This document shows, piece by piece, positions 1-64,000 of a stretch of DNA of 64,000 nt. The stretch is from assembly GCA_964016885.1 (NCBI GenBank), contig OZ024742.1, positions 233,678,001 to 233,742,000 of the forward strand. The letters are read 5' to 3'. Under the pieces are notes generated by a model. It was not told the origin of the DNA. It worked only from the letters and a program-made list of their open reading frames with translations, and did no database searches. Source of the stretch: Eledone cirrhosa (Eukaryota). Each line of letters opens with the position of its first letter. The first letter of the stretch is position 1. Position numbers and translations under genes: made by a program.

Positions 1-317
1 TCCCTCATATCACAACTCTCCCTACTGTCTTAAATTTAGAAAACACACAGACAACCATGCAGAACAACTCCATCACAGCTCTGTTGTTCGGCTGGCATCG
101 TCTACTCGCGTGTTGCGCAAGTACTCTGAAACAATAAATGTCAACACTTTTTTGCACAGAGATAATATCCATAGGCGAAACTACAATTGTCACTGCTGGC
201 GCAGCTCATGCTTCCAGGTCTGCAATTCATTCACCCAGTGCCTGGCAGACAAAAAAGTGCTGCAACCTAACTTTGGTAACTTAATGACCCCGAGCAACGC
301 CGGGCTTTAATGCTAGT
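1..317 (+). mobile_element. Helitron-like 3' end in Xlox intron
   Basis: GC hairpin cccgagcaacgccggg (~289-304) followed by CTAG|T at 313-317; 5' extent unknown. Confidence 0.5.
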
Positions 318-1200
318 AACATATACAATAGTTCACTTTTTGTTGTATAACAGGAAATAGCAGAAGCTATTGAAAACGATATCAATTTTCCTTTTATCGG
401 AAGCGAAGTGAACTTCTTTTGCTAGAATCATTCATACTACTTCCATGTTAATATTTTGAAAACATAAAACCTATCACCACAGATATATCATAACAATCTA
501 TATGAAATATGCTTTTTCTTCATTGTTTGCGGATACTTAGACATATACCTCATATTAATATAGATTCACAGAAATACTGCTTATTTTTCGCGTTTTAGTG
601 AGCGTAGTTATATTGCCAAGTATTTATAATTTATTTCTACACTTAATCACTTTAAATAAACTATAAAATCCTCATGAAACAGGCAAGCAGTCTGGTTATT
701 GCCATCATACTATTTTTCTTCCACGTTCTTTCCTCCGTTCTTTCAAGTTTTACTCTTAACATTATTTCAATTTTCTTCGTGCTTTCGAAATATTTATTTT
801 GTTTTGTTTTGTTTGTGTCTTAATCCAAAGTGAATATAAAAATTAAATACACAAATGTGGTATTAAAATATCAGAAAATATAATTGTTTATGGAGAAAAG
901 GTTAATGTAATGACAATATAATTAATTAGTTTCTACCTCAAATATGTTACATTCTACCTCTTCCTAAAATAGGTGACACTCTTCTTGAAATAAATTTTAA
1001 TTTCTATCAGGATTTAATTGTTCATCTATGGGATTCAACAATTAAACTCAATTTATAATTGAACTTCTTATGAAAATATTTTCAACCGCAGGATAAATAT
1101 TAGTCTCTTGCATAACCAAATTATTTGTAAATGAAGCTTCTCGTTTATCAAATAGTGTCGTGTACACTTATCTAACACTTCTATTAATTTGATATTTTAG

Positions 1201-1697
1201 GAGCCCAGTTTCCAGTTGAAGATGAAAACAAAAGAACGAGAACAGCATATACAAGGGGTCAATTACTTGAACTGGAAAAGGAATTCCACTTCAACAAATA
1301 TATTTCCCGGCCACGACGGATTGAATTAGCGGCGATGTTGAACTTAACTGAAAGACACATCAAAATTTGGTTCCAGAATCGCCGTATGAAATGGAAAAAG
1401 GATGAAGCAAAACGCCGACCACGTCCGTTGGCCATGTCACCCAGTAGTAATGTCTCACAGACTAATAGTGTAAGTAATGGTTCACCTTCAACGGGTACCA
1501 ATTCAAGTACATTAAATAGTTGCGGTAGGAACAACACATCATTATCCAACCGCACCAGTAATAACTGTGATGGTAGTCTATCACCCACTTTAGATAGTCC
1601 CCGTAGAATCAAAGGAATCACTGGTTGCAGAGACTCTTCTGATGAGAATGGTATACCATCACCTCAAAGACATTCTGATGGCTATGACAGTAATTAG
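1201..1697 (+). CDS. Xlox: ParaHox Xlox/Pdx, terminal exon (homeodomain + Ser/Asn-rich tail); earlier exon lies upstream of window
   Basis: Acceptor ttttag ends at 1200; phase-1 translation [68 protein letters not shown], with Pdx/Xlox-diagnostic His44 and KYISRPRR; stop TAG 1695-1697. Confidence 0.96.
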
Positions 1698-1879
1698 TCA
1701 CCAGTATACTTACACAGATTTAAAACAGAACAAAGAAATTTACATTAATATAACCTAAATTTTTATACCCTGTGTTTTTGCGTATATGTATACCTCATGT
1801 ATTTGATGTGCAAAGCCAGGAAAGAATAGCAAAACTTGCAGTTTGTGAACTATACATAGATGCAAACAAATGTATGTTG

Positions 1880-2046
1880 AATAAATATTAGACATCAGTA
1901 TTTTAAAACATCATCAATCGTTTGCTTACGTATTAATGCTCCGATACATATGTTATAAGAATGGACAAATACTAAGAAAACAACATATATTAGCTAATTG
2001 ATCTTATCGTTATCCTCGACAAAATACCTGACAGCATACGAATAAA
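1880..2046 (+). promoter_or_regulatory. Candidate Xlox poly(A) signals
   Basis: AATAAA at 1880-1885 and 2041-2046, after the stop and before the microsatellite block. Confidence 0.4.
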
Positions 2047-2169
2047 CTTTATGAATTTAACAATATGTATGTTTTCTTATACACAGACGCGCGCGCGCGC
2101 ACACCCACACACCCATATATATATATATATGCGTGTGTGTATATATTTATGTGTGTATTATGTGTATAT

Positions 2170-2413
<244 letters not shown>

Positions 2414-2431
2414 GACACACAAGTTGATATG

Positions 2432-2917
2432 TATAAAAAAAATAGTAAAAAAGAAAAAAACAGTAGAAAATGCTAAAGGTATTTTCTCTCAGAATAACAT
2501 CAAAATATTTATTTACAAAATAGGAATTTCTGCATTATTTGTACCGGTTTCAGCTTGTAGGCTTTTTCACACGACGGAAGTGTATAATGCAATTAAATTG
2601 CATATTAATAAGAATAAGAATATGGGGGGGAAATTGTTTTTACATACATATATAAAGAGAAAATTCGCATGTTTGTCTGTAGTTTTCTTTCTTTCTCTCT
2701 TAATGTTGACCCTAGTTGCGTCACCATTAATATTGTTCTTATTAATATGCAATTTAATTGCATTATACACATCCGTCGTGTGAAAAAGCCTACAAGCTGA
2801 AACCGGTACAAATAATGCGGAAATTCCTATTTTGTAAATAAATGTTTTGATGTTATTCTGAGAGAAAATTCCTTTAGCATTTTCTACTGTTTTTATTTCT
2901 TTTTTACTATTTTATAT
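2432..2917. repeat. Fold-back with ~185-bp inverted arms
   Basis: ~2432-2616 is the near-exact reverse complement of ~2735-2917. Confidence 0.9.
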
Positions 2918-3551
2918 ATCGACAAATCCTGACACATTCTGATTTCCTTTTCTAAAATTACTTTCTCTACTCTCTACACTTTCCATGCCTTCCTTTTTAC
3001 TCACACCTCTCTTCCGATGAAACGTCCGAAACGTTATTGCTTTTTTCCTACTATATCAAGCGTTAAGCTAATATACCATTATTGTACTGTATTGTTCTCT
3101 TGTGTTGTTTTTGTTGTTGATTTCTGTTCCCTCTCTCTGTATACCCCCCCCCCCACACACACACACACATATATATATATATAAATATATTTATATATAT
3201 ACATACATATATATATACACATATATACATATACGTATATATGTGTATATATATATATATATACATATATTTATATATACATATACATATATATATATAT
3301 ATGTGCATGTGTGTGGGGGGGGTGTATACAGAGAGAGGGAACGGAAATCAACAACAAAAACAACACAAGAGAACAATACAGTACAATAATGGTATATTAG
3401 CTTAACGCTTGATATAGTAGGAAAAAAGCAATAACGTTTCGGACGTTTCATCGGAAGAGAGGAGTGAGTAAAAAGGAAGGCATGGAAAGTGTAGAGAGTA
3501 GAGAAAGTAATTTTAGAAAAGGAAATCAGAATGTGTCAGGATTTTTCGATA
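2917..3551. repeat. Fold-back with ~240-bp inverted arms around a (TA)n spacer; Penelope pLTR-like
   Basis: 2917-~3160 is the reverse complement of ~3310-3551; arm contains ccgatga...ccgaaacgtta and resembles 55750-55820. Confidence 0.9.
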
Positions 3552-3710
3552 GTAATCACTGAGCAGATAAGCATCGGTTGAAGTGAAAGAAATATATGTG
3601 TGCCTGTGTACATGCGTGTGTGTGCGCACGTGTATGTGTGTAGGTTAGTCCACGTGTACGAGTATTCACAAAGACACACACACACACACACTCATATACG
3701 TATATATATG

Positions 3711-3745
<35 letters not shown>

Positions 3746-3753
3746 GTATATAC

Positions 3754-3856
3754 ATATGAAAAGAGTCAGGACCCCGACGACTGAGCTCCGGATGTTTCGA
3801 CAGCTAGATCCGAAACGGCCGGAGCTCAGCCGTCGGAGTCCTGACTCTTTTCATAT
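3754..3856. repeat. GC-rich hairpin (~38-bp stem)
   Basis: atatgaaaagagtcaggaccccgacgactgagctccgg / ccggagctcagccgtcggagtcctgactcttttcatat. Confidence 0.85.
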
Positions 3857-3963
3857 TACCCACTCTACTACCCTAAGTATTGAGTACTCTGGTGCGTTAT
3901 GGTCTACCTGGTATCTTACCACACCCTCTTTGTTGATTTTTGTTATGTATATACATATATATA

Positions 3964-4080
<117 letters not shown>

Positions 4081-4217
4081 AACCAAGCTGACGTCCATGC
4101 ATGACAGTCTCCTCTCTACAAACGGCCTATGTTGTCCAGAGGAAAGGCAGCGACCGATATAACTTGCCCCCAGTGACATCGCAACTCATTTCTACGGCTG
4201 AGTAAACGGAATCGGAC

Positions 4218-4260
<43 letters not shown>

Positions 4261-4431
4261 TGTCTGCTGCACAATGGAACGAAGACAGCGAAAAGAAGTT
4301 AAATGCAACGAAAACATTAGTATGAAAACAAGACAAGAACATAAAAACGTCTTCAGATGACAGCACTAGATACAGTTTCGCATGATATATGTATAAATCT
4401 GAGGTGAAAAGGCGTAAAACGAAAATCAGCG

Positions 4432-4938
4432 ATGGACAGATGGAGATACCTTGGAATAGATTTATACGTCGCTATATTTCGGATTTCACGCAAAACCATA
4501 CGAAGAGAGGGTCTTGACATCCAATTGACCCACCCCACCCACCCCCAGAACCCTCCCTACGGAGATGCCTCTCCAGGAAACACTACAACGTGCTCCCTCG
4601 GCAACTGCCCGATATGCCACACAAACTGTTGCTTTCACACCTACGTCGTTTATAACATCGAATGTGACAAGTGCAAGGACTTTTACATCGGCAGTACCTT
4701 TCGATCGCTGCACTTACGAACCAAGGAGCACGTCAGCACTAGAGCCTCGTCCTTTCAGAAACACATCACCAAATGCGGACACAAGGACGGAGGACTCACT
4801 GTCACGGCGCTAGCGACAGGGCGCAACTTTGGAACTCTAAGGATCAAGGAAAAACTTTGGATAAAACGACTGAAACCATCAATCAACAACAGATCTGAAA
4901 TGAGTGAAATGTTGTGGCTGGTCTAACCCGAACGACGA

Positions 4939-5004
<66 letters not shown>

Positions 5005-5600
5005 TACAATAATAGACGAACGAATATTATTGTACATATCGCTGCATGCTGACATACTAACAAACAACAAACGGACAGACCCTACTACCACAATGCTGAA
5101 TCTGTCACCAACTTTCAACCACCCACCTACCACGTCAACCTGAACCACTACCAGAACACATGAAGTCGGCAACACTGGCGCGTGCACGTAAACCTGCCAT
5201 AGCACGCCCGTCCCACGCCTTAGTGATGACGACTACTAACTTTAACTACCTCCGAATGTGCACGCCCGAGAGAGTATATTTTTTTATGCTCATCCAGTCG
5301 GAGACTGATGGTAACTACATACGGCCACGTACTTTCCTTTCCTGACATATCTATTTCCCTTCGGATCCCCCCTCCCCCCGGACGATGGATGTGAAATCCG
5401 AAAAATAGGGACAAATAAATCTATTCCAAGGTAACTATATCTTTTGTTTTCTTTTTACGCCCTTTTAGGTCTCTTTTTTACGATTCTGACTATATTTCTC
5501 TTCCTTCTTCCTGCTGCCACCTGCTTTTGTTACCCGGAGATTTACCCATCTGCATTGTAGAAGCTTCCAAAACGGCCATTTTTCAGATTCAACAATGCTT
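4432..5600 (+). mobile_element. Penelope-like element, 3' part (GIY-YIG endonuclease + pLTR)
   Basis: VVYNIECDKCKDFYIGSTFRSLHLRTKEH...LRIKEKLWIKRLKPSIN; degenerate hammerhead motif at 5374-5412. Confidence 0.88.
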
Positions 5601-5639
5601 CAAGCAAACATAAGCACTCTCACATACTTATATATACAT

Positions 5640-6232
5640 ACATGGTGGCTGCCAACTCGTTTTCGAGTACGGCCACTACTTTATATCCATGTAGGAGAAC
5701 CCCTACCGATGCGCTGAACAAGTGTGACTTTCCAGTCCAGCCAGCGACTTGAAAACTCTGGTACAAACACTATACTTGTGACAATTATTGATACATAGTG
5801 CTGGGCCCATGGTACCATGTGACAAGTGCAGAGAGATCTCCAGATATAAAGCAATGCCTGTGCCGTGAAGCTTGTATAGTGAGCAAAGGCACTGCACAAA
5901 GCCAGTCCCACTCTCTTAACCAAGATGATATTTACCAAAAAGAAGAACAAGTCAACATCATTGGATACCATCAGGGTTGCAGGTGTTATATCAGAGTTTT
6001 CCTTCTCCTAGAATTCTGCCTTGACAAAGGCTAAGGAGTCATCTCTCCCGGTGATTTTGGATGGCCATTGACTCTTAAGAGCTCCTTTGTCCTTTTGACA
6101 GGTTTTGTTTTTAGTCCTGCAGGATGTCCAAAGTCACTCTCCTCACCAAGAAACCTTGGTGGGGTTGCCAGTTTAGTCGCCAACGACCATGTGACAGGTT
6201 GTACTGGGATACATGTTACCAGTAGCACCAAC
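5640..6232 (-). mobile_element. Interspersed repeat (probably LINE 5'UTR-derived); related copies at 41866-42390 (+) and 27322-27400
   Basis: Shared gtgctactggtaacatgt..cccagtacaacctgtc...cctgcagga.aaaaacaaaacctg.caaa in opposite orientation. Confidence 0.7.
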
Positions 6233-7427
6233 TACATACATACATACATACATACACGTATTGCTCCTATCGTTTTTGGAGGTGCAGACGTTCATAATTT
6301 TCTGACAAAAATGTCTAATATTAGAGCGTATACTGGGTGCATTTTTTGCGACACCAGCACAACCACTTTACAGATTTGACGAGGTATATTCATTGAAGGC
6401 AGCAGCACTAACAATTTATAGGGTGTACCATGTATATATACACATATACATAAATATATTGACAGTGGTGGAAAACAAAAAGGAAATGGACAAGAGAAAG
6501 AGAGATAATATCATATATGATATTGATAATATGAAAGAAATACAAACTTATTTTGAAACTTCAAATTTACTACCTTTTTTGAAAAAGCTCAATTGAAAAA
6601 TAATGAAATTAATAATAAGGTAGCATACGAATATGTCATTAGTTGTATGAGTTCTTTGTATATAAGAAATGCGCTATATAAACTGATCCTTATATAGAAG
6701 GTCAAGGATCATATAATTCACGCCAATCTTTATTCATCATTGTATTATAAATATTTTGTTGTTCCGTTCATTAAAATAAATGAGCAAAGTATAAAATATT
6801 TTGTGAAAATTTAAGAATTTTTCGACAAAACCAAATTTTCAGACATTTCCCAAACCACAACAAACACTATATTTTTTTGTCACATCACCAGTCAGAAGAG
6901 CAGATCAATAATGGAGTTAGATCCATGACTCCTAGGGTGACCATGAGCCAATTCTCTGCGAAACGCGTGTAACAAGACGATACACAATAAACATCTTATT
7001 TATTTGCATGTGACTCATTGGAGGTGTGAAAACACTTTTGTATTGTTCATTCAGTGCCTCACTTATCTCTTGGGGTGGGGCCTGCGGTCAGTGAGTAACC
7101 TTTATGGAAAAGTGGCCTTATCCTGTAGTGTGCCGAGGCGCTCTCTTTTATAAATTTAAAGAAGGCCTTATGGTTCGTCTTTATGTTTTCTATAGCCCTG
7201 GCTTATCTTTCTGTCCTCTCCTTTTCATGGGAGAGTTTGAGTTCATTTTCAATTTCAAACAGTGCCTGCTTCAGATGGGATTTCGTCTTGTTCCTGACTT
7301 GTATATGTAGCCAGTTTGAAATCTTTCTTATTCTCATAAGAATTCACCTGATGGGGAAAATATATTTGTGCCTGTTAGCCATTCTTTCTGGGGAAAACTT
7401 TGAGCACATGGCTTGTATTATTTCCAT

Positions 7428-7630
7428 GGGCGGTGGATTGGCAGTATCGGTAGAGGGTCGGATGCCATGCTTTCCAGCATAGTTACGTCCCTTTACGATC
7501 TGAGTTCAAATCTGAGTTCAAATCCCGCCGAGGTTGACTTTGCCTTTCATCCTTACGGGGTCGATAAAATAAAGTACCAGTAATACACTGGGTAATTGAT
7601 GGCCTTGTGCCTAAAGTAGAAACAATTATT
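7428..7630 (+). mobile_element. tRNA-derived SINE (family A), representative of roughly 30 copies or fragments in the window
   Basis: A-box tggcagtatcggtagag, B-box gagttcaaatccc, core gcctttcatccttacggggtcgataaaataaagtaccag (Deu/Nin-like), (att)n tail. Confidence 0.9.
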
Positions 7631-7659
7631 TCCATGAATTGTTCAAGTTGTATATTGAC

Positions 7660-8035
7660 ATCTTCCATAGAGAGAGTGTCGGTCCAGTTTTGCTTCAGGG
7701 TTGGATTCTGAAGACATTCAGGATAAGAGACTCAGAAACCATGTTGGTCCTCTGGAGGACTTTTGTCTGCAGCCGACTGGACTATTGCTCTCAGCTGTGG
7801 TCACCCCACAGTGTCAAACTAACTGCAGAACTTGAAGCAATCCGACGAAGCCTCACCAAGAAGATTACCTCAATAAAGTAGATAGGCTACTGGGAGAGGC
7901 TGGGGAAATTAAAGCTTTACTCCCTGAAGTGGAGACGGAAGAGATGCGCAGTAATATACATATGGAAGATCCTGGAAGGGTTAGCACCAAACTTTGGTAT
8001 TGAAGGCTGGACCAGCCCAGTCACTGTGTAGTGCC
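7660..8035 (+). mobile_element. CR1/L2-group LINE RT C-terminal fragment
   Basis: GWILKTFRIRD..LWRTFVCSRLDYCSQLWSPH..LEAIRRSLTKKI. Confidence 0.8.
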
Positions 8036-9631
8036 AAAGGAAAACAGAAGTGAATGATCTTTGATGAGTCTTTAATGAAAACCGAAACAAGCCGTTATGA
8101 TCTTCATGCCAAACTCCCTGAACTGAATAACCAACTAGTTACCTGACTCAAAAAAAACTATTTTCCAATCTTAGTCTAAAACAAGTCTGAAATCAGCAAT
8201 AAAAACATCACCAAAACAAAATTGCATCCATCATGACTGACAATGTGCATGCTCTCTATCATGTCAGCATAATTTCTTTGGTTTCTGGATTTTACCTTAA
8301 GTTTTAGAGTAAGTTGATAAATGCATCTGCAGAAAAGTTCAGTTAAACAAAGAAAATTCATAGACAAATGTGTGTTGAATTAAAACAGAATAACAGCTCT
8401 GCCGTCCACTGGCCTATCACTCCAAATTCCAGCATCGTGAAGGTAATGGAAATAGTTACAAAGAACTATTTTTTTAAAGTAATTACCTTCACTCAATCCA
8501 GCATTAGTTACATCCAGTAAATTTCTGATCTTTCGGAGACTTGTTCTCCAACGTTATACTCCAGTATAGCAAGAGTATTGGAATTGATTTTAGTAAACCC
8601 TTCAACTGTCTTTGGCATGAAAACCTCCTGGATAGGTTTTTTTCTAATAAACAGGCAACTTAAACAATTCCTTAATTGCGACATAACAACCTTTTACAGC
8701 ACAAAGACAATTATTAATCCCGCCGAGGTTGACTTTGCCTTTCATCCTTACGGGGTCGATAAAATAAAGTACCAGTAATGCACTGGATAATTGCTGGCCT
8801 TGTGCCAAAAGTAGAAACAATTATTCACATTAAGAAACGGTTTTGTATCACACATGAATAATATTCCTTTAAATCGTTTTAAACAATAAACCTTAAAACC
8901 TCTAGTATCTTTTATGGCGATCTCTTATGCACAAAAATGTCAAAATTACATCTCAAAGACTAGTCTCCTCCGGTATCTGAAAATTCTTCAGTTCTGGCCA
9001 GGTGTTGATTGACTACAATGTTCAAGTCAGATTACTTTGGTAGAATTACTCACATTCAGGGAAAGGGATTCTGGTACAATCTTCGTCTGAGAGCACAAAC
9101 AACATACATTTTTAAAAATTATAAATTAAAATATTAAATATTGCTTGGTATAGTAGTGGCTGCAAAATAATGGTGATTCACATTAATACAAGGCCACAAA
9201 TTTGCGAAGAGGGAATATAGTCGAATGAATCGATCCACTCCATGACTGGTTCAAGTTTTTATCGATATACAGGAATGAAAGACTAAGTCGACAAGGATTG
9301 AACGTGAACTCCGAACGTTGACGGCCGAAATCAGGTGTATGTATGGACCTGTAATTCCAGATTGAGAGCGTAGAACGCCATTTTGAGTATTTAGCTCTTA
9401 ATCCTGGTGGGGCCCATTTTTTCTCTAAGCCTAAAAACAGCCGATTTCTTCCAGAGAAGGAAAGAGAATGAGTGAAAAAGATATAGAACGAAAGAATCGA
9501 TCCCAGTGCATAACTAGTACTTTTTTTATCGGCTCCAAAAGGATGACAACCAAAGTTGACCTCGGTGAGAATTGAAATCAGAGTACAGAGAACCAGAACG
9601 AATACTGCAAAGCATATAATCCCGTTCTCTT

Positions 9632-9663
<32 letters not shown>

Positions 9664-9674
9664 GTTGAAGATAA

Positions 9675-9712
<38 letters not shown>

Positions 9713-9921
9713 TCGTCGCACGCATTAATCCGATTTAATTAAAGCAGTATATACTTGTTACTAACGTAGCAGACCCTCACCTCCGCCTATGAAATGAACC
9801 ACAGTGTAATTCATAATAAAAATAACAAATATTTTGAAAATTAACATTTCTTTATAAACTTTAAAAGATGCAGACAAAAATATAAAATAATCTGTGTATA
9901 CGCAAACAGATACGTTCATTC

Positions 9922-9953
<32 letters not shown>

Positions 9954-11565
9954 CTGTTTACATATTTTTGTATAATTATATGTGTATACAGAAAAAGGTT
10001 CCTCTTTAAATATAGAGTTTTATAAGGAAAGAGCAAAACTTTAATAAGAGCTCATTCAGAGATGTGGGCTTCGTATAGTTGTATATTACCGATTGTATAA
10101 AATATTGTATACAAATATCCATACACAGATATTTTGTTATAGCATAATAATAATACATAGAAACATGCTATTGCATATTCTTCTATAAATACATAAATAG
10201 ATAATTTTAAATATAAATATAAACATTTGTTTTCATTCGAATATAAACGAATATAATCATATAACTTTGAAATGTATGACCAAATTGTCTGTTAATAAGT
10301 TACTTATAAATTTTTTGAAATTATTTTAATTTACTTATATCTGGTGTTAAAACGAATGTTCGCCAAAAACGTCAAACCTTGAAATGACATTAATCTGACG
10401 CATATTCCTTGTTATTCCTTATCCAGAATAATTGTTTCTGCTTTTTGCGGGCCAGCAATTACCCAGTGCATTACTGGTGCCTTATTTTATCGACCCCGTA
10501 AGGATGAAAGCAAAGCTAACTAATCTAGGCGGGATTTGAACTCAGAACGTAAAGGGACATAACTCTATGCTACAAAGCATGGTGTCTGACGCTCCACCGA
10601 TACTGTCAATCTACCGCCCTGAATCAGGATAATGTCATAGATTTTTTTTTCTACAAGAATGTAATGTCATTTCTACAACCAAATACTCATTCTCTCCCAT
10701 GTAACCACTGTCACCGCCTCCGTCTCTCCCGCTCTCTCTCCTCCATCTCTCACTATTGTGAGCAAATGGGGGACCACGCGCTGTCTGCCCCGCGGCTGTG
10801 GCGGACTGGCTACTCCGTGGCACCAGCGGAGGATGGTGAGGGAGATGCGCTGAAAGAGCTGTACCACTTGCGATGCAGGAAGCCAACTCTGTGCCGATGG
10901 TGGTGAGCAGGGAGGTGGCTCTGTCAGATTATTATCACATCATTATGACTTTAGACGTGAACAATCGGGATTTTTGTAAGGATTATGGGTAGGATAGTAT
11001 TTTTGATTGTTTAAAATCTGAAGTTAACAAAGGAGTTTAATTTACTGTGGATATTTTTTAGACAATATTCTGCTGAAATTAAGGATTCTGTTATTATTTT
11101 GCGATTTTTTGTTGTTATAGTAACTAATTTTTTAATATTATGTATGTGTGGACCCGTAACTCCTGGTGGAGACGTAGGGGCGCTGTAGTGACATACGGCG
11201 TTTCTCGGACATTTTTAACCTGGCGGAGCCCATCCCTCTCCGTGTCTGAACAGTCGATTTCTTCCAGGGAAAGTGAGAAAAAGAGTCGATCCCAGTAGTG
11301 GACTGGTACTTTTTTTTATCTACCTCGAAAGGGTGAAAGGCTAAATTCATCTCGGCGGGATTTAAAGATCCGGAACGAATACCGCAATGCATTCTATCCG
11401 GTATTCTAACAACTGCCAATTCGCCAATAATTTTCATATATTCTAGAATATTTCTATTTCATCGTTACCTTCTGTTGTGCAAGAATTACTGTTTGTTTCA
11501 AGTTTTTTTTTTTGGGGGGGGGGGGGGGTGATCTATATCCAATGCAGCAATTAAATTTGTATATA

Positions 11566-11877
11566 CTCTTGGGTCCCAAATAACCGGGAGTTTGGACTAA
11601 GCGGGGTGTTTGCAAAATTGGTAATTTTTCTAGATTGTCTCCCTTTGTTTTTTTAGAAACCAGAATTAGTCGGCTAGTTTACATATTGAGACTTCAACCC
11701 ATCCTATTTATTTTATAACGTATAGGATTTCTTTTTTGTCATGTATAATGTTTTTTTAATGTTTAAAGAAGATTATTTATCGCAGGAATGCTACCACTTA
11801 AGATAAAATTTCGCCGGAAATAGATTAGTAAAATTTAATAAATGGGATAGGGGGTACTATTATTCGGGACCCGAGAG
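11566..11877. mobile_element. MITE with TA target duplication
   Basis: tactcttgggtcccaaataa (11564-11583) / ttattcgggacccgagagta (11860-11879): 18/20 inverted match including flanking TA. Confidence 0.7.
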
Positions 11878-14294
11878 TAATAGACCAGTAAACTGTAAGA
11901 GCCTATTTTAGCTTATATTTGAGGAATAACATGATTTTGGTTTTCCTATAATTCTAAATATATATTATTACTTTAAGTTTATATGCATTTCTTTGTCTTT
12001 CCCATTATGTTTAATATTTATCTATATTCTTAGTTTATATTACTACTGTAATAAATTCCGTCACAAGTTTATTGATTTTTGTTAGTATTTCTTTTTAAAT
12101 TATTTTATCGATATTTTTTATTTATTTGTTTACTACACTTTTGGGGTAAACTTTAATTTCTATAATTAAAGAGGTCGTGGCTTTTATTGGCTCGTTTAAA
12201 TTAGGGTTTCACAGAGGATATTACATAGATGTCGACATTCTCTATTCTCATTACGAGATAAATTTGTTGGTACAATTAATGTATACAAACGTTATACGTA
12301 TGTCATATATACTTGAGTTAAACGTAGGTAATATGTCTTAAATGTTTAGTGGTATAATTGTGTGGATGTAAGAGATTATGGGATGTAGAGGGATTTTCTT
12401 AATGTTTTAGCGTTATTGTTAATACATAGGTGTTGGACTGGCAGGATCATTGGAACGGCGGACAAAATATTTTGTGGTATTTAGTTCTGGTCCTTTACGT
12501 TGAGTTAAATTCCTGCCAATGTCAATTTTTCTTCCATCCAGAAGTCGATAAAATAAAATTCAACGCAAGTACTGGGTCAATTTAATCGAATGATACAGGT
12601 GTATTCAAGGAAGAGACCATGGCTGAGAATCCCGAACAAATCCTCTTAGTGTTGCTTGCGTATTAAATGTGAATGAGGGAGTAAACTCCGAAAGCTATTG
12701 TATTCCTGTGAGGAGGAATAACCGCCAGATATTATTAGCTTCGAATGACATGATTATGGAACAAATGTCACATGAATCCTATAGTAAACGAGCTATGGGG
12801 GGGGGACGTACCTCATTGCACATGATGCAAATAGAAAGAAGAAAATGAAAACATATACGAAAATTGAAATGTTTTCATTAGTTCGGGCCTTAACATAAGA
12901 CAAGAAAAAGAAACGACTGTTTGATTTTTTTATGGATTAGCCGGGACAAAAGGTAGCACCTACTGCATTTTGTAAGGCCTTCTGAGTCAAATAGTAGAGA
13001 AAGGGATGGAATAAACCACGACTTGAGGGTTGAAATGTAAAATAAGTATGTGGTTTTCATTAAAAGTCATTTAAATTTCTGATCTACTAATTTAGAAAAT
13101 AAGATTTATATAATATACACCTATTGAACATCTTATTATATCTGAGTATACAGGTTAAAAAATTAAATTTATCACTTGGGAGTAGATATAGTTTAAACTA
13201 TACCATTGACAGTAGTTGAGAAACCTTGCTCATCAGTGCGGCTTTAAAAGCAGCGGAGTTTATTTTGCTTCAAAAGAAAAATATAGGTGTACAACGTGCT
13301 TTGAGTAGTTATCTTAATTTTTGTTTCGGTTTTTGTTTTTACTATATTTATTCTATAAAAATTAAAAACCATTCTTGTGTGGCATGTTATGTTTTTGCCG
13401 CCCTGCACAAGCAGTGCTGAGATAAAAGGGCATTCCAGCTGGGACCATATTGTCTCATTTTTATTTTATTTTATTCGTACTATATTGTTACATTATCCAA
13501 CTATATAAGACGATAGGGTATGATTTGAGGGAGATTTGGCGGCCATGTCTAACAGGTTATGCGACAGCATAGAGGCCATCCTATTGTTTAGTGGTCTTCT
13601 ATGTTAGAGTATTTCTGTAACAACTTTCCATCTAAACGCTATTGATAAAATACACTGCTGATTTCTTTTTTAAATATATGCTTTTTTGTTATATTATTTA
13701 TTTTTTGCTATACACATTCATTGAAAATGTATGGTGTTTGTCTCTAATCTAAATGGTGGTAAATTTAGACATATTAATTTCTAACAGATATAATGTCTCA
13801 TATTTGGACGGAAATCGTACAGTCTATTATATCAACTCCAGTAATTCAATAACGCTTACTTTATCGATTCCGGACGGATGAAAAATAAAGTTCACTTTGG
13901 TAAGATTCGAAATCAAAACGTAACGAGATGTAACTGAATACTGCAATAAAAACGTATGATATATATTAAACATCACATTTTCGATTTTAAAAAATATAAC
14001 AATCAATAAAACACTCAATAAAATAAAATAAAAACAATTTTTACAAAATATATAAGAAACGATAGTGGACTTGATTGAAGAGTATAACTTTTTAAAATCC
14101 TCATAATGTCTCAATATGTTCTGTTCATTTTTAATATTTAAGGCCTTTCTGGTGAAATAATTATCCAAATTCACTAGAATGAAGGCGTTAGATATTGCAA
14201 TATCAAGAATGTTAACAGTCAAGGCAGCAGTAGCATTAAATAGCTTGCATTGTAGTTGAAGGACGACAATCAATAAAACAAGTAAAACAATGTC

Positions 14295-14431
14295 TCATAC
14301 TGGAATTTCATTTTTCGTAATGTATAATTGGCTCTTATTTCTCATTGATAAACGACGTAATACTTTGCCGCGGCGGATTTCACTGACCAATTTATCAACA
14401 ATTTTACGATCGTCTTGTTTGGGAAGAAAGA
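14295..14431 (-). CDS. INF2: INF2-like formin, terminal exon with DAD/WH2
   Basis: ctatttcag|VFLPKQDDRKIVDKLVSEIRRGKVLRRLSMRNKS...EIPV*; resembles INF2 DAD/WH2 VIDALLADIRKGFQLRKT. Confidence 0.88.
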
Positions 14432-16014
14432 CTGAAATAGAAAACAAAGGAATGCAAATTGATAACTTTCCATGATAGCAAAATATTGGTTTCATTTAAA
14501 GGAGTTCACAGATTTTAAAGGGGAATAAAGAAGTTGTGACGGTGTCCTTTTTTCCAAGATGTGAGAGTAAAGTGAACAGATTCTGTAATAACATTTTCAC
14601 ATGTATATAGCTCTGAATAAGAGCTTCAAATAGAAATTTTGTAGATGTGATTGTTATTTGTATTTAGTCATGTGACATCAATGATGCTACACATTTTACG
14701 CTTTAGCGTCATTAGAATAAGGTTAGGAATTAGCTGGTCTTTTACCTGAATGAAGGCTCTACATATTGCTTCAATAATGTATGTAAAACATCCCAGGGCT
14801 TTGTTATCGAGTTTACGTATTTGTTTTGTATTGCTCTTTTCATTTTGTCTGTCGCTGATTACCAGATTCTGCGTAAACCTCACCCCAACCGTTCTTGTAA
14901 TTTATCACAATAATACCCCCTCGTTCGGTTCTCTTGTGAAAACCTACACTATTATTATCATAATTATTTTGAGGTATCAGAGACAAGAGAGATTGAACGA
15001 AAGCCATCACAATTTCCCTTTACGTTCTGAATCCCAAACTCACCGGGTTCCATTTTGATTACCAACATTCCGATGTCAATAACGTAATTATCAGTAATAT
15101 AACAAATATAAGTTGTTTTAACAAAGTATATCCCCATGATTGTGTAAATGGATTGCTTTCTGCAAATTCGAACATTATCTTATTGTATGAAGCAACAATG
15201 TTGTTGCTTTATTTAAATTAACCCACTCATCCATAAAAACGTGGTACCTTTTGATAGCGAGGTTAACAAAAGCAGCATAGTATAGGAAACAACTATATGT
15301 GCATATACATGTTTTGAAACAAAATTTAGAAAAGACAAATGGTACAGCACAAGAGACGGTTTACAGTTGAAGCAAATAACTCTCTTGTAAATGTAGTTTA
15401 GATATCAGTTACCGAAAGGCATCTATCATTCCAGATGTAAACTCAACAGTTGGTCATATTTGGGCCTTGTTGGAAATTAATATCTAGTCAGTAGCAAAAT
15501 ATTTAACAATATTGTTACAGATTATCAAATATTTTTATTTCGTAATTATATAGGTTATGAAAAACATGTTTCATCATGCCTTCTTTACTCTACATCTGAT
15601 ATTGTTTTTGACATGTTTATTATGAGAGCACATTTAGCTGAGTCAATAGTGTACCAGACAAGACGTCAGTGATTCATATCCGGTCTCAGGTGCTGCAGTA
15701 TGCCCATAGTCAAGATAACGCCCAATAGTTAAATTTACATATTACTAGACAATAGCAGTACTGTGAAGTCAAGAGATTCATTGGCTTGAATTTCTGCTGA
15801 AGGCACATTAACTGGTACATGTGTGCGATATCTCAATGGAGGCCTATCTCTTGTTCAGGTAATGCAATAAGAACTAAGGATAAATGCCAGCACTAGGAAC
15901 CTTTGTGATTCATAAAAGAATTAAAGGTATTTTAGTATTTCTGTTATGGCCAGTAATATTTATGTATGCGTCTATCGTATATTTAATATTTAATATATAT
16001 AATATATACAATAC

Positions 16015-16096
16015 CTTTTCTTTTTTCGGCCAACTGTGATTGACTTTTAAGTCTTTGCTCCATTTTTTTGGCTTGCTCCAATCTATTTGAATTCTC
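16015..16096 (-). CDS. INF2: INF2-like formin, post-FH2 helix exon
   Basis: tttctacag|ENSNRLEQAKKMEQRLKSQSQLAEKRK(g)|gtattg; phase 0->1. Confidence 0.85.
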
Positions 16097-16313
16097 CTGT
16101 AGAAAGAGATTTTAAAAAAATCTCATCAACATGTGTGAAATATTTCTTAACGGGGCAAACTATTTTAAAGAAATTAACTCAATACTTCCTTTTATTTTCT
16201 CAACTATCTGCTCAGCAACACAAATTTTCAGCTGACTCAATTAATAAAACGTCAGCTTATCAATAGACTGACCCTTTCTTTAATACACTATATATTTAAA
16301 AGATCGCACTTCC

Positions 16314-17395
16314 CTACTGCTCGGGAAATCTCTCAGCAACAAGGATCATGCCAGAAATTCGTGGGCGAATACGAGCAGGGCTGCGGTGTGTCTTTTGAAG
16401 GCATAAGATGTCACATCTATGTTGGATACACAGGTCCGCCAAGAGATCTTGCTTGGCGCCAGTGAGAGCTTCAATGTTAGATGAGATAATGCTCAAGGTC
16501 AGTCCTGAAGAGGACCCGTGTTTGTGAACTCGAGCCTCATCGACACTGGGGGTTCGGGAAGTCATGATGAAATAAGTCCGACAGATAAAGTCAGTAGCGT
16601 AAGTATAGCGTGTAGTATAACATGCAATATAGCGCATAGTATGTAGTTTGCGTAAATGAGATAACTCAATCCGACAATTCTTTGTGGATCTCAACGGAAA
16701 ATGCAGTCGATGGCAGTCACAGAAGAATGGCCTCCATCAAGGTAGAGTACTTGATCCCCTCCTCTTAAATATTTACATAAATGACCAGCCCGTCCACCCA
16801 AATACTAGGAGCTTCCTCTATGCAGATGATCTCTGCATTCCAGAAGTAACATTTCAAGGAAGTTGAGACCTCACCTACTAGCGTTATGGGGGCCTTATCC
16901 TATACTATGCTGTCAACCACCTTTGAGCCAACTCTGACAGGAACTAAATCTGTGCCTTCCACCTACGGAACAGGGAAGCTAACCGCCAGCTCAAGATCAA
17001 CTGGTATGGAAAACAGTTAGAGTACATTTCCAAGCCTATCTCCCATGAGATCACTCTGGACCGGTCCCTTACATACAAGAATCATATTGCACAGATTAAA
17101 GCCAAGGTCGGAACAACAAGCAACATCCTAAAGAAGCTGGTTAACACCAAATTGGGTGCCCAAGCTGGTGCAATCCACACGACAGCCCTAGTCCTTTGCT
17201 ACTCCACAGCAGGATACGCCTCACCAGTGTGGAACATATCATGACATGCAAAGAAAGTTGACCCTGCCCTGAACGTCTCTTGCAGATCAATCACTAGTCT
17301 TAAGCCAACCAAAGTGGTAAACCTCTACTTGCTTAATGGCATTGTTCCCCCCTCACATCAGAACAACAGTCCACTCCCAATTTGAAAGATATGGT
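16314..17395. mobile_element. RTE-X-like LINE with inverted 5' part
   Basis: APE endonuclease start (IISSNIE...CDILCLQKTH) on - at 16314-16560; RT (QKNGLHQG...YADDL) on + from 16684. Confidence 0.8.
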
Positions 17396-17524
17396 TGAGA
17401 TATACAAAGCAACATCTACAGTCAGATATGAACTAGGATTCTAGATTCTACACATTTTATGGCACTTTAATAAGAACCCTCATGTATCCAAACACCAGAA
17501 AAAGTAAAATATATTTATAAATAC

Positions 17525-17689
17525 CTGCTGACAGTTTTTAACTTTGACACAAAATTCTCGAAATACTTCAAGAAATTCTGTTAAATTGAATGTCATCTCA
17601 TTTTCACAGTAATGTTTTGCAACAAACCGTGAACATTTATCTAAACGTTCAATAGATTTTTCAACTTCTTCTAAATCACATTCAGCATC
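17525..17689 (-). CDS. INF2: INF2-like formin, FH2 C-terminal exon
   Basis: ttgcag|DAECDLEEVEKSIERL...HYCENEMTFNLTEFLEVFREFCVKVKNCQQ|gtattt; 55 codons. Confidence 0.93.
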
Positions 17690-17932
17690 CTGCAATAGAG
17701 AAGAAAAAAAGACAGCAATAGCATCACTAAATATAACTGATTAGCCAATTAAACGATTATAAACTATTATTATTATTATTAAATCCCACCGGGGTTAACT
17801 TTGCCTTTCATCGATAAAATAAAGTACCAGTAATGCACTGAGATAATTGCTGACCTTGTGCCAAAAAGGAAAACAATTATTATTATTAATTACAAAAACG
17901 TCTTGTACGTTCACTGTAGGAGACATGACATA

Positions 17933-19098
17933 CGAGGGTTGGATGAGAAGTTCATAGTCTGACTATGAAGGAGTAATGCTAGAGCTGAGAAATCTTGCAT
18001 GCATTAATATAAACTCTTCTTACTGCGTTGTTTTTATTCGGGTAAACTGACATCTGACTGTTGAAAGAAGATTTCAAAAGTAACTAGTAACGATTTCTCA
18101 GAATTTGGTACAATGTGTTATCTGCAGGAAAAGGGGTTAGCCCCCAAGGACATTCATGCTATATTAGGAGATGACGCTCCAGCTTTATCAACATTACAAA
18201 GGTGACCAGCTGAATTTTGGATGGAAAAAAAGAGTCTTGAAGATGATCAAAGGTCTTGACGTCCTGCAACTTCCACCAAAGAGGAAAACATTGTTCACCA
18301 CATAGTGAAGATAACAGGCAACTGACTATAAATCAAATAGTCAATGCTATTAGCATATCCCCTGAGAGAGTTGGGAATATTCTGCACAATGAACGTGGCA
18401 TGACGAAGGTTTCTGCTCGGTGAGTGCCAGGTCTTCTGACATCTGACCAAAAGTGTATCAAGCTGATCGCACCATGGGAAAATCTGACATTGTTTAAGGC
18501 AGATCCAGCTGGTTTCCTTGAACGTTTTCTAACCCAGGATGAGTGTCTGATTCATCACATTGAACCAGAGACAATCTATGCAGTGGAAACACTCCTCCTC
18601 ACCTTCTCCAAAGAAGGCCATGGCCGTTGCACTCCATCAATAGAGAGCACTATGCCAACTTGCTGAGATAGTTACAAAAGGCTATCAAGACCATACATCC
18701 AAAAAAACTAACGAAAGGGGTCTTATTTCATTAGGTCACAGCTCCAGGACACAAGTCCTTGGTATCAATGGCTGCTGTGCGTGACTGTGGCTTTCAACTG
18801 GTTGATCACACACCCCGCCTATTCTCTTGATTTGGCCCCCATCTAACTACCATCTGTTCCCAACATGAAACAACACTTTGCTGGAAACCAGTATCACAAT
18901 GATGATGACGTCATATCTGTTGTTGATGACTTTTTTGACGAACAGGAAGAAACCTTTTTCACTAATGAGATCCAGGCACTGCTACACCGATGGAAGCAAT
19001 GTGTGAACCGCAAGATGGGCTATGCTGAAAGACAAACCTCATTCGGTCACATTTCATGAGTATCTTAGTTAGTCTATGAACTTTTCAGCCGACCATCG
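17933..19098 (+). mobile_element. Degenerate mariner transposon
   Basis: TIRs cgagggttggatgagaagttcatagtctgacta / tagttagtctatgaacttttcagccgaccatcg, TA on both sides; relics VSAR*VPGLLT, FLTQDECLIHH, PYSLDLAP. Confidence 0.92.
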
Positions 19099-20114
19099 TA
19101 AATCTATTGGTTAATCAGAATGCAGCGGCTTCAATTCGAGAAGTTTCAGATGTTTGGCAATAAGAACTTTATCTTTTGATTTCATGCAGTCCTGTGTTGA
19201 GTCTTCAACAGGCTTTTAAAATATGGTATTTCCAATCATTAGCAAATTTTCAAATCGACATCAGTAAAAAAGCAAAAAAAAAAACATAAGAAATTTTCTC
19301 ATACTAAGGAGTATTTTAAATTCTCATATTTGCATTAACTTGAAAGATCCGTTCCACAACTAGAGATTGGTTGTCAATATAAAAAAGAATTCTACATGTT
19401 TTTATTACGAAAAGTTGTAGTTTAAACAAATATGGTCAATTAGCTCTCTCATCAAGCATAAAGCAACAAAGAACTAATTATAGTGAGGAAGCTTTTCTAA
19501 TGTTCACAGTATGCAAGAAAATATAGGGACGCATAAGGATTATAGTTGTTGTTACTGTATAGACATAGTCTGTCTTGATCAAACATACACTTACGGTTCG
19601 CATGTGGCTAGTTGAATGACTAGATGCGATAACCAGCACTCCATACTTCTGTCTGGTTGATAACGAATATACAAATGCCCAATATACAAATGCCCAATCT
19701 GTTTTTGTAAACTTGTGTGTTATGTTGCGAGGTGGTCTCGATCAGTTTGCAAACTTACGATCAAAGACATACAAGCAGTGTGCTTGCTGCACCATATTAT
19801 CCAAAGCTTCTTTTTTTTTTCAAGACAGTAGGATGTATTTTGAAGGAGACGTGACCACTATTTCTAGCATGTCAAGTGACCATGTAGGGGCTACCTTGTT
19901 TAGTGTAATCGTTAACGCGGTCCCATGATTTTTCGTCTCTAATTATCTCTGGCAACATATGGGAGCTAATATGGTTTATTGATCTGGCTATGATGATTGT
20001 CTGTATATACTTTTTGTGATTATCTGGATTGAATAGTAAGGATAGTAGTCTTATTATTGTTTTCAAAATCTATATATAAGATAGTAGCTTTCTTATTTCA
20101 GTATTAAATGAGTA

Positions 20115-20163
20115 AACGTCACTGATGATGGATAAAGATCCTGTAATACTAGTATTTGGCGTT
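20115..20163 (+). ncRNA. Degenerate type I hammerhead ribozyme motif
   Basis: aacgtca-CTGATGA-t-ggat(aaag)atcc-tgtaa-tactagta-tt-tggcgtt; GAAA is mutated. Confidence 0.5.
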
Positions 20164-21774
20164 ATCTTACAGTTATTAAGGTAGCTGTGACATGATTACA
20201 GCTTTAGAATACTCATAGTGAGATTTATGTAGGTTTATTACACACAAACATTGTATATGCATTCATATACGCCTCTATTCTGAATAACGCTGTGTTAGAG
20301 CTACTGTTAATTATTTTCCTCGAGTTTAATAAAATAAAATAATTAAGATAACTAAGTGATTGAGTGATAATAAAAATATTCTTCAACAGAACATTTAGTT
20401 GATTATCAATCTAAAATTCTATGGACACTTTTGTGTGACATACGAGCTAGATATTTAAGTTCTCTAATTATTTTCATCATCATGTTATTTCTATACTTTA
20501 AGCATCTTCGAGCAAGTGTCTTATAATTTTTCTACTTTGGGCACAAGGCCAGCAATTACCCCCACTGCATTACTGATACTTTATTTTATCGACCCCGTAA
20601 GGCAAAGTTAACCTCGGTGGGATTTGAACTCAGACTGTAAAGGACTGTCATCAAGTGTCTTATATGCATGTGAGTCAGTTATCAACACATAGACAGAAAT
20701 CTTCTTCACGTTGAACAATTGTTTCTACTTTTGGCACAAGGCCAGCAATTTGATGGGACGGGAAAAGTCGATCAAATGGACCCCAATGAGGCACTGATAC
20801 TATATTTTATCGATCCAGTAAAGATGAAAGGCAAAGCTAACCTCGGCAGAATCTGAACTCAGAACTTAAAGGGCTGTACCTATATGTCGCAGAACACGTT
20901 GACTGGCGCTCTACCGGTACTGCCAACCCACCGCCCTCTCGGTGTTTAATAATGTATGATGCTGCAGCAATTTCAACATAAATATATTCTGTGGATGGCA
21001 GCGACTAGAATACTCGCGGTATTCGTTTCAGCTCTTAGTTCTCAGATTTAAATCCCGCTAAACCAACTTTGATTTGGGGTCAATAAAAAAATACCAATCT
21101 AGTACTGAAATAGATTCTTCCTCTATGTTCTTTTCTTGACACCACACACCTATATATATATATATATATTACTCTTTTACTCCTTTACCTGTTCCGTCTG
21201 CGGCCATGCTGGGGCATATATAACATGATAATTTGTAATTATCTGGTTAAAATTGACTATGTTCAGTCCCGGAAACGGGATGGACACTGCGCCAGCTATA
21301 AAGTGCCCAAGAAACGCCGTATGCTACGACGGCGCCCCTACGACTCCATCAAGAGTTACAGGTGTCCATATGTAGATATCTCCTGTCATTAAGCGGAAAC
21401 CACGAGTCGGGCATCGATAATGATTTGTACATTGAGCTGATCGATCGCGCAATGCGCGTCACATATGAATAAACATAATGATGATATTTGATACCTTGTT
21501 CCTACTCCTTATTATTATTATTCTTCGGTGGATTGGCAGTATCAGTAGAGCGTCGGATAACTTACTTCGGGGCATAGAGTTACGGCCTTTTACGTCCTGA
21601 GTTCAAATCCCGCCGAGTTTAGCTTTGCCTTTCATCCTTACGAGATCGATGAATAAAGCACCAGTAATGCACTGGGATAATTGCGATTTAATCGACTTTC
21701 TCCTCCCCCAAAATTGCTGGCCTTGTGCCTATATAGGAAACCCTTATTATTATTATATCTCACGTTCTACTCAC

Positions 21775-21895
21775 CTCCATGAATTCTTCAAACTGTTGCG
21801 ATATTTCAGTGTCTGCTTTATTAAGCTGATTTCGAACACGTTTCACATTATTCTGTAATTGCTTAAATTCTGATTTGATATTTTCTAGATTGAAT
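21775..21895 (-). CDS. INF2: INF2-like formin, FH2 exon
   Basis: attttag|RFNLENIKSEFKQLQNNVKRVRNQLNKADTEISQQFEEFME|gtgagt; phase 2->0. Confidence 0.92.
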
Positions 21896-22884
21896 CTAAA
21901 ATAAAATTAAATAGTTTAATTAGTGAAAACTGTTTTCTTCAGTGCATTGTATCATTATATAAAAATGTTGTCTCTTGCCTAGGTTGAAACAAAACCAGCG
22001 TTTTGTATCAGCCCAGGCAAGTTTCGACCGGAAAACAATGAAGAGAGACAACATTTTTATATAATGATACAATTTTTTTACTTAAAAAATCAAATTCAAA
22101 GCAATATCTCAATGTTACGGTAACCACTGTCAACAACGAGGCAAATCTATTTTGGAGTTTTTACTTGAAACGAAGGTTTTTTGGCACGTCGTTTGTTAAT
22201 GACAATTATGTTTAAATTGTCCAGTCTGCTGTGTGCCGTCAAATTTCCACAGATAAGTCTTGATCATCTGCTGCTTCTAAAAATGGCGTTCACAACCCAC
22301 ACTACATATATACTGCTGTGTTGAAGCAGTTTGAACAGGTCAAATGAGGCGTCTCCCGGGGAATGTAAAAACTCAGTCAACTCGGTTTGTATGACTTCCA
22401 CTTGATGAGACTCTTAGACACTCTTGTCTTCAGAGAGATACGTTATATGTACACGATGCAAAAAGCGGTGGATTGGTAAGGTCGTTAGAACGTCAAATGG
22501 AATGTTTTTTTGTAGTATTCATTCTGGTTCTGAGCTCTGACTTCAAATCCCACCTTCAGAGGTCAACTTTGCCTTTCATCCTTCAGAGGTCGATAAAGGT
22601 GCCAGTTTAGTAATGGGATCGATTTCTCCTCTATATCGCTTTCTCGTTTCCTCTTTCTATCACTCTTCTTCTCTGGATGACATCAGCTATGTTCAGACCT
22701 GGAAAGAGGGTGGGCTCCGTCGCATTTAGAATATCCCTACAACCTCATTAGACTCCATCAAGAGTTAAGGGTCCATATATACATATAGAGCAAAGAAAGT
22801 GAATGATAAAACTGATCCTCATGGCACTCAATTGAAAGAGAAAAAAAAGAGTCTTAACGGTTGTAATGAACAGAAACCTAATAT

Positions 22885-24743
22885 ATTGGTTTCTGATATA
22901 AGCACAAGGCCAACAATTTTGGGGGCGAGGAGAGTCAATTAAATCGACTCCAGTGCATTACTGGTACTTTATTTTATCGACCCCGTAAAGTCAAGCTAAC
23001 CTCAACAGGATTTGAACTCAGATCGTAAAGGGGTGTAACTATGTCACAAAGCATGTCCGACACTACCAATACTATCAATCCACCGCCCTCTCAGAGACCT
23101 AATTTATTAAAAGGCGGTTTGTCAGTCAAAATGTAATAGTATTATTAATAAATATAAAGGGCGGTGGATTGGTAGTACGGTAAAGAGTCGGACACCATGC
23201 TTTGCAGCATAGCGTTACGGTCCTTTGCCGTATGAGTTCAAATCCCGCCGAGGTTAACTTTGCCTTTCATCCTTACAGGGTCGATAAAATAAAACACCAG
23301 TAACGTACTGGGGTCGATTTAATCGACTTTCCCCTCCCCCCAAAATTACTGGCCTTGTGCCTATACTAGAAATCATTATTAATGAATATATTTTTTAATA
23401 TTTGTTCGGCAAACTTACCTTGTAGACTTTTGTAATGGTTCCAAGAGATCGTCAACAAATTTTAAGGCAGATTTGTCCTCCTTCTCACATTCATCTACAA
23501 TGTAATGAAGTAGAGAAATGCGAGCCACATTCGACCGTGTCATAACCAATTTGTTTAATGAACTAATACGGAAACCTAAAGCATCACCTGAAGTTGTACC
23601 CTATGAAAAAGAAAATTAAAAAACACATCACTTGCTGTAATTATAAGATAAAAAATGAGCAATGGAAAATATTTTCAAAATATAAAATAATTGTTTCTAT
23701 TTTTGGCACAAGGTCAGCAGTTATCCCAATGCATTACTGGTACTTTATTTTATCGACTCCGTAAGGATGAAAGGCAAAGTTAACCTCGGCAGGATTTGAA
23801 TTCAGACCGCAAAGGGACGTAATTCTATGCTACAAAGCATGGCGTCCAACCCTCTTCTGATACTGTCAATCCACCGCCCTTATATAAATTAATTAGAACT
23901 TATTTTTGTTCAATTAACTAAATCTTACTTGTAAATATTAAAATACGTTTTTGTCTATCTATTCTTAATACTTTATTTATGAATACATTTTCTATTAATT
24001 TTCATACATTCCAGAATACATAAAATAACTGGTCAGTGAAAATTTGTTTTAAAAAAATAATTTCAGATAGATTAGCACCTTCGATTTTTTTAATAAAGCT
24101 CTTTAAACTTTATTGACTATTAATAATAGTTTCTGATTTAGGAACAAGGCCAACAATTTTCTTTGGGGGGGGGGGGGACAAGTTGACTGGTACTTATTTG
24201 AACGATCCAGTCAAAATGAAAGGCAAAGCTAACCTTGGCGAGATTTGAGTTCAGTACGTAAAGGGCGATAACTATGCCACGAAGCATGTCTGACATTCTA
24301 CTGATACTACCAATCAACCGCCCTACTTGACAATTAATAATTGTTTCTACTTTAGGCACAAGGCCAGCAATTACCCACTGCATTACTGGTACTTTATTTT
24401 ATCGACCCCGTAAGGATGAAAGGCAAAGTCAACCTCGGCGGCATTTGAACTCAGATCGTAAAGGGACGTAACTATGCTGGAAAGCATGGCGTCCGACTCT
24501 CTACCGATACTGCCAATCCAATAATGAGTTCTAGTATCGGCACAAGGCCAGTAATTTGGGGGGAAGGGAAAGTCGATTAAATCGACCCCAGTGCATTACT
24601 GGTACTTTATTTTATCGACCCCCATAAGGATGAAAGGCAAAGCTAACCTCGGCGGGATTTGATCTCAGAACGTAAAAAGCCGTAAATCAATGCCGCAAAG
24701 CATGTTGTCCGACGCTCTACCAATTCTGCCAATCCACCGCCCT
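22885..24743. mobile_element. Cluster of family-A SINEs in mixed orientation around an FH2 exon
   Basis: Copies 22885-23088(-), 23159-23380(+), 23686-23879(-), and three (-) copies in 24122-24743. Confidence 0.9.
23419..23600 (-). CDS. INF2: INF2-like formin, FH2 exon
   Basis: tttcatag|GTTSGDALGFRISSLNKLVMTRSNVARISLLHYIVDECEK...|gtaagt; phase 0->2. Confidence 0.93.
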
Positions 24744-25807
24744 ACTTGACAATGATTTAGCTCTCAATCAGTTAAAAATAAATAAAGAATTCTATTTGTT
24801 CAAGTATTCAAGTTAAGTTGTATTCAAATGCTTCCACCAACCCTCACTATTTACCCTTAATAAAATGAATATTTAAACTCTTAGTTAAACTCATTTTTCC
24901 CTTGTTTAATTTGTATTTCCCATCCTTTTTTTCAATAAACATTTTGTTCCATTTTATAATTTTATGCACTACTCATCCTTTAACATCTGATTTCCACGGT
25001 GGTATGGGTTGGAAGGGTCTTTGCGATCTAAATCGGTTCTTATTCGTAGTTACAGCCCTCCTAGATATGTTGAAAAACCACGTCTCACTCACACATCCTA
25101 TTTAGGGCATCGTTTCTATGACTTGATGTCCTTCATAACATGAACCACTTTACAGAATATTCTGGGTGCATTTTATCGAAAATATTATTGATTAGTTCCA
25201 CATCTACATATATTGGTGAAAACCGTTCCAGTTGTGTCCATTTCATCTAGAACTACTTTGTTTAATGAGTTCTTCCTGTTTTTACTCTTTCCTGGCCATA
25301 TATGTAATGAGTAGAGACCCTACTTGTGCATTTCAACTAGTTTACAATTTAATCAAGATTTTGTAAACATCTGTAACTTCATATATTGTTGTACATATAT
25401 TGTGTTCGTAGAAGAAAGCTGCATTAAAAGAAGACTTGGGCTGAGGTTATGAGAGCTAATCTGAAATCTCTGAAACTCACAAAAGCGATGATGAATGACT
25501 GCAGCATGCAGAGGGATGCTGTGCTGGAAAAGACCCGTCCAACCATGCAAACGTGAAAAACAGGCGTAAAATGATGATATGTTGGTGTTGACGAACTGAA
25601 ATTTCACATTATTATTGATGTTGTAATGAGACTTTGATTAATATTTTTTAATTTAATTCTGAATAGTATAGGCTATCGTAGACGAATGCAATATTTAGCT
25701 GCTATTTCTAGTATCTCCAGTAACAACAAAAAGTCTCGATCATTGACAGTACAGAGATAGTTTGAATTGCTAGTATCAAAACTAATATAAAGCAACAGCA
25801 ACAATAC

Positions 25808-26065
25808 CTTGTTAAGAAAATTACCAGCCTGGAGCACAATACGAAGGAACTTCTTCAGTGCAGTGTTATTTGTGAGTTTCGTACAAATTTGAAGAAGCAG
25901 CTGTATATTTGGACGGATCAAAGTTAACTGAGAACTGAAATCCCCAACCAAAAGCATAGCTTCGATACGACATCGAAAATCAGGAAGTTGTATCAGCAGT
26001 CGGAAGAATTTCTCAGCATTTCCAAGTTTGTCAACATTGCCATCAAAATTTGAAATCAAATCAAT
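25808..26065 (-). CDS. INF2: INF2-like formin, FH2 exon
   Basis: IDLISNFDGNVDKLGNAEKFF...RIEAMLL...VLQAGNFLNK|gtattg; GNxMN-type motif; 86 codons. Confidence 0.95.
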
Positions 26066-26712
26066 CTGTAAGAGAAAGGAATGCCTGTTACAAAAACAAC
26101 GAAACTAAAATATAATTGTTTCTACTTTTGGCACAGTGTTTTACTGGTGCTTTATTTTATCGACCCCGTAAGGATGAAAGGCAAAGTTAACCTCGGCGGG
26201 ATCTGAACTCAGATCATAAAGGGCCGTAACTCTTTTCTGCAAAGCATAGCGTCTGACCCTCTACCGATACTACCAATCCACCAACCAAACTAAAATATAA
26301 TGCAGAAGGTTTTAGTTGAACTATAATTGCAATATCTAAACAGAAAAGATTTATTGAAATAAAAAAAAGTGTGATTAGGTTTCAATGAATTTATGAATTA
26401 TCTAGTTAGATACTCTTCTACGAAGTCATTCTCTATTCACTGTCCTTACATTTTCTTCTATGAATATAATACCAATTGGTCTCGAAATCTGCACTTGGCG
26501 CTCGAAATCTTCACTGAACAGTTGTGTACACATTCTAACATTGTGATTATAAACTATTCTTTTGCTGGAGCAACGCCTTAATTTAGTCGATCATATCGAC
26601 CCCAGTCCGATACTTATTTTATCGATCCCTTTTTATCGAACTGCTAAATTATATGACATAAGTAAAGACACACAAAAAGCGAAAACACTGACATGGACGG
26701 ACCTACACACAG

Positions 26713-26757
<45 letters not shown>

Positions 26758-26936
26758 TATATATTTATATATATATACACACACACACATGCATATATAT
26801 ATATGTATGTATATATACACACACACATACATACACATATATATATATGTATACACATACATATTATTTATATATATATATATATATATATACACATACA
26901 TATTTATATATATATATATATATATACACATACATA

Positions 26937-26975
<39 letters not shown>

Positions 26976-27224
26976 GTATAGGATTATCCAAGGTATAGGA
27001 TTATCCAAGATGTAGTGATGGTTAATTACTACACTGGATATGGTTGACGTACATTTACCATTCTGCTCTGAGGAAACAGTGGTCACAGCATTGGATATTC
27101 GAGTTCTGCAAATACTTGTGAATTTGCACGTAGCGGAACTAGGCTGCAGCACCATCGTGGAAACACTTGTAAGCACACGGAATAAACTACCTTTTTATGA
27201 TGTCTACCTGTTATTATTCATTCT

Positions 27225-27318
<94 letters not shown>

Positions 27319-27827
27319 GCAAAGGGCGGAAGAACTGATAAGACTCAACGGCCATCCCAAAATGTGTAAATAAGTATATACACATGTACATGTGTATGTG
27401 TATGTATATACGTGTGTATATGCCTGTGGTGTCAGGGGAAGGGGGGGGGGGGGCATGTACCTCTGTAGGGGAGCTAGCCATGCCCTTTTCAGGGCAGCTT
27501 GTCCTGCATTGGGTCCCACCTGACACTCAGCTCTCACCTGTGGCCCCAAGAAGCTGTAGCATGCGACAGCGGCCATACCGTGGTAAACCGCCTTGGCTTG
27601 CGGGCCGAACCAGGTTGAGGGTAGCCGGACGGGTCTGAACGTGAAAGGAGGAGAAAGGCGTCAACAGCTGCCCCAAGCGACTCCAGTCTCTTCCCCTGCC
27701 CTCACTGTCCCCGGACCTGCAAGTCAAGGATCGGCCTCCACCGCCACCTTCGTGCCCACAGCAGACGGGAATAAAATAAAGAAGATGTCATCATCATTCA
27801 CGATGGACAACCAAGAAAGACACACAT

Positions 27828-27874
<47 letters not shown>

Positions 27875-27876
<2 letters not shown>

Positions 27877-28146
27877 TTCTTTTTTCGACAAAGGAAGGGA
27901 GAGAAGCTGACAGATTCTGTTTCACACTGTTGGTGTTCCTCAGAGCAACGTACTCAATGCCTCTGCCGAAAATTATAGAGGCTGGATTCTTATAGAATTC
28001 CAGTAATAATCAGGAGCTGATTATACAGAGTGATTGCCGGTCCAGCAAAAATTAAAAATTAGGATTGGTGCTCTGAAATAGCGATGTTCAACAGTGTGAA
28101 ACAGAATCTGTCAGCTTCTCTCCCTTCCTTTGCCGAAAAAAGAAGT
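27875..28146. mobile_element. Fold-back/MITE-like element with 58-bp TIRs
   Basis: 27875-27932 is the reverse complement of 28089-28146 (one mismatch seen); internal hairpins. Confidence 0.75.
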
Positions 28147-29671
28147 AAGGGACATAGGCACTACTTTAAAATGATAGCGCAAGGTCTTCAAAAAGTGTTT
28201 AATTAAACATACGGTATATTGCCAAATATACTATACATACATTTATATATATATATATATGACGAGCCCCTACAGTTTCTGTTTACTAAATTCCACTCAC
28301 AAGGCATTGGTCAACCCAAGGCTACAGTAGAAGTCAGTTGTCTGTAGTGTCACACGACAGGGCCAAACCCAAAACTACATGGGTGTGAAGTAAACTACTT
28401 AAACGTACATCCATGCTTGGGCTTATAATATTGGATGAAATAGAAAAAATAAGGGAAATTGTCTGTCTCAAGTAAACAATGCAGGACACAAGTAGATATT
28501 TATGCATCATATGAACGATAGTATGATAATGTTGAAGGCAGAAAATTGGTGAAATCATTAGAACGTCAGCTAGAATGCTTTGCAGCATGCATGCCATCTC
28601 TCTGCCTTTTGAGTTCAAATCCTGCTGAGGTTAACTTCGCCTTTTGGAGTCAATAAATACAGTACCAGTCCAATACTAGTGTCCATTCTTTCTACACATA
28701 TCTCACTTTCTGACACTCTCTCTTTCTCTGAAAGAAATTGACTGTGTTTTGACCTGGAGACTGATGGGCTCCACCAGGTTTTAAATTCCCAAGACATGGC
28801 ATATGTCATGATGGTGCTCCTACAATTCCATCAGGAGATAAGGGCCAAAATGAAATTAATAATAATATTGAAAGGTAATTCAGAAACAGTTATATTGGTT
28901 CATATGTTCAAGATTCAAACCTGGTCAAACCATTAAGCAAAGTTTATGACTTTATATACTTTAATTCTTCTAAGCTGGACTAAAGCTATGGCTGTTGTAT
29001 CATGTTTAGAATAGTAACCCAGTCACAAAACACTTGCTCTTATCATTTAGATAAATGTATGGATTTTGAAACTAATACATCGGAATTTCTTTTAATCTTA
29101 AACACAAGTGTTTAAGGCAGAGATTAGCTTTTCAGACTCGATGGTTTTCATACTTATCATGAGGTTCATTTGGGAGCTCTTCCTAGCACAAGTTCTTTTT
29201 ATTATTACTTACAGCGTACAGAGATATGATGATGATGGTGATCATCATCATTTTACGTCCACTTTTCCCTGCTTGCAAGGGTGGGATGGGAACTGATTCT
29301 GGCTTGATTTCTACAGCTGGATGCAACCTCATTTTTACAGTGAGTGCTGGGTGCTTTTTTTCCGTGGCACCTACACGTCCACTTTACAGTGTGGGCTGGG
29401 TGCTTTTTTGTCGTGGCACCTCCACGACCACTTTGCAGTGGAATGATAGGGACCCCAGTCCTATCTATCATCTCATTTCTACAGCTGAGTAAACTGGAGT
29501 AATGTGAAATAAAGTGTCTTGCCAAGGAAACAACACATCACCCGGTCTGAGAATTGAACTCACAACCTTTCGATTGCAAGCCCAATGCTCTAACCACTAA
29601 ACCAGATACAACTTTCAAAATCACATATAAAATAGTAAACCAAGTCACCTTCACTAGTTATAAATCCTTAC

Positions 29672-29836
29672 CTCATCCTGTTGGGGAAGCAGCTTAATTA
29701 AACCTTTCAACTTTTCCACACCAAAGGTCCTTGTATCAGCTTTACTAATTAGTTTCACAATGTCCTCATTACTCCGTCGAAATTGCTTCAGAAAGATATT
29801 TAAGTTCATACTCTTTTTAGGGTCAATTAGAGTTAT
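29672..29836 (-). CDS. INF2: INF2-like formin, FH2 exon
   Basis: ITLIDPKKSMNLNIFLKQFRRSNEDIV...LLPQQDE|gtaagg; INF-family NLNIFLKQF motif; 55 codons. Confidence 0.95.
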
Positions 29837-32261
29837 CTGTAAAACATTAAATTTAAATATAATGAATAACAAAAATGTATGTGGACAATGCTTGGTGGTT
29901 TCTGTATCTAGAAAGTTGTACATATTTAAAAATAATAATTTTTTTAAAAAAGGGAGCAAACATTTGGAAATATGTATTGCAGTAGTATTGGGGCCAAAAT
30001 AAAATGTAGCCAGCACAGTCTGTAAAGTGTTTAGCACTAGGAAGGGCATCCAGCCTTAGAAACTATGCCAAATATGGAATTTGTGAGCAAGATATTGTCT
30101 TCTCTCTCACCTAGTCTCAAACCAAGAGAACCTGTCCAACCCATACCAACATGAAAAACAGGCATATGATGATGGTGATAATTAAAATAACGATGGCGAT
30201 ATCAGAAAATGGAAAAGTGCAAGAGATGGGTTAAGTTCATAGCAAAGCAATATATCTTCTAAAGCATTTAATATATTTAGAGTATATATGTGGAAAACAT
30301 TTTTTAAAGCATGTGATTATAATAGTAATCACAAAATGTTTTCTATTTGTGATATGGACAATGATAGAAAGAAATAAACACTTAAAATATTAGGACATGA
30401 CTGAACAAACCTGGTTTCTGGATTGTGGAATTATTCCTACCAACCAATGAGAGAGCCTCTACATCATTGCTTGACATGCTAGAAAGAGTGGTCAAATATC
30501 CCTCAAATCACATCCCATCTTAAAAGTGAAGGACATGTTGAATAACATAGTCCTAGATCACACCCTACTGTCTTAATAAAAAGAAGGACACATTGGATAA
30601 TGTGGTCCTAAATAAAAGATATGATGGTCACAGCTGGAAGGATTTTAAGCATAGGCTTTAGCTGAGTCAAGACAACCACAGAAAGTAAAAACAAAAACAT
30701 GCCTTCATGAGTTAGTATCAAGAAATAACTAGATTATAGGTTACATATGAAAAAAATCATTAAAGTTAAGGTAACTTTTATTTAAATTTCTCAAAAAATA
30801 CATCCAGTACATCCTGTAAGGTGGTTGGTTATAGGTAGGACATCAAGCTATAGAAACCATGTGCTGAATGGTTTGGGAGGACTCTTCAGTAGTGTCAAAA
30901 GCATGATAACCTCTCTAGTGTTAGTGAACTACATGATAAATACACCCAGTACATTCTGTAAAGTGACTGATGATAGCAAGGATATCCAGCTGTAGAATAC
31001 ATCTAAAGAACAAGGAGGTCTCTTCAGTTGTGTCAAAAATGATAACTTCTCTTTTTGGAGAGCACAAACAAATGCAGAAGCAAAATTCAATGCCTCCAGC
31101 CTGTCTGAGAGGTCAGTAGCTATGATTAAGTATTGACTTAATCTGTGATGTCATGTCCAACCCTTGCTAGCGGAGAAAACAGGCATTAAATGATGATGAA
31201 TATAATGATTCTATTATTTTTATTTTTATAAATATACTTCAAAATTTCCAGTGATATCTTATTAAAATTTCTAAATATATAAGCATTTGTCCTTAACTGA
31301 AATACATCTGTAGCCAGAAACAGTTCTATATGAGCAAGATACAGTCATCTGACCCAACTTGCTTCTAATGGAACAACCCGTCTAACCCATGCCAGCATGG
31401 AAAATAGACATTAAACGATGATGATGATAATGATGATAACATGGTAACACACCAATAACAATATTATTTAAAAAATTAAAATTTTGACACAATGATTTAA
31501 ACAAGGTTTGTCATCACTAGTGTAGACCCACTGTAATTATAAATACATATGACTAGCAAATAAGGCTTATTACCCTCTTGTCCAAACCCTATCATTTTCA
31601 TTCCATTAAGGTAAAACTCAGTTCAATATTTTTCTTAGTGTAGTTCAATTGATAGATAAATAACACTTCCTCGTAATGATTGAATGACTATCGGCAATTT
31701 TAAATCCACTTATTCCAAGAATTCTTGCAAATAGAATTTAGAAAAAGTTCAAACCTATTCTAGCATTAACACTTTTGATACCAAACCACCAGAAATTGCC
31801 TCTCATTCACTGATGCTAATTCATTTTAATGTGTTTATATTTATTTAAAAACTTTCCATCACATTTTTATCTAAGAACCTTTGTTAAGTTATTCTCCAAG
31901 CACCAACTTAATACTTGTTTCTAATTTTTGGTACAGGGCCAATAAGTTGGTGGGAGGGGAAAGTCAATTAAACCAACCCCAGTACTTGACTCGTACTTTA
32001 TTTCATCAACCCCCAAAAAGATGAAAGACAAAGTTGACCACTGTGAGATTTTAACTCAGAATATAAAGAGCTGAACCATATACTGCTCCACATTTATCCT
32101 ACACACTAATACCAAACCACTGCTGTGCCCCAATTTAATAATAAGAATGTTAGTTGTATTACGGACCATCCAAATTCTTGACTATTTTCGAAATGATTGG
32201 AAATTAAAAATATGGTAATAAAAGGGTTAAAAAAGATGCAAATCTATAAAATAGCATTTAC

Positions 32262-32407
32262 CTCTGATGTGACACTAGTGCGTATAGGACTTTTCTCCTT
32301 TTGTTGCGATATACTTGACTCCTTTTGAGCAAATAATTCTTGTAGATGCTGGTATTCCATATTTACTGGTTCATTAAGATTTAACACATCATTCCATACA
32401 CTCACAT
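32262..32407 (-). CDS. INF2: INF2-like formin, FH2 exon
   Basis: ttcacag|DVSVWNDVLNLNEPVNMEYQHLQELFAQKE...VTSE|gtaaat; phase 1->0. Confidence 0.9.
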
Positions 32408-32672
32408 CTGTGAATAACAAAGCAGGTAAAGAAAAGTGATTATTGCTAAAAGAGACTATATATTCACCACCACAGAAAACTCACATATATTCAAATTGCT
32501 CACAGAATAAATGAAAAAACATCTTTTAATATTTAATACCTAATATTTGATAAGATTGTTATACCAATTGAAACTGGATATATTTAATGCAACAATTATA
32601 AAATTATTCATTCTGCTGTATGAAAGAAGAAATAATTTTAAAATATACTTCTGTGCATTTTCACCTACTTTT

Positions 32673-32722
<50 letters not shown>

Positions 32723-32779
32723 ATCATCACAGTTTAACATCTATTTTTCCATGCTTGCATAGGTTAGACAGGTCATCCA

Positions 32780-33590
32780 CGTCATGAGATAAGTCTGGTC
32801 GGCTGGCCATGCCGTACCTTGCTCAGAAGGAACTGTATTTTAGCTGAGATTTTTACAGCTGGATGCCCTTCCTAACACCAACTACATTTACAGTGTGGAA
32901 CTGGGTGGCACCATTGTGAGAAAGGTCTGGCCAATTGGCCGCGTCGTACCTTGCTCAAACAGAAATGTATTTTGGCTGGGATTTTTACAGCTGGATGCCC
33001 TTTCCAACACCAACCACATTTATAGTGTGGAACTGGATGGTCTTGTTATGAGACAAGTCTGACCAGGAGGTCACACTTTACTTTGCACAAGTTGGGAATG
33101 TGTGTTGGCTGGGTTTTTATGGCTGCTGGATGCCCTTCCTAGTACAAAACACATTTACAGTGTGGAACTGGGTGGCACTGTTATGAGAGGGTCTTGCCAG
33201 TTGGTTGCGCTGTTTACAGCTCACATTGGAACTGTAATTTGGGAGCTAGGTGGTCCCATTATGAGGGAGGTCAGGCCAGTTGGCCATGCCATGCCTCACT
33301 CAAAGTGGAGCCATGTTACTGGGTGATCCTGTTATGAGACAAGTCAGGTCAGATGGTCACGCCATACCTTGCACATATCAGGATTGTGTGTTGGCTGGGT
33401 TTTTACAGCTGCTGGATGCCCTGCCTAACATAAACCACATTTACAGTGTGGAGCTGGGTGGCACCATTATGGGGAGAGTTTGGCCAGTTGGCTGCACTGT
33501 ACCCTGCTCAAAGTGGAACTGCATTTTGGAATCTTGGTGGTCCCATTTATGAGGGAAGTCTGGCCAGTTGACCACACCATGCCTTGCTCA
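32780..33590. repeat. Diverged tandem array derived from an RTE-tail repeat
   Basis: Recurrent ttttacagctggatgcccttcctaacaccaaccacatttacagtgtggaactgggtggcaccattgtgag; ~125-bp units with ~60-bp subunits. Confidence 0.8.
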
Positions 33591-34054
33591 TACTCTAATT
33601 ATTGAACTCTAGTTTCCACATCCCACTAATATACTCATGTCTCATCTTCAGTTCTCATGATATTCAGGAGCTCAGGATCAGGTAAAAATAAAATACAAGT
33701 TGTACAGCAGTTCATATCTATACATATAAGAGCAACAATGAAATCAACTTTTTTCAATCCAAGGAAGGTTCCATAGAAGTAATTGATAGCTTTTGTTAGA
33801 TAGGTGAACTAATTAGCAGTGGAGAAGGTTGTTCTGAAAGCATAGTAGATAGAATAAGAACAAGATGAAAAGATTTCATGAAGCTATGACCACTGTTAAA
33901 AACAAAGGGATTTTGTCTCCTTAGTAAATAAGTTGTATGATGCCTGCATGTGAAGAGCAATGCTGCACAGTAGTAAGCCATGGGCTGTGAATGCAGAGGA
34001 TATATGAAGACCAGACAGAAATGAACTGAGCATGCTCCATGAATTTATTATGAG

Positions 34055-34682
34055 AAGATGAAAGGGGTTCAAATGATGTCTATATGATAAGATGGAAGGG
34101 GTTCAAGGTATGTCTATATGATAAGATGAATGGAGTTCAAGGTATATCTATATAAGATGAAAGGAGTTCAAGGTAAGTCTATATGATAAGATGAAAGAGG
34201 TTCAAGCTATGTCTGTATAAGATGTATGGAGTTCAAGTTATGTCCACATAAGATGAAGGGGGTTCAATTATGTCTATATGATAAGATGACAGAGGTTCAA
34301 GTTATGTCTATATGATAAGATAAAAGAGGTTCAAGTTATGTCTATATAAGATAAAAGCGGTTCAAGTTATGTCTATATAAGATGAAAGGGGTTCAAGTTA
34401 TGTCTATATAAGATGAAATGGGTTCAAGGTATGTCTATCTGATAAGATGAAAGGGGTTCAAGTTATGTCTATATAAGATGAAAGGGGTTCAAATTATGTC
34501 TATATAAGATGAAATGGGTTCAAGGTATGTCTATCTGATAAGATGAAAGGGGTTCAAGGTATGTCTATCTGATAAGATGAAATGGGTTCAAGGTATGTCT
34601 ATCTGATAAGATGAAATGGGTTCAAGGTATGTCTATCTGATAAGATGAAATGGGTTCAAGGTATGTCTATCTAAGATGAAAA
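34055..34682. repeat. Minisatellite, ~19 units of 31/34 bp
   Basis: ataagatgaaaggggttcaagttatgtctat(atg/ctg) repeated in tandem. Confidence 0.95.
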
Positions 34683-34688
34683 GTTTAC

Positions 34689-35184
34689 CTGAAATATTCC
34701 TTGGTATGACTTTATTCCAAGAAAATTGTCGCACTTTACACTCTGGCTCAGGAATTGATATTTCAGGGAAAATTTTTTGTGGAGAACGAAGGATAGACTG
34801 TCCTGGGTTAAAAGGCATTGAAGGTGGTGCTGGAGGAGCAGCTGTTGAAATTGTAATCTCAGGTGTGATAGCATTACCCTTGGGTAAGCCCAGTGGTGGT
34901 GGCGGTGGTATTGCTGCTGAACCCATAGCCCCTTTCATTGTTGGTAGAGGTGGTGGTGGTGGTGGTGCTGCTGGTACTGATGGTGTTGCTGGTAACATTG
35001 ATGATGGTAGAGGTGGTGGTGGTGGTACTGATGGTGTTGCTGGTAACATTGATGATGGTAGAGGTGGTGGTGGTGGTGGTACTGCTGGTACTGATGGTGT
35101 TGCTGGTAACATTGATGATGGTAGAGGTGGTGGTGGTGGTGGTACAGCTGGTGAACCCACAACCCCTTTCATTGTAGGCAGAGG

Positions 35185-35215
<31 letters not shown>

Positions 35216-35638
35216 GGTGGTGGTGCTGCTGATTGTGTTACTGGTAACATTGATGAAGGTAATGGTGGTGGTGGTGGTACAGCTGGTGAACCTACAGCCC
35301 CTGTCATTGTAGGCAGAGGTGGGGGTGGGGGTGGCATTGCTGGTCGGTCTTTATTCCCTTTTATCAAAGGAGATTTACTCAGATTTATACTCAGTGTAGA
35401 TATATGCTCAGTTTTATCACTGATTTGATCATCTCTCACCTGAGTTGTGGAGTTTTCACACGGTTCAGTTTGTATAGCTTTTTCTTCTGATGGGGCTGAC
35501 ATTGCAGACATAAATGAGGAAGCATTTGTTACTATGGAAACTGAACTAGAACGGCGACTTGAACAGAAGCTGTTGGAACCAGAGCTCTCTGAAGATATAA
35601 AACGTACTTCTCTTTCCAACATATTCCAAATGATTTCA
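34689..35638 (-). CDS. INF2: INF2-like formin, FH1 polyproline exon and FH2 start
   Basis: cttctag|SEIIWNMLEREV..., about 8 polyproline tracts, then KVRQFSWNKV (FH2 lasso Trp)|gtaaac; 950 nt, phase 2->1. Confidence 0.95.
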
Positions 35639-35750
35639 CTAGAAGAAAAAAATATAATAATAATAATAGCAGTTAACTAGAAAAGTGAATTTAAACGCAG
35701 CTCCAGCTTCTGAGTTCATGGGTTGATATCAATGAGTAGTTGTAAAAGTG

Positions 35751-36072
35751 AAGGCATGTGGCCTTGTGGATAGGGAATCCAGCTCATGATCATAAGATAG
35801 TGAGTTTGATTCCCAGTAATGTGCTGTGTTCTTGAGCAAGACACTTTATTTCATATCGCTCCAGTTCACTCAGCTGGCAAAAATGAGTTGTACTTGTAAT
35901 TCAAAGGACCCGCCTTGTCACATTCTGTGTCACGCTGAATCTCCCTGAGAACTACATTAAGGGTATGCATGTTTGTGGAATGCTCAGCCACTTGCACGTT
36001 AATTTCACAAGCAGGCTGTTCCATTGATCGGATCAACTGGAACACTTGTCGTCGTAACCGACGGAGTGCCTT
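35751..36072 (+). mobile_element. tRNA-derived SINE (family B)
   Basis: Head tggccttgtggatagg...gagtttgattccc; core gtgttcttgagcaagacacttta. Confidence 0.75.
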
Positions 36073-36339
36073 CCAGTTGTAAAACCTCTACATTACCATT
36101 CCATCCAACAACAAAACAAGACAACAGAATAAGACAATAAGGAAACATCTCCATAACTGCTTGCTCTCCCTGAAATAACAGCCTAATCCTCCCTAAAACT
36201 ACATCCTACTTATATAAAATTAAAGGGCACATTAGATAATATAGTTCTAGATACACTATGCTTGAACAAAACAAGATAGCCACAGCTGGAATATTTTCAC
36301 TAGGGCTGAAACAGTTCAGTTTGCATCATTCTACCAATG

Positions 36340-36960
36340 TTAGCTCTAAAAGGGGATCAAGTAGGATTTGTAGGAAGATATTTTAACAAATCAGCCACTT
36401 CAAGGGAGTTTTTCCATGACTGAAATACGTTTATTTCACTAATGCTCTTACTACCAACTATTCCTGTACATCTACAACCTAAAAATTCTACCTTTTCTAT
36501 TAGTTTGCCTCCTATCCCACTATACTTCTCATGTACCCAAGATTTACATTGTGTACATCGTATAGAATTTCTACATATCAACCATGACCACTTCCCCAGT
36601 GAAATCAGGGACCTGTCTTCTTTCCTACTTACAAATACTTTAGTTTTTACCAAGTTTACTCTAAATCTATTTGATTCTATTCTGTTTCCACAGCCAAAAT
36701 TTCTTTCCTAGCTCTTCCTAAATTCATCTATAAGAAATAGGTCCTCAACATACACAAATTCTCATGGACAACCAGTCTTAAACTCCTCTATTATGACCTT
36801 GAGATCAATAATAAACAGAAGTGAGCTGAGAACTGAACTCTGAAGAACACATTGAATTCCTCTTTAGACTCCTCACCCATTCTCACTTTACTAACTGCTC
36901 CTCTGTACATGGCTTGTACTGCTCTCATGTGCCACTTTTCTACACCTAATTTCCTTAACC
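36340..36960 (-). mobile_element. RTE LINE fragment
   Basis: Degenerate RT C-terminus plus NSIRCTQCKSWVHEKYSG zinc motif. Confidence 0.65.
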
Positions 36961-38021
36961 CTTTAGCATTTACATTACTCTATATATACTATTGTATTTT
37001 TGTGGTAAAATTTTTACCTCACATAATTATCTAATATAATTATTTCTACTTTAGGCACAAGGCCAGTAATTCATCAGTGCATTACTGGTACTTTATTTTA
37101 TCGACCCCGTAAGGATGAAAGGCAAAGTCAACCTCGGCGGGATTTGAACTCAGATCGTAAAGGGACATAACTATGCGGGAAAGCATGGCGTCCGACCCTC
37201 TACCAATACTGCCAATCCACCATCGAATATATAAGATTTTGAAATTATTTATTTTGAGGATAATACCTCAACATCAGTATGAATGGCTAGTTACTGCCAG
37301 TTTGAACAGGCAAAGCCAAGAGAATTCTGGCCAGATACGGCTAGTTTAAATGCTAACGGGTTAAGGCCCACCAGATGACAGATTCTAGTAATCTGTCAAA
37401 AACCTTCTCCAGACTAACATAAGCTAGATATAATAGAAAATAGACATTAAATCGTGATGATGATGTGTACAAAAAATTGTGACAATAAATACTAATGTAC
37501 ATAAAACATTCAAACATGAGCACTTAATACATGTAAGCAGAATGTATGTATGTAATGTATGTATGTATGTGGAGGGAAGGTACACTTAGAAACGACCCAA
37601 AGAAATTATGAAAGGTTAAAAAGAGATGTGAAGAAGGGCGAAAAAGTCACATCCATGCTATACACATGCAGAAGCATGTTTGAAACTTTCAAGCAATATG
37701 TAAACTCAAGTGTGAGGTAGCTGCAATCATCTAGTATGTATGTGTGTATATATGTATGCATGCATGCATGTATGTATCTATGTATGGAGAAGGAAAACTC
37801 CAATGTAAAATCTGAGGTTCATGAAGTATTCATTCTTGTCATACTATTTGACACATTGAATAGCAACTTCATGTTCCAAAAAGTGGAGGTAGGGCTGTGC
37901 AAGCTACATCTACTTTAAAAATAATATTTGCACAGATACTTCTTATACACTTTCCTCATTATTTAAGATCATAATGAGGAGTTGGCAGTAACCTAAAAAT
38001 GCATTCATAATTCTAATTGAA

Positions 38022-41000
38022 ATGTCTCACACAAAGTCAGTAAATGGCAGAAAGGGCTTGGGATCTTCTGCTGAACAGTTCAAGTCTGGCAGGCGTCCTA
38101 GGATGCTACAGCCTGGGCTTGGTCATTATCCTGCTACTGTGACAAACACAATCAACCATCCCCAAAAACCTAGGGTTAGTATGAAGTTTTCTTGTTGGAA
38201 TGTACGTACTCTCATAAACAACAATAAATCTGAGAGAGCAGAACATCGCACAGCATTAATTGCAAAAGAAATTGGTGAATATGATCTGGACCTTGTTGTA
38301 TTATCTGGGGACACGTCTACCTGGAGATGGCGAAATTACTGAAAAGCCATCAGGTTACAAATTCTTTTGGAAAGGTTTGTCTGAAGGGCAAAAGAAAGAT
38401 TCTAGTGTTTGTTTTGCAATTAAAAACTCAACTCTAGACTGTATCCAAGAATTTCCAAGCAGTCTATCTGAACACATGATATCTTCTGACTCCAGCTAAA
38501 AATTAATTCCTGACAATTGTGAGTGTTTGCACACCAACAATGTCACATTCTATTAAAAGCATTGAAAAATGTTATCAGGATCTTGGGAACCTGGTGCGAA
38601 AAGTTCCAAGAGAAGAGAAACTAGTCATCATGAGTGACTTTAATGCTAGAATGGGAGTAGATGGTGCAACATGGCCTGTTTTGGGGAAGCATGGCACTGA
38701 AAATGCAATGATTATGGACTATCGCTTCTCACATTTTGTACCAAACACTTCAAGGAAAAAGAGAATTATAAAAACACATGGTCTAAGCGCTGGCACCTTC
38801 TTGACTATATATTATTCAAAAGCAGCTGTGAATGCTGTCACTAGTGGGTGAGTAATGAGAGGTACAGAATGTTGGATGGACCATAGGTTTGTTTGAGGGA
38901 AATTCAAGTTCTCAATCTGGCAAAAAATCAGAAAGGCGGGATCTAAAATACTTAGGAGAACAGACACTGCAAGTTTCAAATCCACTATGTTGTTGAAAAG
39001 TTGTCATGGTGGAGTTATGAGTATTACTCTCAATGAAAATAACCTTTGGGAGAGTTTCAAGTCTCAAGTTTATGAAGTTGCATCAAGCACTTTGGGTTTC
39101 AAATCCAAGAAGCTGGCTGTTTTCTTTGCTGGTAATGACCTGGAAGTGTCTAGACTTCTGCATAACAAACAAGAGATGTGCAAACACATTCTAGGAAAGT
39201 CAAAAAATCCCATCAAAAACAGTAAGTTTAAGGCTATTAAATCAAACATTCAGAACAGTCTTCAGCGCAAATGAAGGAAAATTGGTGGCACCAGAAGCTA
39301 ATGAAGCACATGCAGCTGCAGACTACAAAGGCTCTAAAGCCTTCTTTTTGTATACAAAAGAGGTGTTTGGTCCTAGAGCAACAGCGATATCCCCTGTGAG
39401 ATCAATTAATGGACAACAAATCTTTACGGATGTCATATCCATACAGAAACATTGGGTGTAACACTATTCTAATCTGCTTAACAAGCCATCAAATTTAAAT
39501 ATAGACACAGTTGAGACAATGGACAACCTTCCAGTCATCAACGAGCCTTCAGTAGATGATATCACCACAGCTGTGAAGAAGTTAAATAACAATAGATCTC
39601 CCAGTATCGATGATATCAGTGCAGAAATATTGAAATGTTGTGGACAAAAGATGATTGAAATACTACACTCACTACTTTTGCATTGTTGGAGGAAGTACCA
39701 CAGGACTGGGTCGATGCTATTTTAATATTACTTTTTAAATCTGATCCTAAAGATTTATGCAGTAACTTTCATGGCATATCTTTGTTATTTGTTGTTGGAA
39801 AGGTACTCTTGTGTATTCTTTCAGAGCGTCTTCACAAATTCATTATTCTATGAGCTGTGTCAGAATCACAGTGTGGGTTTTTCCCCTTTCACAGGACAGT
39901 TGACATGATTTTCACTATCCACCAGCTACAAGAAAAATGCAAAGAGCAAAACATGGGGTTATATCACTGCTTTGAAGACCTTAGCAAAACGTTTGCCACT
40001 GTTCACAGGACTACATTGTGGTTGATGTTGAAAAAATTTGACTGTCCTGAAAAGTTTGTGAATATGATTAAAGCTCTCCATAAGGATATGAAGGCTCATA
40101 TTAATTCTGGTGGTATTCTTTCAGTACCCTTCACTGTGGAAAATGGAGTAAGGTAGCGCAACCTTGAAGCAGCAACACTCTTCGCCATCTATTTTATAGC
40201 GATGCTGTCAAATACCTTTGCAACATCAACAGACCAAGTCTTTATACAATATCACTCTTCAGGCAATGTGTTCAATTTGACTTGAATGAGATTCAACTCT
40301 AAAGTCTTCACCTCTTTGATCCATGACCTTCTGTATACAGATGACTGTGACTTAATAAGTTATACTGTTGAGGACTTGCAAAGACTGATCAGTGATTTTG
40401 ACGCTGTTTGTGATATGTTCGGTCTTATAATTAATCTGAAAAAGTCTGCTGTATTGCATCAACCTGCTCCCGGGGAGCAGACAACAACACCTCGAATCCT
40501 CATTAAGGGCACAATGCTAAAGATAGTGACTTCTTTTCAATACCTTGGTAGTAGGATACAAGCTGATGGCAAATTGGATACTGAAATCACATCTCGTATA
40601 CAAAAGGCAGCAAAAGCCTTTGGTGGACTTGAAATTAAAGTCTCGTTACAATGTCACATTAAAATGGAGACTGAGATTGCTGTATATATCTAATTTGTGC
40701 TTTCCATACATAGACGTTGTACACACGGCATATTAAAATGTTGGAGCAGTTTCATCAAAAATGCCTCCAGAATATTCCCAAAATAAGCTGGAACACATTC
40801 ATTCCAGACACTGAGATTCTTGCTAGGACAAAAGTTACATCTACTCTAGCTATGCTTATTAGGAATCAATTAAGATGGACATGTCATATGATTCATATGG
40901 GTGGTGGATGCATCCCCAAGAAAATGTTTTATGGTGAACTGAAGCTGGGCACAAGGAGAAATAGTAAGCCAAGGAGGAGATATAGAGACTCTCTAAAAGT

Positions 41001-41810
41001 GAACTTAAAATGCCTTAGTATATCCTACAAAAATCTTGAGTCATCTGCAGCCAATAGAGTGGCCTGGAGAAATGCCATTTGGAATGGATTTAAAGCATTT
41101 GAAATAAAGAGGTTAAAATATGCAGAACTGGAAAGAAAAGTGTGAAAGACCAACAATAATAATTGTTTCTACTTTTGGCACAAGGCCAGCAATTACCCAG
41201 TGCATTACTGGTACTTTATTTTATCAACCCCGTAAGGATGAAAGGTAAAGTTAACCTCGGCGGGATTTGAACTCAGATCATAAAGGGCCGTAACTCTATG
41301 CTGCAAACAATAATAATTGTTTCTACGTTAGGCACAAGGCCACCAATTACCCAGTGTATTACTGGTACTTTATTTTATCGACCCTGTAAGGATGAAAGGC
41401 AAAGTTAACCTCGGCGGGATTTGAACTCAGACCATAAAGGGCCGTAACTCTTTGCTGCAAAGCATAGCGTCAGACCCTCTACCGATACTGCCAATCCACC
41501 ACTGATGAATCTTATGCATCGTTGGTTTTCAAATGCCCTGTGTGCCTTAACTATTCAAACTTTGTTGCAGCGAATCAGTTCCAATGTCATGTTTGTCAGA
41601 AAATTTGCAAATCAGGTGCTGCATTGATTTAAACATACAATAAACAAACCCAAAGTGGAAACAAGAACGAAATAAGACATCATTGTATTATTTGTGAACA
41701 GGTGTTTCACGGGATTTCAGGACTCAAAAGCCATTTGAGATATCATGCCAGGAAGGAACAGACATGAAGTGCAAGAAGTGGTCAAGCTTTGTGTGGAGCA
41801 GACGATCTTC
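38022..41810 (+). mobile_element. Near full-length degenerate RTE LINE interrupted by two SINEs
   Basis: FSCWNVRTL, SDFNARMG, ESQCGF, LLYTDDC, QLRWTCH, then C2H2-like motifs at 41520-41750; many stops/frameshifts; family-A SINEs (-) at 41153-41501. Confidence 0.92.
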
Positions 41811-42818
41811 ATGTATATATGCATGCATGCATGTGTGTATGTGTGTGTGTATATATATATATTATGTCGGGTCACTCTTGAGTGCTACTGGTAACATGTA
41901 ACCCAGTACAACCTGTCGCATGGTCGGGTCGTCGGCGACTACACCGGCAACCCCAACAAATTTACTTGGTGAGGAGGGTGATTTTGGACACCCTGCAGGA
42001 CAAAAAACAAAACCTGACAAAGGGCAGAACTCATAAGAGGCAACGGTCATCCGAAAGTGTGTAAATATGTATATACACATGTACCGCACGGTTAAACCAC
42101 TGGGAGTGAAGGACCCCTAGCCATTGTCAGGGCATTCTTCTAGGAGAAGGCAACTCAGGAAACTGGGATAAAACCTGCGGCTCAGTAGTTACCGATGATG
42201 TTGATCTTTTCTTCTTTTCGGGTTATAGCTACTGTCGCTCAGAGAGTGGGATTGGCTCAGTGCACAGTCTTTCCTCACTTTAAAAAATATCTTCACGCAC
42301 AGGCATTGCACGATAGAATTAATTAATAATTATTAATAATGGTATATCGTGCAATGGTCATACTCGATAACGAGGGGGCAGCCATCATATATATATATAA
42401 GAAACAGGTGTCGGTGTTAATACATACTTTTAACACTGAAGATCTAATTCACGTCTAGTAAATATAGTAATATATTATTACTCACCAACGGAGTATATGT
42501 ATATATATATATATTTATGGGGGGGGGGGGGCTTGCGTTTGTAAAACATATCAAAAAGTGGGCTGAGAATACTCTTCAGTTATGTCAAGGCACAACAACC
42601 TCTCTAGTGTTGGTGACATGATAAAACGCACCCAATTCAGACAGACAGACACACACATGATTACCTATACATAAGACGTTAAGATCCATACATCATATTA
42701 ACCACCTAGCTGATTAAGTTCTATTTGGTTTATACGGCCGATTTCTGTTTCGAAGGAGGTTTTCATGTCAGTCAAACCTCCTCTCTTCAAGTGAAACTGT
42801 GATATCTCGAAAATTGAT

Positions 42819-44309
42819 TCAAAATCTAAAGAATTTGCATTTATTAGCTGATGTGGGAATGTCAGGTTGTGATTGGTGCGTTGTGAAAGACTGTGATAGG
42901 CTGCACTCAAATTTTTCCTGTAGACGTTCGTTTTCTTCCTCGAGGAACTTTAACCGAACCTTCTGCTTGGACTGGGAACAATTCAGCTCGTAGATGATCT
43001 CCGACTGTTCACCGTTCTTTAAAATAAGTTCTCGGCGTTCTTCGACCAACTTTCTGTAGCTGGCTTCCTTCTCTTCTCGCAGCTCGTGTTCCTGTGTAAC
43101 CATGGACCTAGCGACCAGTACGTCCTGTTCCAAGTGATACAACTGTTCTTTCAGGAGGTTCTTTTCCTGGTTGTACATCTGCGTAGCTCTCAGGAACTTT
43201 GTACAGATTCGAAGCTTGCTATCTTCGTACTTTTCCTGCTGCATCTCCTGCCGTTCGTTAGCAGCAAACAGCGCTATCTTTAAGTCAGTGATCTCCCTCT
43301 GAAGCTGGTGTACGTCACACGTATTGCAACTGCTGGGCTCTTTATTGCTGTGCTGCTGCCACAGAGTATAAATCATTTCCTTCTGCATGTTCTGTATCTC
43401 TTGTTTTAAATCATTCTGACTCTGCAGCAGCCGTCTGCTACGGGCCTTTTCTTTATCCAGTCGTTGTTTGTACAGCTTCAGTTTCTTTTCAGCTTTCGAA
43501 AGGGTGGTTTTCAGTTTATTCAAGTCTTCCAGTGCTATCGCTTTACCATGTTGTTGTGGAATCAAGCTCTGGAATTCATCTTCATACAGATTACATTGAC
43601 AAAGTTTACAAACAGGTAAGCAGGCAATATTGTTGCTGTTATTAATACTATTTCTCATTGAACTGTCGACACTGAGTTGTGTCTGTATAAAAATAGTAGG
43701 CAGTTGTGCCACTCCGTCGTTTTGTTGTAATCGAAGAACTTCTTTTTGTCTGGCTTCCAGTTCCTCCCCCAATTCAAAATTCTCCTGCGAAATCTTCTCT
43801 AGATGCTCGTGCTGCAGCTGATTGGCTTTTCGGCAGACCATGGTTTGGCAGCTACGAATCATTCTCTCTTTGGTATGGCTTGGTTCTTTACTAAGAGTCT
43901 GATTGTATGAGACTACATCGAGTTTCACTTCACTACATTGTAGTGGCTGGTCTTTGTTTGTTACTTTTAAACATTTCATCTTCTCCATACCATCTTGTTC
44001 ATCATCACCACCATCACTATAATCATCTTCTTCGGCATCTTTTTCTTTTATTCTTCCTGCTGTTTGTTCCTCTTCTCCTTCCTTGTCACGATCGCCATCA
44101 CCATCTTCATCTTTATCTACTCCACTTTTGCCAGAGAATGTTCCGAAACAAATGTTCTGGTGGATATCCGGTTCTGTAATTGCCAGAGGAATATCCTGAG
44201 GGTTGGAGTTATATCTATTGCTAACGTCCTCAGCGGAGTCATCTTCTTCCAGAAATACCGGCGGCGACGGTGGTGGTGTTGATGATGATGCAGATGGCTG
44301 TGACTGCAT
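42819..44309 (-). CDS. Intronless 496-aa coiled-coil ORF, CCDC30-like, nested in formin intron (retrogene or processed pseudogene)
   Basis: Uninterrupted 1491-nt ORF; acidic low-complexity N-part; C-part QQEKYEDSKLR..KFLRA..LEQDV..RKLVEERRELI..RLKFLEEENERLQ resembles the CCDC30 C-terminus (from memory). Confidence 0.7.
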   Translation of the reverse strand: MQSQPSASSSTPPPSPPVFLEEDDSAEDVSNRYNSNPQDIPLAITEPDIHQNICFGTFSGKSGVDKDEDGDGDRDKEGEEEQTAGRIKEKDAEEDDYSDGGDDEQDGMEKMKCLKVTNKDQPLQCSEVKLDVVSYNQTLSKEPSHTKERMIRSCQTMVCRKANQLQHEHLEKISQENFELGEELEARQKEVLRLQQNDGVAQLPTIFIQTQLSVDSSMRNSINNSNNIACLPVCKLCQCNLYEDEFQSLIPQQHGKAIALEDLNKLKTTLSKAEKKLKLYKQRLDKEKARSRRLLQSQNDLKQEIQNMQKEMIYTLWQQHSNKEPSSCNTCDVHQLQREITDLKIALFAANERQEMQQEKYEDSKLRICTKFLRATQMYNQEKNLLKEQLYHLEQDVLVARSMVTQEHELREEKEASYRKLVEERRELILKNGEQSEIIYELNCSQSKQKVRLKFLEEENERLQEKFECSLSQSFTTHQSQPDIPTSANKCKFFRF

Positions 44310-44625
44310 CTTGTACCAACATTGATACCTCTTCCAGTTCCTGCAAGACAGATGCCAACTTCTCGAAAATGTCTTCTATCGACACCGTCACCGTCCGTAG
44401 ACACTTAGAAATCTCTTGCCTAGCAGAGTTCACGTATAGCAGTCCGTTTTCTGCCTTCCTCGCGTCGATCCGAACTTTGTCCAGCTTCTCTTCCGTGTTC
44501 GTTTGTTCTGCGACGCTCGATTGCAGTCTACTGCATGCGCGCGTCACTCAACTCTGTCTCCATTTCCGCCAGCCTTGTAGAAAAGTTTCTTTTGATTCCA
44601 ATAAGTTTAGGTCTCCTCCTGGAAT
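44239..44625 (-). pseudogene. Disabled coiled-coil sequence directly 5' of the nested ORF
   Basis: Helical peptides TRLAEMETELSDARMQ* and RLQSSVAEQTNTEEKLDKV...IFEKLASVLQELEEV occur in different frames, with stops and frameshifts. Confidence 0.55.
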
Positions 44626-44960
44626 TTTATTCAGAATAATTCTGTTTCCCTTCATGTTCCTCGCAAGCATATTTACCAAGAGCATCTTCTCTACCTCAGG
44701 ACAATCTATAAAAAAGCTAAGGATGAAAAGGTTCAGATGGAAAATGTTCATCGGCGTGAAATGGAAGCAGTAGACTAATATGTAAGGCATATACAACAAT
44801 TGTCTGAAAGTGGTGCGATTACCTTAAGGACCCTAGAATTTGAAAATAAAGAACTCAGTGATAGAATCACAGATAGTTTACGACCAAAACTCAGTTCAAA
44901 AGGATTTGAGAAAAATACTGGAAGACATCGGATTCCATTCAATAGTGGATCGAAAATACT
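44626..44960 (+). pseudogene. Inverted N-terminal fragment of the CCDC30-like copy
   Basis: + frame from 44641: ...YQEHLLYLRTIYKKAKDEKVQMENVHRREMEAVD*YVRHIQQLSES...TLEFENKELSDRI, frameshift, VQKDLRKILEDIG; resembles CCDC30 N-terminal EMxEVExYVxHIRxLxEER..EFExENEQL. Confidence 0.6.
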
Positions 44961-45273
44961 TTTATATATCTATGTATGCAAAATATATGTATATATGTAT
45001 TTATGTATGTATTTATGTAAAATGCATGTATTTATGCATTTATGCAAAAGGCATGTATATGTATTTAGGTATATAAAATGCATATAAAATGTATGCATAC
45101 ATGCATATGTATACGCATGTATATATATATATGTGTAAAATGTATGTATATATGTAAAAAACATGTATAAAACGTATACTCTTTTACTCTTTTACCTGTT
45201 CAAGCCATCCCGCTAAGGCCATGTGGGGCACCGCCCTTGTATGTAAAATAAATGTATGTATGTAAAATCATAC

Positions 45274-45353
45274 CTGTGTGTCATACTAGCATTTATTTGA
45301 AACAGACTCTGTAGAATGGAAACAAAAGCAGCAGATATTGGTGAGTCTCGAAC
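45274..45353 (-). CDS. INF2: INF2-like formin, dimerisation-domain exon
   Basis: attttag|VRDSPISAAFVSILQSLFQINASMTH(ag)|gtatga; resembles INF2 VSCSPVSAQLLSVLQGLL; phase 0->2. Confidence 0.85.
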
Positions 45354-46309
45354 CTAAAATATATATAGAAGATATATATGTATATAACGACACATATAAA
45401 GTACAACTTTACAAACCTTTAACTCAAAATATTAAAGAATGTTTTTTGAAATTTTGTTATTCTAGTTTGATAATCGATACTAGCAGAGCTGGTAACCTCT
45501 AAAAAACCCAAACGGGGAGTACCATGAAAAAAGTGCCCCAAAACGGGGAGACATTTTTCAAGCAAAATGGAGAGATTTTACATAATGAAAGCTATTACCC
45601 ATTTTCATAAGAGAAGACATCACTCACCCACCACAAAGTGGATCGGAGATCTTCCCGTCGGACGGATCTGTATGAGTGTAATTCGCATTTACATAACCTG
45701 TGTGCTTTGTGTGAGTCGGTAAGTTTCACAACACAGATTTGCATGAATAATTATCAGCAATTCTCACATTATTGGTGGATTGGCAGTATCGGTACAGAGT
45801 CGGACGCCATGCTTTGCAGCAAAGAGTTACGGCCCTTTATGGTCTGAGTTCAAATCCGGCCGAGTTTAACTTTGCCTTTCATCCTTACGTGGTCAATAAA
45901 ATAAAGCACCAGTAATACACTGGGATAATTGCTGGCCTTGTGCCAAAAAGTAGAAACTATTATTTTCAAGCAACCCCTATAAAAAAAATACTAGTAAATG
46001 CAATAAAAATATTATTCCTTGTTGTTAAAAATACGTTACTGATTATTGACAAAAATTTTTATTTTAGTTGAAGTATAAGCATTTTGATAAAGAATAATAA
46101 GGCAAAATGTTGTCAGAAGCCTAAGTTACAGCTATTCATAAGGCAGTAAAATCAAAACAAAATACTTAAAAAGCAGAACATAGTAACTGTTTCTTGTGGT
46201 TGTATTTTAGTGGGGTGTTAAGTTGCTGATCACTCGATCATGAAGCAGGTGTAATGTTGACAATTATATCTATATATATATATGAATCAGTGTTCAAGTC
46301 TCAGACCTG

Positions 46310-46665
46310 TACAGATGGTGGATGGGTGCTACACGAGAATGCTGAGTATGACTGAACATTAATCTGAGGATGAAGAACTCGGAGCTGTACGGGAGCCTCC
46401 CCAAAAGTCAGCTAGAATGTAGCACAGAGGAGACTGGGGTTAGTTAGACATGTTCACCGACATCCAGAGTTGACACTGCACTCAGTGCTCCTGTGGGATC
46501 CCCTGCACGGACTCACTAGAAGAGGGAGACCGATGTTGACATATGGTGATGCCCCAAGGACAGACACTGGTCTCATGGAGACGCAGGACATGGCAGCTGT
46601 GATGAGGGATAGAAACCGCTGGAGAGAACTCGTCCATGGATCTCTGGAATTTTACCCGCCCTAGA
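46310..46665 (+). mobile_element. RTE LINE 3' end
   Basis: VLLWDPLHGLTRRGRPMLTY...MRDRNRWRELV* then (taga)n. Confidence 0.75.
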
Positions 46666-47335
46666 TAGATAGTTATATGAATCACTGCCTCTTTACGGAC
46701 AACTGACGAACACCAGGTCCGAACACAGAAGAGCCAAACTCCCAGTTTCATCGTCTCCATCTCTCTCGCCCTCCTCTCTGTATTATCAGCAAATGGGGTC
46801 CCACGTGTTGGCCGCCCTACGGACCCGGCGGACAGAAGACGTTTCCCCGGAGGATAAGGGAGATACGCTGGAAGAGCCATTCCATCTGGCGAGGCCTACA
46901 CCTGCGGCTAGCCAGCCAGCGCCTATGGTGGTAAGTAGGACACCAGAAGTCTCCACTGTTAGGGGCTCTGCTGATTTTATAAAATATAGATTATAAACGT
47001 TATATCATACAATCAATACAACTGAGAGAAATGAAAATAATCTTTGCGATTTTTTCTAATTATTAATTCCATTAATATCAAGCCCTCTTAATATTTTAAT
47101 CTGTATCATCTAAAGGATTGGTTGGTTTCTTTTATCTTTTAGGTTTTCATTTCAAACATGAAATATTTCGCTACGTCACTTCTTTTTTTTTTTTTTTGTA
47201 ATATTTCATAAACTGTTAATATTTTTTAAAGATTTAAATATAATCTATATCTCACCAAGAGAATGATGCAGAACTTTCAGTGGAAGGGACGTAATAGCTA
47301 TAAACAAGGTAATAATTACCTCCCTTTATCTTTTA

Positions 47336-48302
47336 TTATAATTGTTTCTACTTTTGGCACAAGGCCAGCAATAACCCATTGCATTACCGGTACTTTATTT
47401 TATCGACCCCGTAAGGATGAAAGGCAAAGTTAACCTCGGCGGAATTTGAACTCAGAATAGCAAGGGCCGTAACTCTATGCGTCAAAGAATGGCGTCCGAC
47501 CTTCTACCGATACTACCAATTCACATAATGGATTCAAATCCCGCCAAGGTTAACTTTGCCTTTCATCCTTACGGGGTCGATAAAATAAAGTACCAGTAAT
47601 GTACTGGGTAATTGCTGGCCTTGTGCCTAACGTAGAAATAATTATTATTATAATGGATTGGCGGTGAATTGGCAGTCTGAGTTCAAATCCCGCCGAGGTT
47701 AACTTTGCATTTCATCCTTACGGGGTCGATAAAATAAAGTACCAGTAATGCTGGCTTTGTGCTAAAAAGTGGAAACAATTATAATAAAGGCGTATTCATT
47801 ATTATCAGTATCGGTAGAGGGTCGGACGCCATGCTTTGTAGCACAGAATTACGACCCTTGCCATTCTGAGTTCAAATCCCACCGAGGTTAACTTTGCCTT
47901 TCGTCCTTACGGGGTCGATAAAATAAAGTAGCAGTAATACACTGGGTAATTGCTGGCCTTGTGCCAAAAGTAGAAACAATTATTATAAAGGCGTATATAA
48001 ATCTAAATAAAATATGTTTATGTATAATAAATAAAAATTTAGTATTGTGAGTATTTTAAGCTGTGATATCATGTCACAGCTATTGGGGTATTCTGTTCTG
48101 TAAGTCTATTTTTAAACATAATTGTTTCTAGTTTTGGCACAAGGCCAGCAATTACCCAGTGTATTACTGATACTTTATTTTATCAACCCCATAAGGATGA
48201 AAGGCAAAGTTAACCTCGGCGGGATTTGAACTCAGAATGGCAAGGGCCGTAACTCTATACGTCAAAGCATGGCGTTCGACCCTCTACCGTTACTGCCAAT
48301 CC
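47336..48302. mobile_element. Cluster of five family-A SINEs (-,+,+,+,-)
   Basis: Highly similar copies at 47336-47525, 47530-47650, 47661-47782, 47806-47985, 48119-48302. Confidence 0.9.
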
Positions 48303-48414
48303 AATATCCGAAACAATGACAGACTGCCGTTAAACCTTTTATTGCCTGCCCATTTGTTCGATAGAGTATATTAGACTGAAAATCAAGCAATAAAATTTAA
48401 AATATTTCAATTAC

Positions 48415-48596
48415 CCGGTTGTAAATAGCTGTGAACAGTTCTTGTGGGTTATTAACATTGACATTGCCATCTTTCATTTCCTCCAGAGCTTCCTGATCAG
48501 CTGACATCTCATCTTTGAAAACATCCCATTGTATTTGAAAGTCAGGATTGTCAATATTTTCACAGACTGCCGTTATTGTCTCTTCTATATTCAATG
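48415..48596 (-). CDS. INF2: INF2-like formin, DID/dimerisation exon
   Basis: ALNIEETITAVCENIDNPDFQIQWDVFKDEMSADQEALEE...NNPQELFTAIYNR|gtaatt; phase 1->0; acceptor (tattgaag) is weak. Confidence 0.85.
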
Positions 48597-49211
48597 CTTC
48601 AATAGATATTAAGTAATCTTGTTTACATCATCTTGAAAGAGGAATCTTCATACAATAAAAAAAATATTGTAACTCTGCACAAAGAAATATTCTCGATTAT
48701 AATTTTAACAATATTAATAATCTATGAGACCATAAATTATTAGAAATTACAAATCATTGATTAAATGCTTTGTAAAAGTTTGTTATATTCCAGCTACTAA
48801 GTTCTGAGTTCAGTTGGGTTTCATTACTCAAAGAATGGTACCATAAATGTCAGTAAATTACTATCTTTGATTTAATAGTCCAATGTTTATTTTAAGAAAA
48901 TTTAAAAACTTAGCAAATCTTTGAGGAAAGTGCTATGACCCGGTATTTAATGTTCTGAGTCTGAGAAATATTTGTAATGGCTGTTTTTAACAGTTTATGA
49001 GTACTTTAAGTATTTTAACCATCATTTACCTATGTAAGCTTACAGCACAAAATTAGATTTAGAACTACACAAGTAGGATCAATAGAAAGTTAAAATAATC
49101 ACTTTAATAGTCCACATCAGTCTCTTCCAATAGGCATTAGCCTCTCTTGATATTTTTTCATATATTTTAAATTTTAAAAAGAAGAACCACGATTTAAATG
49201 TAAATGTAATT

Positions 49212-49843
49212 TTTTCTTCTTTGTCCACTTGTTCTTGGGAGGGTTGTGGGGGCAGAGTCCTCAAACACTCCTTCCAGTGGGTCCTGTCAGAACCAACCAT
49301 CTCCAATTGATCCAGCTAAGCTCATGGATGTTATCCAGCCATCAGCATTCAGTCATCAGAAGAAGGGAGGTAGGGGTAAAAGTCAAAGTTGCTATCTTCA
49401 ATTCGGTATTTGCGCCAACCCTTACCTATGGTCATGAATCTTGGGTAATGACCAAAAGAATACGATTGCGAATACAAGCGGCCAAAATGGGGTTCCTCAG
49501 AAGGGTCACTGGAGTAATGTTACTCAATAGAGTGCATAGCTTGGAGATCAGAGAACTGCTCCAGGTAGAGCCACTACTTCTCTGAATTGAGAGATCACAG
49601 CTCTGATACTATGGGCATGCGGTGAGAATGTCTCAGGGAAGAATCGATGGACAGATTTTATGGCCAAAACCAACCTACAGGAGACCCAGAGCAAGATGGC
49701 TAGATAACATCCATGAGCTTGGCTGATCTTGCTTGGGGATCCAGCTGGATCAGTTGGAGATGGTTGCTTCTGACAGGACTTGCTGGAAGGAGTGTTTGAA
49801 AACTCTTCCCCCTCTCAGGAATAAGTAGGCAAAGAAGAAGAAG
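49212..49843. mobile_element. Two head-to-head RTE 3' fragments
   Basis: + copy 49344-49843 (PTLTYGHESW...RIQAAKMGFLRRV, (gaa)n tail); diverged inverted copy of the same tail at 49212-49343. Confidence 0.75.
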
Positions 49844-50225
49844 GTGGTGGTGACGGTTGTGGTTGTTGTTATTGTTATTATTATTAATTCTGTAAATTTT
49901 GTTCTAATTCATAGTTCAACTTTTTCATCTTATTTTAATCTTCTTTATAATAAACATGCTGCAAAAGTTGATAAGAATGTTTATGACAAGGTCTCTAATC
50001 TAAAAATTACATTATTTAAAAAAGTGAAAAAATAACTCTCCTGTTCTCAGTTAACTTTAGTAAAGATTGTGACAGTACTGGCTAATGAGATCTTCTTCTG
50101 TCGTGTTGCATAATCCTCATGATATTTGTATTTTAACTCTTCACATCCTGTAGAGATATTATGCCACTATGATTGCATGACATTAAGAATTAGTCTTTAC
50201 TTTAGTTTACTGCACATTTTCACAA

Positions 50226-53200
50226 TGTAATATATACTATAAATATTTGAATTAATAAACCCACTGAAATGCGTAAGCATGTCCTGAGAGGAGTAACCCC
50301 AATGAGATTGTCCGAGTCAGAAGTCATTTACTGTAGATAAAGGGCGTATTAAATAGCATAACCATAAATGGGGAGGGGGTGCAGTCATAGGACAGGGTGT
50401 TTTGTCAGATATGCAGTTGTTTTAAGATGCGTCCGGGATGTTCATTATGTAGTGAGAATGGATGTGGGGTGGGGGTGGCACTCATGTGGGCATGTGATAA
50501 ATATGACAATTGAATGAGGCGGGGTTACATGTTCAAGCCTGAGCAAAATATGTGTCCAGAAAATGTTTTGAATTCAGCGCATCACATCCTTCTGGAGTTT
50601 TGAAATTCATTTCTTTCTTGTATTTGTTTGGACTAAATTATCAAACTGCCACTTGGGCCAGGACCTTCGATAGAAGGTTCAAACGGGTAAGCTTCACTTT
50701 GATTTTCTTCTGTTGGTACATTGAAGCATGTTTGATCATAATGTTTTCTGTGTTCACCTCCATCTTCTAAATCCAAAATTTCCACCATCAGATTATGAAT
50801 ATTCTCCAATATGATACCTTATGCTGGTCACGTATCGTTACCTTTGAAGAAATGGACTTCTGACTATGCAATGGATTGGAGGTTTGAACATAAGGTATGA
50901 TTCTTTAAACAATTTCAGAGGATTTTCATAGGTTGTTGCATGAACAGCATTTTAGTATTGAAGCAGAAAGTTATCAATGCATTTTTTGAGAGACATAAAA
51001 TTGATGTTTCATAACTTTGAATGCAGTTTTCCGTGTTCCTTTGAAATCCTTGACTTTTCCATTAGATCTTGGATTGGGTGGAGCAGTAAAGATATGTCGA
51101 CACCCGACACTCTTCAATCAGTTATGCATGAGGCAGTGAAATGAGTTCCATTGTTAGTAACAAAAGTGGAACTCCCCCATGACAATGTCTTCCACAATGC
51201 AAGCATTGTGAATTTGGCATTTGGTGTTTTCATGAGATAGACATCTGGACATCTGGAATAGGCATCAATCATCACAATCACATAATATTGCTGGTGAAAT
51301 GGACCACAGTAGTCAGAATGAACGCATTTCCAATGTTGATAATTTGTTGGTCATGGTTTCCACTCTGAAGACTTCGTTTTACGGCTGTGGCATGCCAAGC
51401 AATTTTTTGCAATTTGTCGTATATCTGCATTTATCTCTAGCCACCATACTGTCTGACAGGACAATGATTTCATCTTCTCAACTCCAAGATGGCAGGAATG
51501 AAGATCTTCAAGTACCGCTTTATGATGTGTAGGCAAAACAATAATGCAGTCATTCAGGTAAGTGATACCATTGCAAGTTACCGAAATTTCTTCGTTAATC
51601 AGAAGTTCCAACCCGTTTTCAAGGCTTTCATAATGCTACCATAGTATTTTCAGGTTTCATGATGAAAATCAACATGCTGAACTGGAAGTGAAGACATCAA
51701 AAGCATCTTGGACTCTTCTTGTAGAGGATCCATATTTGAATATCATGATATAAAACAATCAATATGGGTTATATCTTTGCACCATGGCAATCAAACATTT
51801 TGCCAATGATTTATCAGGACTGAAAATAAAAGTAACAGCCCTATGGCCGATAGTTATAGTAAACTGAAGATTAAACAGAAAAGATATTTACATTATACTG
51901 GGAAGAAACAACACCTGGAATACCATTTGTAATATTATTGATTTCCTTTTGAAATATTGCTGAGGTCGACAATCTGAACGGTAAAAAATTGAACCAAAAT
52001 AACCCAAAGGTTTATTTATAGTTGTCAGCTGGCTTGATTCCTCATCCAACAGCAGCTGCAGGAGTGTATTCTTCAAGTCTATAGTCGAGAATATTGTGGA
52101 TCAATTGATTTTATTCAATATTGTACACCCATAATTCTGTAAAACTTTATTAACAATGATTCTGTAATTGCGACAGATCTTAGATGTCACAAAATCTCAC
52201 TTCATTGGTACCACAATTGGTGTTGCCGATTAAGATGCATTTACAGGGTTTTAAATGCCTTGCTCAACCATCTTGTATAATGCATGCTTAACTATGTCTC
52301 AATGAAATCATATCCGCTCTCTTGCTCTGGAACCCTGACTCCAGCCTGACTAGGAGTAGGAAGCTGTCATTCCCTGACGTTATCTCTAGGGTATACGGGA
52401 ATCAGTAGACAGGACCTGGGGGCAGCGATGGGGGACAGGGAATTCTGGGGCATGAGAGTGAGAACCATCATCTCGACAGTAGTCGACGAGTGATGATGAT
52501 GATGTCTCAAACTATATGAGATCACATGCCTTTTCATAAATATAGGTTCTCTAGCTACATCAAGGTAGATTTTTGGAATTTCCATGCTACTATTGGATTT
52601 TGAACAATGATCTATCAGCACTGGAATGTCAAAAATATATTGAATGGAAATAGCTTAAGAAATATTTAAGGCTTTCATGGAGTCGAGGCCAAAAATTGAG
52701 TAGCCAGATTTGGGTACTTGAAAGTGACAAGTTTACAATTGGTTATTTGAATTGTAAATAGGAATGCTAGTCTGGCCTACCAGCTCTACCTTGTACCCAC
52801 TCGCACTGAAAGTGTTGGCCACAGTTGAATATATTTCTGCTTGAGGATAAAACGTTTTGACAGAATTCAGGCTTATCAACAATTCTACATTATCCGTGTC
52901 AATGATGATATCATGAGTTCTATTTGCACTTGACTTGAACATCTGCACAATATATCTTGAGCCTGTGGTTACTAAAGTGACTGAATCGAGGTTAGTCATC
53001 ACTTAGTTTTTCTGTGGTTATAAGCACCTTATAATCTACAAACTCAAGCTATGTGCCCTGACATGTGGCATTTTCTGCAAATAACATTATGAAATTGGTA
53101 ATCTTGTCTTAGGTGTCTATTGCAACAAAAATAACAAGAATTGAACAAACCAGAGTTTCCAGTATTTCTGTAAAGAACACTGACTTAAGATCTTATGGAT

Positions 53201-53836
53201 AGATCAATGTCTTCACCAGTGAAAATGCTTCCTTTCCAATTGCAGTTAGGAAAAAACCCTTGATAGCCTTTTTTGAAATATTTTCCTTTGCCTTAACCCA
53301 AAAGTCAAAACGATCCAAGTAGTTCTGAACTACTTCAGCAAGCAAGGAAATATCTAAAAATTCGATCTTTAGGTCCATTTGAATTATTATAGAAATAGTT
53401 GTTGAAGCAAAGACTTATTGACAGCAGTGGTAGAAGAATTGAAGAATGTTGAACTCCTAAATTTTCCTAGGGATTCTTGCTGTCTTCATGATCATTTGAA
53501 ATGAGTAAAACCAGCTGTCTAGTTAAGCCCATCCCAAGAGTAGTGACCACCAATAAGACTGAGTCAGGTCCTTTACTGTAGACAAAAAGTGTGTTAAATA
53601 GCATAACCATAAATGGGGCAGGGTGAGGTCGCAGTCATGTAATGGTGTGTTTTGTCTGACATGCAGATGTTTTAAGAGATATCTGGAATGTTCCATTATG
53701 TAATGAGAATGGATGTGAAGGGAAGGTGGAACTCATGTAGGTATGTGATAAATATGACAATTGAATCAGGAATGTTACATGTTCAATCCTGAGCAAAATA
53801 TGTGTCCAGAAAATGTTTTAGATTCAGTACATTACA
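50226..53836 (-). mobile_element. Degenerate Gypsy/Ty3 LTR retrotransposon
   Basis: Diverged LTRs ~50226-50586 and ~53480-53836 (TG starts on -); gag YLDRFDFW..FFLTAIGKEAF, protease IIDTD, RT LDEESSQLTTIN, integrase HHCC (LHSCHLG..CLAC) in gag-PR-RT-IN order; RTE tail inserted ~52310-52505. Confidence 0.88.
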
Positions 53837-55496
53837 CCCACTTATAAATATTTTCTGTTAAGTTATTTATTATAAGATGTTATGAGTTAATGGGAGCAGC
53901 CACTCTCACCCTAAATTTGTGGTTTTGTACCAATGCTAGAAGTAATTATTAGTACTATATGGTGGTGGATTGGCAGTATTGGTGAAAGGTCAGACATCAT
54001 GCTTTGCAGCATAGAGTTACGGCCCTTTACGGTCTGAGTTCAAATCCTGCTGCGGTTAACTTTGCCTTTCATCCTTATGGAGTCGGTAAAATAAAGTACC
54101 AGTAATGCACTGGGATAATTGATGGCCTTGTGCCAAAAGAAGAAATAATTATTAGTAATATTGGCAAGTTTGGATTTTTAGTTGTTTTAGGGAGTTTGGA
54201 GTATTTACTTTTGTACTTCTTAAACCTCAAGGTGTGGTATAAAAATAGATATACTGAAGTCAATTGAGTTAACTGGCTACTGCCCTATAACTATATGGCC
54301 TTTTGCCAACAAAAATAAAATTTGATCAAAAGGCTGCCTTAGCAAATTTGGATAACTCACAGATGTGAGAAATATACTTGTTAAGCAGTCAGAATATATT
54401 TGAGTTATCAGCAACTTTCCTAATAACATGTTCTTGGTATGTTAGCAGCTTTTATAAAAGTTTGATTTTGAAAACGAACATAAAGTCATTAAAATATCAT
54501 CACTTAAATTTATAAAAATTTGTTAAAAATCTGTAAAAGATTTCACAGTTGATAACAATAGTTACAGATCAAAATATATTATTAATAACAAATGTTGAGA
54601 AATGCTGATGTTATATTTCTTTTCATATAAATTATATTTCCTTTCATGTAATGTGGCCATGTAGGTAACACGGTAAAAAGTTCCCAGTTCCACATTGTAA
54701 ATGTGGTTGGTGTTAGGAAGGGCATCCAGCCGTAGAAAACCTGCCAGATAGTCCTATATGAGCGAGACACGGTCACCCAACCAACCGTGCCTCAAGTGGG
54801 ACAACTCCCATCTAACCCATGCTAGCGTGGAAGATGGACGTTAAATGAAGATGATGATGATGATGGTAATCATCAACTAATTGGTTGTAGAGAAAAAGAA
54901 TTATTGATATTAATTTGTTGGAGCTAATAACTTCAGTAAATTTTTTTGTGTGATTTTCCGGCTTATATGGGAAATTAAATAATGGTTGTGTATATCTTTA
55001 TGACTATGAAGTTAAGATGGGTGCTGGTATTATTTAATCACATGATCCTAATTTCAAAACTTATGACTGTCATTTCCTCTGAACAAGGTACATAACTCTG
55101 CTTGGCCATATTTGAATGAGTGATGAACACATTTCACTCACTAAATCATGATTAGCAGCAGTAAGAAGAGCATCCAGCTGTAAAAATAATTGCTTCAACC
55201 TAACAATATAAATATAAAAAAAAAACATGGAAGCAGCAGAGAAAGCATCTAGATGGCTATAGCTGAGGATAAGTTACCAGTGAGATCAGTCACTTGGACA
55301 CAGACTGGGGCTTGATCAACACTGATCGGGTCACTCTGAAATACCTAGTGACTCAGTGATACAAGAGTGGCAATGGGTGCAAAGTTTTTGATCTGTGGAT
55401 GTGTGATGCAAACACACATATATATATATATATATATATATTTAATTTCCTTCACTAAACTTCTCTTATATGTATCTGTTCTCTCCTTATCCGCAC

Positions 55497-55532
55497 TTTT
55501 CTGATGAAGGACTTCTGTCCGAAACATCAAAA
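55497..55532 (+). ncRNA. Minimal type I hammerhead ribozyme (Penelope pLTR type)
   Basis: tttt-CTGATGA-a-ggac(ttct)gtcc-GAAA-ca-TC-aaaa: intact core, 4-bp stems I and II, predicted cleavage after 55528. Confidence 0.7.
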
Positions 55533-55750
55533 CCTCCTCCACTTTCACCAAGCAGGAACCTAATATAACTGTTTTAAAATTTGCTTCCGGTGTTTTGTTT
55601 GTTTCATTTATTAACTATATAAATATATATTGATTGGCTGACTGAATATGCACGTGTGTTTTTTCCATCTTTACTATTTCCCATTTTTCCCTGTTCATTC
55701 CACTTCTCACTCTTTATTTTTCTATTTTATCATCTATTTCTAACTCTATC

Positions 55751-55784
55751 TTCTGGTGAAGGGCTAGTTCCCGAAACGTTAAAA
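55751..55784 (+). ncRNA. Second, degenerate hammerhead motif
   Basis: tt-CTGgTGA-a-ggg(ctagtt)ccc-GAAA-cg-TT-aaaa; A6->G; 252 nt after the first. Confidence 0.5.
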
Positions 55785-56809
55785 CTCTTTTCTTGCTATT
55801 TCAAGCATTAAACTAATATTTCTTCAATTTATTGTCACTTGCTTTGTTATTTCTGTTTACTTTTTAAAACAGTGATTTCCTTATTTAAAAACCAGTTTCA
55901 AAACATTGTAAAGTAAAAAATATATACCAATAATAATATTACCCATATCTGAATTTCTGGGGAGAAATGGTCTGTATCCTCTAAAAATGTTTGTTTTTTC
56001 ATTGATACTTGGGAAACACACTTGAACATGTGCTGCAGTAAGTCAATTTAGCTAATAAAGGTGAAAGAATGGTATTTAACTAATGTAATGGTACGCGGTA
56101 TATCTATTTTAAATCCGTAAGCCTTGTTTATTTATTTTATATTCGATACATCGTTATGTTTTCACTTTACATACTGGATAAATAATATTTGTATTCTCTT
56201 TATGTTTTCACTTACATACTGGATAAATAATATTTGTATTCTCTTAATATTTTCCTTTTTTCTTCTTTTCTTTCTTTTTCAGTAATTGTTACACCATAAT
56301 TTTTTTTTTTTTTTTAGGTTTTTATTACAAGAAGAAGTACAATAATCAGTTTTGTTTATCTTATTTCTCGCTCTATTCTCTGAAATAGTAATTGTATTTC
56401 ATTGTATTTTTAATTGATTGATTACTGAAATATTGTAATTGGTGATCTGTATTGCTATCTTTCTTTAAATAATGCATATTTTTAGAGTACTATATATATC
56501 TTTTTTAACTTATTTTATTTTCTGAGTTAGTAATTGCATTTCGTTTTATTTTTAATTTTATTTTAGTTTTAGTTTTAATTGTTTGATTATTATAATTGAA
56601 ATATGGAAGAAACAAATGCTCATGTAGATGGGATCCGAACTCACCAAAACTGGACAGTAAAGGAACTACAACTTGTGCTCAGTGCATGGAGTTCAGCAAA
56701 TGACTTTCTTTCAAACTAATTAAGGAGACTGTACTGAGCTGTAGCTTTCTGAGAACTTCGACACAGATAGAACAAAAAAAGAATTGTTAGGCCACACATG
56801 GATCAGCTG

Positions 56810-58260
56810 AGCTATATTTTCACATATCGGAAATTCCAGTATTGGTGTGTGTCTGTTGGTTTGTAAAATAGGCCTGTTTTGATATTTTCCTCTTCTTTAA
56901 TTATTAGGATGTCTAAAAATGGTGGTTCCTTTGTATTGCATTCCAAAGTAAATTGTATTGCTTCATGTAGCCCATTTATGATGGAATGGAACCTTTCCAC
57001 GCCTTCTTGGCTTCTATTCCAGAAGATGAAGCAGTTGTCTAGGTAACGTTGTTATTTACGCAGGTAGTAAAGTCATGGTTAAATGTTTCCTGCAGCTGGG
57101 AATATCATCTTACCTCTGGGTGGCCCATAACGAATGTGGTATATGTTGGGGCTACCTTTGTGCCCATGGCTGTCCCTTTTATTCGTTATCAAAATGAAAG
57201 TGGTTGTTCTCCAATACTATTTTCAGTCCTTCCAAAATAAACTCTTTTGGGAACCTCTCTGAAATGTAATCTGTGTTTTGTAATCCAGAAGACTACAGCT
57301 TCAATTCCTAAACTATGTGGGATGCTTGTATATAATCTTACGTCAAAGCTGACTTTCTGGGGGATATAGTTCAGGAATTCCATATCATCTCTGATGAAGT
57401 TTAGTACCTTTTTACATAAGGGTTTCAGTATGATGTCTAATAGGGTCCTTAGAAGCTGTGTGCTTCAGGCTGGACCGGCAACGATTGGGCGTAATTTTAA
57501 ATCTGTCGGTTTTGGTATTTTGACATATGATGTATTTTTACCTTTTATGTTGTTTTGAATTTCTCTTGATTTCTAAATTTTAGGCAATCCATAAAAATTA
57601 CTGGTTTTCACTGCAAAGTTAGTTAAGTAATTGATTTCCTTTAGCGTAAGGTTATTTTGATATTTTGTAGTCAGTTTACCTACTTAGATCAATATTTTTC
57701 TCCCTTCACTTTTGTTCCTTTTCTTGTAAAAGTTCTCGTCATTTAACTGTTCTCGTGATTTTTATCCTTGATTACGATTGCTCCGCCTTTGCCAGCTTCT
57801 TTTATAATTATTGAGGAGTCTTTTTGTAGCTTGTTTAATGCTAGCAGTTGGTCTGTAAGAATGTTGCGTTTGTGGTTCTTCTCTGCAATATTTGACTGTG
57901 CTGATCGTTATAGGCAGGTTATGTATTCCTCCAGGTGTTTGTCTCTATGTAACGGGGATTTGAAATTCTTTTTGTTTTTTACTAGTGATTATTCCTTGTA
58001 TTCTACACCCTGGAAGAAATCTCCTAGATGTAAATTTTGACAAAAATCCTGTGTATTTTATAAGGCCGGCTTGGTCTGGTTTTGGAGTGGGTGTAAATTT
58101 CAGTCCATTTTCTAACAGTTTAATTTCCTGTTGTGCTAATTTTTTTATGGATATGTTAATTATTTTTGGTCCCCTTGGGTTTTTCCCACCAAGTTCCACT
58201 TGAAGGGTGGTGCTTTTTCTTTTTTCCCCCTTTTTTTCCTTCATTTGGTGGGAGGTGCCC
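56810..58260 (-). mobile_element. Penelope-like reverse transcriptase, degenerate
   Basis: LENGLKFTPTP, IKEAGKGGAIVI, FYGLPKI, LRPIV, SFDVRLYTSIP, GTAMG, RYLDNCF, PFLDI, FYKPTDTH. Confidence 0.88.
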
Positions 58261-59356
58261 TCACCAAAGTTAACAAAGGTCTTATTAAATCTACATAGCA
58301 AAATTATAAAATTGTGAAATTATAAAATCAAATTGTTATAGAATATCAACTACAAGTGAAGTCATTCTTTTCCTTTTTTCAAATATATCTAACTGTACCA
58401 AGGATCTCACGTTTTTTCAAATATATATATATATATATAAACATACATATATTCATGTATATTTTGATATCCTACATTGTCATATCATTTCAGTCACTTC
58501 TGCTGTACAATTGGTGTTGTGTACCAGACTAATTCAATATCATGACTTTTGAAAATTTTCCAGGATTACTTTCTGTATGAAGTGAACATTAATGTGATGA
58601 GCTAAAACAATGTTTAATCAATTGAAATTATATTGTAATGAGAAGGAAATATCATTAATGCTAACAAACATTATTATCAAAAGAAACAAAGGAGAATCAG
58701 TCCTAGTGAAAAGCAATTTTTAGATAGAATTTTGTCAAATTGCTTAAGCAGTATAAAATATCTTCATATTGTACATATTTTCTTGTTTCAACAAATGGAA
58801 TTGGTGGTTGTAATTGTTGTTTAGCCCTAGAATAACCCTAGACAGGGCTATGATCAGGATCATACTATGCAATACATCTTTCATTAACTCTTTCGCATTA
58901 ACATTATACTACTGCATTTTTGTGGTAAAGGCTTTACCTCACATAATATCGGATCTATGAGATTATTTATTTTGAGAACAAATCTTAACATAAGTATAAG
59001 CAGCCGGTTATGGCTGGTTTGAATAAAAAGAGGTGAGAGAGTTCTGGCTGGATACAGCCAGTTTAAATGCTAAAAGGTTAAGACAGTGAATATGATTTGA
59101 TTATTTTTGGTTGCTATTTCTAAGAGTATAAAGTGAATGTGTAAAGGCTTCCTTCTTAGCTGGAAAGTTGTTAACATAGGCAGATTTCCAGTAACATAAT
59201 CAAAAGAATGATGGAAAATGTGAATAAAATTCAAAATGCATGCAGCTTAACGAAAGGTAAATAATAGAAGAGCTCTAGCAGATGAGTAGAATACATAACT
59301 TAGGCATAACATATAGTTAACATTTTTTAAAAATTCAAAAATTTTAGATTCCATAC

Positions 59357-59516
59357 CAATAAATTCATTCCGTATCCTCATTCTATCCAGGATGTTCTCA
59401 TTGGCAAAAATGATGGAATTAACAAGAGCCAAAATACTAACTTGATATGTTGCCAGATCTGCATGACGAAGTTCGTTTAATATAAGGCTAAATCGATATT
59501 GTAATTTCTGCCATGT
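59357..59516 (-). CDS. INF2: INF2-like formin, DID exon
   Basis: ttttccag|TWQKLQYRFSLILNELRHADLATYQVSILALVNSIIFANENILDRMRIRNEFI|gtatgg; resembles INF2 QYRFSIVMNEL...RNEFIG; 160 nt, phase 0->1. Confidence 0.92.
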
Positions 59517-59879
59517 CTGGAAAATAAATAAATATCAAATTAGAATAAAGAAAATATGTTTAAAACTAATATTTACACTCATCATAAAAATTGTATAAAA
59601 TGTTATAAAATTTTACATTTATTGAGAAGGACTCTAGAAACAGTTTAATAAAGACTGACACAGCCTATATCATCATCATCATCATCATTTTAGTCCACTT
59701 TCTATGCTGGTATGGGTTTGACGTTTTTATTTTTTTAATTACAAGGTTAGAGATTATTTTCATGCCGACATTTCAACAATTTTTCTCATCTCAACAGCAA
59801 ATAACTACCCCTATCATAGAGGTAGTTATTTTCTGATATATACTTACGATATAAAAAAAATGTGCTGAGCACCTGAAGT

Positions 59880-60720
59880 GGAGTTACTTGTGAATGAGCG
59901 AGACCAGGCAAGATATGGGCTCAAGTTGTGAAAAATGAATTCAAGAAATTGAATACAACATATATTCCTCACTAAACTCAGTACTTTGTCTCACTTTGCT
60001 GACAACACCCCTATACATGGCTTGTACTGCTCTCACAAGCCACTCATCTACATCCAGTTTCCCTAAAGACCACCAGATCTTGGTAATATGTCCATGGCAT
60101 TTTGCAGATCTACAAAAGCTAGATATAGTGGCTTGTATAGAACCTCTATTGTAGTTGCCTCACTAAGAAGAGGGCATCTATGGTGTTCCTTCTGGGAACA
60201 AAACCAAATTGCATCCCATCTAATTTGTCTCTTCCTTTAATAAGGTGTGCCAAAACTCTTTCTGACACTTTCATAACTTCATCCATCAGTTTTGTACCCC
60301 TGTAGTTGTTCCTTTCTAGAATATTACCACTTCCCTTGTTGCAAATAATGATTATACTGCTATACCAGTCATTGGATATGGCCTAACTGACTGACTATAC
60401 AAGTTACTAGCTTGAATACTTCTACATAAGATTATTTCAGCATCTCAATGACTATCCCTGATGGTCCTGCTTCTTTTCCCCTTATCATATCCTTGGTTGC
60501 ATTTTTGACCCTACAACTGATAGCTGATCCCTCCATGGAGTCTACTGGGATTACTCTTGCTTGCCTTTATTCATAACAGCTCCAAGCCTCTTTCTTCTTA
60601 GCATCAGTGAGGCTAAGTATACCAGTATCATTCATTTTAGACACTTTTCCTCAACCACATTCTGATTCACACTGACACACTGATTCGCAATACAGAATAC
60701 TTTTTGCTTCTGATCCTCAA
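59880..60720 (-). mobile_element. RTE LINE RT fragment
   Basis: KGNILERNNY.GTKLM...QFGFVPRRNTIDA...FVDL relics. Confidence 0.75.
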
Positions 60721-62481
60721 GTTGCAATTGCAACAAAAACAACAAGCCTTGGGTTGTGGTTACTATGGTTGTTGTCTGAAGGTACATAGACTTGATTGAT
60801 TTAATCATTGATTGACAGATAGGTATATAGATAAATAGGTAGATATGTAGGTGGATAGATAGGTATGTTAGTAGATATGCAGGTAGGCAGATTTATAAAC
60901 AGAAAAATAAATATTGCTATTGTTGTCTGGCTGCTGTGATATCCACTAATTTTCTACTGGGTTTTCAATGCACATCATAGTTGATTTTGTTGTTGTTTTA
61001 AACAAAGACACAAAAAAGTAAGAGAAATGGAGAAAGATGCATGCATGCTGTACAGCTTCTGTTATCAACCAAGACAAGAGTTTTATATATTTAGATATAC
61101 ATGTGAACATATGTGCTTGGTAGAGAAGGGTGGGCCCAACTGGATGGTTAAGTTCGGTTTATAACTACAAGGTTCCAGATTCAATCTCACTGTATAGTAC
61201 CTTGGACAAATGTGGTCTACTATGGCCATGAGTTGATCAATACCATTTGAATGAAATTTGGCCATCAGAAACTGTGCAGATTCCCATTGTATGCTGATGA
61301 CATAGTTATTGTGGCTGATGCTGATGAACACATCAACAGACATATAGATGATCTCGAAAACGACTCCATCATTATATTTACAATCCAGCATAACTCTAGC
61401 ATAAACTCAGACCATATCATTACCCCATTCAGAAATATAAATATAAAAATAGGGAACAATGTATATAGCACTCCAGTATACACAGAATCACAAATAAATA
61501 CCAATAAATGCATGCATGTGTCTCTATAAATTAAAAGTGTTTTGCCAAATCCCTCATTAAAAGAGCTTTTAAATGTTCATCTCCTAATTAAACTTTAAAT
61601 GGGGAAATCTTGTAAATTAATGATATGAGCAATGACAGATATTCTAATACTTAGATTTATAGATATAGATCATCCCATTGATGACTTATGGGGTCGATAA
61701 AATAAAGTACTAGTAATCCACTGAAGGCGATTTAACCGACTTTCTCCTCCCACCAAAAACTGTTGGCCTTGTCCCGAAATCAGAAACCATTATATTGTTG
61801 TGATTTTTTTCCATGTTGACATCTGTCTCTCTCTATCTCTCTCTCTCTCATATGTATATATATATATATATATATATACAGTATTCCCCCACCCCCTCCC
61901 ACTGTAAAGTGGTCGTGTAGGTCTCACGACAAATAGCACCCGGTACTCATTGAAAATGAGGATGACATTCATTAAAAAGGGCATCCAGCTGTAGAAATCA
62001 AGCCAAAATTAGTTCTGTGTGAGTAAGACATGGTCACCTGACCCAGCATTGCCCACAACAACTCGTCTAACCCATGCTAGCATGGAAGCATGGACGTAAA
62101 ACGGTGATGACTATATATATATATATATATATATTTGGGGAGGGTCATATTTGTGTAATAATATTGCCAGAATTAATAACAGAACACACTCACTGTTTGG
62201 TTGGTTTTCGCTTCTCTGTCTTTTATATCGGTTAATTTAATTTATTCGGTCCTCAATGTTGCCATTGACTGACCAACGGTCAAAAATACAGATACAATAT
62301 AGACACAAACACATATATATAGTCTATCATATATATATATATATGTTTAGGGGGTCACCACTGAATAGAACTGGTCATTCCGTTTAGTTTTCCATGATGT
62401 AATAGTAGGAAAAGCACTCTACGTTACCAACTCGTCCATCATTAATGTTGAATCCTGGGGCTGATGCAGGAACAGAGTTAA

Positions 62482-62814
62482 ATATTAGTTTGATTAAGAT
62501 AACAGGAGGCCGAACTGGTAATGTTCCTTTAAGGTTTTATTGTTGCAAAAATACTATATATATTTCAATGGCTCAGCGACATCATCGGGAACGTATTGCA
62601 TAATTAGTTAATCAATAAAGGAATTACGACAAACACAAACAGAAAATATTGAATAAAATATTTGATTCAGAGATGGCCTGCGAAATAGTTGTTATTGTTG
62701 CTGCAGACCATCTCTGTAACCAGGCCATTGAAATATATATAATGTTTTTGCAACAATAAAACTTTAAAGGAACATCACCAGGCCAGCCTTCTGTTATTTT
62801 AATCAAACTAATAT
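62482..62814. repeat. Fold-back with ~90-bp diverged inverted arms
   Basis: 62482-62572 versus 62724-62814. Confidence 0.75.
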
Positions 62815-62859
62815 ATACATATATATAATCTCTCTCTCTCTCTCTCTCTCACACATACG

Positions 62860-63400
62860 GATGTATAAGGAATGATGTCCGGAACAAATGTAGCCAGGTG
62901 GTGGACCCATATTGCACATTTCCTAGAAGAACTAGAGGTCAACGGACAGGACATCCTCCAGCACCTGCTTCCTGAAATTACCACACTTCAGTGAAAATAT
63001 ATCCACAGAGCCATCCGTAAGGAAGGACTAGATATACAGTCAGCCCACTCCGGCCCTTCTCTATAAGAGCACCTATCAAAAGAAGCAACTCAGGGACAAT
63101 AATAGCCAATGCACGCTAGCAAACTGCCTCATTCGTAACACAGGTATGCGTTAGTGGGCATACATGATATGGCAACAAATACAGGAATTTTTACATCGGT
63201 AGTACCTTTAGACCTCTTCACATCTGCATTAAAGAACATCTAAACATACTCGCATCCTCCTTCATGAAACACATAGACAAATACAAAAACAACAACAAAG
63301 ACATAGCAGTTACTATTGAAGTCACAGGCAACCTTAGAATCAAAGAAGCAATACTAATTAATAGCTAAACTTAACCCACAAATCAACAACAGATTACAAC
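62860..63400 (+). mobile_element. Degenerate Penelope GIY-YIG fragment related to 4432-4926
   Basis: AIRKEGLDIQ...FYIGSTFRPLHICIKEH..ASSF.KHI...LRIKEAI. Confidence 0.8.
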
Positions 63401-63589
63401 ATTTGATATGAATACGTGCACACATTTATGATGACTGCTGCACATATATACACAAAACAACAATTAAAATAAAAGTGCTCATTAGCCTATTTCACAATAT
63501 AACGAAAACATTCGATAATGATTAATTAATAAGATATTTATTCAACACATTTCAATTGTATTATATAATGTTTGCAATAAAAAAAAAAG

Positions 63590-63800
63590 TAAACGAAAGA
63601 AATCTGGGCACTGCCGCTCTTAATGCGGAGAGGAAGTTAGCCAAATACTGGGACTTAACTAACCATTTCCTTTTTGTGCCAGTCGCCTATGAAATCTCAG
63701 GTGTTTTCGCTCCCTACATTGCCGTTTTTAATCACAAAATTTAGAGGAGTGCATCCCACATGGAAAAGAATGATTAATGTAATGGGTGTCAATGGCTGTT
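63590..63800 (+). mobile_element. CRE-like non-LTR element, REL endonuclease end
   Basis: AERKLAKYWDL..HFLFVPVAYEISGVF matches the K..KY..L...F.P.A.E..G pattern. Confidence 0.55.
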
Positions 63801-63962
63801 CTCCACTGCAATGCCTTTGCCATTCTGTCTGCAGGTCGCTGCTGAGATTTACTGCCTAGACACCTAGACAGAGGTGTAGTGTCTGCTGCTTCTTCCACCC
63901 TCCTTTCACTTACATTCGCTACTTTTTCTCTCTCAAATTGAAATAGGCAGATGACATTTTAC

Positions 63963-64000
63963 CTTATATTTTTCTAAAGCATCAAGTGTAAGGAAATAGC
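63963..64000 (-). CDS. INF2: INF2-like formin, DID exon (truncated by window end)
   Basis: Reads YFLTLDALEKYK then GTAAAA donor; resembles INF2 GHVLTLDALDHYK; phase 0 fits next exon. Confidence 0.8.

Follow-up and report, generated by a model that had tools for sequence, protein, structure and literature searches.

A formin gene of Eledone cirrhosa carries within one of its introns a block of coiled-coil coding DNA whose two parts are read from opposite strands and meet at their 5' ends, which raises the question of where the block came from, when its 5' end was turned round and whether any of it still encodes a protein. The window, by which we mean the whole 64,000-nucleotide stretch analysed, lies on contig C3 of the 3.0-Gb genome, and most of it is spanned by an INF2-like formin on the - strand, to which an INF2-like protein from Argonauta (P0007) aligns one exon after another. 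The block occupies part of a 9.6-kb phase-2 formin intron, between exons 45351-45274 and ~35638-34690, and the phase-2 donor at 45274 is 315 bases from the inverted piece; the flanking INF2-like exons thus bear out an earlier note on this DNA, which had described the block as nested in a formin. A contig of run X4 in which 48413-48597 is fused directly to 45274-45351 confirmed both of these formin exons, and the fusion indicates that X4 derives from spliced RNA. The features of the locus, in window coordinates, are as follows.

34690 to 35638 (upstream edge ~35638), - strand: host formin exon downstream of the copy, FH1
42552 to 42687, - strand: copy of the parent 3' UTR, with no poly(A) visible
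42688 to 42911, - strand: parent-frame C-terminal tail, severed by the insertion at ~42911
42819 to 44309, - strand: 496-codon ORF, acidic linker and DUF4686-like coiled coil
44310 to 44675, - strand: dead 5' part of the body, exons c10 and D
44340 to 44362, - strand: weak candidate splice acceptor; joined to donor 45274, the frame is open into the ORF
44669 to 44676, no strand: inversion junction with microhomology, spanned by X1 and X2 contigs
44677 to 44959, + strand: inverted N-terminal piece, orthologue residues ~41-134, exons A, B and C
44705 to 44728, - strand: best acceptor-like site of the intron, inside the inverted piece, rank 1 of 654 AG sites
45274 to 45351, - strand: host INF2-like formin exon upstream of the copy, FH3 region

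A DNA search of the genome with the block gave six matches, collinear over 17 kb of contig C24. The parent there is a CCDC30-like (DUF4686-family) gene at 19.66-19.75 Mb with at least 19 introns, which is the intron-bearing source looked for elsewhere in the genome. Guided by the O. sinensis orthologue, we rebuilt it from 150 kb of C24, and its exons D to L splice into an open frame ending like the Octopus protein. The copy is without introns at all 11 of the 11 parent junctions that it covers: exons A, B and C are fused in the + piece, and c10, D, E, F, G, H, I, J, K and L in the - body. It also keeps ~135 bases of the parent 3' UTR, including a fragment of a high-copy repeat that is found in the parent as well. 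The loss of every intron together with the retained 3' UTR marks a processed copy, and the 2.4-kb block is a processed retrocopy of the multi-exon CCDC30-like gene on C24, as the earlier note had supposed in calling it a retrocopy of a CCDC30-type mRNA. Both pieces map to this one parent and to one Octopus protein, which rules out an origin of the two pieces from different genes.

No poly(A) tail is visible at the 3' end of the copy, and a search for target-site duplications at the copy returned only TA-microsatellite matches, in agreement with what had been noted from the sequence. The copy is old (dS ~0.5-0.8), and TA microsatellite lies on both flanks. A tree test did not distinguish an origin of the copy ahead of the divergence from Octopus from a later one (p-AU 0.445), and two segments found only in Octopus are absent from parent and copy alike. 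Among eight representative matches (a weak test, after 50% clustering) there was no second retrocopy-like protein in another octopod.

The label 'CCDC30-like' is a reasonable one. The ORF matches DUF4686 (PF15742) with an E value of 9e-7 and 28.3-28.8 bits, below the curated cut-off of 31.3, which is passed by six of eight relatives found with phmmer, Lottia, Lymnaea, Patella, Owenia and Saccoglossus proteins among them; the Octopus orthologues give no DUF4686 match. A homologue search found none at near lengths and the Octopus orthologue emerged at longer lengths, and the atlas placed CCDC30-like clusters first for the C-terminus of the Octopus orthologue, which serves as a lead only. Compared with the CCDC30/DUF4686 family, the ORF is thus alike in its DUF4686 match and unlike in scoring under the cut-off, and it retains about one third of a ~1470-residue protein.

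The head-to-head arrangement was confirmed, with the + piece and the - body joined 5' to 5'. The junction had been put at 44626; however, it lies at ~44675, and the bases from 44626 to 44675 belong to the - body, where they cross the parent c10-D splice junction. At ~44675 the joined parent positions match at six of seven bases in register, which happened by chance with a frequency of 0.007 in 20,000 random sense/antisense pairs. Missing at the junction are ~2470 bases of parent mRNA, corresponding to ~590 residues of the Octopus orthologue; the first ~40 codons are also gone, and the inverted stretch measures 283 bases. A search of the 164 kb surrounding the window gave no trace of the missing middle of the parent mRNA, and exon c7, which belongs to it, was found elsewhere in the genome only on C24. 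An assembly artefact was ruled out, as single read-derived contigs cross the junction and span the whole structure: one 2415-base contig covers 42598-44979 with no differences in X1 and one in X2, these two runs being from one sample, possibly the assembled one.

Three of the lesions reported for the 5' end were confirmed, namely a TAA at 44776 and a 2-base loss at ~44870 in the inverted piece, and a 5-base loss at ~44315. The dead 5' body has seven indels, six of them within ~85 bases at 44624-44543. The 496-codon ORF at 44309-42819 on the - strand was likewise confirmed, and its putative start at 44309 is new, being absent at the aligned codon from the Octopus orthologue and from the parent, which has GCG. 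The 1491 bp described as lesion-free contain no stop; however, a 1-base insertion at ~42911 takes the last 30 codons out of frame, so that 466 codons (44309-42912) follow the parent frame and ~70 C-terminal residues are lost. The severed tail in the parent frame ends at a TAA at ~42700, three codons ahead of the parent stop. An X4 piece at 42803-42953 matches the copy exactly across the region of the insertion.

Inverted 5' ends in retrocopies, reportedly treated by Ostertag and Kazazian in 2001 and by Kojima and Okada in 2009, are said to arise through L1 twin priming. Twin priming is expected to leave a small gap in the mRNA between the outer end of the inverted piece and the start of the body. 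One such pair is given with a 13-base gap in bioRxiv 2024.12.14.628481, and Kojima 2010 (PMC2912911) has microhomology at the inversion junction as a further expectation; since microhomology is thus expected from twin priming as well, the junction alone is not decisive. When the inversion took place can be tested simply, by asking how selection has acted on the inverted piece. We fitted GY94 models pairwise, parent against copy, under three codon-frequency models; all codon sets omit indel and stop codons, and the 'core' sets also omit poorly aligned low-complexity stretches. For a segment neutral since insertion the pairwise floor is a dN/dS of 0.5, assuming equal synonymous rates on both branches.

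The inverted piece gave a dN/dS of 0.23, 0.26 and 0.22 under the three models (93 codons; dS 0.70-0.86), below 0.5 in likelihood ratio tests with p values of 0.020, 0.030 and 0.007, and below 0.6 with p<0.006. Its differences from the parent fall at nine of 94 second positions against 32 of 94 third positions, and it has one stop in 94 codons at a pairwise dS of 0.7-0.86. The tail gave 0.30-0.41 (73 codons) and the dead body 0.41-0.56 (113 codons), neither of which rejects 0.5 by itself; the non-ORF codons pooled gave 0.31-0.38 and reject it under one of the three models. For the ORF the value was 0.44-0.68 and varied with the alignment used (228-444 codons; dS 0.44-0.66). Residues shared by the parent and O. 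sinensis are changed in the copy at 15 of 72 sites in the inverted piece, nine of 38 in the tail, 84 of 284 in the ORF and 27 of 70 in the dead body. Values well under 1 in the N-terminal, middle and tail parts point to a long coding phase. Stops tell a similar story: the 283 non-ORF codons hold two clear ones (four with two at ambiguous indels) against a neutral expectation of ~8-11 at 0.2-0.3 substitutions per site, and two to four stops fit a d of ~0.04-0.08, not the whole-branch 0.2-0.3. A dN/dS below the neutral floor suggests translation during most of the life of the copy; the inverted piece was thus likely coding for most of that history, which would make the inversion late.

We therefore regard twin priming of the C24 mRNA at insertion, with the 5' piece dead from birth and the C-terminal ORF kept by selection, as quite improbable, although the earlier note had preferred it and although the orientation, the junction microhomology and the open ORF all fit it. 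The low dN/dS of the inverted piece, its excess of third- over second-position differences and its single stop all count against it, as does the large gap of ~2.5 kb at the junction; no target-site duplication was seen. The copy is like L1 twin-primed retrocopies in its head-to-head join, junction microhomology and loss of introns, but unlike them in the signal of purifying selection on the inverted piece, in the size of the gap, in having no target-site duplication or poly(A), and in its mollusc host; a search of the genome for L1 ORF1 (PF02994) returned no match, and none was returned for control genomes either. A young twin-primed copy of a different source, either a paralogue or an earlier retrogene since lost or unassembled, would account for the low dN/dS everywhere and the small number of lesions, as well as for the microhomology and the head-to-head arrangement. 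However, searches of the genome with the block DNA, the ORF protein and the protein of one missing middle exon gave only C24 among the best candidates, and such a copy would still require the ~2.5-kb gap and would leave the open ORF unexplained, so that we consider this an improbable origin. That the two halves are separate genes sharing a promoter at the CpG-rich junction is hardly credible, because it requires selection on a fragment of ~90 residues. A head-to-head 5' inversion in a retrocopy should thus be taken with caution, as it is not proof of twin priming.

The history that we consider probable is that of a long-working retrogene broken late by a deletion-inversion-deletion through a replication-type template switch. 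The intron-free copy of the C24 gene would have encoded a working protein through most of its existence, and a replication-type template switch (MMBIR/FoSTeS) would then have created both new junctions, roughly within the last 0.04-0.08 substitutions per site. MMBIR/FoSTeS is inferred here as the mechanism by analogy with the delINVdel variants described in PMC6286558, a recognised class of DNA-level rearrangement in which two deletions flank a short inversion and microhomology is present; a human example there has 5.7 kb deleted, 298 bp inverted and 9.9 kb deleted. Variants of this class are reportedly treated in PMC5338099 as well. The copy resembles these variants in its short inversion flanked by two deletions and in its microhomology. 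In contrast, they are disease alleles, while the rearrangement here is apparently fixed in a retrogene and its ancestral colinear state is inferred.

The earlier note had also proposed that the ORF is kept open by selection. Its freedom from stops and frameshifts gives this moderate support: where a d of 0.05-0.08 would predict 4.1-6.2 stops, the 466 codons have none, the probability of finding none being 0.01 at 0.05, 0.004 at 0.08 and 0.09 at 0.03. Counting a neighbouring +8/+10 pair as one change, none of the 14 indels between ORF and parent disturbs the frame. The 1398 parent-frame bases of the ORF thus contain no frameshift, against eight indels that are not multiples of three in the other ~850 bases, two of these at the ends of the ORF. 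A longest-gap test gave p values from 0.02 with six lesions to 1e-4 with 12. Openness by chance is thus unlikely. However, the amino-acid rates of the ORF are no lower than those of the dead pieces. In comparison with the non-ORF codons the ORF core is, if anything, the less constrained (p 0.053), and its rough own-branch dN/dS is ~0.65. Its C-terminal branch is three times as long as that of the parent (0.45 against 0.15), and the ratio of the retro branch to the parent-plus-Octopus divergence is ~1.0 for the ORF and ~0.9 for the inverted piece.

Given a late rearrangement, we put the chance that weak selection still acts on the ORF at slightly better than even, and the full proposal of that history together with continued use of the C-terminal 466 codons is possible but falls somewhat short of an even chance. 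The competing account, in which the same late rearrangement killed the whole copy and the 466 codons are open by luck, is rather unlikely. It agrees with the lack of extra amino-acid constraint in the ORF, with the loss of the 5' end and any promoter, with the frameshifted C-terminus and with the scattered depth-2 pieces in X4, among which no transcript is seen, and a d as low as 0.03 would make the missing stops less surprising; however, the longest-gap result even at the smaller number of lesions, and the confinement of the frameshifting indels to the other ~850 bases, speak against luck.

If the ORF is in use, transcription would run along the formin strand, likely from a promoter belonging to the remnant itself, and translation from the ATG at 44309 would give a shortened coiled-coil protein. 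One candidate route of expression could be a promoter in the CpG-rich stretch at 44300-44700, where CpG observed/expected is 0.87-1.14, compared with 0.04-0.55 for bins of 1 kb between 28 and 42 kb. Six out-of-frame ATGs at 44685-44322 precede the ORF, one of which opens a 27-codon frame overlapping its start. Over the copy, X4, which was read as contigs that give no strand or expression level and drop rare forms, has three 151-base pieces at a depth of ~2, comparable to a piece in the intron that follows. Among the sequences listed as RNA, none contained the stretch. Coverage of the copy in the RAD-seq runs X5-X7 was too thin for ORF polymorphism or clear bridging of the junction. As to function, bioRxiv 2025.05.20.655211 describes Xenopus Ccdc30 as ringing basal bodies and as required for centriole amplification and apical actin, and by this analogy the product may act at basal bodies or centrioles.

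Another route would be exon capture, in which the formin would use the remnant as an alternative terminal exon and a join from 45274 to 44340 would yield a chimera of the INF2 N-terminus and the CCDC30 coiled coil. The copy lies on the same strand as its host, the donor is 934 bases upstream, and the predicted join to the acceptor at 44340 (CAG) keeps an open frame to the end of the ORF, giving 533 codons from the 45351-45274 exon onwards. It is the 5-base loss at ~44315 that brings the acceptor into the reading frame of the parent coil; exon capture would also account for the decay of everything upstream and needs no promoter. Nonetheless we judge it very unlikely. The acceptor is weak, with a score of 0.6 and rank 55 of 654, although seven of 30 true acceptors score lower, and a much stronger, out-of-frame acceptor lies upstream at 44705, the use of which is predicted to end the formin frame within three codons. 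The phase match has a prior of one in three, the FH3 match would be truncated ~20 residues short of its end, and the sole spliced formin contig in X4 departs at donor 45274 without a 44340 junction. If it were true, the chimera could form a direct link between formin and basal body, lineage-specific and built from a broken retrogene, and expression of either the ORF or the chimera would mean that a basal-body protein which has received little study exists in a naturally truncated form.

The copy is apparently an undescribed cephalopod retrogene, which coded for protein over a long period and is now decaying or truncated: no publication on one like this was found in a search that extended to neither subscription papers nor supplements. 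Retrocopies within or beside other genes are reported for Mcts2, nested in an intron of H13 (PMC13309782), and for the amphioxus SYCP1 retrogene beside ParaHox (PMC5803294). The present copy is unlike both in that its parent is retained and the copy is broken, and like them in its setting. Here too there is a ParaHox gene (Xlox/Pdx) nearby, ~41 kb from the copy.

The formin intron that holds the copy, an intron-free retrocopy of a CCDC30-like gene, is shared with a decayed LINE, which lies antisense to the host formin. The following elements were recorded around the copy (window positions):

37992-41145, +, decayed LINE with reverse-transcriptase fragments
41152-41461, two tandem copies of a SINE-like repeat, 154 bases each
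42089-42399, element resembling a stretch of parent intron A-B

The SINE-like repeat recurs several times near the parent, the multi-exon CCDC30-like gene on contig C24 of the same genome. The third element, which lies 150 bases beyond the 3' end of the copy, displayed 81-95% likeness to C24:19686737-19687001 within parent intron A-B, and is probably a dispersed repeat. CpG observed/expected ratios, computed over window 20000-64000, were 0.03-0.6 along the greater part of the gene body of the formin (28-41 kb and 48-64 kb), 0.55-1.04 around the copy (41-48 kb) and 0.67-1.14 at 20-28 kb.

Comparison with the Octopus orthologues of the parent involved two regions of the parent gene:

C24:19707958-19709211, exon C with repeat expansion
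C24:19731360-19735706, region compared for Octopus-only segments

Two segments of the Octopus orthologues, of ~120 and ~28 residues, are missing from both parent and copy. In exon C, the parent has a long Thr/Ala-rich repeat expansion that is not present in Octopus. The reading frame of this exon shifts near C24:19708830, within an ATC-repeat stretch; the shift could stem from misassembly or from an overlooked intron, or the parent gene could truly be damaged here. The O. bimaculoides orthologue appears as three separate proteins (P0008, P0016 and P0017) in one release and as a single 1180-residue protein in another; the three-protein form is probably an annotation or assembly split.

Two further features lie towards the start of the window:

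1188-1697, +, homeobox exon with a solved-structure match to PDX1
4408-4926, +, GIY-YIG endonuclease ORF

PDX1 was the top solved-structure match of the homeobox exon (E 1.8e-31; runner-up 8e-24), and the exon is assigned to an Xlox/Pdx ParaHox gene. This gene (+) and the INF2-like formin (-) are convergent in the window. The GIY-YIG ORF is presumably a fragment of a Penelope-type element.
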